NCBI GenBank assembly: GCA_965202585.1
Contig: OZ241832.1
Location: 57,226,001-57,290,000, forward strand
Length of the DNA stretch: 64,000 nucleotides
Source of the DNA: Thalia democratica
Taxonomy: Eukaryota
Direction of reading: 5' to 3'
In this document: one piece after another, positions 1 through 64,000 of the stretch
Numbering within the stretch: position 1 is the stretch's first letter
How the letters are laid out: the number at the start of each line of letters is the position of its first letter
Program-made: the position numbers and the translations under genes
The notes under the pieces: model-generated
What the model saw: only the letters and a program-made list of their open reading frames with translations
Told to the model about the DNA's origin: nothing
The model's database searches: none

Positions 1-454
1 GAAATATTTTGAGCGCTTTTTTTTTGTCGTTTAATAAAAAATTATAATCAATAAAATATTTGTAAAACCTCAACTTCTCGCAGAAAGTCATGTGGGCGTA
101 CGGTAATAATGGAATATCTAGCTTTTATAGACGTTAACATTATATTTTGTTGTTGATTAGTGTGTTTTTAAAATTGTTTTCTACTTAATAAAACAATGCA
201 ATGAGTTTGAAGACATTTTTTATTTAAAAAGTTCTTTAAACATTTTATTGAATATAGATGCCTTAGCTTCATTTGACGCCAATTCATAAAACCTCGAAGC
301 TTTAATCATCAGAGTTGCAACGTTCTATCAGTATTACTCGTTGTAGTTTAGTATTTTCGATTAGCTTTAAGAAGGCTTGAAGTTTAAATTTTTCCTTATA
401 AAGATGCACCCTAACCTACAATCAATAAAATTTCTATATAAACTTCTCGCGCAG

Positions 455-1984
455 CAAGTCATGTGGAACGCGCGAAGTGCCGCCCTGCTCATAGTGCTGT
501 GGGCGTACGGCGTGGACCAGGCCATGCTGGCCAACTACCTGTTCTGGTACGCGGAGAGCAAGCTGCGGGCGTCGGGGACCGTCCTGGGCGTCAGCGTCCT
601 CGCGGGAACGGTGGTCGCCCTGCCCGTGTTCGCGTTCAACAGCAGGGTGATCAGGAAGCTGGGCTGTGACGTCATAATAAGCCTCACCATGGTCAGCTTT
701 GCAGTGAGTTTGAGAATTGACTTATTTTTTCGTTTACGAAAGTACATAATAAATACAAAAATTTTCAAATTTGTTACAATTTATAAAAATAATTTACGTC
801 TAAAAAACTTCTGACATTTTTAAGCCGTTTAGTCTGCTATTGAAGTATGTGTTATTATGTTATTTTTTATAAACTTGCATTAATTTAGCACTTTTTTCAA
901 GTTTATTTTATTTTCTATAAAAACTATACTGTTTCCTTCCAAAGTTTTTAAAGTAAACAAAAAAAATCTTTAATATTTCAGGTAAGGTTTTTCCTGTACA
1001 CGATCATAAGCCAATCGTGGATGCTCATTCCGATGGAAATAATATTTCGTCCAATCAGCTACGCCCTGGCTTGGACCACGATTTGCATAAAAGCTTCCAA
1101 CATTTCGCCCAAAGGTCTCGAAGCCACCACCATGGCCATCGTGTACACGACGACGAAAGTTATCGGTAAATTAATTACTATCTAAAGAAAAATAAATTAC
1201 TAACAATACTAACGAAATAGCAACTTTTATATAAATAAGTCAAGTTTAAATATTTTTATATAGATAAAAGTTAATGATTATGTCGTTAGCTGTTACTTTT
1301 TCGTAAATCAATAAAGAAATAATCGTTAAACTTTAGAAAAATTAAACAGAAAATAGAAAATAGTTATTTTATAGATCAATCTTCCTTAAATAAAAAAGTG
1401 CGAAGAAAGCTTCCTTTATTTAAAAAATGAAAATTTTGTTTCAGGTTCAGGAACTGGTGCAGCGATAAGCGGCAAAATATTTCTGGACTACGGCGGGGAT
1501 TTTCTTTTCCACTCGATGGCGCTGATGAGCTTGGTGGCGGGGATTTCCTACCAGTGCTTCATACTGGTTGCAAACAAAACTAAAAAGAAAAATGTGAACA
1601 ATAACGACCCGGTGAGTTTTACATTTTGTTTCTATTTTTGAAGTTGAAGAAATATGAGTTGCTTACAAAATGAGTGTTTCATTTCTCAAAAGTTTTTATG
1701 AAATCGACGCAATGCACTTTAGTTTAGATTTAATTTTGTTTGTTTTTATAGGTAATTTCTGTTGTATAAAGTGGCTTCTTTTCAAACACTAAATTTTATA
1801 ATAAGTTTCAATAAAGCTACTTATAATTGTTTTAGTTTTAAATTTTTCAAAGTGTATAAATTTCATTACTGCACTTATATTGTTTTAGTTGACGGTGTTT
1901 TTAACTCATTAAAATAAAAAAATAACTAACTAATATTATTTTAATTAACAGGTCGAAGAGAAAAACACAAAACCACTGATATAA
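455..1984 (+). CDS. MFSD6-like major facilitator transporter, 3' part (5' end outside window). Exons 455-703, 982-1165, 1445-1611, terminal 1952-1984 (alternative terminal 1752-1769)
   Basis: GT-AG exons join in frame: ...QAMLANYLFWYAESKL...LGVSVLAGTVVALPVFAFNSRVIRKLG...VSFA|VRFFLYTIISQSWMLIPMEII...|GSGTGAAISGKIFLDYGG... Successive hydrophobic helices match the C-terminal half of MFSD6/MFS_1-like proteins. Confidence 0.8.
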
Positions 1985-3561
1985 AACGAAAGAACTTTTG
2001 TTTTTATTACAACAATCATATCCATTAATAACACAGTTGTTCTGTATGTACGATCTGTTTTAATTTCTATTATAAATGTACATGGAAAATAATTAAATTA
2101 AGAATTACGACGTTTTTAAAAAATTTAAAAATTTCTTTATTTTTTATCAAAAATTAAATGCAGCATATTTTATATTTACATACGGAAGTAATTTTCGAAA
2201 AAAAAGCCATTATTGAACAGTTAATAGACCTAATTTTTTTAAAATTTAATTTAAATACTACTTTTTTATATCTGCATTGCTTTTTATAAAACTTTTTAAT
2301 GTTCTTCTACACACTCGTGCAATTCGCAATAATCTTTGTTTGTTTTACGCGTTTTATTCTAAAATAAAGCAAACAAGAAAACTGAATAAACGTAAAAAAT
2401 CTGAAAAAGTTTTACGAGTTTAACTGCATCACAATGCAGCTAAACGAGAATAATAAACAAAATTAATGATTAGAAAAAAAAAACAAAAGTTTAAAATGAA
2501 ATGCTTGTGGACTTTAGAAAAATGTTTCTGTTATAAAAAGTTAAGCAAATAGTTATATCTATTAAAATACTACTTGATTTTTTATATCTTAGAAAGCTTT
2601 TTCAATAGAGTTACTTGAAAACTTTGTATACGTAATAACTTTGTAATATTAAAAAAAATGTTTTTGCAAAAAAATAAAATCGATATAAAAGTATATGATG
2701 AAAATAAAAGTTATTTAAAAAAACCTAGACAAAGTTTTATGGAGTTTAAAAAAGGTGTAAGCATGTTTGTAATTTATTAGAAGCAGATGAGCCAAATAAA
2801 ACTTATAATTTTTTTCTAATTTGTTCCTACAAATACTTAACTTGATTTGAAAAAAAAAAAACATCGTGTGATAAACAGAAAAAGAAGAAAAAGTATTGAT
2901 AAATAAAAGCTGTAAATATGGTTAAGCTTTCAAAAATTTTGCTAGCAGAAGAAATTGATTCTCAAAGCAAAAATAGAAAAAGTTTAAAATCAAAACGAAA
3001 AATATAAACTTTAATTACTTTTTGTTTTCTTTTATCAAACCGACCGTTTTAATTGAAACTTTGTTTGAACAGTTGGTAATTTATTATTATTTTATTGTTT
3101 ATAAAGTTGTATTTAAATAAAGATCTTTGTTGTTATTACTAAAGGTTTAATTTTTTAGATAAAACTAGCAATATAGAAATTAAAAGAAAAAAGTTGGAGC
3201 TGCAAGCTAAAAATATTGTTTTGTTTAGTTTTTATTTAATGTTTAGTGACAAAAGTAAATGTAAAAATCAAATTCAGTCAAATCAAATTGAAAAACTCAA
3301 ACTTTTCATTTATATAAATCTAAAATTCGAAGTTGCAAAAGTGCTTTGAATAATTCAGTTTGTATCGGTAAACAAAAGAAAGTTTTAGATTTAAAGCCAC
3401 ATTATCACTTTTTAGTAGAAGTACAAGTTTAAGAATTATTAAACAAGTCTGCAACTTTAACTTTTATATAAATTTAAACTGTTCATTCTATAAAACAGAA
3501 AGCTTTAAAAACCTTCAACTTAAAATCAAAATCCGACGCTTTAAAAGGCAACATTTCAACT

Positions 3562-6500
3562 TCAATTGCACACGTTTTGCGTCACGGTCGAGTTGCACAG
3601 CTGGCAGTTGACCTGGCAGCACCACGAGAACGTGCAGTTGCACGGGGACTCCACCACTTTCGAAACCGTCCTGTGCCCCTTCCCGCAGCACAGCGTGTCG
3701 CACCCCGTCGCCGCCTGGCGGTCGCCCCTGGCAACCCGATGGTTGCTATGGCACACCCTGCCCTGGTTGTTGCAGGTGGGCCGGGTGGCGCGCAGGTATA
3801 TCAGGTCGGTGTCGCCCCTGAGCTTCCGCTTCCCTTTCCCCTTCGGCACTGTCCTTCCGTCCTTCCTCAGCACGTGCACCTGAAAGTTTCATTTAATTTA
3901 TTTTTTAAAGCTATCAGGCTGGGAGTGTGGCGATGAGCGTGTAGCAAAATCACTATTGCATTAAATTTTGAGAGCTATAAAAACGAGCGTTAAACAAAGT
4001 TGTACATGTTAGAGTTCTTGAATTTTAGCAACCTTGGTACTTTAAGTGTATTAAAAGTTTAAACTTGCCAGTTAAATATTATATTTAGCTGCAGATTAGT
4101 TCAGAACTTTAAGTACAAAAACATACCTGCACGGCGTTGAGGAAGTTCTTCTTCAAGAGTTGGGAAACCGAGTAGAAGCTGGGCAGGTTCCTCCAGCAGC
4201 TCTTGGAAGTGCAGGAGCCAGAAAGACCGTGACACTTGCACTTGTGGTCCATGTTGTCCGCTATCACCTGTTTCATAATTGAAAATAATCTTTGTAATTA
4301 CTTATACTTTTAATTAGAGCGTGAAAGCTAAAGATGATATGCATTTTAAGTTGTTTTATTTTTTAAAAGTTCTCTTTTGTTTGACTGCAAATTTTTGATT
4401 GAAAAATCATTATAGTACAAATCTCGATCAGTGTCCAGTGCTTTTTTATGATGGCCTAACACCTCGGCTTTGCTTAGGATAGCCGAAATAACTACTAGTC
4501 AGTTTAAAAAAGACTACTTATTGAACAAGTAAACTTGTAGACAAAATTTGTTTAACTAAATCTCAAAAACAAACTATCCTGTTCTTTACTTTACAAAAAC
4601 AAAAACATCAAATAACCTTTCTCCCAACGTCGTTGTTCCTCAGGTTCACGAACATCTCGTTCCTCGCCCGCCTCCTTGACCTCACGCTCCCCCTCCTCCC
4701 TTTTCTCCTGATCTTCCTCCGCTCCCTCATCTCCCTCCGCCTCGCCCGCTCCGCCGCGTCGACGAACATCCGCGAGATGGCGGTGCCGTACCCCACGTTC
4801 GCGCTGCACTCGCCCCACTCCACCTGGCGGTTGCGGTTGCCGTGGTAACGCTTGGCCCACGTGCGGTCGCACCCGCAGCTTCCCAGCTTCTCCTGGAAAC
4901 AGTCCCTGGAATGGTTTATTAAACAATCAATATTTTTTTGATTAAAATTTATAAATACTAATAATAAATTATTGATCACATCTACATGAATCTGTGTTTT
5001 GCATTTTAAAAAGTTCAAAGCAAAATTCTTAGTTTACATTTTGCATGTTGTGTAATTCACAACTCTGCTGTAACCTTAGTCACACTCGTTTTTTAGTTTT
5101 AAACTTTGTTAAATCTATTACATCGTGCGAGCCTTCAAAGCTATCCAAACTAAAACTCGTAAAAACAATTTATAAATAGGACATACTTTGCTTCATAAAT
5201 TGTTTCAAGACAGCACGTTTAATTAAAAAAAATTTCTACTACAAATACTACTGTTTAATAAACTAAAATAACTGTTAATTATACATAATAAATAGTATAA
5301 TATAATAAATACCAGAACAACCTTGTGATGGAATTGACCACTCCAGCGGATATTATCGCGTGCACAAACGCCGCCTCCCTCGTTCCGCTGTACGGTTTAT
5401 CGAGGAACACCGACCTCCTGTTGCGCCCTCGTGCGGTTGGATTAACTGCCGATATGGAGCAGTTCCACAGGTGGTCCTTCAACTGGCGCTGGCACTCCTG
5501 AAGTCCCGACTTGATGCCGTCGGTGATGGAAGGCATCAGGTGCCTGTACTTCCTGCACAACTGAGAAAAAAAATAATAGTTTAATTTATAACTTTAATTT
5601 GTAAGTTTTTAGCTGAAAAAAAAAATTAATTTAAAAGTATTATATGTATATTTTTAACTGAGAAAAAAATATTTCAAGTTAAGCCTAGTTAACTTTTTTA
5701 AACATTTTTATTTGAGTAAAAAGGTCGGTACTTCCTGCCCAGCTAAAAAGGACATATAAATTAGAGCTTAATTTTAAAAAGCTGATTGATATTTTATACT
5801 TTTACTGTAACAAATATTTTAAACTTCATAAATATATCGGTGTTTCTTATGCAACTGCGAACAAATAAACAGTTAGTTTGAAAAGAAAATAATCATTTGT
5901 AGTTAAACTGACTGTATAAGTTTTTAAAAGAAAAGGTATTTTCTGCAAAGCTGGCAGTTAGTAGTTTTGAGTAGATACTTAAGTTTTCATTACTATTAGT
6001 ATTTTATTTGATTTCTAACGTTTACATGCTTTAAAATCAAGGGTCGACTGCGTTTTGTGAGGAACACAGCCAAGTTTACTGAGAAACAGTTCTTTAAGGG
6101 CAACATATTTTAAATAAATTCAACTTAAAGCAAACAAAACAATTATGAATTCAAGACTAAAGTTTGCACAGCTAGAACAATAAGAAAAAAAGACTTAATT
6201 TTCAAGGCTTTTTTAATGTTTTACTGTTAGTTGGGTATTTGACTTTTAAGTGTTTATAATTGTTTAATTATTTTTCAAAGGTTACATTATCTCTTATATA
6301 AAATCGGTATTTTCTGCACAGCTGATAAATAACAATTTTATTTTAAGTTTTAATTTTTAAAAGCCTTTTGTTTTTGTTAACTTTAAATGCGTGTGTGCTT
6401 AAAGTATTTTGATATTTTTGTCACCATAGTTGTCATTTGTTTTTATTTTGTAAAAATTATTAAATTAAAAAAGTTGATCGTATGAGTTTTTGAAAACTAT

Positions 6501-9500
6501 TTTACATTTTTTTTAGTAAACTGTTACAAAAATATCTTTAAACAAAAGCATATTGTAAGAATATTGTGAATTATAAATTAGTTTTACAATAACATTTATT
6601 TGGTACAGACGAAAAATTTTGTTGTCAATAATAAACAAGGAGTTTCTTTTTTAATTTAAAATAAGCTGAAGTTAAAGTTTTACAAATAAACTTAGACTTA
6701 ATTCACAATACAAACTTTAAACATTTTAGATACTGTTGTAAATAGAAAATATGTATTTTAAATTAAAGTATTTGAAAAAAAAAGTCTCACTATCAAAAAC
6801 AAACAGGTGTACCATTTATATTGATAGATTTTCTGTATAAAAAAACTTTAATCTAAAATACGGTGAGTTAACGTTAACAAGTCTAAAACTTATGAAATCT
6901 TAAAATTAAAAAGATTTTTCACTGACTAGCCAACAAAACCATCAGAAAGTTTGATGAGTTCTTTAAAAAACATTAACAGTTTTTAAGTTTTAAAAGTTTT
7001 AGTAAAAACTATTTATAACAAATTTTAAAAATTTACAAATTTTACTCACTTGTCGTTGGTGCACAGTGAAAAATTTGTACTTTTCACAATTTTCCGTTTC
7101 ATTTACATTCCAGTTATCGAGGTTGCTGTGATGAATGTGCCTGTTTGAAATAATTATGTTTTACAAATGTTTAAGTTATATAACTTAAAAGTTTAAACAT
7201 AAATCACTCATTTTGAAAAAGTTTATTAATTAATTTCGTTTAGCTCATCATCACAATAAACTTGCTTAAAACTGATAATATTATAGTGTAAATTTAGTTA
7301 TAAATAGTAATTTTGAAATACCTAGTTAAAAATTGTTACGTCATAAAGCATAAAAGTTATACTATAAGTTATATAAATAAAAAAATTTTTGCTATTGATA
7401 CCCAAAGGATTTTAGTCGTCTAAGAAGGAAAAACTGATAAATAAAAAGTAGCTATAAAAACCTACAATAATGAAATTAGGTTAACGTGTGATAACTATGA
7501 TTAGAAAATAAAGTTACTTTAAATAAAATTTATTCGTCTTCAATAAAGTTTATATTTGTAAGATGGTGTTGGTTTGTTATTAAACTTTACTGTGTTGTAA
7601 CAAATTGAAATAAATCACAGATTATACTAGATATGGTTTGGTTATACTATTTTTATAGGGTGTTTTTGTGCTGTTAAGTTTAAAAAAAAATAATAAGTTA
7701 ATATCATCTCATTCATTTTTATATATAAAAGTTAAGTGAACGTCCAATATAATGCTTTTATAAATAAAGTATATTCCTATTTTAAACCCTTAACACAACG
7801 CCTTTTATTTGAAATCGTGGCTAAAACTAAAATTTTAGCATTTTGTTTATATGTTAGATTTAAAATAGAAATTTCTGATATTTATAAGTAAAAACGCGTA
7901 ATCTTTCGGAATATGAAATGTTTATTTTGTTTAATCTAGAAACCAAACTCTCAGTCGAAAATTGTTTATCCAAAATAATGACTGATTTTAGATTCATGTA
8001 CGCTTAAAACTTTTTTAATCTTTAAAGTTAATGTTTTGTAATGTAAGTCGGTATTTAAGCCTTCAACTTTTCATTAATTAACAAAACATGTTTTGTATGT
8101 ATTTTTCTCTAAACGCTTAAAAGTCGATGATTAATTTTAAATACACATACAATGTTTTCAGTCTTAAACTTCCTGTTTTTCTTTTATTATTTTTAGTCGG
8201 TATATAAGCTTTAAAGGATAATAAAAGATAATACTTAAACAGACTTTATATAACAAAAAAATACTATATGTTTACTTCTTAACCATACTTCCTAATCTAA
8301 ATGTTATGTAAATTCTTGAACACTTTAAAGTACACAAAATTGAAATATGACTAAAAAAACAAACACGATAACATAATCTCACGTCTCAACAGGCTATTAA
8401 GATGCTTTTTCTGGTAAACGGAAAGCTTTATTCGGTATTCTCAAGTGAGTGAATCATTCAAACATTGTTTAAACTTGATGGATATATTTATTACATGTTG
8501 ATCATACGCTTTTGCTACTTCTTAGTCAGTAAAAACATAAAAATACTTGACAGAGATCGGATTTTAACAAAAGTATTCGAAATTCAAGTACTTTGATATT
8601 TTAACTTGAAACTTAAGTATAACTTTGTAGTTATGAAACTTTTAAATTGTTGATAAACTTAGTATTTTTAAAAACATGCATCTATATCTTCAGCTTATAT
8701 GAACTTATCCAGATTGTTTGACTACAAATTTTCTGATAAATTTGTGTTTTTATACATGATGATTTTATTTATCCAGCCATCACTCAATAAATCGTTCAGC
8801 ATTAAGCCTTTCAACCCGAAGCCGAACTATTTAATCATTAAAGTTTAATCAATAACACAAATAATTCTTGGAAGCAGCACCACTAACCCCTATCACACGA
8901 GACACCCCAAGTATTCGGCCCCGAACGAGCACCACACCAGCGCATTAGGGCGACAAAAGAAAGCTTAATCCGGCTAAGCCATTGATTACAAACAAAATTG
9001 TCATTGTTTGCGCCGCGATTTGGCCGCCACACCCTTGCGCGCAGTCAAGCGTGACCGGATGACTTTTCTGCCTTTTTGTTATCATTCGGCGGTTTTCGGC
9101 CCCGCAGGGAGAGAGGATGTTTCGGCTGAGAGTGGCGGAGTGATGGGTTATTGAAAAGTTTGAGCACTTAAAAAAAAGTTCGGAAACGCGGCCGAAAAGC
9201 CTCTCGAGCTGTTTGAGTTGTGGAAATGAAAAAGTTGGAGCTTCCATTGTTACGTAACATGGTTATTTCGGTGGTTGTTTTAGATGAGGATACATTATAG
9301 TCTAACATAAAAAAGACATGGTCACTTTATTTAAAGGCATTCGAAAGTAGATTTAAAAGCTTATTTATATATTTTTTATTGAATGATAAAAAAAGCGCTC
9401 AAAAAGTTTAGTCTAAGGACCTGGTGAAAAAACCTTTCGGTTACCGACTTTTACACAACATGCATAGCAACTTCTTAAAACTAAAAAGTTTTTTATCTGG

Positions 9501-10901
9501 AATTTATAACCTTGAGAAATAAAACCATCAATAAAATAAAAGAATAGAAAAGTAAAATTAAACGAAAATTAACTTAGTTATATATTATATAAGCTACGAC
9601 TTATTGAAGTTTTTCAAAACCCTTTTAAAATTTTAAATATGGTGGCATAAACAGTTACTTAAAAAATGAACCATGTTTTTTTACAAACTTAAATTCATCG
9701 TAGTTTTAAAAAGTGTAATTTTCTTCTGTTTGATAGCTTTAATGTTGTGCTTTAAGCTTTGATTACACTCTCCTAAATAAGTACTTTTGAGTAATTCAAC
9801 GCAATATAAATTTAAAGCTTAAGTAGTTTAAAACAATAATGGCTAATCAAATACATTTAATCTGTAATTTTATTTAAAATAATCACAAAAAGTACTGTAG
9901 TTGTGTTTTTTGAAAAGATCCATCAAAATAGTGCTTTATGTAGAGAAGAGTAAGCTCGAAATGTTTAAAAAAATATACAAAAAAAATTCTAATGATTTAA
10001 GTTTACTCTTAATCATAGTATCATATTGTAGCAGACTATTTTTTTTTATGACTATTAAATAAAAAGTTTTAATTGGACAAAATAGTCTTTTAACTTGCTT
10101 TCATTGTTAAAGCGCTAAATTTTACAAATTTGAAAAACTTTTAAAGTATTAACATATTATATTAACAAAACCTTTTAAGTTTGTACTTGAAATATTTAGG
10201 AAGTTTACTTTTATAAGTAGTTGTCTAAAACAACAGTGCTAATCTTAAGTACCAAAATGAAGCACTTCTGTATACTAAGTTACCTAATATTTATTTCTTG
10301 AAGATACCTCTTTGACTAAAGATTAAATGTGTTTGTCAGTTTTAATTAGATTATTTAAGAACATAAAAAAGAAAAAAAACATATTATAAAATACTTGTTT
10401 GAAAAATATTATTTAGAAAGTAATCACTTAGAATTTAAAAAGACTATTTCCACTTAATAATAAACAATGTAAATAAAAATATTTTTAAAACATTACTTTA
10501 AGTGTTTTTTCAAGCCTTTTTTTTAAACCGACGTTGTAAAGCTGTTTTTATTTTATGGTCAAAAGTTAAGCTACAAGAAATCAACTAAAATAAAGTGTTT
10601 TGTTTGTTAATCGACTTTATTACTCAAAGTTTCCACAAAAAACCTTAAACACCTACAACTAAATATTTCAATATTTTTTTTTCTCGTAAAAAACATAAAC
10701 TCACAGCCACTGCAGCCCACTAGCGATGGTGCACAAACACATGTTCAAGATGAAAATTGCTATCAAGATTGTCCTCGGAACTTTCCTTCCGAAGAACCTC
10801 TGTGAACTCTTCCACTTGGTAGTTTTGCAGGACTTTTTTTGAGGTTTCCATTTGGAGGGCTCGATTATTACACTCTTTCCGCAAGTACAGTATAAACACA
10901 T
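3562..10901 (-). CDS. Wnt: Wnt ligand (divergent; some Wnt5-like motifs, subfamily uncertain). Exons 10901-10705, 7140-7050, 5560-5322, 4905-4617, 4267-4127, 3879-3562
   Basis: All junction phases are compatible. Motifs: QRQLCR, ECQ..L....WNCS, TREAAFVHAI..AGVV, WGECS, NLRNNDVGR, KCKCHGLSGSC (acylated Ser kept), DLIYL, CCGKG, CNCTFSWCCQVNC. Ends with TGA at 3562-3564. Exon 1 start codon is less certain. Confidence 0.95.
8870..9250. promoter_or_regulatory. GC-rich non-coding island in Wnt intron 1, candidate enhancer
   Basis: Sharp GC rise against a very AT-rich intron, no convincing spliced ORF; contains TAATCC and CATTGTT words. Confidence 0.35.
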
Positions 10902-11539
10902 TATTAAATATTTGTCTACAAAAAATCTAAAAGTTTTCAGCCAGCTAAATACTTAGACTAAAGTTAACGTCAAAAATAAAAAGTAATGGTTAGAAAAATT
11001 AAGAAAGCGCTTAATCAACTTTTCAATAGTTTACTAAAACGGAATATTGTCGACTTAAAAGTAAATATCTCATAAAACAAAGCTTCAAAAACTTATATTT
11101 ATTCTACCTTTTGACTTGAAACGAACTTCAACATTGACTGCAAATGAGCAAAACATTAAAAAGTTTAAAAAAAGTGCAATAAAATAAAGCAACAGCCATA
11201 CATCTTTTGACGCCTGTCTCGTAAATAAAAAGATCAATTGAAACACTTAAAAATTTTGATTGTGAAGAATTTGCCGGTTCAATTATAATCTTTTAAACAC
11301 TTTTGTTGCAGTATTACGCTTGCTTGGCTTCGAAAATTTGCGTGAAGCCTTTTTATAGCTCATAATTCGTTACTTTTTACCAGAAATGTATTTTGTTGAA
11401 TTATAATCTTTTAAAAAATTTTGAGATACCGTCTAACGCTTACCTGATTTAAAGCCCTTTTATAATTAAATCTGTTATTTTTTACCGGACTTTTATGAAA
11501 TATATTTTGTTTTACTCATTTTTAAATAGCCAATTTGCT

Positions 11540-11850
11540 GTTTTTCATGCGCGGATTTCACCCAGAAAGTTTCGCTCCGGGCTCTAACAAGAAAATTGGG
11601 CCAAATCTGCGGCGCGAACCTTCAAAATTGAATAATAAACTCGTAAACGAACATGTTAGCATGGGAAATATCGGTGATGTTTTAAAGAGATCTGGTTATT
11701 ACCTGGTAATTGAGTTCATAACCTCGCTAGTTGCAAAACGCTCCGAACGCGAAGTGACTCATGCGTGGCAATGTTGGTTGTTTTAACGCTTTCTGTTTGT
11801 AAGCAATCCGCGAACGAATGGAAGTAGTTTTGAGTTATTGCGAGTAATAA
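11540..11850 (-). promoter_or_regulatory. Candidate Wnt promoter / non-coding 5' exon
   Basis: GC-rich island ~0.7 kb upstream of the Wnt ATG. AP-1 word TGACTCA at 11755-11761; minus-strand donor CCAG|GTAATA near 11703; acceptor TTTTGTAG at 10916-10917. Confidence 0.35.
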
Positions 11851-13589
11851 GTCGTGCTTTATGAATAAAATTTTATATTTACGTAGACTTTAGCGTTTAA
11901 GACTTTTCTTTAAATTACTTTAAACTGAGCTTTTAAAGAAAGTTTTTAGTTACTATCAATGAATAAAATTAGTTCTTAATTTAATTGAATAAAATTATTA
12001 ATACCTTTAGCTGACATAGCTTTGCAATTATGTTAAAAGTTGTTTCTGTTTAACGAACAGTTGTAAATAAACAACTTTTAAACGTAAACACAAAAAAAGA
12101 TCATAAAACTTTGTGTGTTGTACATGTTCTAATAAATCTCATCTAGTTCAAACTGTTTTGATAAAAACTTATTTAACTTTCATGGTTTAGCTAATATACA
12201 TGTTTTTCAAGTCAGAAACAATAAAATTAGTTAGCTATAACTGTATCAAAAAAACTAAACTCGTATCACAACTTAATTAAATCAATTTTAGTCACACATT
12301 AACTGAAATCTAAAAAAATAGTGAACTTGAAAAGTAAAAAAGATGCTTTTAAAACGCTTATAAAATGCACGAAACTTTTAAACACTGCATAATTTATTTT
12401 AAACTAAAAAAATGAAAGTTATACATACCAAAATATATTAATATACTTTAAAAAGCTTATTTTTGTTTTTCGCAATTCATTAGTGAGTAATTTCAACTAA
12501 ACGTAACTTAATAAAAAAATTATTCAATTAATTATACGGTTGAAAAAATCATTTATGTAGAATTTTATAATTTATTTTCTCACAAAATATGTTTAAATTT
12601 ATTACATATAGAATTTAATTGATCTTTAATTTAAAGTTAACTATTATCAAACAAGTGTAACTTATTCTGTTTATAAAAATTTGTTTTACTCTTACAAAAA
12701 TATTTTGTCAAAAACTTTAAGATATTAAATATACATACACCTTTAGTTTTAGTTTTGTTTACAAGAAATTGTTTAAAAAAAGAAGTATAATACTAAACAA
12801 AAGTAGATAGTTGAATAATCTCTAATTAATGAACTAAAACAAAACACTTAAAACTGTTTATTTAAAATAATTTAGGCAGCTAATCATGAAAAATTTACAA
12901 GAAAAACCTTTTAATAATTTATTAAAAATGACAAAAAAAATTATTATGACCTAAGTTACACAACATGATATTGTTTAAAATTGATACTTTAGCTATTAAG
13001 GAAGCAAAAATGCGTGAATTGTTTATTTGAAATTGTGAAACCTTGCACTGTATTTTGTAATACGTATCGAATTCTTTGAAAGATCAAAGTATATTGTTTT
13101 GAATAACTAAAACTCATAAACAAAACTACTAGTGTAAGTATTTACTTAAACAATTTACGTAGTTTAATGTTTTTTTTTTCGAAATCTGAAAAGCTGATAA
13201 TAAATCATATATGTTTCAGACTAACAAACAAGAATAAATTTACAGAAAAAATTTGAAATAAAACTTTTAAAAATTTTAATATAATTATAAGTTTGCATAA
13301 ACCTATAACAAAACCGAAAATCTAAACTGAAGAAGATAAAGTTATCTGAAAAAATATACAACTAAGTAATCTAGTATCTAATATCTGTTTAACTAATCAA
13401 TAATAATAGAACTACAGTTGTTTGGTCAATCACAAAATTACTTAGATATGTCAGACATGCTTTTCGTGCTTTGTAAATAAACAACCTGTGAAAAAAACAC
13501 GTTTATATTTGACGCAAGCAGGTTTAATCTACAACAACAAAAGCACCTCAAACTAAACTCAAAACTAAAAAAAGCTCTCAGCACATCTG

Positions 13590-13880
13590 ACACCTCAACT
13601 ATCTCAACACACCGACCTTGGACTTGCCCGAAAGTCTGCAGAAAACTTTTTCTAAACCGACCAAAATAGCCTCGCGCAGCTAAAACCCGCGCGACTGCTC
13701 GACCGTGACGTTTTAACAAATGGAAGTTGATCCCCCGGGATCAAGAGCAGTCCATTTGCGGCCCCCACAAATGACAAATTTGCGCGTGTTAATTTGTCCT
13801 TCTTATCTCCCCACACGAGATTACGCATGTCTGGCGGTGGTGGCTTTGTCTAAGTGACAAACGGAGAATTTTTTATCTTT
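13590..13880. promoter_or_regulatory. GC-rich island with palindromic TCCC-CC-GGGA (EBF/COE-type site)
   Basis: TTGATCCC CC GGGATCAA at 13727-13744, nested in AAATGGA...TCCATTT (13718-13757). Confidence 0.3.
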
Positions 13881-15369
13881 TCTTTTCGGAGCTTGTTTAT
13901 CTTAGTGTTGTGTTAAAATATCTTATGGGTGTTACTTGGAAATGCTTTTTATAAACTTTTTGTTTGTTCTTGGTATGAGTAAAGCCTAGAAGATTAATGA
14001 ATACTTCTAAATATCTAATTAAATTTTTTTTTTATTTAAATAGTTAAAGAAGGAAACGGCTTTAAAATATATTGAAAAAGTGCATAAAATATTATTAACT
14101 CGCTTACACGACTTGCTACAACTTAATTGAAGCGTCTTTTAAACAAAAACCAAATTTTATGAGCAGCAACCGTACAAATAAAATTGCCGATATTGCTAAT
14201 GCGTTGACTTAATCAAACTTTTAAGAGGTGGTTATTAAAAGCGATAATTTTCGCCGCTGTTTTACGAGGCCTTTCGTTCCTTTTGTTTCTGTTTTGAGAG
14301 CAACCTGAAGGCACTTTAAATTCCTTCGAGAAGCTGCGATTATATGTATGTATTTATAGCGGCCATATTTAGCAATAACTTAGTGGTGAGTTAAGGAAAA
14401 ATTTTGAGTGAACTTAGAATTTTGTGGTGAACTTTGGACGAAAAAATTTAAATTATGTCACTTGAGAGTGTAACTCGGGAAATGTTTTCGTAATTGATTA
14501 CTTTTTAAGATTCCATAATTTTCGACATAAAAGTAATTGACAAAAAATTTAAACTTAGTTAACAAAGTTAACATAAGTTAACTTTAGTTAAATAATAGAC
14601 AAACCGAGTAATAGTTAAGAAGCAAAAGCTAAAACCTTTTACAACGGAGAAATTAATTCGTGTACTTTTAATTTTACTCTATGTTACTCTTTATTTTTTA
14701 AGTTACGCAAACGATACTTTTTTACATAACTACTAACTAACTAGCTGTAAAACTTCATTTCTATTTAAAGAATGTCTAAAAGTTATTGATAGAATTTTAT
14801 AATTCAGTATTGATATTTATGTACAAAAAAAAAACCTTTTGTTACCATTTTAAACATACAACCCTATAACTTTTGTAACTCATAGCAAATAGAATATCGA
14901 ACAGAATTTTTATCTGGTAGAAAATCTAAAACACCCTTAAAGTATAAAAAAGTCTTTAAATTAGTACAACTAACAGTAATAATTGAAAAAGGCTAGCCGA
15001 AATTGCACGTGCTTGCTAAATAAAACTTTTCTGAATGAATGGTGTCTCAAGCTTTTGTATAAAACTAACAAACAATAAAACCTTACATAAAAATGAAACA
15101 AATTTCAAAAAATAAAAACTTAAGTATTTATCGTAAAAAATACAAAAACAAAATGCTTTACAAGAAATCATACATAGTATCACTATTAAACCTAATACTA
15201 AACCAGCCAATGCAAGTTATTTTTTCATATTTAATTACATTCAACTTCAACTTTCTAACTTTTTTAGCTAGCGTATGCGTCTGTAGAAAAGAAAATCAAA
15301 CGTCAAAAATTCGGAAAAAATATTTTTTCACCAAGAAATCCAAAAAAAAACGAAAAGAGTTATGAATTA

Positions 15370-15720
15370 TGACTTGTGAACAGCGCCCGCCAGTGGCGAT
15401 ATGCGTGAAAGTGAAGGGTCCTTGAGTGACCCATCCCCACAACTCGCCATTGTCAACTTATGTATTTATGGATATATTCATGCCCTCAAAAGTACTTTCA
15501 CTTTTCACAAATATTTTCCATGGCAATCATTTTGTGTTGAACTTTTTTAATTTGTGTTGGTTGTGTGTGCATAGCTGTCGGTCGGTTTCCATTTGTTCGT
15601 TGCACCTTTTTGTTGTGTCTCTCTATGAATATGCGAGCGACTTCTGTTTCGACGCTCTGAATGCGTTTATTTGCGCTTTGAACTTTCATTTCAAAGGTCA
15701 CTGTTAAGTTGTGTGTGTGT
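15370..15720. promoter_or_regulatory. GC-richer non-coding island with CTCF-like word
   Basis: The reverse complement of 15381-15397 is GCCACTGGCGGGCGCTG, a partial match to the CTCF core. Confidence 0.25.
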
Positions 15721-18527
15721 TGAGAATGTATAAATAAGTTTTTAATTTAACTTGATCAGTCGTTTATTCTCATACGCAAGTGCGATTTAAATATTTTTTA
15801 AGATTTTGTAGATTAAATCATTGACCTTGCCATAAAAGTCTTTGTAATTTTTCATTAATATCTATAACTTTTTATTTAAAAATCTTAAAGTCATAAACTA
15901 TACTCAAACAATAAAAAACTGTCTTTTTCTCATGATTTACTTTAAATAGATTTACAATAAATGTGCATAATCAATACTTCCTTAACACTTATCTAAAATA
16001 AAATTTTAAGCAGTTTTTATTCAATAACTTTTATTTGTTGCATGTTTTTTTTTTTGATCGGCAGTGTTTATTTAACACACTAAAGATTTTTTAAACTACT
16101 AAAATTTTGTAAAACGTTTTCTACTATAAATACTATGATTTGAAATCAATTTTAAAGTTTAATTTAGTATTAGCTGTGATTTTGTTTTATAATAGCTTCA
16201 TGATTTTATTCTATGAGCTACATTAAAATATTTTATGAAGTATTTAAATAATGTTTTTCTACCTAATTTTATATGTTGGCTATAATTTTTTTTTTCAAAA
16301 CTTTACATTAAAAAGTGGCTATTGCAAAGTGTATAAAGTAAGTTTTCCTTATTAACAAACACTTTTTAGAATGAAGAAATTTAATTAATATAACTAAAAC
16401 TATTTTGAGATGTTTTAAGTTTGTTAATTATATAATAAAGACTGTCTAACTCTAACTCTAATATCTAAAATTAAAAACTGAAACACGAAAAAAATACTTC
16501 AGGACAAAAAGTAGTCAAAATGCTTCAATTACTACATATTTACACGTATTAACTAGAATTGATAGATTATATTTTCATAGCCATTAATTTCGCTTGTATT
16601 CAGACAATAAAAACAACTACATATTTTTATTATCATTTATAAGACAGTTTAAAGTATTAACTTTATGACATGGTAATAAACTTTTGTTTTACTTCGGGTG
16701 TTGAGTTTCGTCTTTGATTAAATTCTAGACGAAAACTAAACTTTTTAAGTATTTTTTACACGAATGCCGGATATCAAACAACACCATTAATTTTTTTTTG
16801 TATTAACATTTCAATTTTCTTTTCTAATTAATAAAATTTTGTAAAGACTTTCACAACATTCTATTAGCCTTGTTTTTGACTGAGCTTGATCAATTCATAA
16901 AATTTTAGAAATTTTTTTTTTCAGATTTATCAACATCAAAAAGTAAATTATTTTTTATTTAAACTTAGTATGTACAAAAAATTTCTAGTTTAACTTAATT
17001 ATTCTAAAAAGTTTATTGATAAGTGTTCATTATTATCCAACAAAGTTTTGTTAGGTGGCTTAGTGAAATTTATAATTGTCGGTAAAAATTTAGATAAAAC
17101 TTATTTTTGTATATTACAGCTTTCTTTTTGATGTGATAATTTTTAGTTATGATTTGACATGAGTCTAAAAAACTTTACTAAAGAAACAAAAACTACTTTA
17201 AATGAAAAAAGTAAGTGTTAAATCAAACTTTAGTTACGAACCTATACTAAATTTTAAAACTCAACTTTTTATTTGTTCGTATTTATACCTTAAAAATACG
17301 GCAAATCGAAAGTTAAGTTATATCTTTTAATAGTTATGAATTAGTACTCTTATCTATTGTGCTATCAAAATTTTCTGGCAGAGTTTTTAGATATACTTAA
17401 ATAAAAGGTAATCAATATATTTTAGACGATTATAAATATATTTGAACATATTTTTAAGCAACTATATTAAAATTTAATTTACTTCATGACAAAATTTTGT
17501 TCAAAATAAAATGTCTGTAGTGTTTTAATCCAATACTGCATAAAAGTTTGTTTTTTAGTTTGAGTGTTCTCATTGCTAACTATTTATTTTTTGATAGCAC
17601 TTTAGATTTTAACTTCCCTTATTAGTGTTTATTTGTTACTGCAGAGTTTTATATTACACCTGGTTTTGAAATTTAAGCGTTTAAAAGTAAAAATCTCTGA
17701 ATGTTTTTATATTTAAAGATATAGGTTTTAGATCACGTAGAAAAATAGTAACACTAAGAAATAACGAGTATAATCGAATGTTAACTTCTAAAAACTAGGC
17801 AACTTTTGTAAAAAAATACTTTATATAGTCTATTAGAAAAAGTGTCTTAGATGAACAGTTTTAGTTTATATAAGCTAGTTGCATTATTATTTTGTAACTA
17901 ACTTTAGTTTAAAAGCATTGTATCTTCTATAACTGTACTTGTAAAGAAATTATTTAAGCTTAATCTTTTTGTAAGCTTCAAGTTAATAAAATATAATAAT
18001 ATATAAGTACTCAAGTAACTGAGCAGTTATTTTGTTTTGACAATTTAATTCTTAATATTTTAAAAGTTTTATTCTTTGATCTTCTAATTTTTTAGAATAT
18101 TTTAAATTATAAAAAATACTATAGAAATTAGGCTAGACTTTCTTTTTCTATAGTTTTAGCTTTGAGTTATTACAGTTATAATTTTTTGAAGATTAAATAC
18201 AATATATTTTGTTAATTACTTTACCTATTTACAGTAAAAAAAACTAAACACACATTAATAAATAGAATAAGTGAAAAACGTAAGTAAATTAAAATTTTAG
18301 ACATGTTACATAAAAAAAATCAAGATAAGTTAAGAGCACAGAACTTGTTATAAAGCTTTATAAAAAGCCGTTTCAAATAATTTATAAATTTATAACTTTT
18401 TTTTTATATAAGACTTTATAACAAACAAAACTTTGCATAAGAAAACAAAATTATAAACAAAAAAAGATTTAATATTAAATAACTGTTTTTAGTAAAGTAT
18501 TTTAAACGTATTATGTTAGGCGAAAAA

Positions 18528-21500
18528 CTAAAACAGAACGATAAAAATGAGTAAAAGAAGCAAAACTGTTGAGTTTGAGCTTTGAATAAAACAACCGCTG
18601 TATGGCGCCATTGTGGAACTTTTTTCTTGTGTCATTGGTGATTTTGTAGTTGTCGGTAATGTTGTTGATTTTGTAGTTGTCGGTGATGTTGTATATTTTG
18701 TAGTTGTTGGTAATGTTGTAGATTTTGTAGTTGTTGGTAAAGTTGTAGAATTTGTAGTTGTTAGTAATGTTGTAAATTTTGCAGTTGTTGGTAATGTTGT
18801 TGATTTTGTAGTTGTTGGTAATGTTGTAGATTTTGTAGTTGTTGGTAATATTGTAGATTTTGTAGTTGTTAGTAATGTTGTAGATTTTGTAGTTGTTGGT
18901 AATGTTGTAGATTTTGTAGTTGTTGGTAATGTTGTAGATTTTGTAGTTGTTAGTAATGTTGTAGATTTTGTAGTTGTCGGTAATGTTGTAGATTTTGTAG
19001 TTGTCGGTAATGTTGTTGATTTTGTAGTTGTTGGTAATTTTGTAGATTTTGTAGTTGTCAGAAATGTTGTTGATTTTGTAGTTGTTGGTAATGTTGTTGA
19101 TTTTGTAGTTGTCGGTAATGTTGTAGATTTTGTAGTTGTTGGTAAAGTTGTAGTTTTTTAGTTGACGTTATTGTTGTAGATTTTTTTAGTTGTCGGTAAT
19201 GTTGTATATTTTTATAGTTTTTGATAATGTTGTAGATTTTGTATTTGTTGGTTATGTTGTAGGTTTTGCAGTTGTTGGTAATGTTGTAGATTTTGTAGTT
19301 GTTTGTAATGTCGTAGGTTTTGTAGTTGTCTGTAATGTTGTTGATTTTGTAGTTGTCGATAATGTCGTAGATATTGTAGTTGTTGGTAATGTTGTAGTTT
19401 TTGTAGTTGTTAGTAATGTTATAAATTTTGTAGTTGTCGGTAATGTTGTTGATTTTGTAGTTGTTGGTAATGTTGAAGTTTTTGTAGTTGTCGGTAATGT
19501 TGTTGATTTTGTAGTTGTTGGTAATTTTGTAGATTTTGTAGTTGTTTTTAATGTTGTAGATTTTTATAATTGTTAGTCATGTTGTTGATTTTGTAGTTGT
19601 TAGTAATGTTGTAGATTTTGTAGTTGTTGGTAATGCTGTAGGTTTTGTAGTTGTTGGTAATGTTGTAGATTTTGTAGTTATTGGTAATGTTGTAGATTTT
19701 GTAATTCTTGGTAATGTTGTAGATTTTGTAGTTGTTGGTAATGATAAAGGTTTTGTAGTTGTCAGTAATGTTGTAGATTTTGTAGTTGTCGGTAATGTTG
19801 TATATTTTGTAGTTGTTGGTAATTTTGTAGATTTTGTAGTTGACGGAAATGTTGTTAATTTTGTATTTGTTGGTAATTTTGTAGAATTTTTAGTTGTCGG
19901 AAATGTAGTAGATTTTGTAGTTGTTAGAATGTTGAAGCTTTTGTAGTTGTTGATAATTTTGTAGATTTTGTAGTTGTTGGTATTGTTGTAGATTTTGTAG
20001 TTGTCGGTAATATTATTGATTTTGTAGTTGTCGGTAATGTTGTTAATTTTGTAGTTGTTGGTAATGTTGTATATTATGTAGTTGTTGGTAATGTTGTTGA
20101 TTTTGTAGTTGTTGGTAATGTTGTAGATTTTGTAGTTGTTGGTAATGTTGTTGATTTTTTAGTTGTTCGTAATGTTGAAGATTTTGTAGTTGTTAGTAAT
20201 GTTGTTGATTTTGTAGTTGTCGGTGATGTTGTAGCTTTTGTAGTTGTTGGTAATGTTGTAGATTTTGTAGTTGTTGGTAATATTGTAGATTTTGTAGCTG
20301 TTGGTATTGTTGTAGATTTTGTAGTTGTCGGTAATGTTGTAGATTTTGTAGTTGTCGGTAACATTGTAGGTTTTGTAGTTGTTGGTAATGTTGTAGATTT
20401 TGTAGTTGTTGGTAATGTTGTTGATTTTGTAGTTGTCGGTGATGTTGTAGCTTTTGTAGTTGTTGGTAATGTTGTAGGTTTTGTAGTTGTTGGTAATATT
20501 GTAGATTTTGTAGTTGCTGGTATATTGTAGAGTTTGTAGTTGTCGGTAATGTTGTAGATTTTGTAGTTGTAGGTAATGTTGTTGATTTTGTAGTTGTCGG
20601 TAATATTGTAGATTTTGTAGTTGTTAGTAATGTTGTAGATTTTGTAGTTGTTGGTAATGTTGTAGATTTTGTAGTTGTTGGTAATGTTGTAGATTTTGTA
20701 GTTGTTGGTAATGTTGTATATTTTGTAGTTGTTGGTAATGTTGTTGATTTTGTAGTTGTCGGTAATATAGTAGATTTTGTAGTTATTCGTAATATTGTAG
20801 AATTTGTAGTTGTTGGCAATGTTTTAGATTTTGTAGTTGTCGGTAATATAGTAGATTTTGTAGTTGTTGGTAATGTTGTAGATTTTGTAGTTGTCGGTAA
20901 CGTTGTAGGTTTTGTAGTTGTTGGTAATGTTGTAGAATTTGTAGTTGTTGGCAATGTTTTAGATTTTGTAGTTGTCGGTAATGTTGTAGATTTTGTAGTT
21001 GTAGGTAATATTGTAGATTTTGCAGTTGTTGGTAATATTGTTGATTTTGTATTTGTTGGTAATGTTGTAGATTTTGTAGTTGTGGGTAATGTTGTAGATT
21101 TTGTAGTTGTCGGTAATGTTGTAGATTTTGTAGTTGTCGGTAATGTTGTATATTTTGTAGTTGTCGGTAATTTTGTAGATTTTGTAGTTGTCAGAAATGT
21201 TGTAAATTTTGTATTTGTTGGTAATTTTGTAGATTTTTTAGTTGTCGGAATTGTTGTAGATTTTGTATTTATTGGTAATTTTGTAGATTTTGTAGTTGTC
21301 GAAAATGTAGTATATTTTGTAGTTGTCAGAATGTTGTAGCTTTTGTAGTTGTTGATAATTTGTAGATTTTGTAGTTTTTGGTATTGTTGTAGATTTTGTA
21401 GTTGTCGGTAATATTGTTGATTTTGTAGTCGTCGGTAATGTTGTTAATTTTGTAGTTGTTGGTAATGTTGTATATATGTAGTTGTTGGTGATGTTGTTGT

Positions 21501-24500
21501 TTTTCTAGTTGTTGGTAATGTTGTAGATTTTGTAGTTGTTGGAAACGTTGTTGATTTTTTAGTTGTTGGTAATGTTGTAGATTTTGTAGTTGTTAGTAAT
21601 GTTGTTGATTTTGTAGTTTTCGGTGATGTTGTAGCTTTTGTAGTTGTTGGTAATGTTGTATGTTTTGTAGTTGTTGGTAATATTGTAGATTTTGTAGTTG
21701 TTGGTATTGTTGTAGGTTTTGTAGTTGTTGGTAATGTTGTAGTTTTTGTAGTTGTCGGTAATGTTGTAGATTTTGTAGTTGTTGGTAATGTTGTAGATTT
21801 TGTAGTTGTTAGTAATGTTGTTGATTTTGTAGTTTTCGGTGATGTTGTAGCTTTTGTAGTTGTTGGTAATGTTGTATGTTTTGTAGTTGTTGGTAATATT
21901 GTAGATTTTGTAGTTGTTGGTATTGTTGTAGGTTTTGTAGTTGTTAGTAATCTTGTAGATTTTGCAGTTGTTGGTAATGTTGTTGATTTTGTAGTTTTTG
22001 GTAATGTTGTAGATTTTGTAGTTGTTAGTTATCTTGTAGATTTTGTAGTTGTTGGTAATGTTGTTGATTTTGTAATTGTTGGTAATGTTGTTGATTTTAT
22101 AGTTGTCGTTAATGTTGTAGATTTTGTAGTTGTCGGTGATGTTGTAGTTTTTGTAGTTGTTGGTAATGTTGTATATTTTGTAGTTGTTGGTAATGTTGTT
22201 GATTTTGAAGTTGTCGGTGATGTTGTAGTTTTTGTAGTTGTTGGTAATGTTGTATATTTTGTAGTTGTTGGTAATGTTGTTGATTTTGAAGTTGTCGGTA
22301 ATGTAATTGATTTTGTATTTTTTGGTAATGTTGTTGATTTTGTATTTGTTGGTAATGCTGTAGATTTTGTAGTTGTTAGTAATCTTGTAGATTTTGTAGT
22401 TGTTGGTAATGTTGTTGATTTTGTATTTGTTGGTAATGTTGTAGATTTTGTAGTTGTTGGTAATGTTGTAGATTTTGTAGTTGTTGGTAATGTTGTAGAT
22501 TTTGTAGTTGTTGGTAATATTGTAGATTTTGTAGTTGTCGGTAATGTTGTTGATTTTGTAGTTGTCGGTAATGTAATTGATTTTGTAGTTGTCGGTAATG
22601 TAATTGATTTTGTAGTTTTTGGTAATGTTGTTGATTTTGTATTTGTTGGTAATGCTGTAGATTTTGTAGTTGTTAGTAATCTTGTAGATTTTGTAGTTGT
22701 TGGTAATGTTGTTGATTTTGTATTTGTTGGTAATGTTGTAGATTTTGTAGTTGTTGGTAATGTTGTTGATTTTGTAGTTGTCGGTAATGTTGTAGATTTT
22801 GTAGTTGTTGGTAATGTTGTAGATTTTGTAGTTGTTGGTAATGTTGTAGATTTTGTAGTTGTTGGTAATGTTGTAGATTTTGTAGTTGTTGGTAATCTTG
22901 TAGATTTTGTAGTTGTTGGTAATGTTGTTGATTTTGTATTTGTTGGTAATGCTGTAGATTTTGTAGTTGTTAGTAATCTTGTAGATTTTGTAGTTGTTGG
23001 TAATGTTGTAGATTTTGTAGTTGTCGGTGATCTTGTAGATTTTTTAGTTGTTGGTAATGTTGTTGATTTTGTATTTGTTGGTAATGTTGTAGATTTTGTA
23101 GTTGTTGGTAATGTTGTAGATTTTGTAGTTGTTGGTAATCTTGTAGATTTTGTAGTTGTTGGTAATGTTGTTGATTTTGTATTTGTTGGTAATGCTGTAG
23201 ATTTTGTAGTTGTTGGTAATGTTGTAGATTTTGTAGTTGTTGGTAATGTTGTAGATTTTGTAGTTGTTGGTAATGTTGTTAATTTTGTAGTTGTTAGTAA
23301 TGTTGTAGATTTTTTAGTTGTTGGTAATGTTGTATATTTTGTAGTTGTTGGTAATTTTGTTGATTTTGTAGTTGTCGGTAATGTTGTTGATTTTGTAGTT
23401 GTTAGTAATCTTGTAGATTTTGTAGTTGTTGGTAATGTTGTAGATTTTGCAGTTGTTGGTAATGTTGTTGATTTTGTATTTGTTGGTAATGTTGTAGATT
23501 TTGTAGTTGTTGGTAATGTTGTAGATTTTGTAGTTGTTGGTAATGTTGTTGATTTTGTAGTTGTTGGTAATGTTGTTGATTTTGTATTTGTTGGTAATGT
23601 TGTAGATTTTGTAGTTGTTGGTAATGTTGTAGATTTTGTAGTTGTTGGTAATGTTGTTGATTTTGTAGTTGTTGGTAATGTTGTTGATTTTGTAGTTGTT
23701 GGTAATGTTGTATATTTTGTTGTTGTTGGTAATGTTGTATATTTTGTAGTTGTTGGTAATATTGTAGATTTTGTAGTTGTCGGTAATGTAATTGATTTTG
23801 TAGTTTTTGGTAATGTTGTTGATTTTGTATTTGTTGGTAATGCTGTAGATTTTGTAGTTGTTAGTAATCTTGTAGATTTTGTAGTTGTTGGTAATGTTGT
23901 TGATTTTGTATTTGTTGGTAATGTTGTAGATTTTGTAGTTGTTGGTAATGTTGTAGATTTTGTAGTTGTTGGTAATCTTGTAGATTTTGTAGTTGTTGGT
24001 AATGTTGTTGATTTTGTATTTGTTGGTAATGCTGTAGATTTTGTAGTTGTTAGTAATCTTGTAGATTTTGTAGTTGTTGGTAATGTTGTAGATTTTGTAG
24101 TTGTTGGTAATGTTGTAGATTTTGTAGTTGTTGGTAATGTTGTTAATTTTGTAGTTGTCGGTAACGTTGTATATTTTGTAGTTGTCGGTAATGTTGTAGA
24201 TTTCGTAGTTGTTTGTAATGTTGAAGATTTTGTAGTTCTTGGTAATGTAATTGATTTTGTAGTTTTTGGTAATGTTGTTGATTTTGTATTTGTTGGTAAT
24301 GCTGTAGATTTTGTAGTTGTTAGTAATCTTGTAGATTTTGTAGTTGTTGGTAATGTTGTTGATTTTGTATTTGTTGGTAATGTTGTAGATTTTGTAGTTG
24401 TTGGTAATGTTGTAGATTTTGTAGTTGTTGGTAATCTTGTAGATTTTGTAGTTGTTGGTAATGTTGTTGATTTTGTATTTGTTGGTAATGCTGTAGATTT

Positions 24501-25463
24501 TGTAGTTGTTAGTAATCTTGTAGATTTTGTAGTTGTTGGTAATGTTGTAGATTTTGTAGTTGTTGGTAATGTTGTAGATTTTGTAGTTGTTGGTAATGTT
24601 GTTAATTTTGTAGTTGTCGGTAACGTTGTATATTTTGTAGTTGTTGGTAATGTTGTATATTTTGTAGTTGTCGGTAATGTTGTAGATTTCGTAGTTGTTT
24701 GTAATGTTGAAGATTTTGTAGTTGTTGGTAATGTTGTAGATTTTGTATTTGTTGGTAATGTTGTTGATTTTGTAGTTGTTAGTAATGCTGTAGATTTTGT
24801 AGTTGTCGGTAACGTTGTATATTTTGTAGTTGTCGGTAATGTTGTAGATTTCGTAGTTGTTTGTAATGTTGAAGATTTTGTAGTTGTTGGTAATGTTGTA
24901 GATTTTGTATTTGTTGGTAATGTTGTTGATTTTGTAGTTGTTAGTAATGCTGTAGATTTTGTAGTTGTTGGTAATGTTGTTAATTTTGTAGTTGTCGGTA
25001 ACGTTGTATATTTTGTAGTTGTTGGTAATGTTGTAGATTTTGTAGTTGTTGGTAATGTTGTAGATTTTGTAGTTGTTAGTAATGTTGAAGATTTTGTAGT
25101 TGTCGGTAACGTTGTATATTTTGTAGTTTTTGGTAATGTTGTAGATTTTGTAGTTGTTGGTAATGTTGAAGATTTTGTAGTTGTTAGTAATGTTGTAGAT
25201 TTTGTAGTTGTCGGTAACGTTGTATATTTTGTAGTTGTCGGTAATGTTGTAGATTTTGTAGTTGTTGGTAATGTTGTATATTTTGTAGTTGTTGGTAATG
25301 TTGTTGATTTTGTAGTTGTTGGTAATGTTGTTGATTTTTTAGTTGTTGGTATTGTTGTATATTTTGTAGTTGTTGGTAATGTTGTTGATTTTGTAGTTGT
25401 TAGTAATGTTGTAGATTTTGTAGTTGTCGGTAATAATGTTTTGTATTTTTCATTTGTTGGTGG
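18528..25463 (-). CDS. Thr-rich mucin-like stalk (9-aa repeat LPTTTKSTT) ending in a GPI-anchor signal; frame interrupted by TAA at 22029-22031 and several 1-nt indels between ~19150 and 21480
   Basis: Open minus frame from 25463 to 22029 (1144 codons). The repeat ends in frame with KSPMTQEKSSTMAPYSGCFIQSSNSTVLLLLLIFIVLF* (TAG 18528-18530), which has small residues, a spacer and a hydrophobic tail. Confidence 0.75.
18642..25432. repeat. 27-bp tandem array, ~250 copies, consensus GTTGTTGGTAATGTTGTAGATTTTGTA
   Basis: Directly visible. Exact 27-bp register from 21481 to ~25430 (lines 540 bp apart start in the same phase); higher-order blocks, e.g. 459 bp (23782 vs 24241). Confidence 0.98.
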
Positions 25464-26132
25464 CTGTGTTCGTAAAGGGTATAAAACATTATTGTTTTAA
25501 TGCTGGAATACTTTAATAAAATACCTTATTACTAAGTAATTAGTCTTTTTTACGGTTGCCACTTTAAAAGAAAAAAATTTTGAATTATAGTTTAAGTTTA
25601 TTGAAAATTAAACTAGTTAAAAACTTTCTGTTAATCAAGCTTACATACATAACTAAAATATCATTATTATAAAAAAGCACAATATTTAAGTAGACAAAAA
25701 AATACAATTAGTAAACTTCATTGCAGTCATAAAAACTATTTTGAAAATTTGAAGATTTCATCAAAGTTTTTGAAGTAAAAGTTTCAGATACGCCTGAGTT
25801 TTATAACAAGATCTTAAACAGCTTTAACCTAGTCTGAATAAAAAAAAAATTACTAGCCTGTTTGTTCGGTAACCCTGTTTAAAATAAAGTTCATACCGAA
25901 GTTTATAAACAGTGAATTAATTATATAACTAAACAAATTACTATAAATCAGCTTAAATTAACATTAAGTTTTTAAACATTTAAAGAAATGTATATAAATT
26001 TACTAAGCTATTAATGAATTAGAAAAACCTATTTTTATTGAGCATTATAGTAATTCTCTCTCGGCAATAAAATTATTGCATTCAAAAAGAGCAAATGTGA
26101 ATAGTAAGAGGATCTATAAGAACTATAATACG

Positions 26133-27111
26133 TTAGTTTGGAACATTGCATAAATTTTCTTGGCAACATTTGGTAGTAATGGGTATACTCCTAGAAAAAT
26201 AATAAAAAATATTATTACCATATAGAAAATTGTTTTCAAACTATTTTTGTTATTACTTATAATACTATCAACAACATATTCAAAGTGTAAACCTAATACG
26301 TTTAATAGTACATACTACTTTCAAAGTTAAAATAATGTAGCTTTTATAATTTATTTCGTAACAATTATTAGTAAGTATAAATCATGGTTAGGACAGAAAT
26401 ATTTCTTTTGCTGATTACTTTTGTAATGAACAGTTTTAATGCAGTTTACTTTTATTTATATTATTATTCCTTAACTCTTGATGGTATGTTTTATCATTTA
26501 AAAAACTGATATGTACTATACATTCAATTAATTTCTAGTATAAATATTCCGTTTTTATGTTAAATTTATTGTTTTGTTAAAATAAAAATAACTTACCCTT
26601 CTGTGATACCAGACGTTTGAACACTGTGATCGAACTGAAACAACAAAAAAGCAATTTTGCTTGCATTCAAGCTACAATAAGCTTGAGAGGTGCACATGCC
26701 TAATTTTTTTATTTGATCTAAAAAATTTAAAAAAAATTGTTAAAATTAAGTTATTCATACTATCAAACATAAGGTTTTCTCAAACTAGATTAAAACTTAT
26801 CAAAACAAATAAGCTGTTGTTATTTTTTTGTTTTAAATTTAGAACATTGTATTAAGAAAAGATGTTTAGTTGTAACAGCAGTTTTATCGTGTACATTTTA
26901 CTTGTAAAATTAACTGTTTATTGAAACTAACACTCTACTCCTCTGGACTTAAATGATCCTGAAGTTTTGACACAGTAACGTTTGTTGTCTGGACAGTCAC
27001 GCCGTCTTCCTCCACCTTGCGGTAATATACAGTCTCTGTGTAACACTCTAATGCTTTTGCATTGCTGACAAATGCAATAATTGCATAAAAACTACGTAAA
27101 ACCACTTTCAT
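26133..27111 (-). CDS. Secreted Ly6/uPAR (three-finger) domain gene, apparently frameshifted in exon 1. Exons ~27111-26932, 26699-26597, 26190-26133
   Basis: Signal peptide MKVVLRSFYAIIAFVSNAKA then LECY; a shifted frame gives DC...DCPDNKRYCVKT; exon 2 MCTSQAYC; exon 3 TTKCCQENLCN (canonical CC-x4-CN end). Confidence 0.65.
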
Positions 27112-29299
27112 CTGATCTTTATAAAATACGTACTTTAAAGCTTTTGGATGATAAAATGTATTTTTTTATTTTGACTGACTTTTTTTAGTTTTATAAACCA
27201 TACTTTCTTTCAAATATTCAATATGTACATTTTTGAGTAAACCACTTTCATTTGAAGTCAACGAATTGAAAATAAATAACAATAAATTAAGTCTGCTTAT
27301 TTATGAAACATAGTTTAAACTTTGAACTTAAGTAAAAAGTATTTTGTTAGGTTTTTTACAAATTATCTTAAAATTTTTAACACAAGTATAAAACTTTAAG
27401 TTAGTTATCATCACTAAACTAAACTTTTAAACTCTTTATTTAAACCAATATAAACGAAACCTCATAAATGGTTTGTAGACTAATAAAAAAAAAACTTCAC
27501 AATAAAATCTACCCAAACTAAATGGTTTAAACCGTAGAAAGTTTTGAATACGTTTGTGAAAATGTCAAAACTTTACTTAATTAAATTTTTCAATTGCAAT
27601 TTAGAAAGCTTTTGTTTGTATAACAAGTTATTTAACGTTTTCTTTGTTTCAAATTGAAATAAATTCCAAAGAACAACGAAGTTAAAGGAAAAATGAACTT
27701 AATAGTTTTAACTGCTAAAAACTGCATTAAAAAAACTTTTATCTATGATGTAGTACAATATATAAAATCAAAACAATATCAAAAATTCACAGAACCCAAA
27801 CTTTTAGTAGAAAAAACATCATCAAGCTATATAATAAAAAAAAGAATATAATATTGAGTTTATATCATTTTTTCCACTTCATAGTTTTAAAATAACGGCT
27901 TAGCTTAGAAAACTAATACTGTTTATGAAACTAGTTATGTTTTTAATTAACTATTTTTATAGCTAAAAATTATTTTGAGCTAGTTCGAAGTATTTTTAGA
28001 ATAGCTTGTGCTTTAAAATTGCAAAACATTAAATACTTTCAGACACTATATTTCAAATGTAAATAAGTATAAAGTAATTTATTTTTTTAAGAATGTCTGC
28101 AAAACTTAAAGAAACTTTTAAAACTACAGTTGAAAAAAGATAAACGTGTTAAAAAAAACAAAAATAATAGTTGTAACTATTTTATCATTTATATCAATTT
28201 TAAAATTCTAATCTAGTTCGTTATTTCTTACAACGTAACGTAAAAGTGTCAAAATAAAATGCTGATATGTTTTCAATGTTGCAGAATCATACATGTCAAA
28301 AAAACGTAGATCTATTCTTCACTAGAATAATCGAGTTATGTGAAAATTTTATAAACACTAACAACTCTGCTCATACTAAATGCCTAAACACAAAAAAAAC
28401 TAGTCTAAAACTAATAAAGATTAGCCATAACAACTGTAGCTTGCTTTGGTTTATTAATCAGGTTTGACTGTAATTACTAATATACGCTTAAATTAGTGAA
28501 AAATGAACATATCATAAACTTAATTATTATAGATTATATTACATACTTTATGACGAATTGTACCATTTGTTACCTGTTGCTGTTGGTATTTAAATAACTA
28601 CTCATTCACCTAATTTTTAATTGTTATGAACAAGCTTATTACTTCCGTTCTTCGAAGAATTCAAATCTTGTCTAAAAATTACCAACTTTTCGTTTGAAAC
28701 TCTAATCAAATTTAAAACCAATTAATAAAAGTTTTTATTTCCAACTTACAGTGGTAGAATCACAAAAAAATAAAGGAGATACATAAATAGAAAAATTAAA
28801 AAAGTTTTAAGTACAACAATTTATGTTTAAAAGGAATACGCTTGAGTAATTTTTAATAATAAAACAGACGCATACCACAATATCTAAATGTGCAGGTTTT
28901 GAGAAAAATAAAGCTCATTAAATATTGTAATAATTAAAACAGAATGTTACTTCTTTCAGTTCTAAATAATTTATACAACCTAAAAGTAAATCTAAACTAT
29001 ACAGATTAACTTTATCTGTAATAATAGGGACACGATCATTTTGTGTTCAAACTACTACGTTAATTAAGTGCTTATTGCCAATACTTGGATTTATTGATAT
29101 TTTTGTTAAATCAATATTCCGTTTTTTATATAAATTTGAAAGTTACTTTTTGTCAGGGTTCCAACACAAAACTTTGAATTGACTTTCCCTAAAATTATTG
29201 GTCGGCGCCCCGTTTAGTTTATAACAAGATGAAAGGACATGAACTTTAAAAAAGTTAATACTGTTTTTCATGTTAATAATAGGGTTTTTTTGAATTTTT

Positions 29300-30530
29300 A
29301 TTTTCAAAGTTACAAGTTATTTATTACATCTGGCCTAAGAAACTACTATAATGAACTTTGATTTTTATGAAACTGTAAAAAACATTTTTATTAATTTTCA
29401 GAGTGCTAACTCACTCAACTTTAAATAACTCTAACCACAATAACGCTGTTACACTCACTTTTAAGATTTTAATCAAAAATTATACTTTCTTCTTTTCAAA
29501 AATCCTTAAATGCATCAATCAAACAGTTCAATAGTGAGGAGGGATTTAAAATATTTACCAAAAACTTAAGTTTCTCTGTAATTCAGAGTTTTCAAACACC
29601 TAAACTTGGAATATTGCCTGAAAGACCGAATGCTTATCAAGTAAAAAATTCACAATTACAAGTCATGTAAAAGAACATGTTCTCAAGCTTGTTTTCAGAT
29701 CTTTTTAAGTTTTAAAACTGCTGTTTCCAAATTATAGTAATATTATAAACCAAATGCTTATTTGGATCTACTCTAGAATGACATATTTTACAAATTTTCA
29801 AGCAATTTAACTGATAAGTACTTATATATATTTACTTTTCCAAAATAGTGATTTGGCTTGACTCGTATGAGCCTTGCTTTTATGTAACCACTGAAGAAAA
29901 TCACATTTGACTTTCCTTCACCTGATTAATATGTTTTGAATTAACCAAACGTCTGGGTGAAATTTCAAGGATTCAATGAAAATTTTTATAGTTTGAAAAT
30001 AAATCTTCAGTTGAACTTTGTATTATTATTGAAGTTTATTGTCAAACGAAGGACCTAGGCATTAAAACCTAAGCCACTTAAACTGAAAGACACTTACATA
30101 AAAAGAAAAAAACAAGTTGAAGTGTTAAAATAAACATAAAACTTATACAAGGTACAAACTGAAAAAACTCAAACTTTTATAACTCAAATATTCAAACGAT
30201 TCCAAAGCTATTATATTCGAATTATATATTCCAAAACAATAGTTTGAAATAAGCACATCTTTTCGGAATTTTTCAGAACCTGGCTCGAAATTATAGGAAC
30301 TATCTTGAAGATATAAGTCAACCATTCTTCATAAAACAATAAATTTGAAAACGGAATTTATTTCTAACTTAAGATAGAAATTTTCATCTTGTAGAACATT
30401 GATCTCAACAATTATTCGTTTCCTTTTCAAAGTTCTACCACGGCAAATTTAGTTAAAAATTACTTCAAATATGTGGTAGCAAAAATTTACAATTTTAGCA
30501 TATATAGTTATTTGCCTTAACTAAAAAAGA
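29300..30530 (-). mobile_element. Highly decayed non-LTR retrotransposon (LINE-like) fragments
   Basis: A ~70-bp segment at 30030-30105 recurs at ~52528-52605 and reads on the minus strand as a tail ending ...GACAATAAACTT. Nearby frames are stop-riddled with only vague RT-like character. Confidence 0.35.
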
Positions 30531-31767
30531 ATGCTCAATTTACTGGGATGTAAAGAGCTTATTTAAATAGATTTATGCAAATTACATACTTTATTCTCGA
30601 CCGGTTTCGAATTGAACCGGTTGACGAAACCGGTCACAAATAGAATATATAATCTTCATAAACCTATTTAAACCTAGCTTACAAATCAACTGAGCATCCA
30701 ATAATTTTAGAATCTAAAGCCCCAAGCACATTAACAATAGACCGACCAAAAAATCAAAAAGTACTTAAGATCTATAAGGGGAAGGTGTTGCTTACAAATC
30801 AAACTACTAATAAACTAGATACCACAGCCTAAATTAATGGTTAAAGAGATGAAAAAAACTAATTACTTAAACTATTTTACATATTTTTTTAACTTTAATC
30901 GAAAATGTTCAAGTTTTTTGCAAAAACACTAGTTATTTAGAAGTTCGTTCCACATTTTTACCGAACGAAGGAAAAAATGTTTTTTTTTGTGTACTAAGCA
31001 GCTACAACAACACAGGTTCTAGAATTACCAACTTAAACATTCAAACTTATTTATAAAAAATATACTAATTTTAGTTGATTATTCTTATAATTTAAATCTA
31101 ACTTTTCTTATTCTTTCCATCAAACATATGTTTTAAATATTTTCATTAGGTTGATAACAACTCAAGATGTAGCTATAACTTAATGATTAAACATTAGTAT
31201 TATGTAATATTATCAAGGAAAATTTTTTAAATATTAGAACTCTGACTGAAAATAGTAATAAATTTACATTTTTTCTTTTATTCTACTATCATTACAAATT
31301 AATCAAAAGCCCAGAAAATTGTTTGTAACATGTTAGAATTTTTTCTTCAAAATTTGTATTTTGTTCTTAAGACAAGCTAAAAGCTTTAATAAGCAATACT
31401 AAAAAGATGATTTTTAATACTAAACAAAAACATAATACTCTATTCTATTAGAGTTAAGATATCAACACTAATTACATTAGTTTTTCTGATAAAAAGAGGT
31501 AATTTAATAGCAAACCAATCAAGTTTTAATTAACTAAAGTATATTTTATGATCAGAAACGAAACGAGTACAAAATAAAAGTTCTGTGTGGAAATCTTACC
31601 AATAAAAGTGAAAAATTAAAAAAAAAAACTAATTGTACATAAGTTTTCCTCAAGATAAAAGAACATATAACGATAATAACAAACATATTTATTTAAAATG
31701 TAACGAATTTTTTTTACTTAAATTGAAAAAAAAATAAGTTAATCTTTTGTTGAGCACGAAACAGCAT

Positions 31768-31773
31768 TTTATT
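31768..31773 (-). terminator. AATAAA polyadenylation signal of SELENOF
   Basis: Minus-strand AATAAA ~55 nt downstream of the SECIS. Confidence 0.55.
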
Positions 31774-31811
31774 GCAACCAAAACAAAAACTTGCCAGGAA
31801 AAACTTTCTAT

Positions 31812-31890
31812 TTTGCATTTAATTAAAACATCCAACGCCAGGCACCTACGTAAGGTTTAGCCTGACGTCATCATACGCTAAAGACAAACA
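31812..31890 (-). ncRNA. SECIS element (form II) in SELENOF 3' UTR; core 31830-31874
   Basis: Minus strand AUGA-U-GACGUCAGGC-U-AAA-CC-UUACGUA-GG-U-GCCUGGCGUU-G-GA-U. It has a 10-bp helix II, 12 nt from AUGA to AAA, an apical ministem, and helix I UUUGUCUUUAG/UUAAAUGCAAA (10 of 11 pairs). Confidence 0.92.
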
Positions 31891-32296
31891 AGTATGTATA
31901 TATATACTACGAAAGTTTTGTGACGTCACAATCAAGATAGAAGGTCTTCACCCCCGAGAAGACACATCTAATATTGTAACGACTTTCCTGGTAATCTTAT
32001 CAGTGGCGAACAAATAGGCCGTTTGTGTTCAAGTAAATAATATTTTAAATAATAGACGGAAATACACAATAAATATGATGTAAAATAACAAATTGCAGAT
32101 ACTTTTTGATATAAAAAAATTGTAAAAGCTTTTTGTTATAAAAACCTTACCTTTAAAAACATTAAAAAAAAATTTACTATTATTAGTCTTGAAACAAAAA
32201 ACTCTCTAAGTTATAAAGTAGAATGAAGAAACAAGTTTATGTTTGAAATATAGTATTTTGAGAATTGATAAGTTATAAGTAATAATAAATAGATGA

Positions 32297-35200
32297 TTAC
32301 AAAAGTTTTTCTCTGAAGAACTCCTCAATGTTATCAGTGTCCCACTTTTCAACTGATAAAGTTTCCTGAACTGATTTGTTTTCATCCAGCAATTTCACAG
32401 TGGGATCCATACCACGTTTGTACTGATAAATAATTAGTTGAGATAAAGAAATTGTTGAAATATCTAATTTTAGATTTTCATTACAGATAATAAAACTTGA
32501 AAAGATGATATAAGGATATTTAACTATTAAAGAAAAAGCTTTAAAAGGTGGATTTCAGAGAGTGTGATTTTCTAACTTTGAGAAAATGAACGCTGATCAA
32601 AAATATTTGGTAAACCATCAGTAGAATGTTTTTATGTTTTAATCAGAAAGTCAGCTTATTTAGAGGAAATTTAATTTTTATTTCAAGATTAAGACACTTT
32701 TTTTCACTAAATTTAAAAAAATGGTAAAAAGATTTGTTTTCATTAACACAGAACTAAAGTTGTTTGTTAAACCGTTTATTATATAAGCCAGACAAGGTTT
32801 TGTTTTTGAATAATTTGTTTTTTATCAGTTATTAGTTTTAAAATGTTTATCAACAGATATTAGTTATTATATATAAATAAGTTTAGTTACAAGAAAAATC
32901 ATAGTGTTATGTCCTTATTTAAGCAAACTCTCAATAAATAGTTAAAACAAAAATCTAAAAACTATCACAAAATTAAGTAAAAAACTTTTTTTTTGGAAAC
33001 TTAGACTTTTTTATTCAAATAAGCTTATATATTGGTTATTATATGTATCATTATTTTTCAAAATTTCAACTAGTATTTTAAAAGTTTTTGAAAGAAGTTA
33101 AAAGCATACGATGTTTATACAAACAAATAAATAAAATAACTTACTTGAATTTTTAAGTTTGAGAAAGCTTTTGCTTTATCACTCTTAATGAAAGCTGAAA
33201 AAAAAAACTGAATTAGTTCAAATAAAAACACTTGTTTTAAATTGAAGTTTTATAAACAAATATTTAAAAAAGCTTCCGAGCTTCGAATTTGTTCATATGA
33301 AAAATATTAGTCAACTTTAAGTAGTAGATAAATTTAATCTACATTTTAAATTCTATTGAGTCTTAAAGCTTCTAATTTACTACAATGAAATTTTTGAATA
33401 ATTCAAAAACTTTGTATTACTATTTTATTCTAGTAATTATATAAAAAACAACCTTGGACTTGGGGGTAACGTCCTAATTTTCATTGACACACTTCTAAAA
33501 TCGCTCCGAAAAATTTCTACATAAAATTAAATAACCGTCACCAAAAAACACCAAAACTAACCAGTTATACTAACTAAAAGTAAATAAAATATTTTAAAAA
33601 CTTAAAAAGTTTTAAAAAGATGAAAGCATTGTTTTACAAAAAGAAAAAAAAAGTTTTATTTAACTTGACATAAATTATACTTCTAACATTTAAAGTTACT
33701 CAATACTTAAAAGTAACAATTTTTAAAATTAACAATTTAAAAGTCTATTCAAAATTGCTTCAATATCTTTTAAAAATAATGCTTTTAAATATTCAAAATT
33801 AGTCTAAAATAGATTTATTAATCAGTATCAAAACTAAGTTCATCATACTAGTTATAAACTAATTTATTTACATAAGAGTTTTTTCAGGCTAAACCTAGTT
33901 TGTGTGTAAAAGTTTTTTATTAAAATATAAATTAATATTTAATTACTTTTAGTTATGAAATGACGATGGAAGTTTTAAAAACTTTTAACATTTTACTTAA
34001 AACCAATTTTCAAACAAATGTAACTATAACTATAATTTACCCATCATATTATAAACAACGATTTAAAAGTTAATTTCTTAACTACTGTATTAAAGTTATT
34101 TTGCTAAATTTAGACCAATTACTTTTAGCTTTAAAAAATTGAATTTTAAAAGTGTTAAACTTCTTAATCATATTTTACAAGCTTAAAGTTTTTAAATTAT
34201 GCATATAACATTCAAGTAGCAGTAAAACAAACTATTAATATGAAAAACTTGTTAGCTGAAATAAAACATAAGTTTTCAAACAACTACCTACGCGTAATTT
34301 TATTACCCAAGTTAAAATCAAAACAGCATGTGCTTACAAATGTTTTTTTTTCTATTTAATTTAAGTTGTTTTTATTATAAGAAAAGAAAAACTATCACTT
34401 CTAAAGTAGAAACAACAAGAAATATGAGCAGTGCACCTTAAACACAACTACTGGAGCTCATAGAAAAAGCGAATATGCAGTTACCCTGTTTGTTCAGTAT
34501 TATCAAACACAAATAAATACCACATTTAGAATTTTGCTATGCTACTAATAAAACCCAAATAAATACCATTTTGATATTTGTGCTACTAATAAACAAATAA
34601 ATACCATAGTGATATTTATTTTACTAATATATAGACAAAATAAATACCACACTGATATTTATGCAACTAATAAACCCAACTAAATACCACACTGATATTT
34701 ATGCAACTAATAAACCCAACTAAATACCACACTGATATTTATGCTGCTAATACAACCCAAATAAATACCACACTGATATTTATGCTGCTAATACAACCCA
34801 AATAAATACCACACTGATATTTATGCTACTAATATAACAGAAGCAAATACCACACTGATATTTATGCTACTAATATAACAGAAGCAAATACCACACTGAT
34901 ATTTATGCTACTAAAAAATTAACCAAAATAAATACCACACTAATATACAACCTGCAACTTGGGGGTATTTACGAAACTGTCAGTCGCACATTTCTAATAT
35001 TCCGTATGGATACTGAACATATTTGTTATTAATTTATTCAATACTTGTTACAATTAGTCTTCAAATTTATCATAACCACTACATTGTAAACATTAACTTA
35101 AAAACAAAAAAAGTTTAAGATTTTGAGTAAATTCTGAATAAGTTTGATGCATCAAAGCTAAAGGGGTGTAACATTTTATTTTTTAAGTATAAAAATTAGC

Positions 35201-36861
35201 CCTTACAAGAAAGTTGTATGTTCTATTTTTTCCTACTTCTTAAAATAATATTAAAACAAATTTAATATACTTGCTCAAAATCAATTATTAATTTATACAA
35301 TATTAGAGTTTAAACTTTTAGCCTCAGGAAAACTTAATCTTGAAAACATTAATATGACGAAAATTATTATAAATACCTTTAATTTGTATATCTGTCCTCC
35401 TAATAGTAAGAAAAAACGAGTTTTAAAAATAATTTTAAAGTGTATTTAAAAAAAAACTATTTAACAACTATTTCAATATCAAAAAAACAACCTTTTACAA
35501 TACTTCACACCAGATTTAAAAACCAGAATGATATGACTATAAAATTTACTTTAAGGAATACAAATATTGTGTTTACAAAAATTTATAAACTTTTTGACAA
35601 CAATTTTCCATAATAAGCCATTATAAATCACTGAAGTCAAACAAAAATCAACAAACTTTGACGCCGGAGTCGTCTTCATCTTTCTCGCAGCACTCATCAC
35701 ACGAATCTTGCATCTCTGTCAGGTCGAACTGTTTCAGTTTGGTGCACGATGAGCACACCAAACCATCAGTGAACCCCAGCTTGCTGCACTCATCAGGTGA
35801 TAATTTGCCGTGGCAACTTGATACCTGGTAAGTTGTTTGTTTAAACAAATTAAAAATTCTCATATTTAACTTATAACAGTCATGAGTAGTAATATTTGGC
35901 TGAACGCCTGGGCAGTTATGGCAACTATTCTGTTAAGTGAACCTTATTATGCCATATTTTACATGTATTCTCAAAGGAGGCTTGATAATGTTAAAAATGT
36001 TTGATTATAAAATTTGGCCATGTGTATCTTATCATTCACAAACACCCTAACTTTTTTTGTCTGCTTGGTTTTTATAGTATGAAAATTTTAGTTGTGAATG
36101 GTTTGTTGCAAATAACATTTCATTTAAAATAGCAGAAACATTGTGATACTAAACTTTTTTCTTATCGATCAAATTTGAAAATTGTCATAGATTTTTATCA
36201 CATTTAGCAAGTTTGATCATTTTGTTTTTCAATGATGGTCTGTTGTCAAAAGAAAAAGTTCAAACAGAAATTATCAAAAAGATTTATGGCATATACTTTA
36301 GTATAAGCGATAAAAAAGCCTATGTTATAACAAAATCTATGTTATAACAAAATGCTTTAAATATAAGCTATTTTTAATATAAACGGAAAAAATGCTACTT
36401 CAATTTATTCACAAAGTACTCTGCTTTTTTAGTAACACAACTCCTTAACACAATTGAAGTAAAATGTCACACTTATTAGGAATGTAAATAATATTATTTT
36501 AGAATATTACTTTCATAAAATATTACTAAATAAATAAAAATTAAACTTGAATAAAATTTAAAACATTAAACAATGGATAGTATAAGTAATGCTAGCTTTT
36601 AAATAAATGTTATAAATTACAAACCATCAATAGAAGTTAAGTTAAAAATTCTAAAATAAACAATATTCTTTAACAAGATTGTAAAAAAAGTGTCAAACTT
36701 AATCATTATTTTACAATTTAAAACAAGATTTAAACAATTTTGAATGTATTTAGAACAATTATAATAAATAAACAACTAACCGATATCGAAAGCAGGTACA
36801 CAATAGACAGGATTGAAACTTGGAACAAGTTCGACCTGTCTGATTTCAAACGACTTCTCAT
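32297..36861 (-). CDS. SELENOF: Selenoprotein F (Sep15). Exons 36861-36781, 35824-35657, [35012-34952 OR 33516-33453], 33194-33145, 32422-32297
   Basis: Signal peptide MRSRLKSDRSNLFQVSILSIVYLLSISVSSCHG; Cys-rich domain ECSKLGF...CSSC...CDECC; AILEVCQ(TGA)KLGRYPQVQAFIKSDK; YKRGMDPTVKLLDE...EKWDTDNIEEFFREKLL*; downstream SECIS. Confidence 0.97.
33453..33516 (-). CDS. SELENOF: SELENOF Sec exon B (64 nt): KFFGAILEVCQ-U-KLGRYPQVQ, TGA at 33481-33483
   Basis: TAG|AAA...CAAG|GTTGTT; phase 0 in, phase 1 out, matching the flanking exons. Confidence 0.95.
34505..34942. repeat. Intronic minisatellite, ~11 copies of a ~39-42-bp unit (AAATACCACACTGATATTTATGCTACTAAT...)
   Basis: Directly visible, starting immediately after the donor of Sec exon A. 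Confidence 0.9.
34952..35012 (-). CDS. SELENOF: SELENOF alternative Sec exon A (61 nt): YPYGILEMCD-U-QFRKYPQVA, TGA at 34980-34982
   Basis: CAG|TAT...GCAG|GTTGTA; same phases as exon B; aligns to it without gaps with Cys and TGA in register. Confidence 0.85.
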
Positions 36862-37294
36862 GGAAAGTTGTTTTATTTAAACTGAAAATAAAACAGTAAA
36901 TTTCATTGAAACTAGTAATAAGTTAGCTAAATGTCTAAACTACATGTACACATTTAAAATTGACTAAAAACATAAACTAAATAAATACAAACTTATTAAC
37001 TAAACTAAGCTCTTGAAGAGTCTACCATATAGTCAGCTTTTAATTCTAGTACAATTAGATTGATATAATACTATTTTAAATAAAAATATATGATAATGAA
37101 ATAAGCAAAATTGTATTTTATGTAAACAGTTCAAATATTTTAGTTAAATAAATTTAAATAGAATTTAACAGATTTTAGTTTAATTAACTTATATAACTTT
37201 AATAAAGTTATTGTAAACAAAAAATCAATATTTGTAGCTTTTAAACAGCCATCAAGTCATTCTTCCAACAATCCACACCAAACCGACAACATCC

Positions 37295-37702
37295 CTAATA
37301 CTGAGACGAAATGAACTTGATCCACCTGTACACGTGGCACCACTTGTTGTGCTTGTCACTCCCAGCCACGTGCTTGAAATAATCCTCAACTAACACAAAC
37401 ACGATCAAATCGGCCACCGTCTTCTCTTGTCCAACCAGGTAGGTCCTGCTTGCAAGGTGCCTGTTGAGCTTATGTAGCACATCGCTTTCATCCTGGCACT
37501 CGTGGCACCACAGCGTTACGTCTTCCATCCACTGGTGCACAAGGCACTTGCTGATGCTGTCTGAAGCGTCGAGGTTGGGAAAGTGTTCGAGGAAGCGGAG
37601 GAGTGAGTAGGAGTAGCAGTCTCCGTCTTTGACAAACTTGCTTGAAGGCAGACCTACTAATGATCCGAGTTTCTCCAAGTTGTTCGATGTGCTTCTGTTC
37701 AT
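37295..37702 (-). CDS. EEF1E1: GST-C-like protein of the multi-synthetase complex (EEF1E1/AIMP3-like), single visible coding exon; C-terminus possibly spliced
   Basis: LVHQWME...LNRHLASRTYLVG...TVADLIVF...HVYRWIKFI is the AIMP3/EPRS-type GST-like helical domain. Symbol tentative. Confidence 0.7.
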   Translation of the reverse strand: MNRSTSNNLEKLGSLVGLPSSKFVKDGDCYSYSLLRFLEHFPNLDASDSISKCLVHQWMEDVTLWCHECQDESDVLHKLNRHLASRTYLVGQEKTVADLIVFVLVEDYFKHVAGSDKHNKWCHVYRWIKFISSQY

Positions 37703-38404
37703 TTTAAAGTTTTCTGGAAAATAATTGTTTGTTACGTATTTGTAAGCATGCCTATAACTTTTTTTTAAGTAAACTTTTGAATTGCCTAAAATGTTTTTTT
37801 ACTAAACCTATCAAAAACTGCAATAAAAAAAAACTTGATGTTTTTGAAGGTTGTCTTTAAATTTCAAACCATAAATCGCTAATTTAAAACAGTAAGTAAA
37901 ATAAACTCAATTATTTATTCATAAAAGCACAAGAAACATCAAAAAAAGTATTTTCATAAAAATTTTCAATTCAAAAAAATAGTTCAAGCGTTCAATAAAA
38001 TTCATTAGCCTTTAAATTTTAAATAAAAATCAAGGTTAAATTTCTAGAAATATATTTAAAGTGTTTAGGTTTTAATCTTAGTAAAAAAAAATAGTAACTT
38101 TTAAAACTTTGTGCTTAATAAAAATTTTAAAACACTGAAACCAGGATTTTAAACATCAATTATTTAGGAACAAACCTTTTTTTAAATGCAGTTATTACCA
38201 TTTTGTTTATTTAAACACTTATAATCTTATATTCAAACAAAAAATGCAATGAAAACTTCAAAGTAAACTTTAATTAGTAAAAACCATTAAATTAATTTTT
38301 AATTTTTAATATATTATAAAACAAATAAAAATTTTGTGTGACTTCTTAAAATATTTATTCACGACAAAAAAAATACAAAAGAAAAAAAGTTCTTTTTTTT
38401 TTTT

Positions 38405-39526
38405 CTACAATAGGTTATTGCTTATTGAACTCATGCAGTTCTTATTTCCTCCGCAACACCCATTTGTTTTCTTTCCGCCACCGTTGCAACCATTGGTCTG
38501 CTCATCCTTAATGTTCAACCTGCTGGTCTTGTTGTTCAACTCTGTCTCACTCTCATTCAGGAACTCCTTGTTGATCTTGCTGGTCTTCCCAACACACAAC
38601 TTCGCCTTACCCTTGTTCAAACCTTCCAGCAGGATGCAAGCCTTGCATACAGAATTTGATGAAATGTAATCACATCTGACGCACCTCATAAGCTTTGGCA
38701 TCTTCACTGTCTTCTTGATGACCATGGACTCCCCAGAGTGGATAATGTCCAAAATAGCCCTGGGCCTGATGGCTTCCAGGTCCTTGATGTAGACCCTGGC
38801 ATTGCCCCTGTATGCCTCTGGAGAGTATATGCACTCGGTGGAGAAATACACCAGCTTCTTGTGGTAGGCGTAGGCAACAATTTCCTTCTCATAGGCGTAC
38901 TTCAGGGGCTTCACCCTGGGTATTCCAGTTGGATCATCCCCGGTGATGATGGAGGTGCACCTCTGCAGCCTAGCAACGTCCCCCCTCATAATGTTCATGA
39001 TGACCGTCTCCGCAATGTCGTCAGCGTTGTGACCAGTGACTACTTTGTCCGCCTTGATCATCTTGGCGCCCCTGTCCAGGGCTTGACGGCGGAAGACCCC
39101 ACAGAAGGTGCAGTTGTTCTTCTTGCCTATTTGCTTGACTATCTCGTCCATGGTCCACCCGTACAGGTCTTTGTAGGAGAGAATCTCTAATGGTAAGCCA
39201 TAATCTACTTTGTTTTGCTTGACAGTTTCCAGTGAATCGTCCCTGTAACCAGTGATTCCTTCATCTATTGACAATAACCTCAAATCAAGCCCATAATCAT
39301 ACTGTCTGTTCAGAGTGTCCATTACGTGGGCAAGTACCGTAGAGTCCTTGCCTCCGGATACTCCAATTGCAACAACTTCTCCCCTTTTGAAAAGGTTGTA
39401 CCTGGTTATGGTCTTGTGTATTTCAGTTTCAAAGAGGACAAAGAAGCATTCCTTGCAAACCGGATCGCCGTTTCTTGGGCGCTTCAGTGAAGCTTTAGCT
39501 GTTTTGCATTTAACACAAAGTGGCAT
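38405..39526 (-). CDS. CTU1: Cytoplasmic tRNA 2-thiolation protein 1 (Ncs6/Ctu1), intronless CDS, 373 aa
   Basis: PP-loop SGGKDS, CxxC pairs (CVKC, CKEC, CTFC, CVRC, CKAC), [57 protein letters not shown]. Confidence 0.98.
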
Positions 39527-40122
39527 TTTTATTTCTGAAAATATTCATATTAAGGTTAAAAAGTTAGTTTTTTGTAGAATTACTTTTTTCTATGTTTTAA
39601 TATACATAACAACAACAAATATAATTAATTATGCTTTTAGTGTTTTTTAAACTTTAAACAAAGTCTTTGCTTTTTAGGTACATAAGAAGTAAATAACACT
39701 CTTAGTGTGACAGTTAAATATATATTTCTCTACTTATCTTCAAAAATTAACAGTAGAACTGAACACTAAGTTAGGAATAATTTTTCGCTAAAAACAGCAT
39801 AAGTTAAAACTAAGAAAATATACTTATCTACTTATCTTAAAACTACTTAGTTAGTTTTAAATTTTATTGTTTTTATTAAAAAAATATTCATAGTTTTATT
39901 TTCTGTTCTGTTATGATGTTAGTTTCTGAAGATAAGTTGAGAAATATATAGCTGTCAAAAAAAACCTTAGAGAGTGTTTTAATTAAAAAGCTACAGTGGC
40001 TAAATCAAATACTAAGGTATAATAATTTTATATTTAAGGTAAAAAAGTAGTCAATTTTTAAAAATAAAATCTTTTAAAAACAATAAATGTCAAATAAACT
40101 TGAGCTTCAATACTGGTTAGGG

Positions 40123-40831
40123 CAGGGTTCCCCAAACTTGTTTTTATAACCACCAACTTAGCAAAAGTTATTTTAAAAAAGTTGCCCTCCCTTATATAAT
40201 ATTTCCACTTTACTTGTGAATTAACCTACTTTACTTTATCTTTCCTTACTAGTTATTATCCCCTGATGGCAAAGATTTTCCCCAAAGGAGCGATTTTTTA
40301 GGGAACTCTGAGTTAAGGCAACAACATCTTAAACAAAGTTTATTCTCTTTAAAAACAAACTAATAAACCTTAAATTTTATACTTTTATAAGAAAGAGAAA
40401 ATCAATTACATAGAATTAAAAAAAAGCTTAACAAGTAAGAAACAAATGAAATAATTTTTATCATGTATGCAAAAGGTTAAAATACTAAAACTTACACTAA
40501 AGATTAAAACACACAAAGACAATGAGTAAAAATTGATATCTACCAACGTTCAAAATGTTGCTAAAGTATGTGTGTTGTATTACCTTTCTTTCTAGAAATT
40601 TGATATAACAAAAAGATTTTTTAATTTATCTAGACAGATTAGTAGTCTTCAAAGTGTGCACCAGTGCACACTAGTGTATAATTTGAAAAATTATCCTAAA
40701 CTTTGAAACTTACTCTAGATGTTCTAGAGTTAATAATGAATAAAAAAAGTCTTCAGAAGTTTTTTAAGAAATCTTGTTGGAGGGCCCCATAACTTTTTAA
40801 GGCCTTTTGAAAATAAGTTTGGGAAACCCTG
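40123..40831. mobile_element. Degenerate hAT-like non-autonomous element
   Basis: Inverted ends CAGGGTTCCCCAAACTT (40123-40139) and AAGTTTGGGAAACCCTG (40815-40831); no matching target-site duplication seen. Confidence 0.5.
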
Positions 40832-41216
40832 CACTAGATTATAGGTGTTTTTAATGGTAGTTTTGAAACTCATATAGATATTATGGAGCAAAATAAGAAA
40901 TTTAAAGGGCCACAAGGCGTAAAAGGGGGAGCCAAAAGGCCATAATTTGAAACTTTCACTAAATATTCTGGAGTTGATAATGAAGAGCAAAAATAAAAGC
41001 AGTTTTTTAAGAAATCTTGTTGGATGGGCCCATAGTTTTTTTATTTTTCTTAAGTTTAAGTACAAAAAATAAATATCCACTATAATTGCTATAGAAATAA
41101 GCAATGACTTTTTTGGTCAAATGCCTAACTTTTATTTCTACTTTATAACAAAACCAATAAAGCCAATTTTTTAAAGCTATTCAAGTTTTGAACAGTTTTA
41201 GTGTCATTGTAATTAT

Positions 41217-41515
41217 CAGGGTTGCCACTCTTTGGGTCAAAAAAACTGCCCTGAATGGCTAAAAACTAAGCTGAGTCATCCTTAGTTTTTTTAATTAGAA
41301 AAAAAATTACTTTTCAACATTAATAAAATAAACTTCTTTAACAATATTCTAAATAAAAAACAAAAAATTGAAATGAAACCAACTAAATCTAATTCAAAAC
41401 CTTAAAAAACCCTACCGTGAGTTTTTCATATAAAATAAAACTAGTTAGTTTTTAAACTGAGTAATACTAAGAGTTCCAAAACATCTTAAGTTATCCTGAG
41501 TGTGTGTCAACCCTG
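41217..41515. mobile_element. Short MITE with CAGGGTTG(C/A)CAC termini
   Basis: Left CAGGGTTGCCAC, right GTGTCAACCCTG, flanked both sides by AATTAT (apparent 6-bp TSD). The same terminus occurs at ~57244. Confidence 0.6.
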
Positions 41516-42369
41516 AATTATAATTACTAATGTAAATTACTGGAACGTGATTAATAAAAAAAAAATTTAAATGTTTGTTCCGTATAAATTGAGTTAATCA
41601 GAGACTTTATTTTCAAACTTTTTCTCAAAAACATTTGTATATATCCTTCAAAAACCTGTAAACCACTATGAAAAAAAAACATGTGCTTTGCATGTCTTGT
41701 CAACTGCTGTTGTTTTTTTTTTAATGAATTGTGTTTTTCTTGGGTACTAGAAAATGTAATAGTAAAAATTAGATAGCTATTTAACACTTTTTACATATAA
41801 TATTTTCAATTAAGTGTTTTCCTTATGTACATGGTTCCCAGAAAATTTTGACAAATTTTCTTCAGGTTTTTAAAACTACACGTTTCATGGTCTATTTCTA
41901 GTTTAAAATTATGTTTAAGGTTAAAAGCGGTGTTAAATAGTAGAAATACATTAAGAAGATATTTTAAAGCTACTTTAAATGTGTCTTTTAATAAAAAACT
42001 AAGATGACAAAAAATTTTACCTGTACAATATATTTTTTGTGTATAAATCAAAGTTTTACTACTTAAATAATATGTATAAGTCATTTAAAATTTAAGGTTT
42101 CAAAGTGATTTTTGTTAAAAATTCTATTCAAAATTTCTAAAATTCCAGTTTTTTTTGCAACCCTTTATGTATAGGAAATTAGGTTATTATAAAAAACTCT
42201 TTATAGGGCATGTTCAACCATTTTTTTATTGACATGAAAAGTTTTATTCCAAAAAAATGCCAAGTAAAAATAATTTACAGAAGTTTCAACTGCCTTAATT
42301 TAAAATCAAAAGTAAATAGCAAAGGCTAGAATTCTGTAGTTTTTAAAAATTATATATATATAATAGAAA

Positions 42370-42717
42370 AGTTTTTATAGCTGTCATTAGGACCCCTATG
42401 CTATCAGGATACATATATTTAGACAACTATTTGACAAGATTTTTTTAATATCAATATTATTTAATCAATTTTCTCTTAAAAACTTGATAATAATAAAAAA
42501 CCAAAATTATAAGGTTTTTAGACAGGTGGTGGCATAACAATAAAAAAGAACTACAAAGTTAAGCAAAAAAAATTAACATTTTGGTTATTTTATTAATCAC
42601 CAAGTTTTTCAAAGATGATTGACGAAATAATACTATTTTTTCAAAGTTTTTCAAAATAATGCCTAAGTATATGTAGCCTGATAGCATAGGGGTCCTAAGT
42701 CTACAGCTATGAAAACT
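42370..42717. mobile_element. MITE with ~55-bp imperfect terminal inverted repeats
   Basis: TTAGGACCCCTATGCTATCAGG in the left arm and CCTGATAGCATAGGGGTCCTAA in the right arm, with homology extending on both sides. Confidence 0.7.
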
Positions 42718-45700
42718 AGTTGAATGTTGCATTGCAAGATTGAAACCTATGGGTGACACAAAAGATTTATTAATAGCTTTTATAATTCATCATGTTTGAA
42801 ATAATTTCAAGTGGGTTAAGATTAATAGTATTTGATGTAAAATTTTACTTATGGGTTAGAGCTAAAAAAAATTAACCAAGTTGGGTTTTAAAATTAGTAT
42901 AAAATGTCATACTTAAATGGTAGGTACAATTTTTAGTTTTTAATTCTTAAAAAGTTAGTGTTTAAAACAATTTTGATTAAAATGATCATGCCCTTACTCC
43001 TAAATATTGTCAAAAAAATATTTAACTATCATATTTATCCTTGTTTTTTAACACATAATTTAACATTTTTAGGACTTAAATTATACCAAATATAAAAAGT
43101 TGTAGAAATTTATGTACAAGATATAAAATTGTGAACGCTCACAACTAAGGTCAATGGATTGGTGTAGAGAAAGACCTTTTGGTCATCAAGCCTCACACCA
43201 TTTGCTTGTAACTTTAAAACAATAATATAAATGAAAACTTTAAAAGTAATTGTATATAATTAAAAAAAACTTAAAAATGGTAAACACCCTTTTTTACCCA
43301 TTAATACCAATATTGACCTAACTATATATAATATTGGAAACTATAGTCTGACATGGGTTCTATACCATCTTCTTGCTTAGATTTTGATTTTATGATCATT
43401 TACATTCAATTTTTTCTTGTTGCCCTTTCTACAAGAGCAACCACAAAAAATGCAACAACTAACTCAAATTTAAATAAGAGGGGAGATTTGATAATTTTAC
43501 TATGCATAAAATATTTAGTATAATCAGCAACATGTATTTTTTAATAGTGTCTATAACAGCTTAAATGGTTTGGAAACCACTGACTTAGATAAAATATTTG
43601 AGAAATAAACAAAGCAATTCTTTAAGAAGTTAATCAATAAACATTTTTTTATTTAATAGTTTCATTGCAAACAGATATATCTTTTAGTTGTCAACTGTGC
43701 ATTTCACCAGACAAAGTGTCCACATTTCACATGATTCATATGGTACATATTAAATAAGCTTGAACCAACTTACACATATATAGTAGTAAAAATGGCTTTT
43801 GTATAAAAAATATATGAGTAACTAGAGTATTTACAATATCTCAAAACTGTATTATATTTGGCTTAACAAGTATTGGGGTAAAGAAGTAGAAAATTCGCTG
43901 TTAAATTTATTTGATTATTAGTTTATTTTGAATTTTTTAAAATACATCTTTCAAAAAATGTCTCCTTAAGTTAATTTTTTAAACTTTAGTCTTAGGTTGT
44001 CAAAGTTTTCAAAGGTTTAATAATAAGTACAATAAAAAAAAAATATTAAAATAAAATTGTAAACTCTTGCTTTTATAAACATTAACATAAGAACATTTTT
44101 TGGTTTGTTTAATAACTTTTTTATCATTTTTTATTTCAAAATAGTAAATTATTTTATTTTTATTATTTAATTGATAAGCTAAATTGTTAATCGAAACCAT
44201 TGTACACTATTATGTACAATTTCTATACCTTAAGTCTTAACAAAACTAAGTAATTACCTCTTAATAATTATTAAAATTCTCGATGATTAAATTTCTAAAC
44301 TTAAGTGTTTTTAGCTTTTACTTGAACCAAGTAATGCCAAAATTAAAGAGTTCCGAACACTGAACCCTTTAAAAAAACTATTGATAAAAAGCTTTGTTAT
44401 CTACTTATTTAAAACTTGTTTTTATGTAACAAAACAAAAAAATAATACACCTGACTAACTTTTAAACTTTCTAAATGGTATGGATTAAAATAAAAATATC
44501 AATTCTTAAAAATAAAAGTTTTAATTTCCTTCCCGAGGAAAAAACATTTTCTTACGACGAAATCTCCAATACAAAAAATAAAATACTAATAGAGATCATA
44601 GGACATCGGGTCAGATACTGTTTAAAATTAAAATGTGAAAAAACTAAAAATATACTGGTAAATTGGATATCTAACCTAATATTTATATCCTGTTAAGATT
44701 TTTTAAATAGTAATTATCATTAAGACACATAGAATAAAAGTTGCATAGTTTTAGCGACTTAATTTTTGCCATTGTGTTTGGTATAAATTAAACTTTTAAT
44801 TTGAAAAGTTTACTTAATGATAAAAGTGCTTAGTTCTTTATTATAAGAGGGAAGACATACAATATTGTTTTTAGCTACTTTTTTTACTATTTACTTACAA
44901 CGTCTCGCTGTAATGATAGCATTTCAGCGAGTAGAATGCTTGTTTATGTATTCTTTTAAGAGCTGTCATTACGGCTTAACACTATACGTTAATTAAATGA
45001 CTTAAATTAAAAATCTTGTTTTATACAAGCTAAAGAATTGCATTTACAGCATGTAAAAGTCCTAACTTAGTAGCTTTGCAGTAAGATGTTTAAAGTTACA
45101 ATTAAGTTGTTAAACTTTTAATAATTTAAATTTTTATATGTTTTGTTTGACTAAGCATGACATTTAAATGTAATTTGAATGCAAAGTATGTGTTTAAGTT
45201 TTTTCAAACATTTTCTTTACTTTCTACAGTTAATAAAATTTTCATATTTTTTATACTTAATGTAGTTAAAAGTTCTAAATTTTTTTTTAGACTTTTTTTT
45301 GTTTAATCAGTTATAAATTTAAGATAAACAAAGAACTTAGTGCAAGTTTTTTTGATCTTTTTATATACCATAAACTTGATACAATTTTATTTTTAGTTTT
45401 CGACTTAAACTTTTAGGTAAAGTGCTTTATGTTGGTTTTTGCAAGAAAAAATTTAAACGTTTTACATTAAAAGGTTTTAAATTAAACATTTTTTATTTTA
45501 TAACTTAAACTTTTTTTTACGTATAATTGTATTGTTTCTAATATATTTAGCAATTTAATTTTACGTATTGATGCTATAAAAAACAATAAACAGTGATTTT
45601 TAATTTTAGAGGAGAACAAATTAAGTAAAAATCTTATCTAAGTACTGATGAGCTCATTGAGCAAAACTTTGTTTGCTGGTTAAATTTTGAAAGAGTAAAT

Positions 45701-45834
45701 TTGTATATTCAGAAATAATGGTATCTTCTATAAAATTTCCAGCGTTTTCTAGTTAAAAAATAGGAGGGGATACTGGAGTTTTTAAATAACAATTTAAAGA
45801 GAAACACATTCTAAGTTTAAAATTCATTCGCAGA

Positions 45835-46710
45835 CGACGTTTCGACTTTTCATCAGTCATTATCAACAAAATTCTGTGCAAAATAACTAAAAATTAGAGT
45901 TAAACAAAGTATTTAAAATTTAAGTAATACAATATATAAACAGTTATAAATTAAAATTATAAACTATAATAAAATAACATGTTACATAAATATTTATACA
46001 TTGTTAAACATATATATATTAATATATATCTAACTAATCAAAAATTCTTAGTGTATGGATAATACCCGGCTTAGTTAATTGTTTATTTAAAATTGGATTA
46101 TTACGTTTAATTAGCAGAGCTTCATTTATCACGGTATCAAATTTATTTCTACACTCTTTCAAATTCCAAAATTATTAAAATTTGTTTTTTCACTTTTACA
46201 AACATTACAACTGCTGATGTGGTCAGATACAGCTGTTGTGGCTTTTAAATGTTCTTTAACTCTACTAATGGTCTTGAAGTGAATCCAATGTACTGAATAC
46301 TCTTATCATAAGAGCATTTATATTCATAGACCACGTTGGATTTTAATTCATGGGGCGTCTTATCTTTATTACTGAAGTAATTGCTTACTTTTCTTGTTGT
46401 AAAAATTACTTTAAAGTCTTCGATGTTGTTGTTAAAAGCTTTTCTAGTTTCTTTTTATACTCATTACTAGGTTTTGCAATATAAGGTGCCTTTAAGATAT
46501 TTTTGAAGTCTGAACTACTTAGTTTTTTCTTAGTGCATTCTTTATTAATATTAATAGATCTTTTTATTACGTCATCGACAAATTTCTTTGGATAACCAAT
46601 TTCAAAGAATTTTTCTTTTAAGTTTGTGATTTCTTGTTTGTAAACTTTATGCGTAATACTATAATTCTTGCTTTGTTCACAAACCACAGTATTAGAGCTC
46701 TTTTCCATTT
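45835..46710 (-). mobile_element. Penelope-like retroelement 3' relic (RT thumb end + GIY-YIG endonuclease), frameshifted
   Basis: Across two frameshifts: ...IGYPKKFVDDVI...KAPYI...NVVYEYKCSYDKSIQYIGFTSRPL..VKEH...HISSC...EALLIKRNNPILNKQ. Decayed hammerhead-like motif at 45835-45866. Confidence 0.85.
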
Positions 46711-48353
46711 AGTTGGTGCCACTGCACTTAACTTTAAAATGCAATTAAATTGAAAATAGCAATCGTAATTTTTGTAAAAGTGAAAAAATAACGGTTAACA
46801 ATTTTGGAATTTAAAAAAAAACTTATTTTTTCCTTAATTAAAGAAAATATTTATTGTTTTTTTTTAACATGAATTTTCTTTTGGAAGATTAAGATTTGGC
46901 TAAAACTTCATAAAAGTTTCAAAATTTAATTTATTTAAGTATCAAAAATCTAAGCTATACTTTTAAAATTGGTTTTTAGGCGCTTTCTTTAAGTCTAAAT
47001 AAGTTAAAAAGTTTTTTAAGCATAGTCAACAATTTTTAACTGTATGTTATCAAAAGTATGAAATCTCACGTGGTTTTGAAATAAAACAATTTAAAGTAAA
47101 AAAAGAAAACTTGTTATGATTTAATTCTACTTCTAAGTAATTAGTTTAAACAAAAGTTTGTATTAGTTAAGGTATCCTATCGTTTATGACACCCAAAAAA
47201 AGCATCTTAATATTTTTCATTCCCGCGTAAATAGCTGTACAACATGGAAGATCTCTTTTTATCATTTTAACTAAATTCTATGAATAATTAATCAATCTGA
47301 AAGCTTCACCTCTAACAAAAAAGGCCTTATTTAAACAGTGGTGCATAAAAATATTTTGTAGTTAAATGTTTATCAAACAATTAGAGACATACAATACAAC
47401 AAGCATAATTATTGTTTTTACTGATTTATAAGTAATGATAATATAATTTTTGAAGACAGAATTTCAATTTTTTTTTTAATGAAACACACTGAACCACTAC
47501 TTTTCAGCTAGTGTGTTATTATATTTTTTATCGTTTATTTTACTTGTTGAGGATAAAAACTTTATAAGTTAATTCTTAGTAGGTCGTAAAAGATTGTGGA
47601 ATCATTTGATGTACGACTCGATAACCGAAAGGTTGCTTAATACACCAGGTCCTTAGACCAAACTTTTGAGCGTTTTTATTTTATCGTTCAATAAACCATA
47701 TACTGCAAACTTTTAAGATAAAGATTTATTATCCTGTTCAAATGGTAATAAATCTAAAGACTACATTTTCATTATAAAAACATAATTTAGTTTTTCAGTT
47801 TTGTTGGGCCGTTTTTCAGATTAAAGTAAAACTTAAACTCGGGGTAAAACAAATAATAAAAAGAAAGTTTTAATTTTTATTTAAATCTTTGTAATTTATC
47901 CGAAATAAATTATATATCACTAATTTTCAAAAATAATTTATGTACACAGAAATATATATTTTTAATATAGTAATATGTACTATAACTTTTATATGCTTTG
48001 TTGTATTTTTAGTTTATATGAAGATATTTTTTACATTTCACTTATACTGTAAAAAAGTTCGACTTTTCTACACAATATTCTTACACAAAATAAATATTAA
48101 TCAGAAATAAACAAAAACAGGCACCAATATATAAATACCAAAACGATCACATTAGAGCATTATCAAAAAAAAAACATTGATTTACAACAAAAAAGTTTAG
48201 CACTATTTATGAAACTTATACAGTTCAAATTCATGGAGAATATTTTGACAAAACAAATGTGTGTAAACCAAGATGTATGATTTTTAGAGAAAGGCATTAA
48301 TTCTAGTTTGATATAAATATAAGGCTGTATGTTCAGTGTAGTCACTTGTGAAA

Positions 48354-51300
48354 TTATTTCTCGTTCGAAGTGGAAAGCTGATTCTGTGTAAAAAAATAAG
48401 TTATATTTTGAACCACAGTTGATAATAACTTTAGTTAGCTATAAAAGTATAACTTTTATATTTGATTGAAAATAGAAAAAAATGCATATAATAGTAGTGT
48501 ATAGTAAGAAAGTCTTTTTAATATTAAAGTTAACAGCAACGTATGTTTCAATTTTGAAGTTTAAGTGTGAAGTTTAGATAAAGTTTTATATTTAAAGTCA
48601 ACTACTTGAAAGCTATTTTCAGTTATTTTAACATGAACAAATGTTTTGTCCAAAAAAAAAATAAACATATATAAAAACATTTATAGGGCATGGTTTTAAA
48701 GATTTGTTGTTATAAAATACAAACCGCTGATATTTAAATGGCAGATAAATCAATACTAAACTATATCATGGCAATACATTCAGTTTGTATTACTATCGAA
48801 CAAAAACTGACCGTCATAGTTTGGAGTTGTTTCGAAAAATCTCCCAGCTCCCTGGTTGTTGATTCGTTGAACTGAAATTTTTATTTACTTGTAAATGTTT
48901 TATTAATTTCTATAAAGTGTATAAATGTTACATTTTAAATTTATAACGTGAAGTTGCTCTAGTAGTTTAGAACCAAATATTCTTTTACATTACAAAAATT
49001 ACATTAAAAATTGAAAACGTCAAGTGACTCTGGCAGTTTAGATATACATGCTAAATAACATTTCAAATTCATATAAAGAATAAATATGTAACAACAACGA
49101 CACTAATTTAAAGTAAAAACAAAAATCTAGTGGTACTTTTAAGAAATTAAACGGTTGAAAAAAAACACAAGATGTAAAATAAACATAATAAGTTTATGTT
49201 TTATTTTGTATTCGAATAATTAATAAATATTTTTATAAATCAACCTTCACTGTCAGGGTGATCCTCATTGTTTTTGTTCTTTTAAAAAATGATTAAAAAC
49301 AAATTTTATGTTTTATTTTATATTCCAAAAACTAATAAATACTTTTATAAATCAACTCACACTGTCAGGTTGATCCTCATTGTTCTTGTTCATCTCAATC
49401 TTCACCTGCAGATCCGATCTAGCTCGCTGCATCTTGTTAACGCTCAGGTTCTTAATGGGGGCTACGAACTCCTGCGAAGTGTAGTGTCCCTGCTTCTTTA
49501 TGGACGAGTGGTGGCGCGTGAATATCGAGCGTTTCGTTATCTGTTTAGGGGGATTTTATAATTATTGGTTGGTGAAAAGTAGATATACTTAATGCTGCTT
49601 AAATGGTGTTTTTTTGTACTTGGTTTTGTAAATGTACAATTATTAATTGATAAAATAAATGAATGGCATCTTAAGTAAATAAAAAATTTTGAATAAAAAA
49701 AAAAACTTTATTTACAGTCGTGTAATTAACAAAGCCTCATTATCTGTGGGTTTTGTTTGTCTTTTTATTATATATACACAAAATTTCGAATAGAATATGC
49801 TATTGTTTTAAATCTTAAAAAAGCTAGAGATGTACCAACTTAGTGTATGAGTAAGTTTCTAATTAAGGTTTTTTTTTTTAATTTTAATTACTTACTTTTG
49901 ATAAGTGTTATACAGTAAAAATATAACTTATTCAATACCCACTGTGTCTTTTTCTCACTTATAAATTAACAGGAAACAACAATATTTTTTATGTAAACAA
50001 TTTTTATTTTTGGCTTCAATTTTTATGATCTTCTTGAAAATTTTTTTAAGACAACAAACAAAAATATAAAAAATTTAGAGGAATAATTTGCTTTTCAATA
50101 ATTTTTTTTTATTATTCGCTTTTTATCTTTTTCAGATTTTGATCACATTCAAAAAAAAAATTGCGAACAAACTTTATATTTAGCTTCGATGTTGATGCTC
50201 TTCTTCAATTTGGTCTCCTTCACTTTGTCGGGTATGAGTTGTTCGAACTTGCTTATCACGTGTCTTCGGATCAGGGTTTTCCCCGACTGTATGTGCAACA
50301 GCGACGCTAGTGTCTCGCCTGTGAACTGAGGTTCTAGTACCTGTGGAATTGAAAAATAAACATTACTTATAGGTGTAAAAAAAAATTATCAATATTTTAT
50401 TTCAGTTCTTTTTATGTTTAAAATTGTTTATTTAATTGCTTATTTGTATCGCCAGTGGACTGACCTTCCAATACCTGTGGGGAAAATTGACAATCTTAAA
50501 AACAACTTTTTTTTCAACTTATTGTTCTTTTATTAATATACAAATAGTCTATGCCTGTTTTATCAATTCTAAGAGATATCTTTGTATGGTATTATTTTGC
50601 TTCAAAGTTTTATTTAAATACAAGTTATTGAGTGACGCCAGTGAACTGACTTTCAATACATTTTAGGAATACTTAATAGTTAAATCCAAACTTATCTATT
50701 TCTTATTAGAACAAAATTAAGATCTCGCTAAAATAATCAATATCAAATTATTGATTGCAGATTTAATTGCTTACTACTTAACATTTCCAATTTATGTCTA
50801 CGCTTAATCTATCTTTATCTATTTATTACTTAATTTCATATATTTGTTATAACAAAAATCTTACCATAACAGCTCCATGGACACCGGAACCTCTCAAATT
50901 GGTGGCGAATTCGGCCAGGTCGATTTGTCTCAACCACTCCATTATTCGTTGGCATGTCCACATTTCAATTCCTTCTACTGACTGTTGTAATAATTATAAA
51001 ATATTAATAAGTTGGTGAAGTATTAAAATATTTGTTAAATTGGTGACAGCTTATATATACACTTAAATGTTAAACTTTACAAGAAATTTCGGGGAAAAAA
51101 AATTAAAAATTTTGATTATTTTATTGAACCTAAAACTTAAGTTTTTTCAATACTTTTGTTTTTATATTCATAAATCATAACAAAGAAAATAAATGACAAA
51201 TTTGATTTCAGTTTTGTTTGATACAAGGTCATAAATTTTTTAAAGGACATTAGCAAAGGAAAAATCCTTTTATAGCAAACTATATTCGCATTTTTATAAA

Positions 51301-54300
51301 ATTTTGTTGGTAAAATATTTTGAACAACATTATTTTCTTTAAACATTACAAGATAATATGGGATAATTAATTATCTTGGTATTTCGTATTAAAAACATGA
51401 AACTGACAGATAGTCAATAAGAAAAGCGCCTTTAAAATGAAAACAAACATTGTCTTTTTAATTCAGTGAAACATTTGATTATATTAAAAGCTAATGCCCT
51501 TCCAAAAATCAATATGAAATATTTTAGGGAAGGACAAAAGGCTAAAAACGGAAAAATTCCAGAAAATAACTCGTTTACAATAAAAGTTAATGTATAAAAG
51601 CTTAGTTAACAAGTTAAATCAAATTAAAACTGCTTACTTTAAAAAAGGATATACATACTATTTAGTTTGACCTTGGCTTAAGGTAAGAAGACAAATAGTT
51701 TCAGAAAATTAAAAAAAAAACAATCAGAAACATATACAAGTTTAGAAAAGACAATAATTACTTTAAATTCGTTTTTTTTTTAACTAATTCATCTTTTTAA
51801 TGTTAAGTAAGTTTTTATACACATAGTTTAGAACTTTGATATTAAAAAATTAGTATTTAACTTAAATTTGTTTATCTAACAAATTGTGATTTTTAAAGGT
51901 ACTCAACCAAACAATTTCATAACATTGCAGTTTATTTTTTTAAATCTTTATAATTGACCCTACAATCATATGATTACTTTTCAATAACCAAACTAAGTCG
52001 AAAAAAATAGATTTTGAAAAGAATTTATCAAACTTATTTTATCTTTAAACACATTGACAACGAAACACACTCATAATCATGGTGTTTAAAGTCAACATTT
52101 ATTTCAACACCTATTCAATATTGCAACCAATCTTTAATTCCAATGTTAAAACTAACTTATTTCTTTTAAACTTTAAATAATCTAACCACATATTTTTGAG
52201 GTTTCATTACATTTAAATTTTAGCTATACATTTTTAAATGTTAAACTACTTAACCTTATCGCGTGTTATTTTTTCAAACTATTAGCAAACAACTTTAATT
52301 TTAATAGAATGATTTATATGATTTTTTTCTAACTTTACTGAAAACCAACCACATAGTTTTGAATTTTCATTTCCACCTTTTTAAAATTGGTTTTATACAT
52401 CTAAGACAACTAACCTTGTAATAACGCAATTAACCTCGACTAAAAAGCTTAAAACTAATACTATTTTTGTTTCATTACAACTAAACACAGCTCAAATTTA
52501 CATTTGTGTAATTTATTTTTATTATTGTAAGTTTATTGTCATACGAAGGACCCAGGCATCAAAACCTAGGCCACTTATACAGAAAGACATACAACAAAAA
52601 GACAAAAATAAACCAAAATTGTACATTAAAAATGAAAAAAACTGAGTTTAACTAACTAAAGTTTAATCTTCAATCTATTATATTCGAAAACTATAATTTA
52701 TATTAAAACAAACCAACCACGTAATCATGTGGTTTCATGTCACTGGAAGTAATAAACTGAAAGTAATAAACAAGTATAAATAAACTATAAACAAACCAAC
52801 TTAAGTTGAATAAACTAAATTAGCCAAAATATTTAATTTTGTAACAAACCACATAATCCTGCGGTTTCATGTCGCTGGAAGGCCTCCTCTCGTACTTCTT
52901 GGGGTCGAACGTGTTTGCCCTCAGCACCTCAATTGCCCTCCTGATGCTGACTAGGTGGAACAGGTTGTTGATGCCGAGTTTGCTGATGTCTGACACCGTC
53001 ATGTTGTGCAGCATCACTCCGTCTATCGACGACTTGTTGAACGATTCTGGTGGAATTTAAATTATGTTTTTATAGAAAATATCACACATTAAAAAAAATC
53101 ATTTTATTAAAAATGAAAAAATAACATTAATGTTAGATAACTCAATTTGAGTCTACAATAAATATCATAACACCGTCTATCGAGGACTTGTTGAACGATT
53201 CTGGTGGAATTTTATTTGTGTTGTTGTAGAAAATATCACACATAAAAAAATCATTATATTATAAATGAAAAAAATAACGTTAATGTTAGATAACTGAATT
53301 TGAGTCTACAATAAATATCATAACTCCGTCTATCGACGACTTGTTGAACGATTCTGGTGGAATTTTATTTGTGTTGTTATAGAAAACATCAAATAAAAAA
53401 ATCAATATATTATAAATGAAACAACAAATAACGTTAATGTTAGATAATTAAATTTGAGTCTACAATAAATATCATAACACCGTCTATCAAGGACTTGTTG
53501 AACGATTCTGGTGGAATTTAAAAACTGTTAACTTTATTTTTAATACAAATTCACAGAAATAAAACTCAATTAATACAATAGAGTTACTAAATGGTTCTGA
53601 TTGAAGGATCCTGGTGTAATTTTAAAAACATAAAAAATTTAAATATTACTTTTTCAAAAATTATTTAACTTTAATCATCAGAACTCGAAACGTGAGAGTT
53701 TGAAATTTTAGCGCACTAACTTTTATCAATTTGAACTTACTATTATTTAACTCCGTCTATCGACGACTTGTTGAACGATTCTGGTGAATTTTATTTGTGT
53801 TGTTATAGAAAATATCACACATTAGAAAATCATTATATTATAATTGAAAAATAACACTAGTGTTAGATAACTCAATTTGAGTCTACAATATATATCATAA
53901 CTCCGTCTATCGAGGACTTGTTGAACGATTCTGGTGGAATTTTATTTGTGTTGTTGTAGAAAATATCACACATAAAAAAATCATTATATTATAAATGAAA
54001 AAAATAACGTTAATGTTAGATAACTGAATTTGAGTCTACAATAAATATCATAACTCCGTCTATCGACGACTTGTTGAACGATTCTGGTGGAATTTTATTT
54101 GTGTTGTTATAGAAAACATCAAATAAAAAAATCAATATATTATAAATGAAACAACAAATAACGTTAATGTTAGATAATTAAATTTGAGTCTACAATAAAT
54201 ATCATAACACCGTCTATCGAGGACTTGTTGGATGATTCTGGTAGTATTTTGAAATGTTAAATTAATTTTTAATAGAAATTCACTGAAATAATACTCAATT

Positions 54301-54889
54301 AACATGGTACTGAATAGTTCTTTAAAGCAAATAAACCGCAATTAATAGTTGTTTAAAAATATTTTTAATACTGTATAAAACCGTCCATTGATGACTTGTT
54401 TAAGGATCCTATTGTAATTTTAAAAACATAAAAATTTAAATATTACTTCTTCGAAGATTATTTAACTTTAATTATCAGAATCCGAAACGTGAGAGTTTGA
54501 AATTTTGCGCACTAACTTTTATTCAATTTGAACTTACTATTAAAAATATCGAACGGATAAATATATAATATAGTAGAATAAACCTTAATACTGAGCATCT
54601 CCAATAAATAAATAAATAAATATATATATATATATATAGAACTAAAATACACAAAATAAACTTTTGCTTGGGACAGCTGTTTCTGCGTTTAATACGCGTC
54701 TTCAGCCAAATTTTATTCAATGAAAAACAAACTTGTAAGTACAGCAATAAAATTATACAAAATTAGGTATTACGTAATAATAGAACAGATAGTTAATTTT
54801 TGACAAAATTATTTACAGAGTTTTTAGATAAATTGTTTTCGATAGTGTATGCAGCCAGTTTGTAATTCGTTTCTTTTGTTTAGAGATTC

Positions 54890-54925
<36 letters not shown>

Positions 54926-56795
54926 ACATTTTATAATAACGCACTTATTGATCACTTTACTGAAATAAAAACTATTTTTGGTAAAAAATATAAACAAAAA
55001 AACCTTTATACTGAGCAAGACCAATATCGTCAAGCCATCTTGCCACCCAAATACTGTTGAAATTGATGCAGCCATCTAGCATTTCCTTATCCATATTATC
55101 AACATCATCCGATATTATCTGCATGTGGAGTTTCAACTTCTTCGCATGCAACACATTCTTTATTCCCAAGTCCTTCATTAAATGAAAAGCGATATTTAAA
55201 AATTTAATTCAGGCAAGTGCTTATACAAAAGATGTTAAAGTTTATAGAAAGTAGATTTAAATACATAATAAAACTAGTAAGTGAGTTTGCTATACTTTTA
55301 CAAAGAAATAATAATATATTTTTTAACTAAAAACATTTATTTTAATTTCCAAGCCGTTGATAAAAATAAGATGGTATGAATAAAAATGTTTATTCAGGAA
55401 AGTACTTATCGAAAATAGATTACAAAGATTTGAGAATACTTAAGCAAAATAAAAATGTTTACAAAATATAAACGAGATTTTTTTACAGTAAACTTTATTA
55501 ATAACTAAGTCATTATCTTAAATTTTGTACAGTATAAAACTTGTTAATAAAAGCAAAAAGTTGATTTAATAAGTTTGAGAAAATAATACTAATCCAGATA
55601 AAAACTTGAATGTCAGAACTGTGAAAAAAAACTATAAAACATGTATGAGTATAAAAACCTTTTCTATTTCGTGGCTACTGATTTGTAACAAGTCTTTTCC
55701 GCTTTTCAGCCAATCAGAAACTTTCATTTTGTAAACAGAAAGACCGATGTCGCTCAACCATGACAAGTACTCGTCATGTGACCAACTGGAAGCGTTTGAT
55801 TGGTTCCTGTTTCCGCTTGATGAACTGTTTTGATTGAACAAATTAGCATTAAAATTAAGACATAAATGAAGCAATAAAACTGATTTAAAACAAATGGTTT
55901 CAGATAATTTTTATCATAAGGTTAGTGCATAACTCTTTAAAAAAACTAGAACAAAATAAAGCATAATAAATTGATCTAAGTAGATAATTGTAAAAATGAG
56001 TTTAGCTAAAAGATATGGATTAATATTGGATCCTATTTCCATATGATAAACTTTAAAATATAGAGAATAAAAAGTAAAGTTTGTTTTATAAATAAATAGT
56101 TATAAAAAGATTCGTTTTAGGAAAACAACTACCCTTTAAAAATGTCGTCACTAAAATAAACAAACATACTCAAATATATTAATATAATTGATGGAGTTCA
56201 ACTTGTTCTACAAATAAATACACAAAATAATTAAAAAAACTAAAATAACAAACAAACTTGTTAATATTATTGACGGAGTTTAATTTTCTCCACTAGAAAA
56301 TAACAAAAAACAATTAAAATATACAAACTAATTAATATTATTGATGAAGTCCAACTTGTTTCATTAATAAACAAATATATATATATATAAAAAATAAGGT
56401 TAATGTTCAAACTTGAACACCTTCTACTGAGCCCACTTGAAGGGCTTTTAAATAATTTATTGAAATGACGATTTTAAAAATGCTGGAACATATGTTTCAT
56501 AAAAACAAAAAAAATTGTCTCTAATCTTCAGCCAGTTCAAATTTTTAATTTGAACTAAAAGCCAGATTTTAAATTTGAACTGGCTGAAGATTAGAGACAA
56601 TCTTTTTTGTCTTTATGAACCATATGTTCCAGCATTTTTAAAATCGTCATTTCAATAAATTATATATATATATATATTTATATATAAAACTAAAATAATT
56701 GTGCATTAGTAACACAAACAAACTTGTTAATATTATTGACGGAGTTCAATTTGTTCCACTAATATATATATATATATATTATAAGTATTTGTATA

Positions 56796-56826
<31 letters not shown>

Positions 56827-59800
56827 TGAAGTTAAATAACAAAAACAAACAAACTTGTTAATATTGTTTACGGAGTTCAACTTACAAATAACAAAAACAA
56901 ACAAACTTGTTAATATTGTTTACGGAGTTCAACTTGTTCCACTTAACAAATAAAATAACAAAACAAACTTATTAATATTGTTTACGGAGTTCAGCTTGTT
57001 CCATGTCTTCTGCGAACCACCAGTGGTCGCCCTCACCCCTCCCCTCTTGAAGTTGCTCCCTGCTGATATGCTGCTTCTCTTCCTACCGCTCGACATCACA
57101 GGTTGCTCGTTCTCCTGCTGTCCCTCCAGTGAGGTCGACCTGCTCCGGCGCAGACTGAACCTGAAAGATTGAAAATTACTTTAAAATTAGGTATTTTTTT
57201 CTTAAACAACTTGATGAATTTTTATAAATAATTTAACTGTTTTCAGGGTTGCCAAATGTTTTTGGCAAATTTTGTCCAGGTATTTAAAAGTACACGTTTT
57301 TGGGTCTATTTTTAGTTTCAATTGTTGTTAGATTTAATTACTCACAATAATCAATGTTTTAGTTAAAATAACCTTTTATAATATTTGAGGGATAAAAGTT
57401 TGCAAACCATTTAAAACTCACTAACGAGATTAGATTTTAAAATACTGATTCAAATTCTTAATGAGTTTTATTTAATTTACAAAACATCAAAGCTTGACAA
57501 CTTAAAACAGGTTGTTTAAAAAAATCATTTTTGTTTTGAATTATAACTTGTATAAAAACATACTATAAAAACTAACGAAAACAAGTTTTTAATTTTCATT
57601 TTGCTTTTCTTTTTATCTTGTTGCACTACAGTAGGTACTTTAGGAGGTTTTTCAACATTTTCTACTGCAACTGGTTTGATCTTGTTTAATGCTGAAAAAA
57701 TAATTCATTTGTTTAATATAAACTAATAAGTGTGTATCAGAAACAAATGTGTTTTTAAAAATTGCTCTTCTAAAAAGTTTAGAAGATGTAAACAACGTAA
57801 AGCTTAAACATAAAACTAGTAAAAATTAATAGTTAATTTATATAATTAAAATTTTAATAAAATATTAGGGCATATGATTTAAATGAGGCTTTTGTTAGTG
57901 AATTAAAAAACATATATTATACATCCCTTGTTATAAGGGTATAAATGTTTTAAATGATGTAAAATGTGAATAATGTATCTCAGTTAGAGTTAATAATGTT
58001 GTAATTATACCTAAGTAAAAGACTTTGTTACTGCAAAATAATATAGAACGTCAACTAAATCAATTAATTATTTTTATACTCTAATTAGGAACACTGTTAC
58101 TAAATGATTATTTAGTTTATTAAAATATTATTTTTCATTATTTTTATACTTAGATTAGGAACACTGTCACTTAAGTATAAGACAATATGTATTTATTTAT
58201 TATGTTCATACCTAGATTAGGGACACTGTTACTAGATGGTTTCTTTTCATCTTTTTCTTGCTGATTTTCCTCAGCTAAATTCGATCTGGATGTGTTAGAA
58301 GACGAAACATCTGCAAATAACTGAAGTATTAAAAAAAAAATTTAAAAAAAAAACATATAGCAACTTTGATATTGGTATTGTTTTCATTGGCCTAAACGCA
58401 TAAGCCTTGAACAGAAAGTACAAGTTTATACATTTAAAATATTGAGTTCTGCATAGTTTTTACACGAAACGATGTTATTTTAGGTGTTGTAATTTTCAAA
58501 ACATTTAGTCGACTGTATAATGTAAAAAAAAAAGTTAAACTTCAACATGACTGCAGACGCAGACACTTGAAGTTTTTGTGAACGATTTAGTTTAATTAAA
58601 CGATCAATACTTACAAAATTTGTCTGGATTAAACTTTCTCCTAACTTGAGAACTTCTATTTGCTTTACACAATTAACAATAAGCTTGACAAACATTTTTA
58701 GGATGTTTACTTCTTTTTTGAAATAAAAAAATTAAATAATAACACCACTTAGTGTTGCATACATTGCTAAGTTGTGTTTTTTCTAAAAGTTACTCAAGCG
58801 TGAAGTTTGTGAGAACTTGATTTGAGCACATTTAATTAAATGACGACATCATTTAATCAAAAACCGCTTTAAAATTGCTGTTGAAAAACATATTATTTAG
58901 ACAGAAACAAAAAAAAATTGGAAAATCTAAGACTATTTTATTTAATTATATGATGAACAAAGAACTTGGCATATAAAAGTTTTAAATAACTTCAATAACC
59001 TATCTTAAGGAACATTTATAATCGTTTAGCTGATGATTATAAGATTAAGACAATAAAGCCAAATATATTAGTCATTTTAAAATAAATAAAGATAGATACA
59101 GTACAATAATCAATGATAAAAACTATTGAAAGAAAAAAATATAAGTAATAATTTATTTTATTTTAAATTTTCAAATAAAATTTTATTATTACACTACAGT
59201 TGCAAGACAAACAAGTTTAACGTAATAGCAAAAACATACAAGTAATATTGTATGAAATCGTGTAAAAAACTGCTTTACACTGTTTTACACGACAAAAACA
59301 GTATTTTATGAGAAAGTGATTTATCAAAGTAAATCTTATTTCACCGTTTCATTGCTTCAATATAACCTTATTGAAATGAGTACAAAAATCTTTGTTTAAC
59401 TGTACATCTGAATGAAAGTTTTTACAGAAGTACTTTTTGTGTATAAACATTTAAATTCACAAACAGACAAAATACAATTTAATAAACTTCTGAATTTTAC
59501 AGTTATTCGATAAAAACTAAGTTAGTCAAAACAATTATCTGAATTGTATTTGTTTGGAATGAAAATTTATGGAAACTATTTTCTTTAAAAAAACTTTTTT
59601 TTTGAAATACATTGACTAAGAAAAAACCAAATATTAAAATATCTAAATACTTTTTCAATCAAGTATAGAAATTGATAAATGGAATAGAAATAAATTAATT
59701 CAAATACTAAAAAGTTTATAAGTAAATTAAAACTTGTGTTGTAAACTTAGATAAAACTGAATAAAACAATGCTTTTGTTTCAATAAGGTGAGTACAGTAA

Positions 59801-62800
59801 GTTTATCTTTTTATCAAAATGTTTGCACTGATAATATTGATTTGTTTTAAAACCGCAATATATTTAAATAAATTACTACTATCAGTAAATGTATTGAATG
59901 CAAAAACATTTTCTAAATTAAAGCTTAATTTATTTAAAAAAATTAATTGAAACTTAAATCAAAGCATCGTTTTTTATTTCAGTAAATATAATTTTCATTT
60001 CATTAACATATTTTAATTAGCATTTGAAACATTGCGTGTTTATTTTTAATATATTTTTATACATCTCTATAAAATTATCAAAAAAAATGATTGTAAAGAA
60101 TTAAACAAGTTTCAACAAACAAACCTAAACTCAAAGTTTATCTTACAACTATATATTGATGGAACTCCAATATTTATAAAAGTTAGTTAGCAATAAAATA
60201 GTACAACATTATTACTTTAATCCATACAACACAGTTTATCTATTATACTATACAAAATGCGAAAAAAAATTTGTTATTGTGTTGTATTTAAACCACAGTA
60301 AAAAAAGTTACAACTAATAAAGTGACTCCTTGTGCGAATACTTGAATTTTAATTTCTATAAAATTAGCGTTTTTTAAAATTTTATTAGAAAAAAGTTTTA
60401 AAAAGTTTGAAATTCTGTAGAAAACTGCTTTACATTGTTTTAGATAAGAAAAACAGTATTTTATGAGAAAGTGATTTATCACGGTAATTTTTATTTGGTG
60501 TTTTGTCGCTTCAAGACAATAAATACGTTACTGTGTTTTATGAGTTTAAAAATATTTCTTGATTTAACTGTTCTATGATTTTTTTACGGAATTTTTTTTT
60601 TTAAAGTGAAGTTTTTAAAGAGACAAAAAAAATTTAATTTAAATATTTTTATAATTTGCAGTCATTTGATAAGTTAATCAAAATATTTATTTCAAGTATA
60701 CTTGTTAAGAGTAAAATATTAAGTGATGGAAGAAAATGGGAATAAAAAAATTGAATTAACTAGTTAATAATCTATACATCAATCAGATATAAAATTTGGT
60801 AGCGAAAAAATAAAAATAAATTTATTAGAAAGCTTGTATCCTAAACTTAATTTAAAACTGAAAAAAAAAGCTTCTGTTTTAATATATTGAGCGCGGTAAG
60901 CTTATCTTATTATCAAAATGTTTGCACTTATAATTTTTGATATGTTTTAAAACCACATCATACTACCTACATAATACAACTAATTACTACTAATCAAAAA
61001 TTATATCTGATGTAAAAACACTTTAGATGATTAAAGCAGTTTTTTTTTTATTCAGTTTTTCGAAAACCTTATAACTGAATTTTTTTATACATCTCTACTA
61101 AAATATCAAAAAAAGAAGTAATTTTATGGAATTAAACAAGTTTCAACAAACAAACTTAACATAAATATTTAGCTTACAACTGGAATTACATCCAATATTT
61201 ATGTAAGCTAATTAGTAATAAATAGTACAACTTTCCATACTTTAATCTATACTATGAATCTATCTATTCACCAAACAAAGTGGAAAACAATGTGGTATTG
61301 TTTTGTATTGAAACCACAATTTTGACAAATTACGATTTACAATGTAACTATTTGTATTAATACTGGTTTTATTTAATTCAAGAAAATTTTCAAGTTTTTA
61401 CCTTTTCAAACACATAAAGTTATTAAGAAATGTACAAACTCGCGATAAAGCGATATTTTTCTATAGCAATTATATAAATACTTTTTGTAGAAATAAATTT
61501 TTAATACAATTGTTTTTAGTTTGATAACTAACAAGATACTATGCAGTTTCTAAATAAATTAACGAGAAAATACATTATCAAAAAAAAAGTTAAAAACTAT
61601 TTTAAACATAGCTAAAAAACTTCATTGTACAACAAACGTAGAAATAAAACAAAAAACCTTGTGAGTTGTTAAATTAAAACAAACAAATAACCTTGTGAGG
61701 AACTGGTAGTAGTTACTGGCTTGAAAGTAGGCAACAAATCAACTTTTTTATCGAGTAATTCGTCCATACTAGAAGATACCGCTTTGTCATTATTGTGAAC
61801 TACTTTCTCTCTCTAATATTATTACAGATTTTTGTAAGTAAGATAAACAAAAAGTTTATTTTAATTAGCTTGTTTGAATAGATTTTAAAAATATGTTACA
61901 ATTGTTTTCTGAAAGACAAGTAGTATTGAAATACCAGTGGTATTTTATACTTGTGAGTTTAAAAAAATAATTAATATAGTTCAGTTTAAATGTTAGGCAT
62001 TTCAAAAAGCTTGTTAAAATATTTACTATCAATTTGTGGCGGTTTTAAAACTGAAGAGTTTCTAAAAAACAAATTGTATATCTCCCTAAGGATTTAAAAA
62101 AATTCAAGTTTGTTTCATCATAGTAATTTAAAATCATAAAAACAACGTATACTCTTGAGATAACTGTAAACTGCTATGTTAACTTAAATAATAAAAAAAA
62201 TATATTGTACATACTTTGAACAATATATAATATTATAATTTTCAAACTAACAACTTCAGATGTTGAACTTTTTAAACTTGCCGAGTCTTTTTCAGTTAGT
62301 TTTCTGTTAAAATTAAGGTGTTTAATTTAAACCAAGCAAAAAAAAACAAATGCATCTTAGTGAAACGCATAGATTTATTTCAAATTTGATCTACCATTTG
62401 TTATTTGTTAAAACAAAACGAATAAGTGGTAGATATTTGGCTATCTTTAGAAACCTAAAAATAAGCCGGCAATATTTATTTTACATAAAATAAGTTTTGT
62501 AGTTAACAATTTAAAGATGTTTTTGTGTTAAAATTTTGTTCCGACTAACGGCGTTTCACTGCTCTCAAAAAATCTAAGGACAGATCTACGGAGTCTCAAA
62601 AATGCTCTAAGAAATAAACTAGAAATAAGTCTAGTTAATAAACTACAAACTATTGGGTCATATATCCAAAGACACTAACAAATGAGCAGTAGAATTTATT
62701 AAGGCCATAGGGGGGTAAACCATGTTTTTTACAAGTTGATCTTATTTTATAGAGTTTTTTCTTAGCTTCAAGATGCTTTTTATTGTTTTAAAAAGTTCAA

Positions 62801-63684
62801 ATTATTTTTTGAGATATGACCGGTCAAAGTCGGGCCGCATAATATGTTCCCTATGGGAAGGTAAAACTAAAACAGCGAAAAAAGACCATTTTATTTAAAA
62901 TCTATCTCCTACATTTTTCAAGCTATCTTCTTCAAACTTTCACAGTCTAATCTTTATACAATAACAAAAAAACGTTGTTTTGGAATTAAAAAAAAAATGA
63001 TTTTTTTTTATTTTGCAAAAAAAACACTTTTATTTTATTTTTGTGATAAAATTTTTATTTTCTTTTCAATACTAAAATTCTAAAGTAACGTTTTTTTCTT
63101 TTACTATAAGGAACGTTTCCTGAAAATTTGAAGAAAATTGCTTGAAAAATGAAGGAGGAGATAGATTTTTAGTGAATTTTTAAATTTCCGAGAAAATTGA
63201 CCCCAAAAAATTTGCGGTCCATACGTTTATATAGGAAAATTAAAATAAAAATTAAATATCTCAAAAGTTAAATAAAATTTTTAATTCTATAAAAACTGGC
63301 ATGGAGTTTTCATATAAAAGCTAAAGTTAATTTTTGTAAAAAAAAAAAATGTTGGACCCCCCTATGGCCTTAACAAACTAACAAATGAGTTGGTGATTTA
63401 TTTTGCATGGGTTGTGTTGGAATACTGGATATTTACTAACAAACTAACAAATGAGTTGGTGATTTATTTTGCATGGGTTGTGTTGGAATACTGGATATTT
63501 ATTAACAAACTAACAAATGAGTTGGTGATTTATTTTGTGTGGGTTGTGTTGGAATACTGGATATTTATTAACAAACTAACAGATGAGTTGGTGATTTATT
63601 TTGTATGGGTTGAGTTGGAGTACTGGTAGCTGAAGGTGCAGGCATCTTCAGTTTGCTGACAACAATCCTGTTCACTTCTTCCGA
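48354..63684 (-). CDS. PPFIBP: Liprin-beta (PPFIBP-like), 3' part. Exons 63684-63581, 62303-62252, 61812-61692, 58310-58212, 57691-57577, 57160-~56969/56986, 55824-55659, 55172-55004, 53046-52853, 50981-50865, 50340-50173, 49540-49361, 48871-48812, 48383-48354
   Basis: FKRGGVRAT; three SAM domains (WLSDIGL...GKDLLQ...EIEKDLGIKNVLHAKKLKL; WVARWLDDIGLAQYK...IDGVMLHNMTV; MEWLRQIDLAEFATNLRGSGVHGAVMVLEPQF...KTLIRRH); tail TTRELGDFSKQL. Most junction phases check; the donor near 56970-56986 is ambiguous and a small exon may be missed. Confidence 0.93.
53050..54520. repeat. ~153-bp tandem repeat built from the acceptor and first ~30 nt of the liprin-beta SAM2 exon (7 clear copies), nested in a ~797-bp duplication
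   Basis: CCGTCTATCGA(C/G)GACTTGTTGAACGATTCTGG at ~53172, 53325, 53479, 53752, 53902, 54055, 54208; shared spacer at 53687 and 54484. Confidence 0.95.
56452..56663. mobile_element. Foldback/MITE-like long inverted repeat in liprin-beta intron
   Basis: ~95-bp near-perfect arms (ATAATTTATTGAAATGACG...CAGCCAGTTCAAATTT and its reverse complement) around a ~25-bp loop. Confidence 0.85.
59260..61320. repeat. Diverged ~1.0-1.15-kb tandem duplication inside a liprin-beta intron
   Basis: Shared blocks: AAAACTGCTTTACA...AAAACAGTATTTTATGAGAAAGTGATTTATC (~59267 and ~60421) and AAACAAGTTTCAACAAACAAAC (~60104 and ~61134). Confidence 0.75.
62703..63369. mobile_element. Non-autonomous DNA transposon with TTAA target duplication (Kolobok-like)
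   Basis: TTAA|GGCCATAGGGGGG ... CCCCCCTATGGCC|TTAA: 13-bp TIR, purine-starting termini, TTAA TSD at 62699-62702 and 63370-63373. Confidence 0.8.
63372..63580. repeat. 66-bp tandem repeat (3 copies) echoing the 3' end and donor of liprin-beta exon 63684-63581
   Basis: AACAAACTAACAAATGAGTTGGTGATTTATTTTG(C/T)..GGGTTGTGTTGGAATACTGG repeated with 66-bp period. Confidence 0.95.
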
Positions 63685-64000
63685 CTGTTTGAAACATAAA
63701 TATATTAATAACTTTTTAGAGATAGTCAGATACAAGTTCTTAAATTAAAAACTTACCTGCTAAAATTTATATAGTAAAATAAATTATTGATTATTTTTTA
63801 ATTTTTTTTGAGAACTACTTGCAACTTTTTATATGAAAACAGTTAATAACAATTATTTTATTAAACGCTTTTATCTTTGTTTATTTTAAACTAGACAATT
63901 CAGTATTAAAACCAACAGGTTTTGAGTTAACATATAAAATTTTGCCAAGCATATCATCTACCAAAAACTTCAAAAAAATTAAAACAAGCTTTGTTTCATT

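Follow-up and report, generated by a model that had tools for sequence, protein, structure and literature searches.

SELENOF (Sep15) is an ER selenoprotein that serves the folding sensor UGGT as redox partner. The biochemistry of this role is poorly understood, and the CxU motif of the protein has so far been treated as one fixed active site. The SELENOF gene of Thalia democratica raises the question of whether a single gene can offer two such sites by splicing. Two homologous exons, each with an in-frame TGA codon, had been predicted at this locus from the sequence. The gene was analyzed in a 64-kb window (the whole stretch of DNA under study) and compared with RNA contigs, related organisms and known systems.

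Gene structure and family assignment

One complete SELENOF gene was found in the window, on the minus strand. An exon for the signal peptide comes first, then a Cys-rich one, the two homologous Sec cassettes, two C-terminal exons and a single SECIS. The 802-Mb assembly contains one copy of the gene and likewise one of exon 2. Exon 1 (36781..36861, 81 nt) carries the start codon and a hydrophobic, signal-peptide-like N-terminus (MRSRLKSDRSNLFQVSILSIVYLLSIS), ends in phase 0 and was placed by an RNA joint. Exon 2 (35657..35824, 168 nt) encodes the Cys-rich domain and also ends in phase 0; it was placed by translation and by contigs of the RNA-like run X8 (see below) over 35657-35780. Cassette A (34952..35012, 61 nt) encodes YPYGILEMCD-Sec(TGA)-QFRKYPQVA, with a CDU site, and the canonical cassette B (33453..33516, 64 nt) encodes KFFGAILEVCQ-Sec(TGA)-KLGRYPQVQ, with a CQU site; both run from phase 0 to phase 1. 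Exon 4 (33145..33194, 50 nt, phase 1 to 0) encodes (A)FIKSDKAKAFSNLKIQ and is joined in RNA to exon 5 and to either cassette. The coding part of the last exon (32297..32422) encodes YKRGMDPTVKLLDENKSVQETLSVEKWDTDNIEEFFREKLL followed by TAA, and its 3' UTR runs on to at least 31824, with X8 contigs covering 31824-32422. All introns are GT-AG, and exon GC is 0.39-0.41 vs 0.20-0.23 in the adjoining introns. In sequence and translation the coordinates and peptides of the cassettes and their flanking exons were exactly those of the original prediction.

The SECIS (31820..31884, minus strand) lies in the 3' UTR about 415 nt 3' of the stop codon, where it scored 37.9 bits with Rfam RF00031 (gathering score 35); its stem-loop had a fold z of -2.4. 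No second SECIS was found in 31000-37200 even with permissive thresholds (E<=1). This single match bears out the expectation that one element serves both isoforms.

By its sequence features the gene is assigned to SELENOF, with a thioredoxin-like domain, a signal peptide and putative UGGT-binding Cys-rich domain, Cys-X-Sec and a SECIS all present. The signal peptide and Cys-rich domain tell it apart from SELENOM; in characterized SELENOF the domain corresponding to exon 2 is the UGGT-binding domain. Against 15 other SELENOF N-termini (alignment A1) the Cys pattern of exon 2 was conserved, with C13, C27, C42 and C45 invariant and C24 and C46 nearly so. A profile search found 763 relatives and an Atlas search recovered the SELENOF family; a word-indexed protein search with exon 2 gave no matches. 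Full-length metatranscriptome proteins were near-identical to the SELENOF of organism A, the organism of the window. One of them, P0186, is near-identical to the B isoform and matched PDB 2A4H (Drosophila Sep15; E = 2.8e-25, residues 76-160), and PF08806 (Sep15_SelM) was precomputed for relatives. In an AlphaFold model (mean pLDDT 83) the Sec exon maps to strand beta-1 (residues 87-92), C93-x-U95 and the start of helix alpha-1. The best full-length named matches of the neighboring CTU1 gene were from Phallusia, Styela, Clavelina and Ciona, and the genome was therefore placed among the tunicates. Named matches of the protein family had first hinted at an arthropod; this origin was rejected in view of CTU1 and of the similarity to Ciona.

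Relationship and reading frame of the two cassettes

The cassettes are adjacent homologous exons with equal phases and near-equal lengths, as expected of a mutually exclusive pair. Both have AG and GT on their two sides, and they are separated by 1435 nt. They are identical at 36/61 nt and 9/20 residues, and their length difference is one codon at the 5' end; past it no indel occurs, and Cys-X-TGA and YPQV line up. By arithmetic with a uniform base composition, the motif E-[LIMVF]-C-x-TGA-x4-[YF]PQV would turn up by chance about 3e-11 times per base, and a second copy within a 2.4-kb intron is therefore not due to chance. Divergence between A and B was pS 0.71, with synonymous sites saturated, and pN 0.37 (19 codons), which points to an old duplication held under constraint. 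Selection on both exons, as originally proposed, is supported by these values and by the recurrence of a 61-nt/64-nt pair in two other organisms.

When the exons were spliced by script, A alone or B alone gave an open SELENOF frame. The two together gave a frameshift with early stops, in line with the prediction, and so did the omission of both. From this frame logic A and B are mutually exclusive in any productive mRNA. The residue X of CxU is usually Gly; cassette B has Q there and cassette A has D, and outside vertebrates X is not strictly Gly, since S, Q, K, N and R occur. A-type exons have neither the conserved K/R at +1 nor the G at +3 after Sec.

Use of both cassettes in RNA

RNA evidence consisted of assembled contigs, not reads, of one RNA-like run (X8) of organism A. 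The run was found with the 3' exon as query; an intron-rich stretch used as query matched DNA runs only. X8 contigs cover the SELENOF exons and not the introns. The joint of exon 4 to B (33194->33453) had a word depth of 92.1 in X8 and was also present in the marine metatranscriptomes X3 and X4. The joint of exon 4 to A with B skipped (33194->34952) had a depth of 59.5 in X8, on a single contig with 28-31 nt on the exon-4 side. The joints of exon 5 to exon 4 (32422->33145) and of exon 2 to exon 1 (35822->36779; cut +2, equal to 35824/36781) had depths of 107.3 and 74.6. Exon 2 was also joined straight to B with A skipped, as shown by the loose end at 33516, whose sequence, TTTGACGCC, is the terminus of exon 2. 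Each cassette thus occurs without the other in transcripts. Among the four junctions that had been proposed for mapping, 34952->33194, 33453->33194 and 35657->33516 were recovered in X8 contigs; 35657->35012 was absent among the joints listed.

Depths of 60 and 92 for the A and B joints suggest that A is used at a level comparable to B, with the A joint making up about 40% of the summed depth. No A-B joint was found among the best-supported X8 joints listed, and in X3 and X4 the B joint only was found. All members (10/10) of the protein cluster of the organism A lineage were B forms, and no A-form protein was found. X8 also contained two variants of exon 2, at depths of 88 and 47 and with 12 differences in 124 nt, and two versions of the 3' UTR; the minor exon-2 and 3' UTR version matches a related organism, organism B.

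Occurrence of the exon pair in other organisms

Two further cases were found in which a 61-nt non-canonical Sec exon precedes the canonical exon of 64 nt. An ascidian-like metagenome contig (L004/L054) carries a complete SELENOF with identical intron positions, one SECIS and the active sites CKU/CGU, and its N-terminus is nearest to that of Ciona savignyi SELENOF. Its 61-nt exon encodes YHSAILQVCK-TGA-TLLHFPQIE and is placed 1.4 kb before the 64-nt exon; both are flanked by AG/GT. In a marine metatranscriptome, contigs L105 and L106 of organism C (CYU/CGU) were identical save for a 197-nt insert in L105, which consists of an exon of 61 nt, encoding WPHAILEICY-TGA-ALPRYPSLK and joined to exon 2 by splicing, and then a retained 136-nt GT..AG intron. 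This sole A-containing contig of organism C has both exons with the A-B intron kept and is non-productive; its A exon has also lost the otherwise invariant Gln of YPQ (PQ -> PS). In the three lineages the A exon keeps its length of 61 nt, its frame, its Cys and TGA and its two splice sites.

The 64-nt exon with the boundaries of cassette B was present in many animal contigs. No upstream second Sec exon was found in gutless-worm-type, vertebrate-type or other genomic contigs with enough upstream sequence, and a degenerate A-specific DNA pattern (E-x-C-D-TGA...YPQV) had no match in metagenome contigs. Among the retrieved proteins, P0019/P0044 were the only pair with an identical N-terminus, and exact look-ups of the SELENOF proteins of Ciona savignyi and Catharus ustulatus returned no contigs. 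An apparent second cassette 3' of the canonical exon in the worm-type contigs L022, L066 and L073 had TAG instead of TGA and the wrong spacing, and was rejected as a chance match.

Possible exclusion mechanisms

No defined enforcing mechanism (competing RNA pairing, steric hindrance, splice-site incompatibility) was found at the locus. The docking/selector pairings suggested earlier were searched for in the introns and did not appear; the inverted repeats found were AT-rich low-complexity matches only. Steric hindrance is unlikely, because the A-B intron measures 1435 nt in T. democratica and 136 nt in organism C. An array of 41-nt units (34505..34946; TRF, 10.7 copies) begins 6 nt after the donor of cassette A and may be a splicing-regulatory element or a plain minisatellite. 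It occurs only at the SELENOF locus in the 802-Mb genome, is about 244 nt (roughly six units) shorter in organism B (joint 34550->34795 in X9) and is absent from the 136-nt intron of organism C. Frame incompatibility together with nonsense-mediated decay would be the default enforcement.

Interpretation and alternatives

What is observed is the gene structure with its frame logic, both cassettes in RNA, a single SECIS and the recurrence of the exon pair in two other organisms. On this evidence we consider it probable (about 70%) that tandem duplication of the SELENOF Sec exon has yielded two alternative cassettes, and with them two ER oxidoreductase isoforms from a single gene. Under this model the exon for strand beta-1, the Cys-X-Sec motif and the start of helix alpha-1 would have been tandemly duplicated in a pelagic tunicate, with the 64-nt B as the canonical exon and the 61-nt upstream A as its old, diverged duplicate. 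The spliceosome would join exon 2 to A or to B and then to exon 4. Messages with both cassettes or neither would shift frame to early stops and presumably be removed by nonsense-mediated decay. Signal peptide, Cys-rich domain, C-terminal thioredoxin-like part and the one 3' UTR SECIS would be common to both productive mRNAs, and this SECIS would recode whichever UGA is present. The predicted result is two ER oxidoreductase isoforms, CDU-QFRK and CQU-KLGR, with active sites differing at the otherwise conserved positions Lys/Arg +1 and Gly +3 after Sec. If these residues act as the dipeptide of CxxC oxidoreductases does, the difference would tune redox potential or substrate handling. We infer that A is translated, that nonsense-mediated decay clears the unproductive messages, that cassette choice is regulated and that the isoforms differ in redox behavior.

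The exon-4-to-A joint lies on one contig, with its 28-31 nt of exon 4, and might thus be an assembly artifact of short contigs, A never being spliced. We regard this as very improbable, since the joint falls exactly at the predicted GT and AG sites at a depth of about 60, against an intronic background of 0-5 and zero coverage of the intron directly upstream of A, and since an independent assembly, that of organism C, has exon 2 spliced to its A exon. Only slightly less remote is allele- or lineage-specific use, in which A and B would be used by different haplotypes, or by two cryptic species sampled together. The exon-2 variant depths (88/47) do resemble the B/A joint depths (92/60), and the minor version matches organism B; however, the reference haplotype has both cassettes intact with good splice sites, and X4 metatranscriptome contigs with minor-type variants use B. 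The B contig begins 9 nt inside exon 2, which, from the behavior of de Bruijn graphs, would fit both variants feeding B.

A third reading, unlikely but the most credible of these alternatives, takes A for a decaying or non-coding duplicate, included through splicing noise or in a regulated, unproductive way that lowers SELENOF output, with protein made from B alone. The unproductive A-containing contig of organism C and the PQ -> PS change in its A exon would fit such decay, as would the absence of the conserved K/R and G from A-type exons and the finding of B forms only in metatranscriptomes and protein clusters. Yet A alone keeps the frame, and is therefore not a poison exon by itself, and the A-to-exon-4 joint contributes some 40% of joint depth. 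Moreover, the A exon has kept its coding and splicing features and its length in three lineages despite saturated synonymous sites. Stops would make up about 9% of the codons of a neutral AT-rich sequence (arithmetic). The duplication model with two productive isoforms is thus preferred. A bolder version, which we hold only tentatively and at slightly less than even odds, is that the pair is an ancient, possibly tunicate-wide set of mutually exclusive Sec exons giving two selenoenzymes, with the choice regulated by tissue or life stage, and the first Sec active site exchanged by splicing.

If this bolder version is true, the locus would be a natural experiment on how residues near Sec tune redox function in ER glycoprotein quality control. 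Two natural active-site cassettes on an otherwise identical SELENOF would be a ready-made comparison of redox potential and substrate range. Such isoforms will escape selenoprotein annotation pipelines that accept a single Sec exon in each gene.

Comparison with known systems

The tandem-duplicated, mutually exclusive exons of FGFR2 (IIIb/IIIc) and Dscam resemble the SELENOF pair in that adjacent homologous exons of near-equal length and the same phase exchange a functional core, and double inclusion or skipping breaks the frame. Unlike described mutually exclusive exons, the swapped SELENOF exon bears a recoded UGA and the Sec active site; no such case was found in the literature searched. 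Nor was a description of alternative Sec exons in SELENOF found there. The original prediction had known of no selenoprotein that switches its Sec-bearing exon. That statement has to be qualified, because the ascidian SPS gene (PMC4561486) was already known to have an alternative exon with Sec.

That gene, SPS-ae, is described in the available text of Mariotti et al. 2015 (PMC4561486) as a selenophosphate synthetase with alternative 5' exons encoding Sec or Gly, read by its authors as two functions encoded by one gene. It is the nearest precedent found: as in SELENOF, a tunicate selenoprotein gene exchanges the part that holds its Sec codon by means of alternative exons, with one SECIS-bearing 3' end in common. 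In contrast to its 5' Sec or Gly exons, the SELENOF cassettes are internal, homologous and both Cys-X-Sec, and the switch would therefore be between two selenoenzymes and not between a Sec and a non-Sec form; the same text is silent on whether the two SPS-ae exons are homologous.

In mammalian SELENOF an isoform skipping exon 4 is well supported by ESTs and shifts frame to a premature stop (Mariotti et al. 2012, PMC3316567). It is a case of alternative splicing in the same family, but without exchange of the active site. Human DIO2 splice forms use different TGA codons and, as in SELENOF, splicing changes which UGA is decoded as Sec, although DIO2, as far as the available text of PMC2874816 describes it, has no homologous cassette pair for one structural element.

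Selenoproteins have diversified by gene duplication and Sec/Cys exchange, to which the present model would add the swapping of the Sec site between exons that share one SECIS. SELENOM and fish Fep15, of the Sep15/SelM family, combine the same thioredoxin-like fold with different active-site motifs through gene duplication, at separate loci. Unlike these, the SELENOF of T. democratica appears to have diversified by exon duplication and splicing inside one locus.

Gene structure and neighbouring DNA

One complete SELENOF gene was read on the minus strand within 36900-31500, and the gene is present in a single copy in the 802-Mb assembly. The ATG start and a hydrophobic N-terminus lie in exon 1 (36861-36781) and the Cys-rich domain in exon 2 (35824-35657); exon 4 (33194-33145) together with the coding part of the last exon, exon 5 (32422-32297), completes the thioredoxin-like domain. 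Cassette A, the CDU exon (35012-34952, 61 nt), and cassette B, the canonical CQU exon (33516-33453, 64 nt), lie between exons 2 and 4 on the same strand. All splice sites are GT-AG. Exon GC content is 39-49%, save for exon 4 (26%) and exon 5 (36%), and that of the three introns flanking the cassettes is 20-23%. The exons were spliced by script; A alone or B alone gave an open frame ending ...EEFFREKLL, and both cassettes together or neither gave early stops, so that the layout and frame logic of the original prediction were correct in every detail. The single SECIS predicted to serve both cassettes was matched by RF00031 in the 3' UTR (31884-31820, minus strand, 37.9 bits), with no second element in 31000-37200 even at E<=1.

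An intronless 135-aa ORF (37295-37702, minus strand) ends approximately 430 nt ahead of exon 1, and CTU1 (38405-39526, minus strand, 373 aa), also intronless, lies upstream of SELENOF. Among metatranscriptome contigs that encode SELENOF relatives, some exceed the mRNA by about 650 nt in length (P0181 and P0182, reaching 1.8 kb). Operon-like transcription units are known in tunicates, and it is possible that SELENOF and the two upstream intronless genes form one. Elsewhere in the window, 18528-27111 is marked by Thr-rich repeat ORFs and by a base composition strongly skewed in GC (reaching 0.9) as well as in AT.

Use of both cassettes in RNA

The 3' exon was used to select sequencing runs and gave X8, from the window's own species, a number of marine metatranscriptomes, and one DNA run from the related organism B; an intron-rich stretch used as query matched DNA runs only. 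Joints were mapped on 31780-36900 using run contigs rather than reads. X8 behaves as RNA, since the SELENOF exons were covered and the introns essentially not. Its contigs contained the joints 32422->33145 (depth 107), 33194->33453 from B to exon 4 (92.1), 33194->34952 from A to exon 4 with B skipped (59.5), and 35822->36779 between exons 2 and 1 (74.6). A loose end at 33516 consisted of the final nine bases of exon 2, and exon 2 is thus joined straight to B with A skipped. Both single-cassette splice paths therefore exist in X8, and the cassette-to-exon-4 junctions and the exon 2-to-B junction expected from the original prediction were recovered. When the depths of the two joints into exon 4 are added together, A contributes about 40%, the evidence for A being contigs of this one run. 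Only the B joint was among those listed for the marine metatranscriptomes X3 and X4. No A-B joint was found among the best-supported joints listed, outside which there were 16 further joints.

Exon 2 occurred in X8 in two versions at depths 88 and 47, which differ at 12 of 124 nt (35657-35780), and so did the 3' UTR (31944-32303; 33 differences as well as gaps). The variants of the minor version recur in organism B and in a marine metatranscriptome, which suggests that the sample contains either two cryptic species or haplotypes of very high divergence. Allele-specific cassette use therefore stays a minor alternative to alternative splicing.

Cassette pairs in other organisms

Public metagenome contigs were scanned with the degenerate pattern E-[LIMVF]-C-x-TGA-x4-[YF]PQV, which returned about 70 real SELENOF exons; a 64-nt exon with a phase-1 end was widespread in genomic contigs. 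In the ascidian-like contigs L004 and L054 (one organism) a 61-nt exon with AG/GT flanks, YHSAILQVCK-TGA-TLLHFPQIE, lies 1.4 kb upstream of a canonical 64-nt exon, RFPSAVLEVCG-TGA-KIGRYPQVQ; the rest of the gene has the intron positions of the window gene and one SECIS. A profile of SELENOF N-termini was run against 1.8 billion proteins and identified P0019 and P0044, from one metatranscriptome sample, which are identical for the first 74 residues and then diverge. Their contigs, L105 and L106, come from organism C, a marine metatranscriptome organism, and are identical but for a 197-nt insert in L105, in which a 61-nt exon, WPHAILEICY-TGA-ALPRYPSLK, is spliced to exon 2 and a 136-nt GT..AG intron is retained before the canonical exon, leaving the contig unproductive. 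The SECIS of L106 scored 34.3 bits, slightly below the gathering score.

The pair is thus found in three organisms, a non-canonical Sec exon of 61 nt preceding the canonical 64-nt exon each time; the first codon is always missing from the shorter member, which starts with an aromatic residue. This common derived layout is more in keeping with a single old duplication than with three separate events; the peptides are too short and diverged for a tree. No second cassette was found in gutless-worm- and vertebrate-type genomic contigs with enough upstream sequence, and no more pairs were found among the retrieved proteins. The best full-length named matches of CTU1 were from Phallusia, Styela, Clavelina and Ciona, and for L004 exon 2 the nearest sequence was the SELENOF of Ciona savignyi, followed by a clade with organism C and the window's species, whose transcripts also occur in marine metatranscriptomes. 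From the CTU1 and exon 2 affinities the cassette pair is probably a tunicate feature.

Selection and the exchanged protein module

Between A and B there were synonymous differences at 8 of ~11 sites (pS 0.71) and non-synonymous differences at 17 of ~46 (pN 0.37). With synonymous sites saturated and the protein still constrained, the pair looks like an old duplicate under purifying selection, as had been proposed for both cassettes, though a comparison of 19 codons has low statistical power. In A-type exons the beta-strand hydrophobics, Cys, Sec and the aromatic-Pro pair are preserved, and Lys/Arg at +1 and Gly at +3 after Sec are lost; these two positions are conserved in canonical exons, Cys-containing insect forms excepted. 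The A exon of organism C has also lost the invariant Gln and, as its only A-containing contig is unproductive, may be decaying in that lineage.

The metatranscriptome protein P0186, which differs very little from the B isoform of the window gene, matched the solved Drosophila Sep15 domain 2A4H (E = 3e-25). An AlphaFold model from 35 homologues (mean pLDDT 83) placed beta-1 at residues 87-92, followed by C93-x-U95 and the first helix from ~residue 97; the swapped exon (residues 84-104) is, as modelled, exactly the active-site module.

The X of Cys-X-Sec is Gly in most eukaryotes (loci L003-L104, proteins P0001-P0150); some canonical exons have S, Q, K, N or R instead (e.g. CKU in P0061), and close relatives of the window's species have CQU, CSU or CGU. 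In many database proteins from AT-rich marine transcripts (P0019, P0044, P0154-P0157, P0186 and others) Sec is written as W, apparently since the gene caller applied a TGA=Trp code, which by accident produces full-length selenoprotein ORFs that are easily mined. The bird SELENOF gene model P0092 (UniRef A0A8C3TZR9, Catharus ustulatus) has ISVFLEVCCQ after exon 2, 10 residues to the stop, versus LYAGAILEVCG, which may reflect faulty annotation or point to an alternative cassette in a vertebrate.

Splicing mechanism

Steric exclusion of A and B is unlikely, since the A-B intron is long in the window and 136 nt in organism C. The introns were also searched for the competing docking/selector pairings that had been suggested, and no convincing ones were found. 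Regulated choice between the two acceptors would be the default mechanism, with frame incompatibility eliminating double- or null-cassette products. A tandem array of a 41-nt unit (34505-34946, 10.7 copies) begins 6 nt past the cassette A donor and may influence the use of A. It is confined to the SELENOF locus within the genome, is ~244 nt (roughly six units) shorter in organism B and is absent from organism C; it is not a conserved component of the cassette system.

Comparison with known systems

The window's SELENOF gene contains a real, conserved pair of alternative selenocysteine exons that is expressed at the RNA level, the protein isoforms being predicted. Full-text literature searches turned up no description of alternative Sec exons for SELENOF. 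A single Sel15 gene is given in the Ciona selenoproteome paper, with no mention of an alternative exon, and the known mammalian SELENOF isoform skips exon 4 with a frameshift (PMC3316567). For human DIO2, forms that differ in the TGA codon used have been described (PMC2874816). The view that no selenoprotein was known to switch its Sec exon needs qualifying, the nearest precedent being the ascidian SPS-ae gene, where the choice of 5' exon decides between a Sec and a Gly isoform with one SECIS (PMC4561486). The novelty of the SELENOF pair is that its two members are homologous cassettes, each retaining Cys-X-Sec. The pair would belong both with mutually exclusive exons and with the alternative Sec exons of tunicates.
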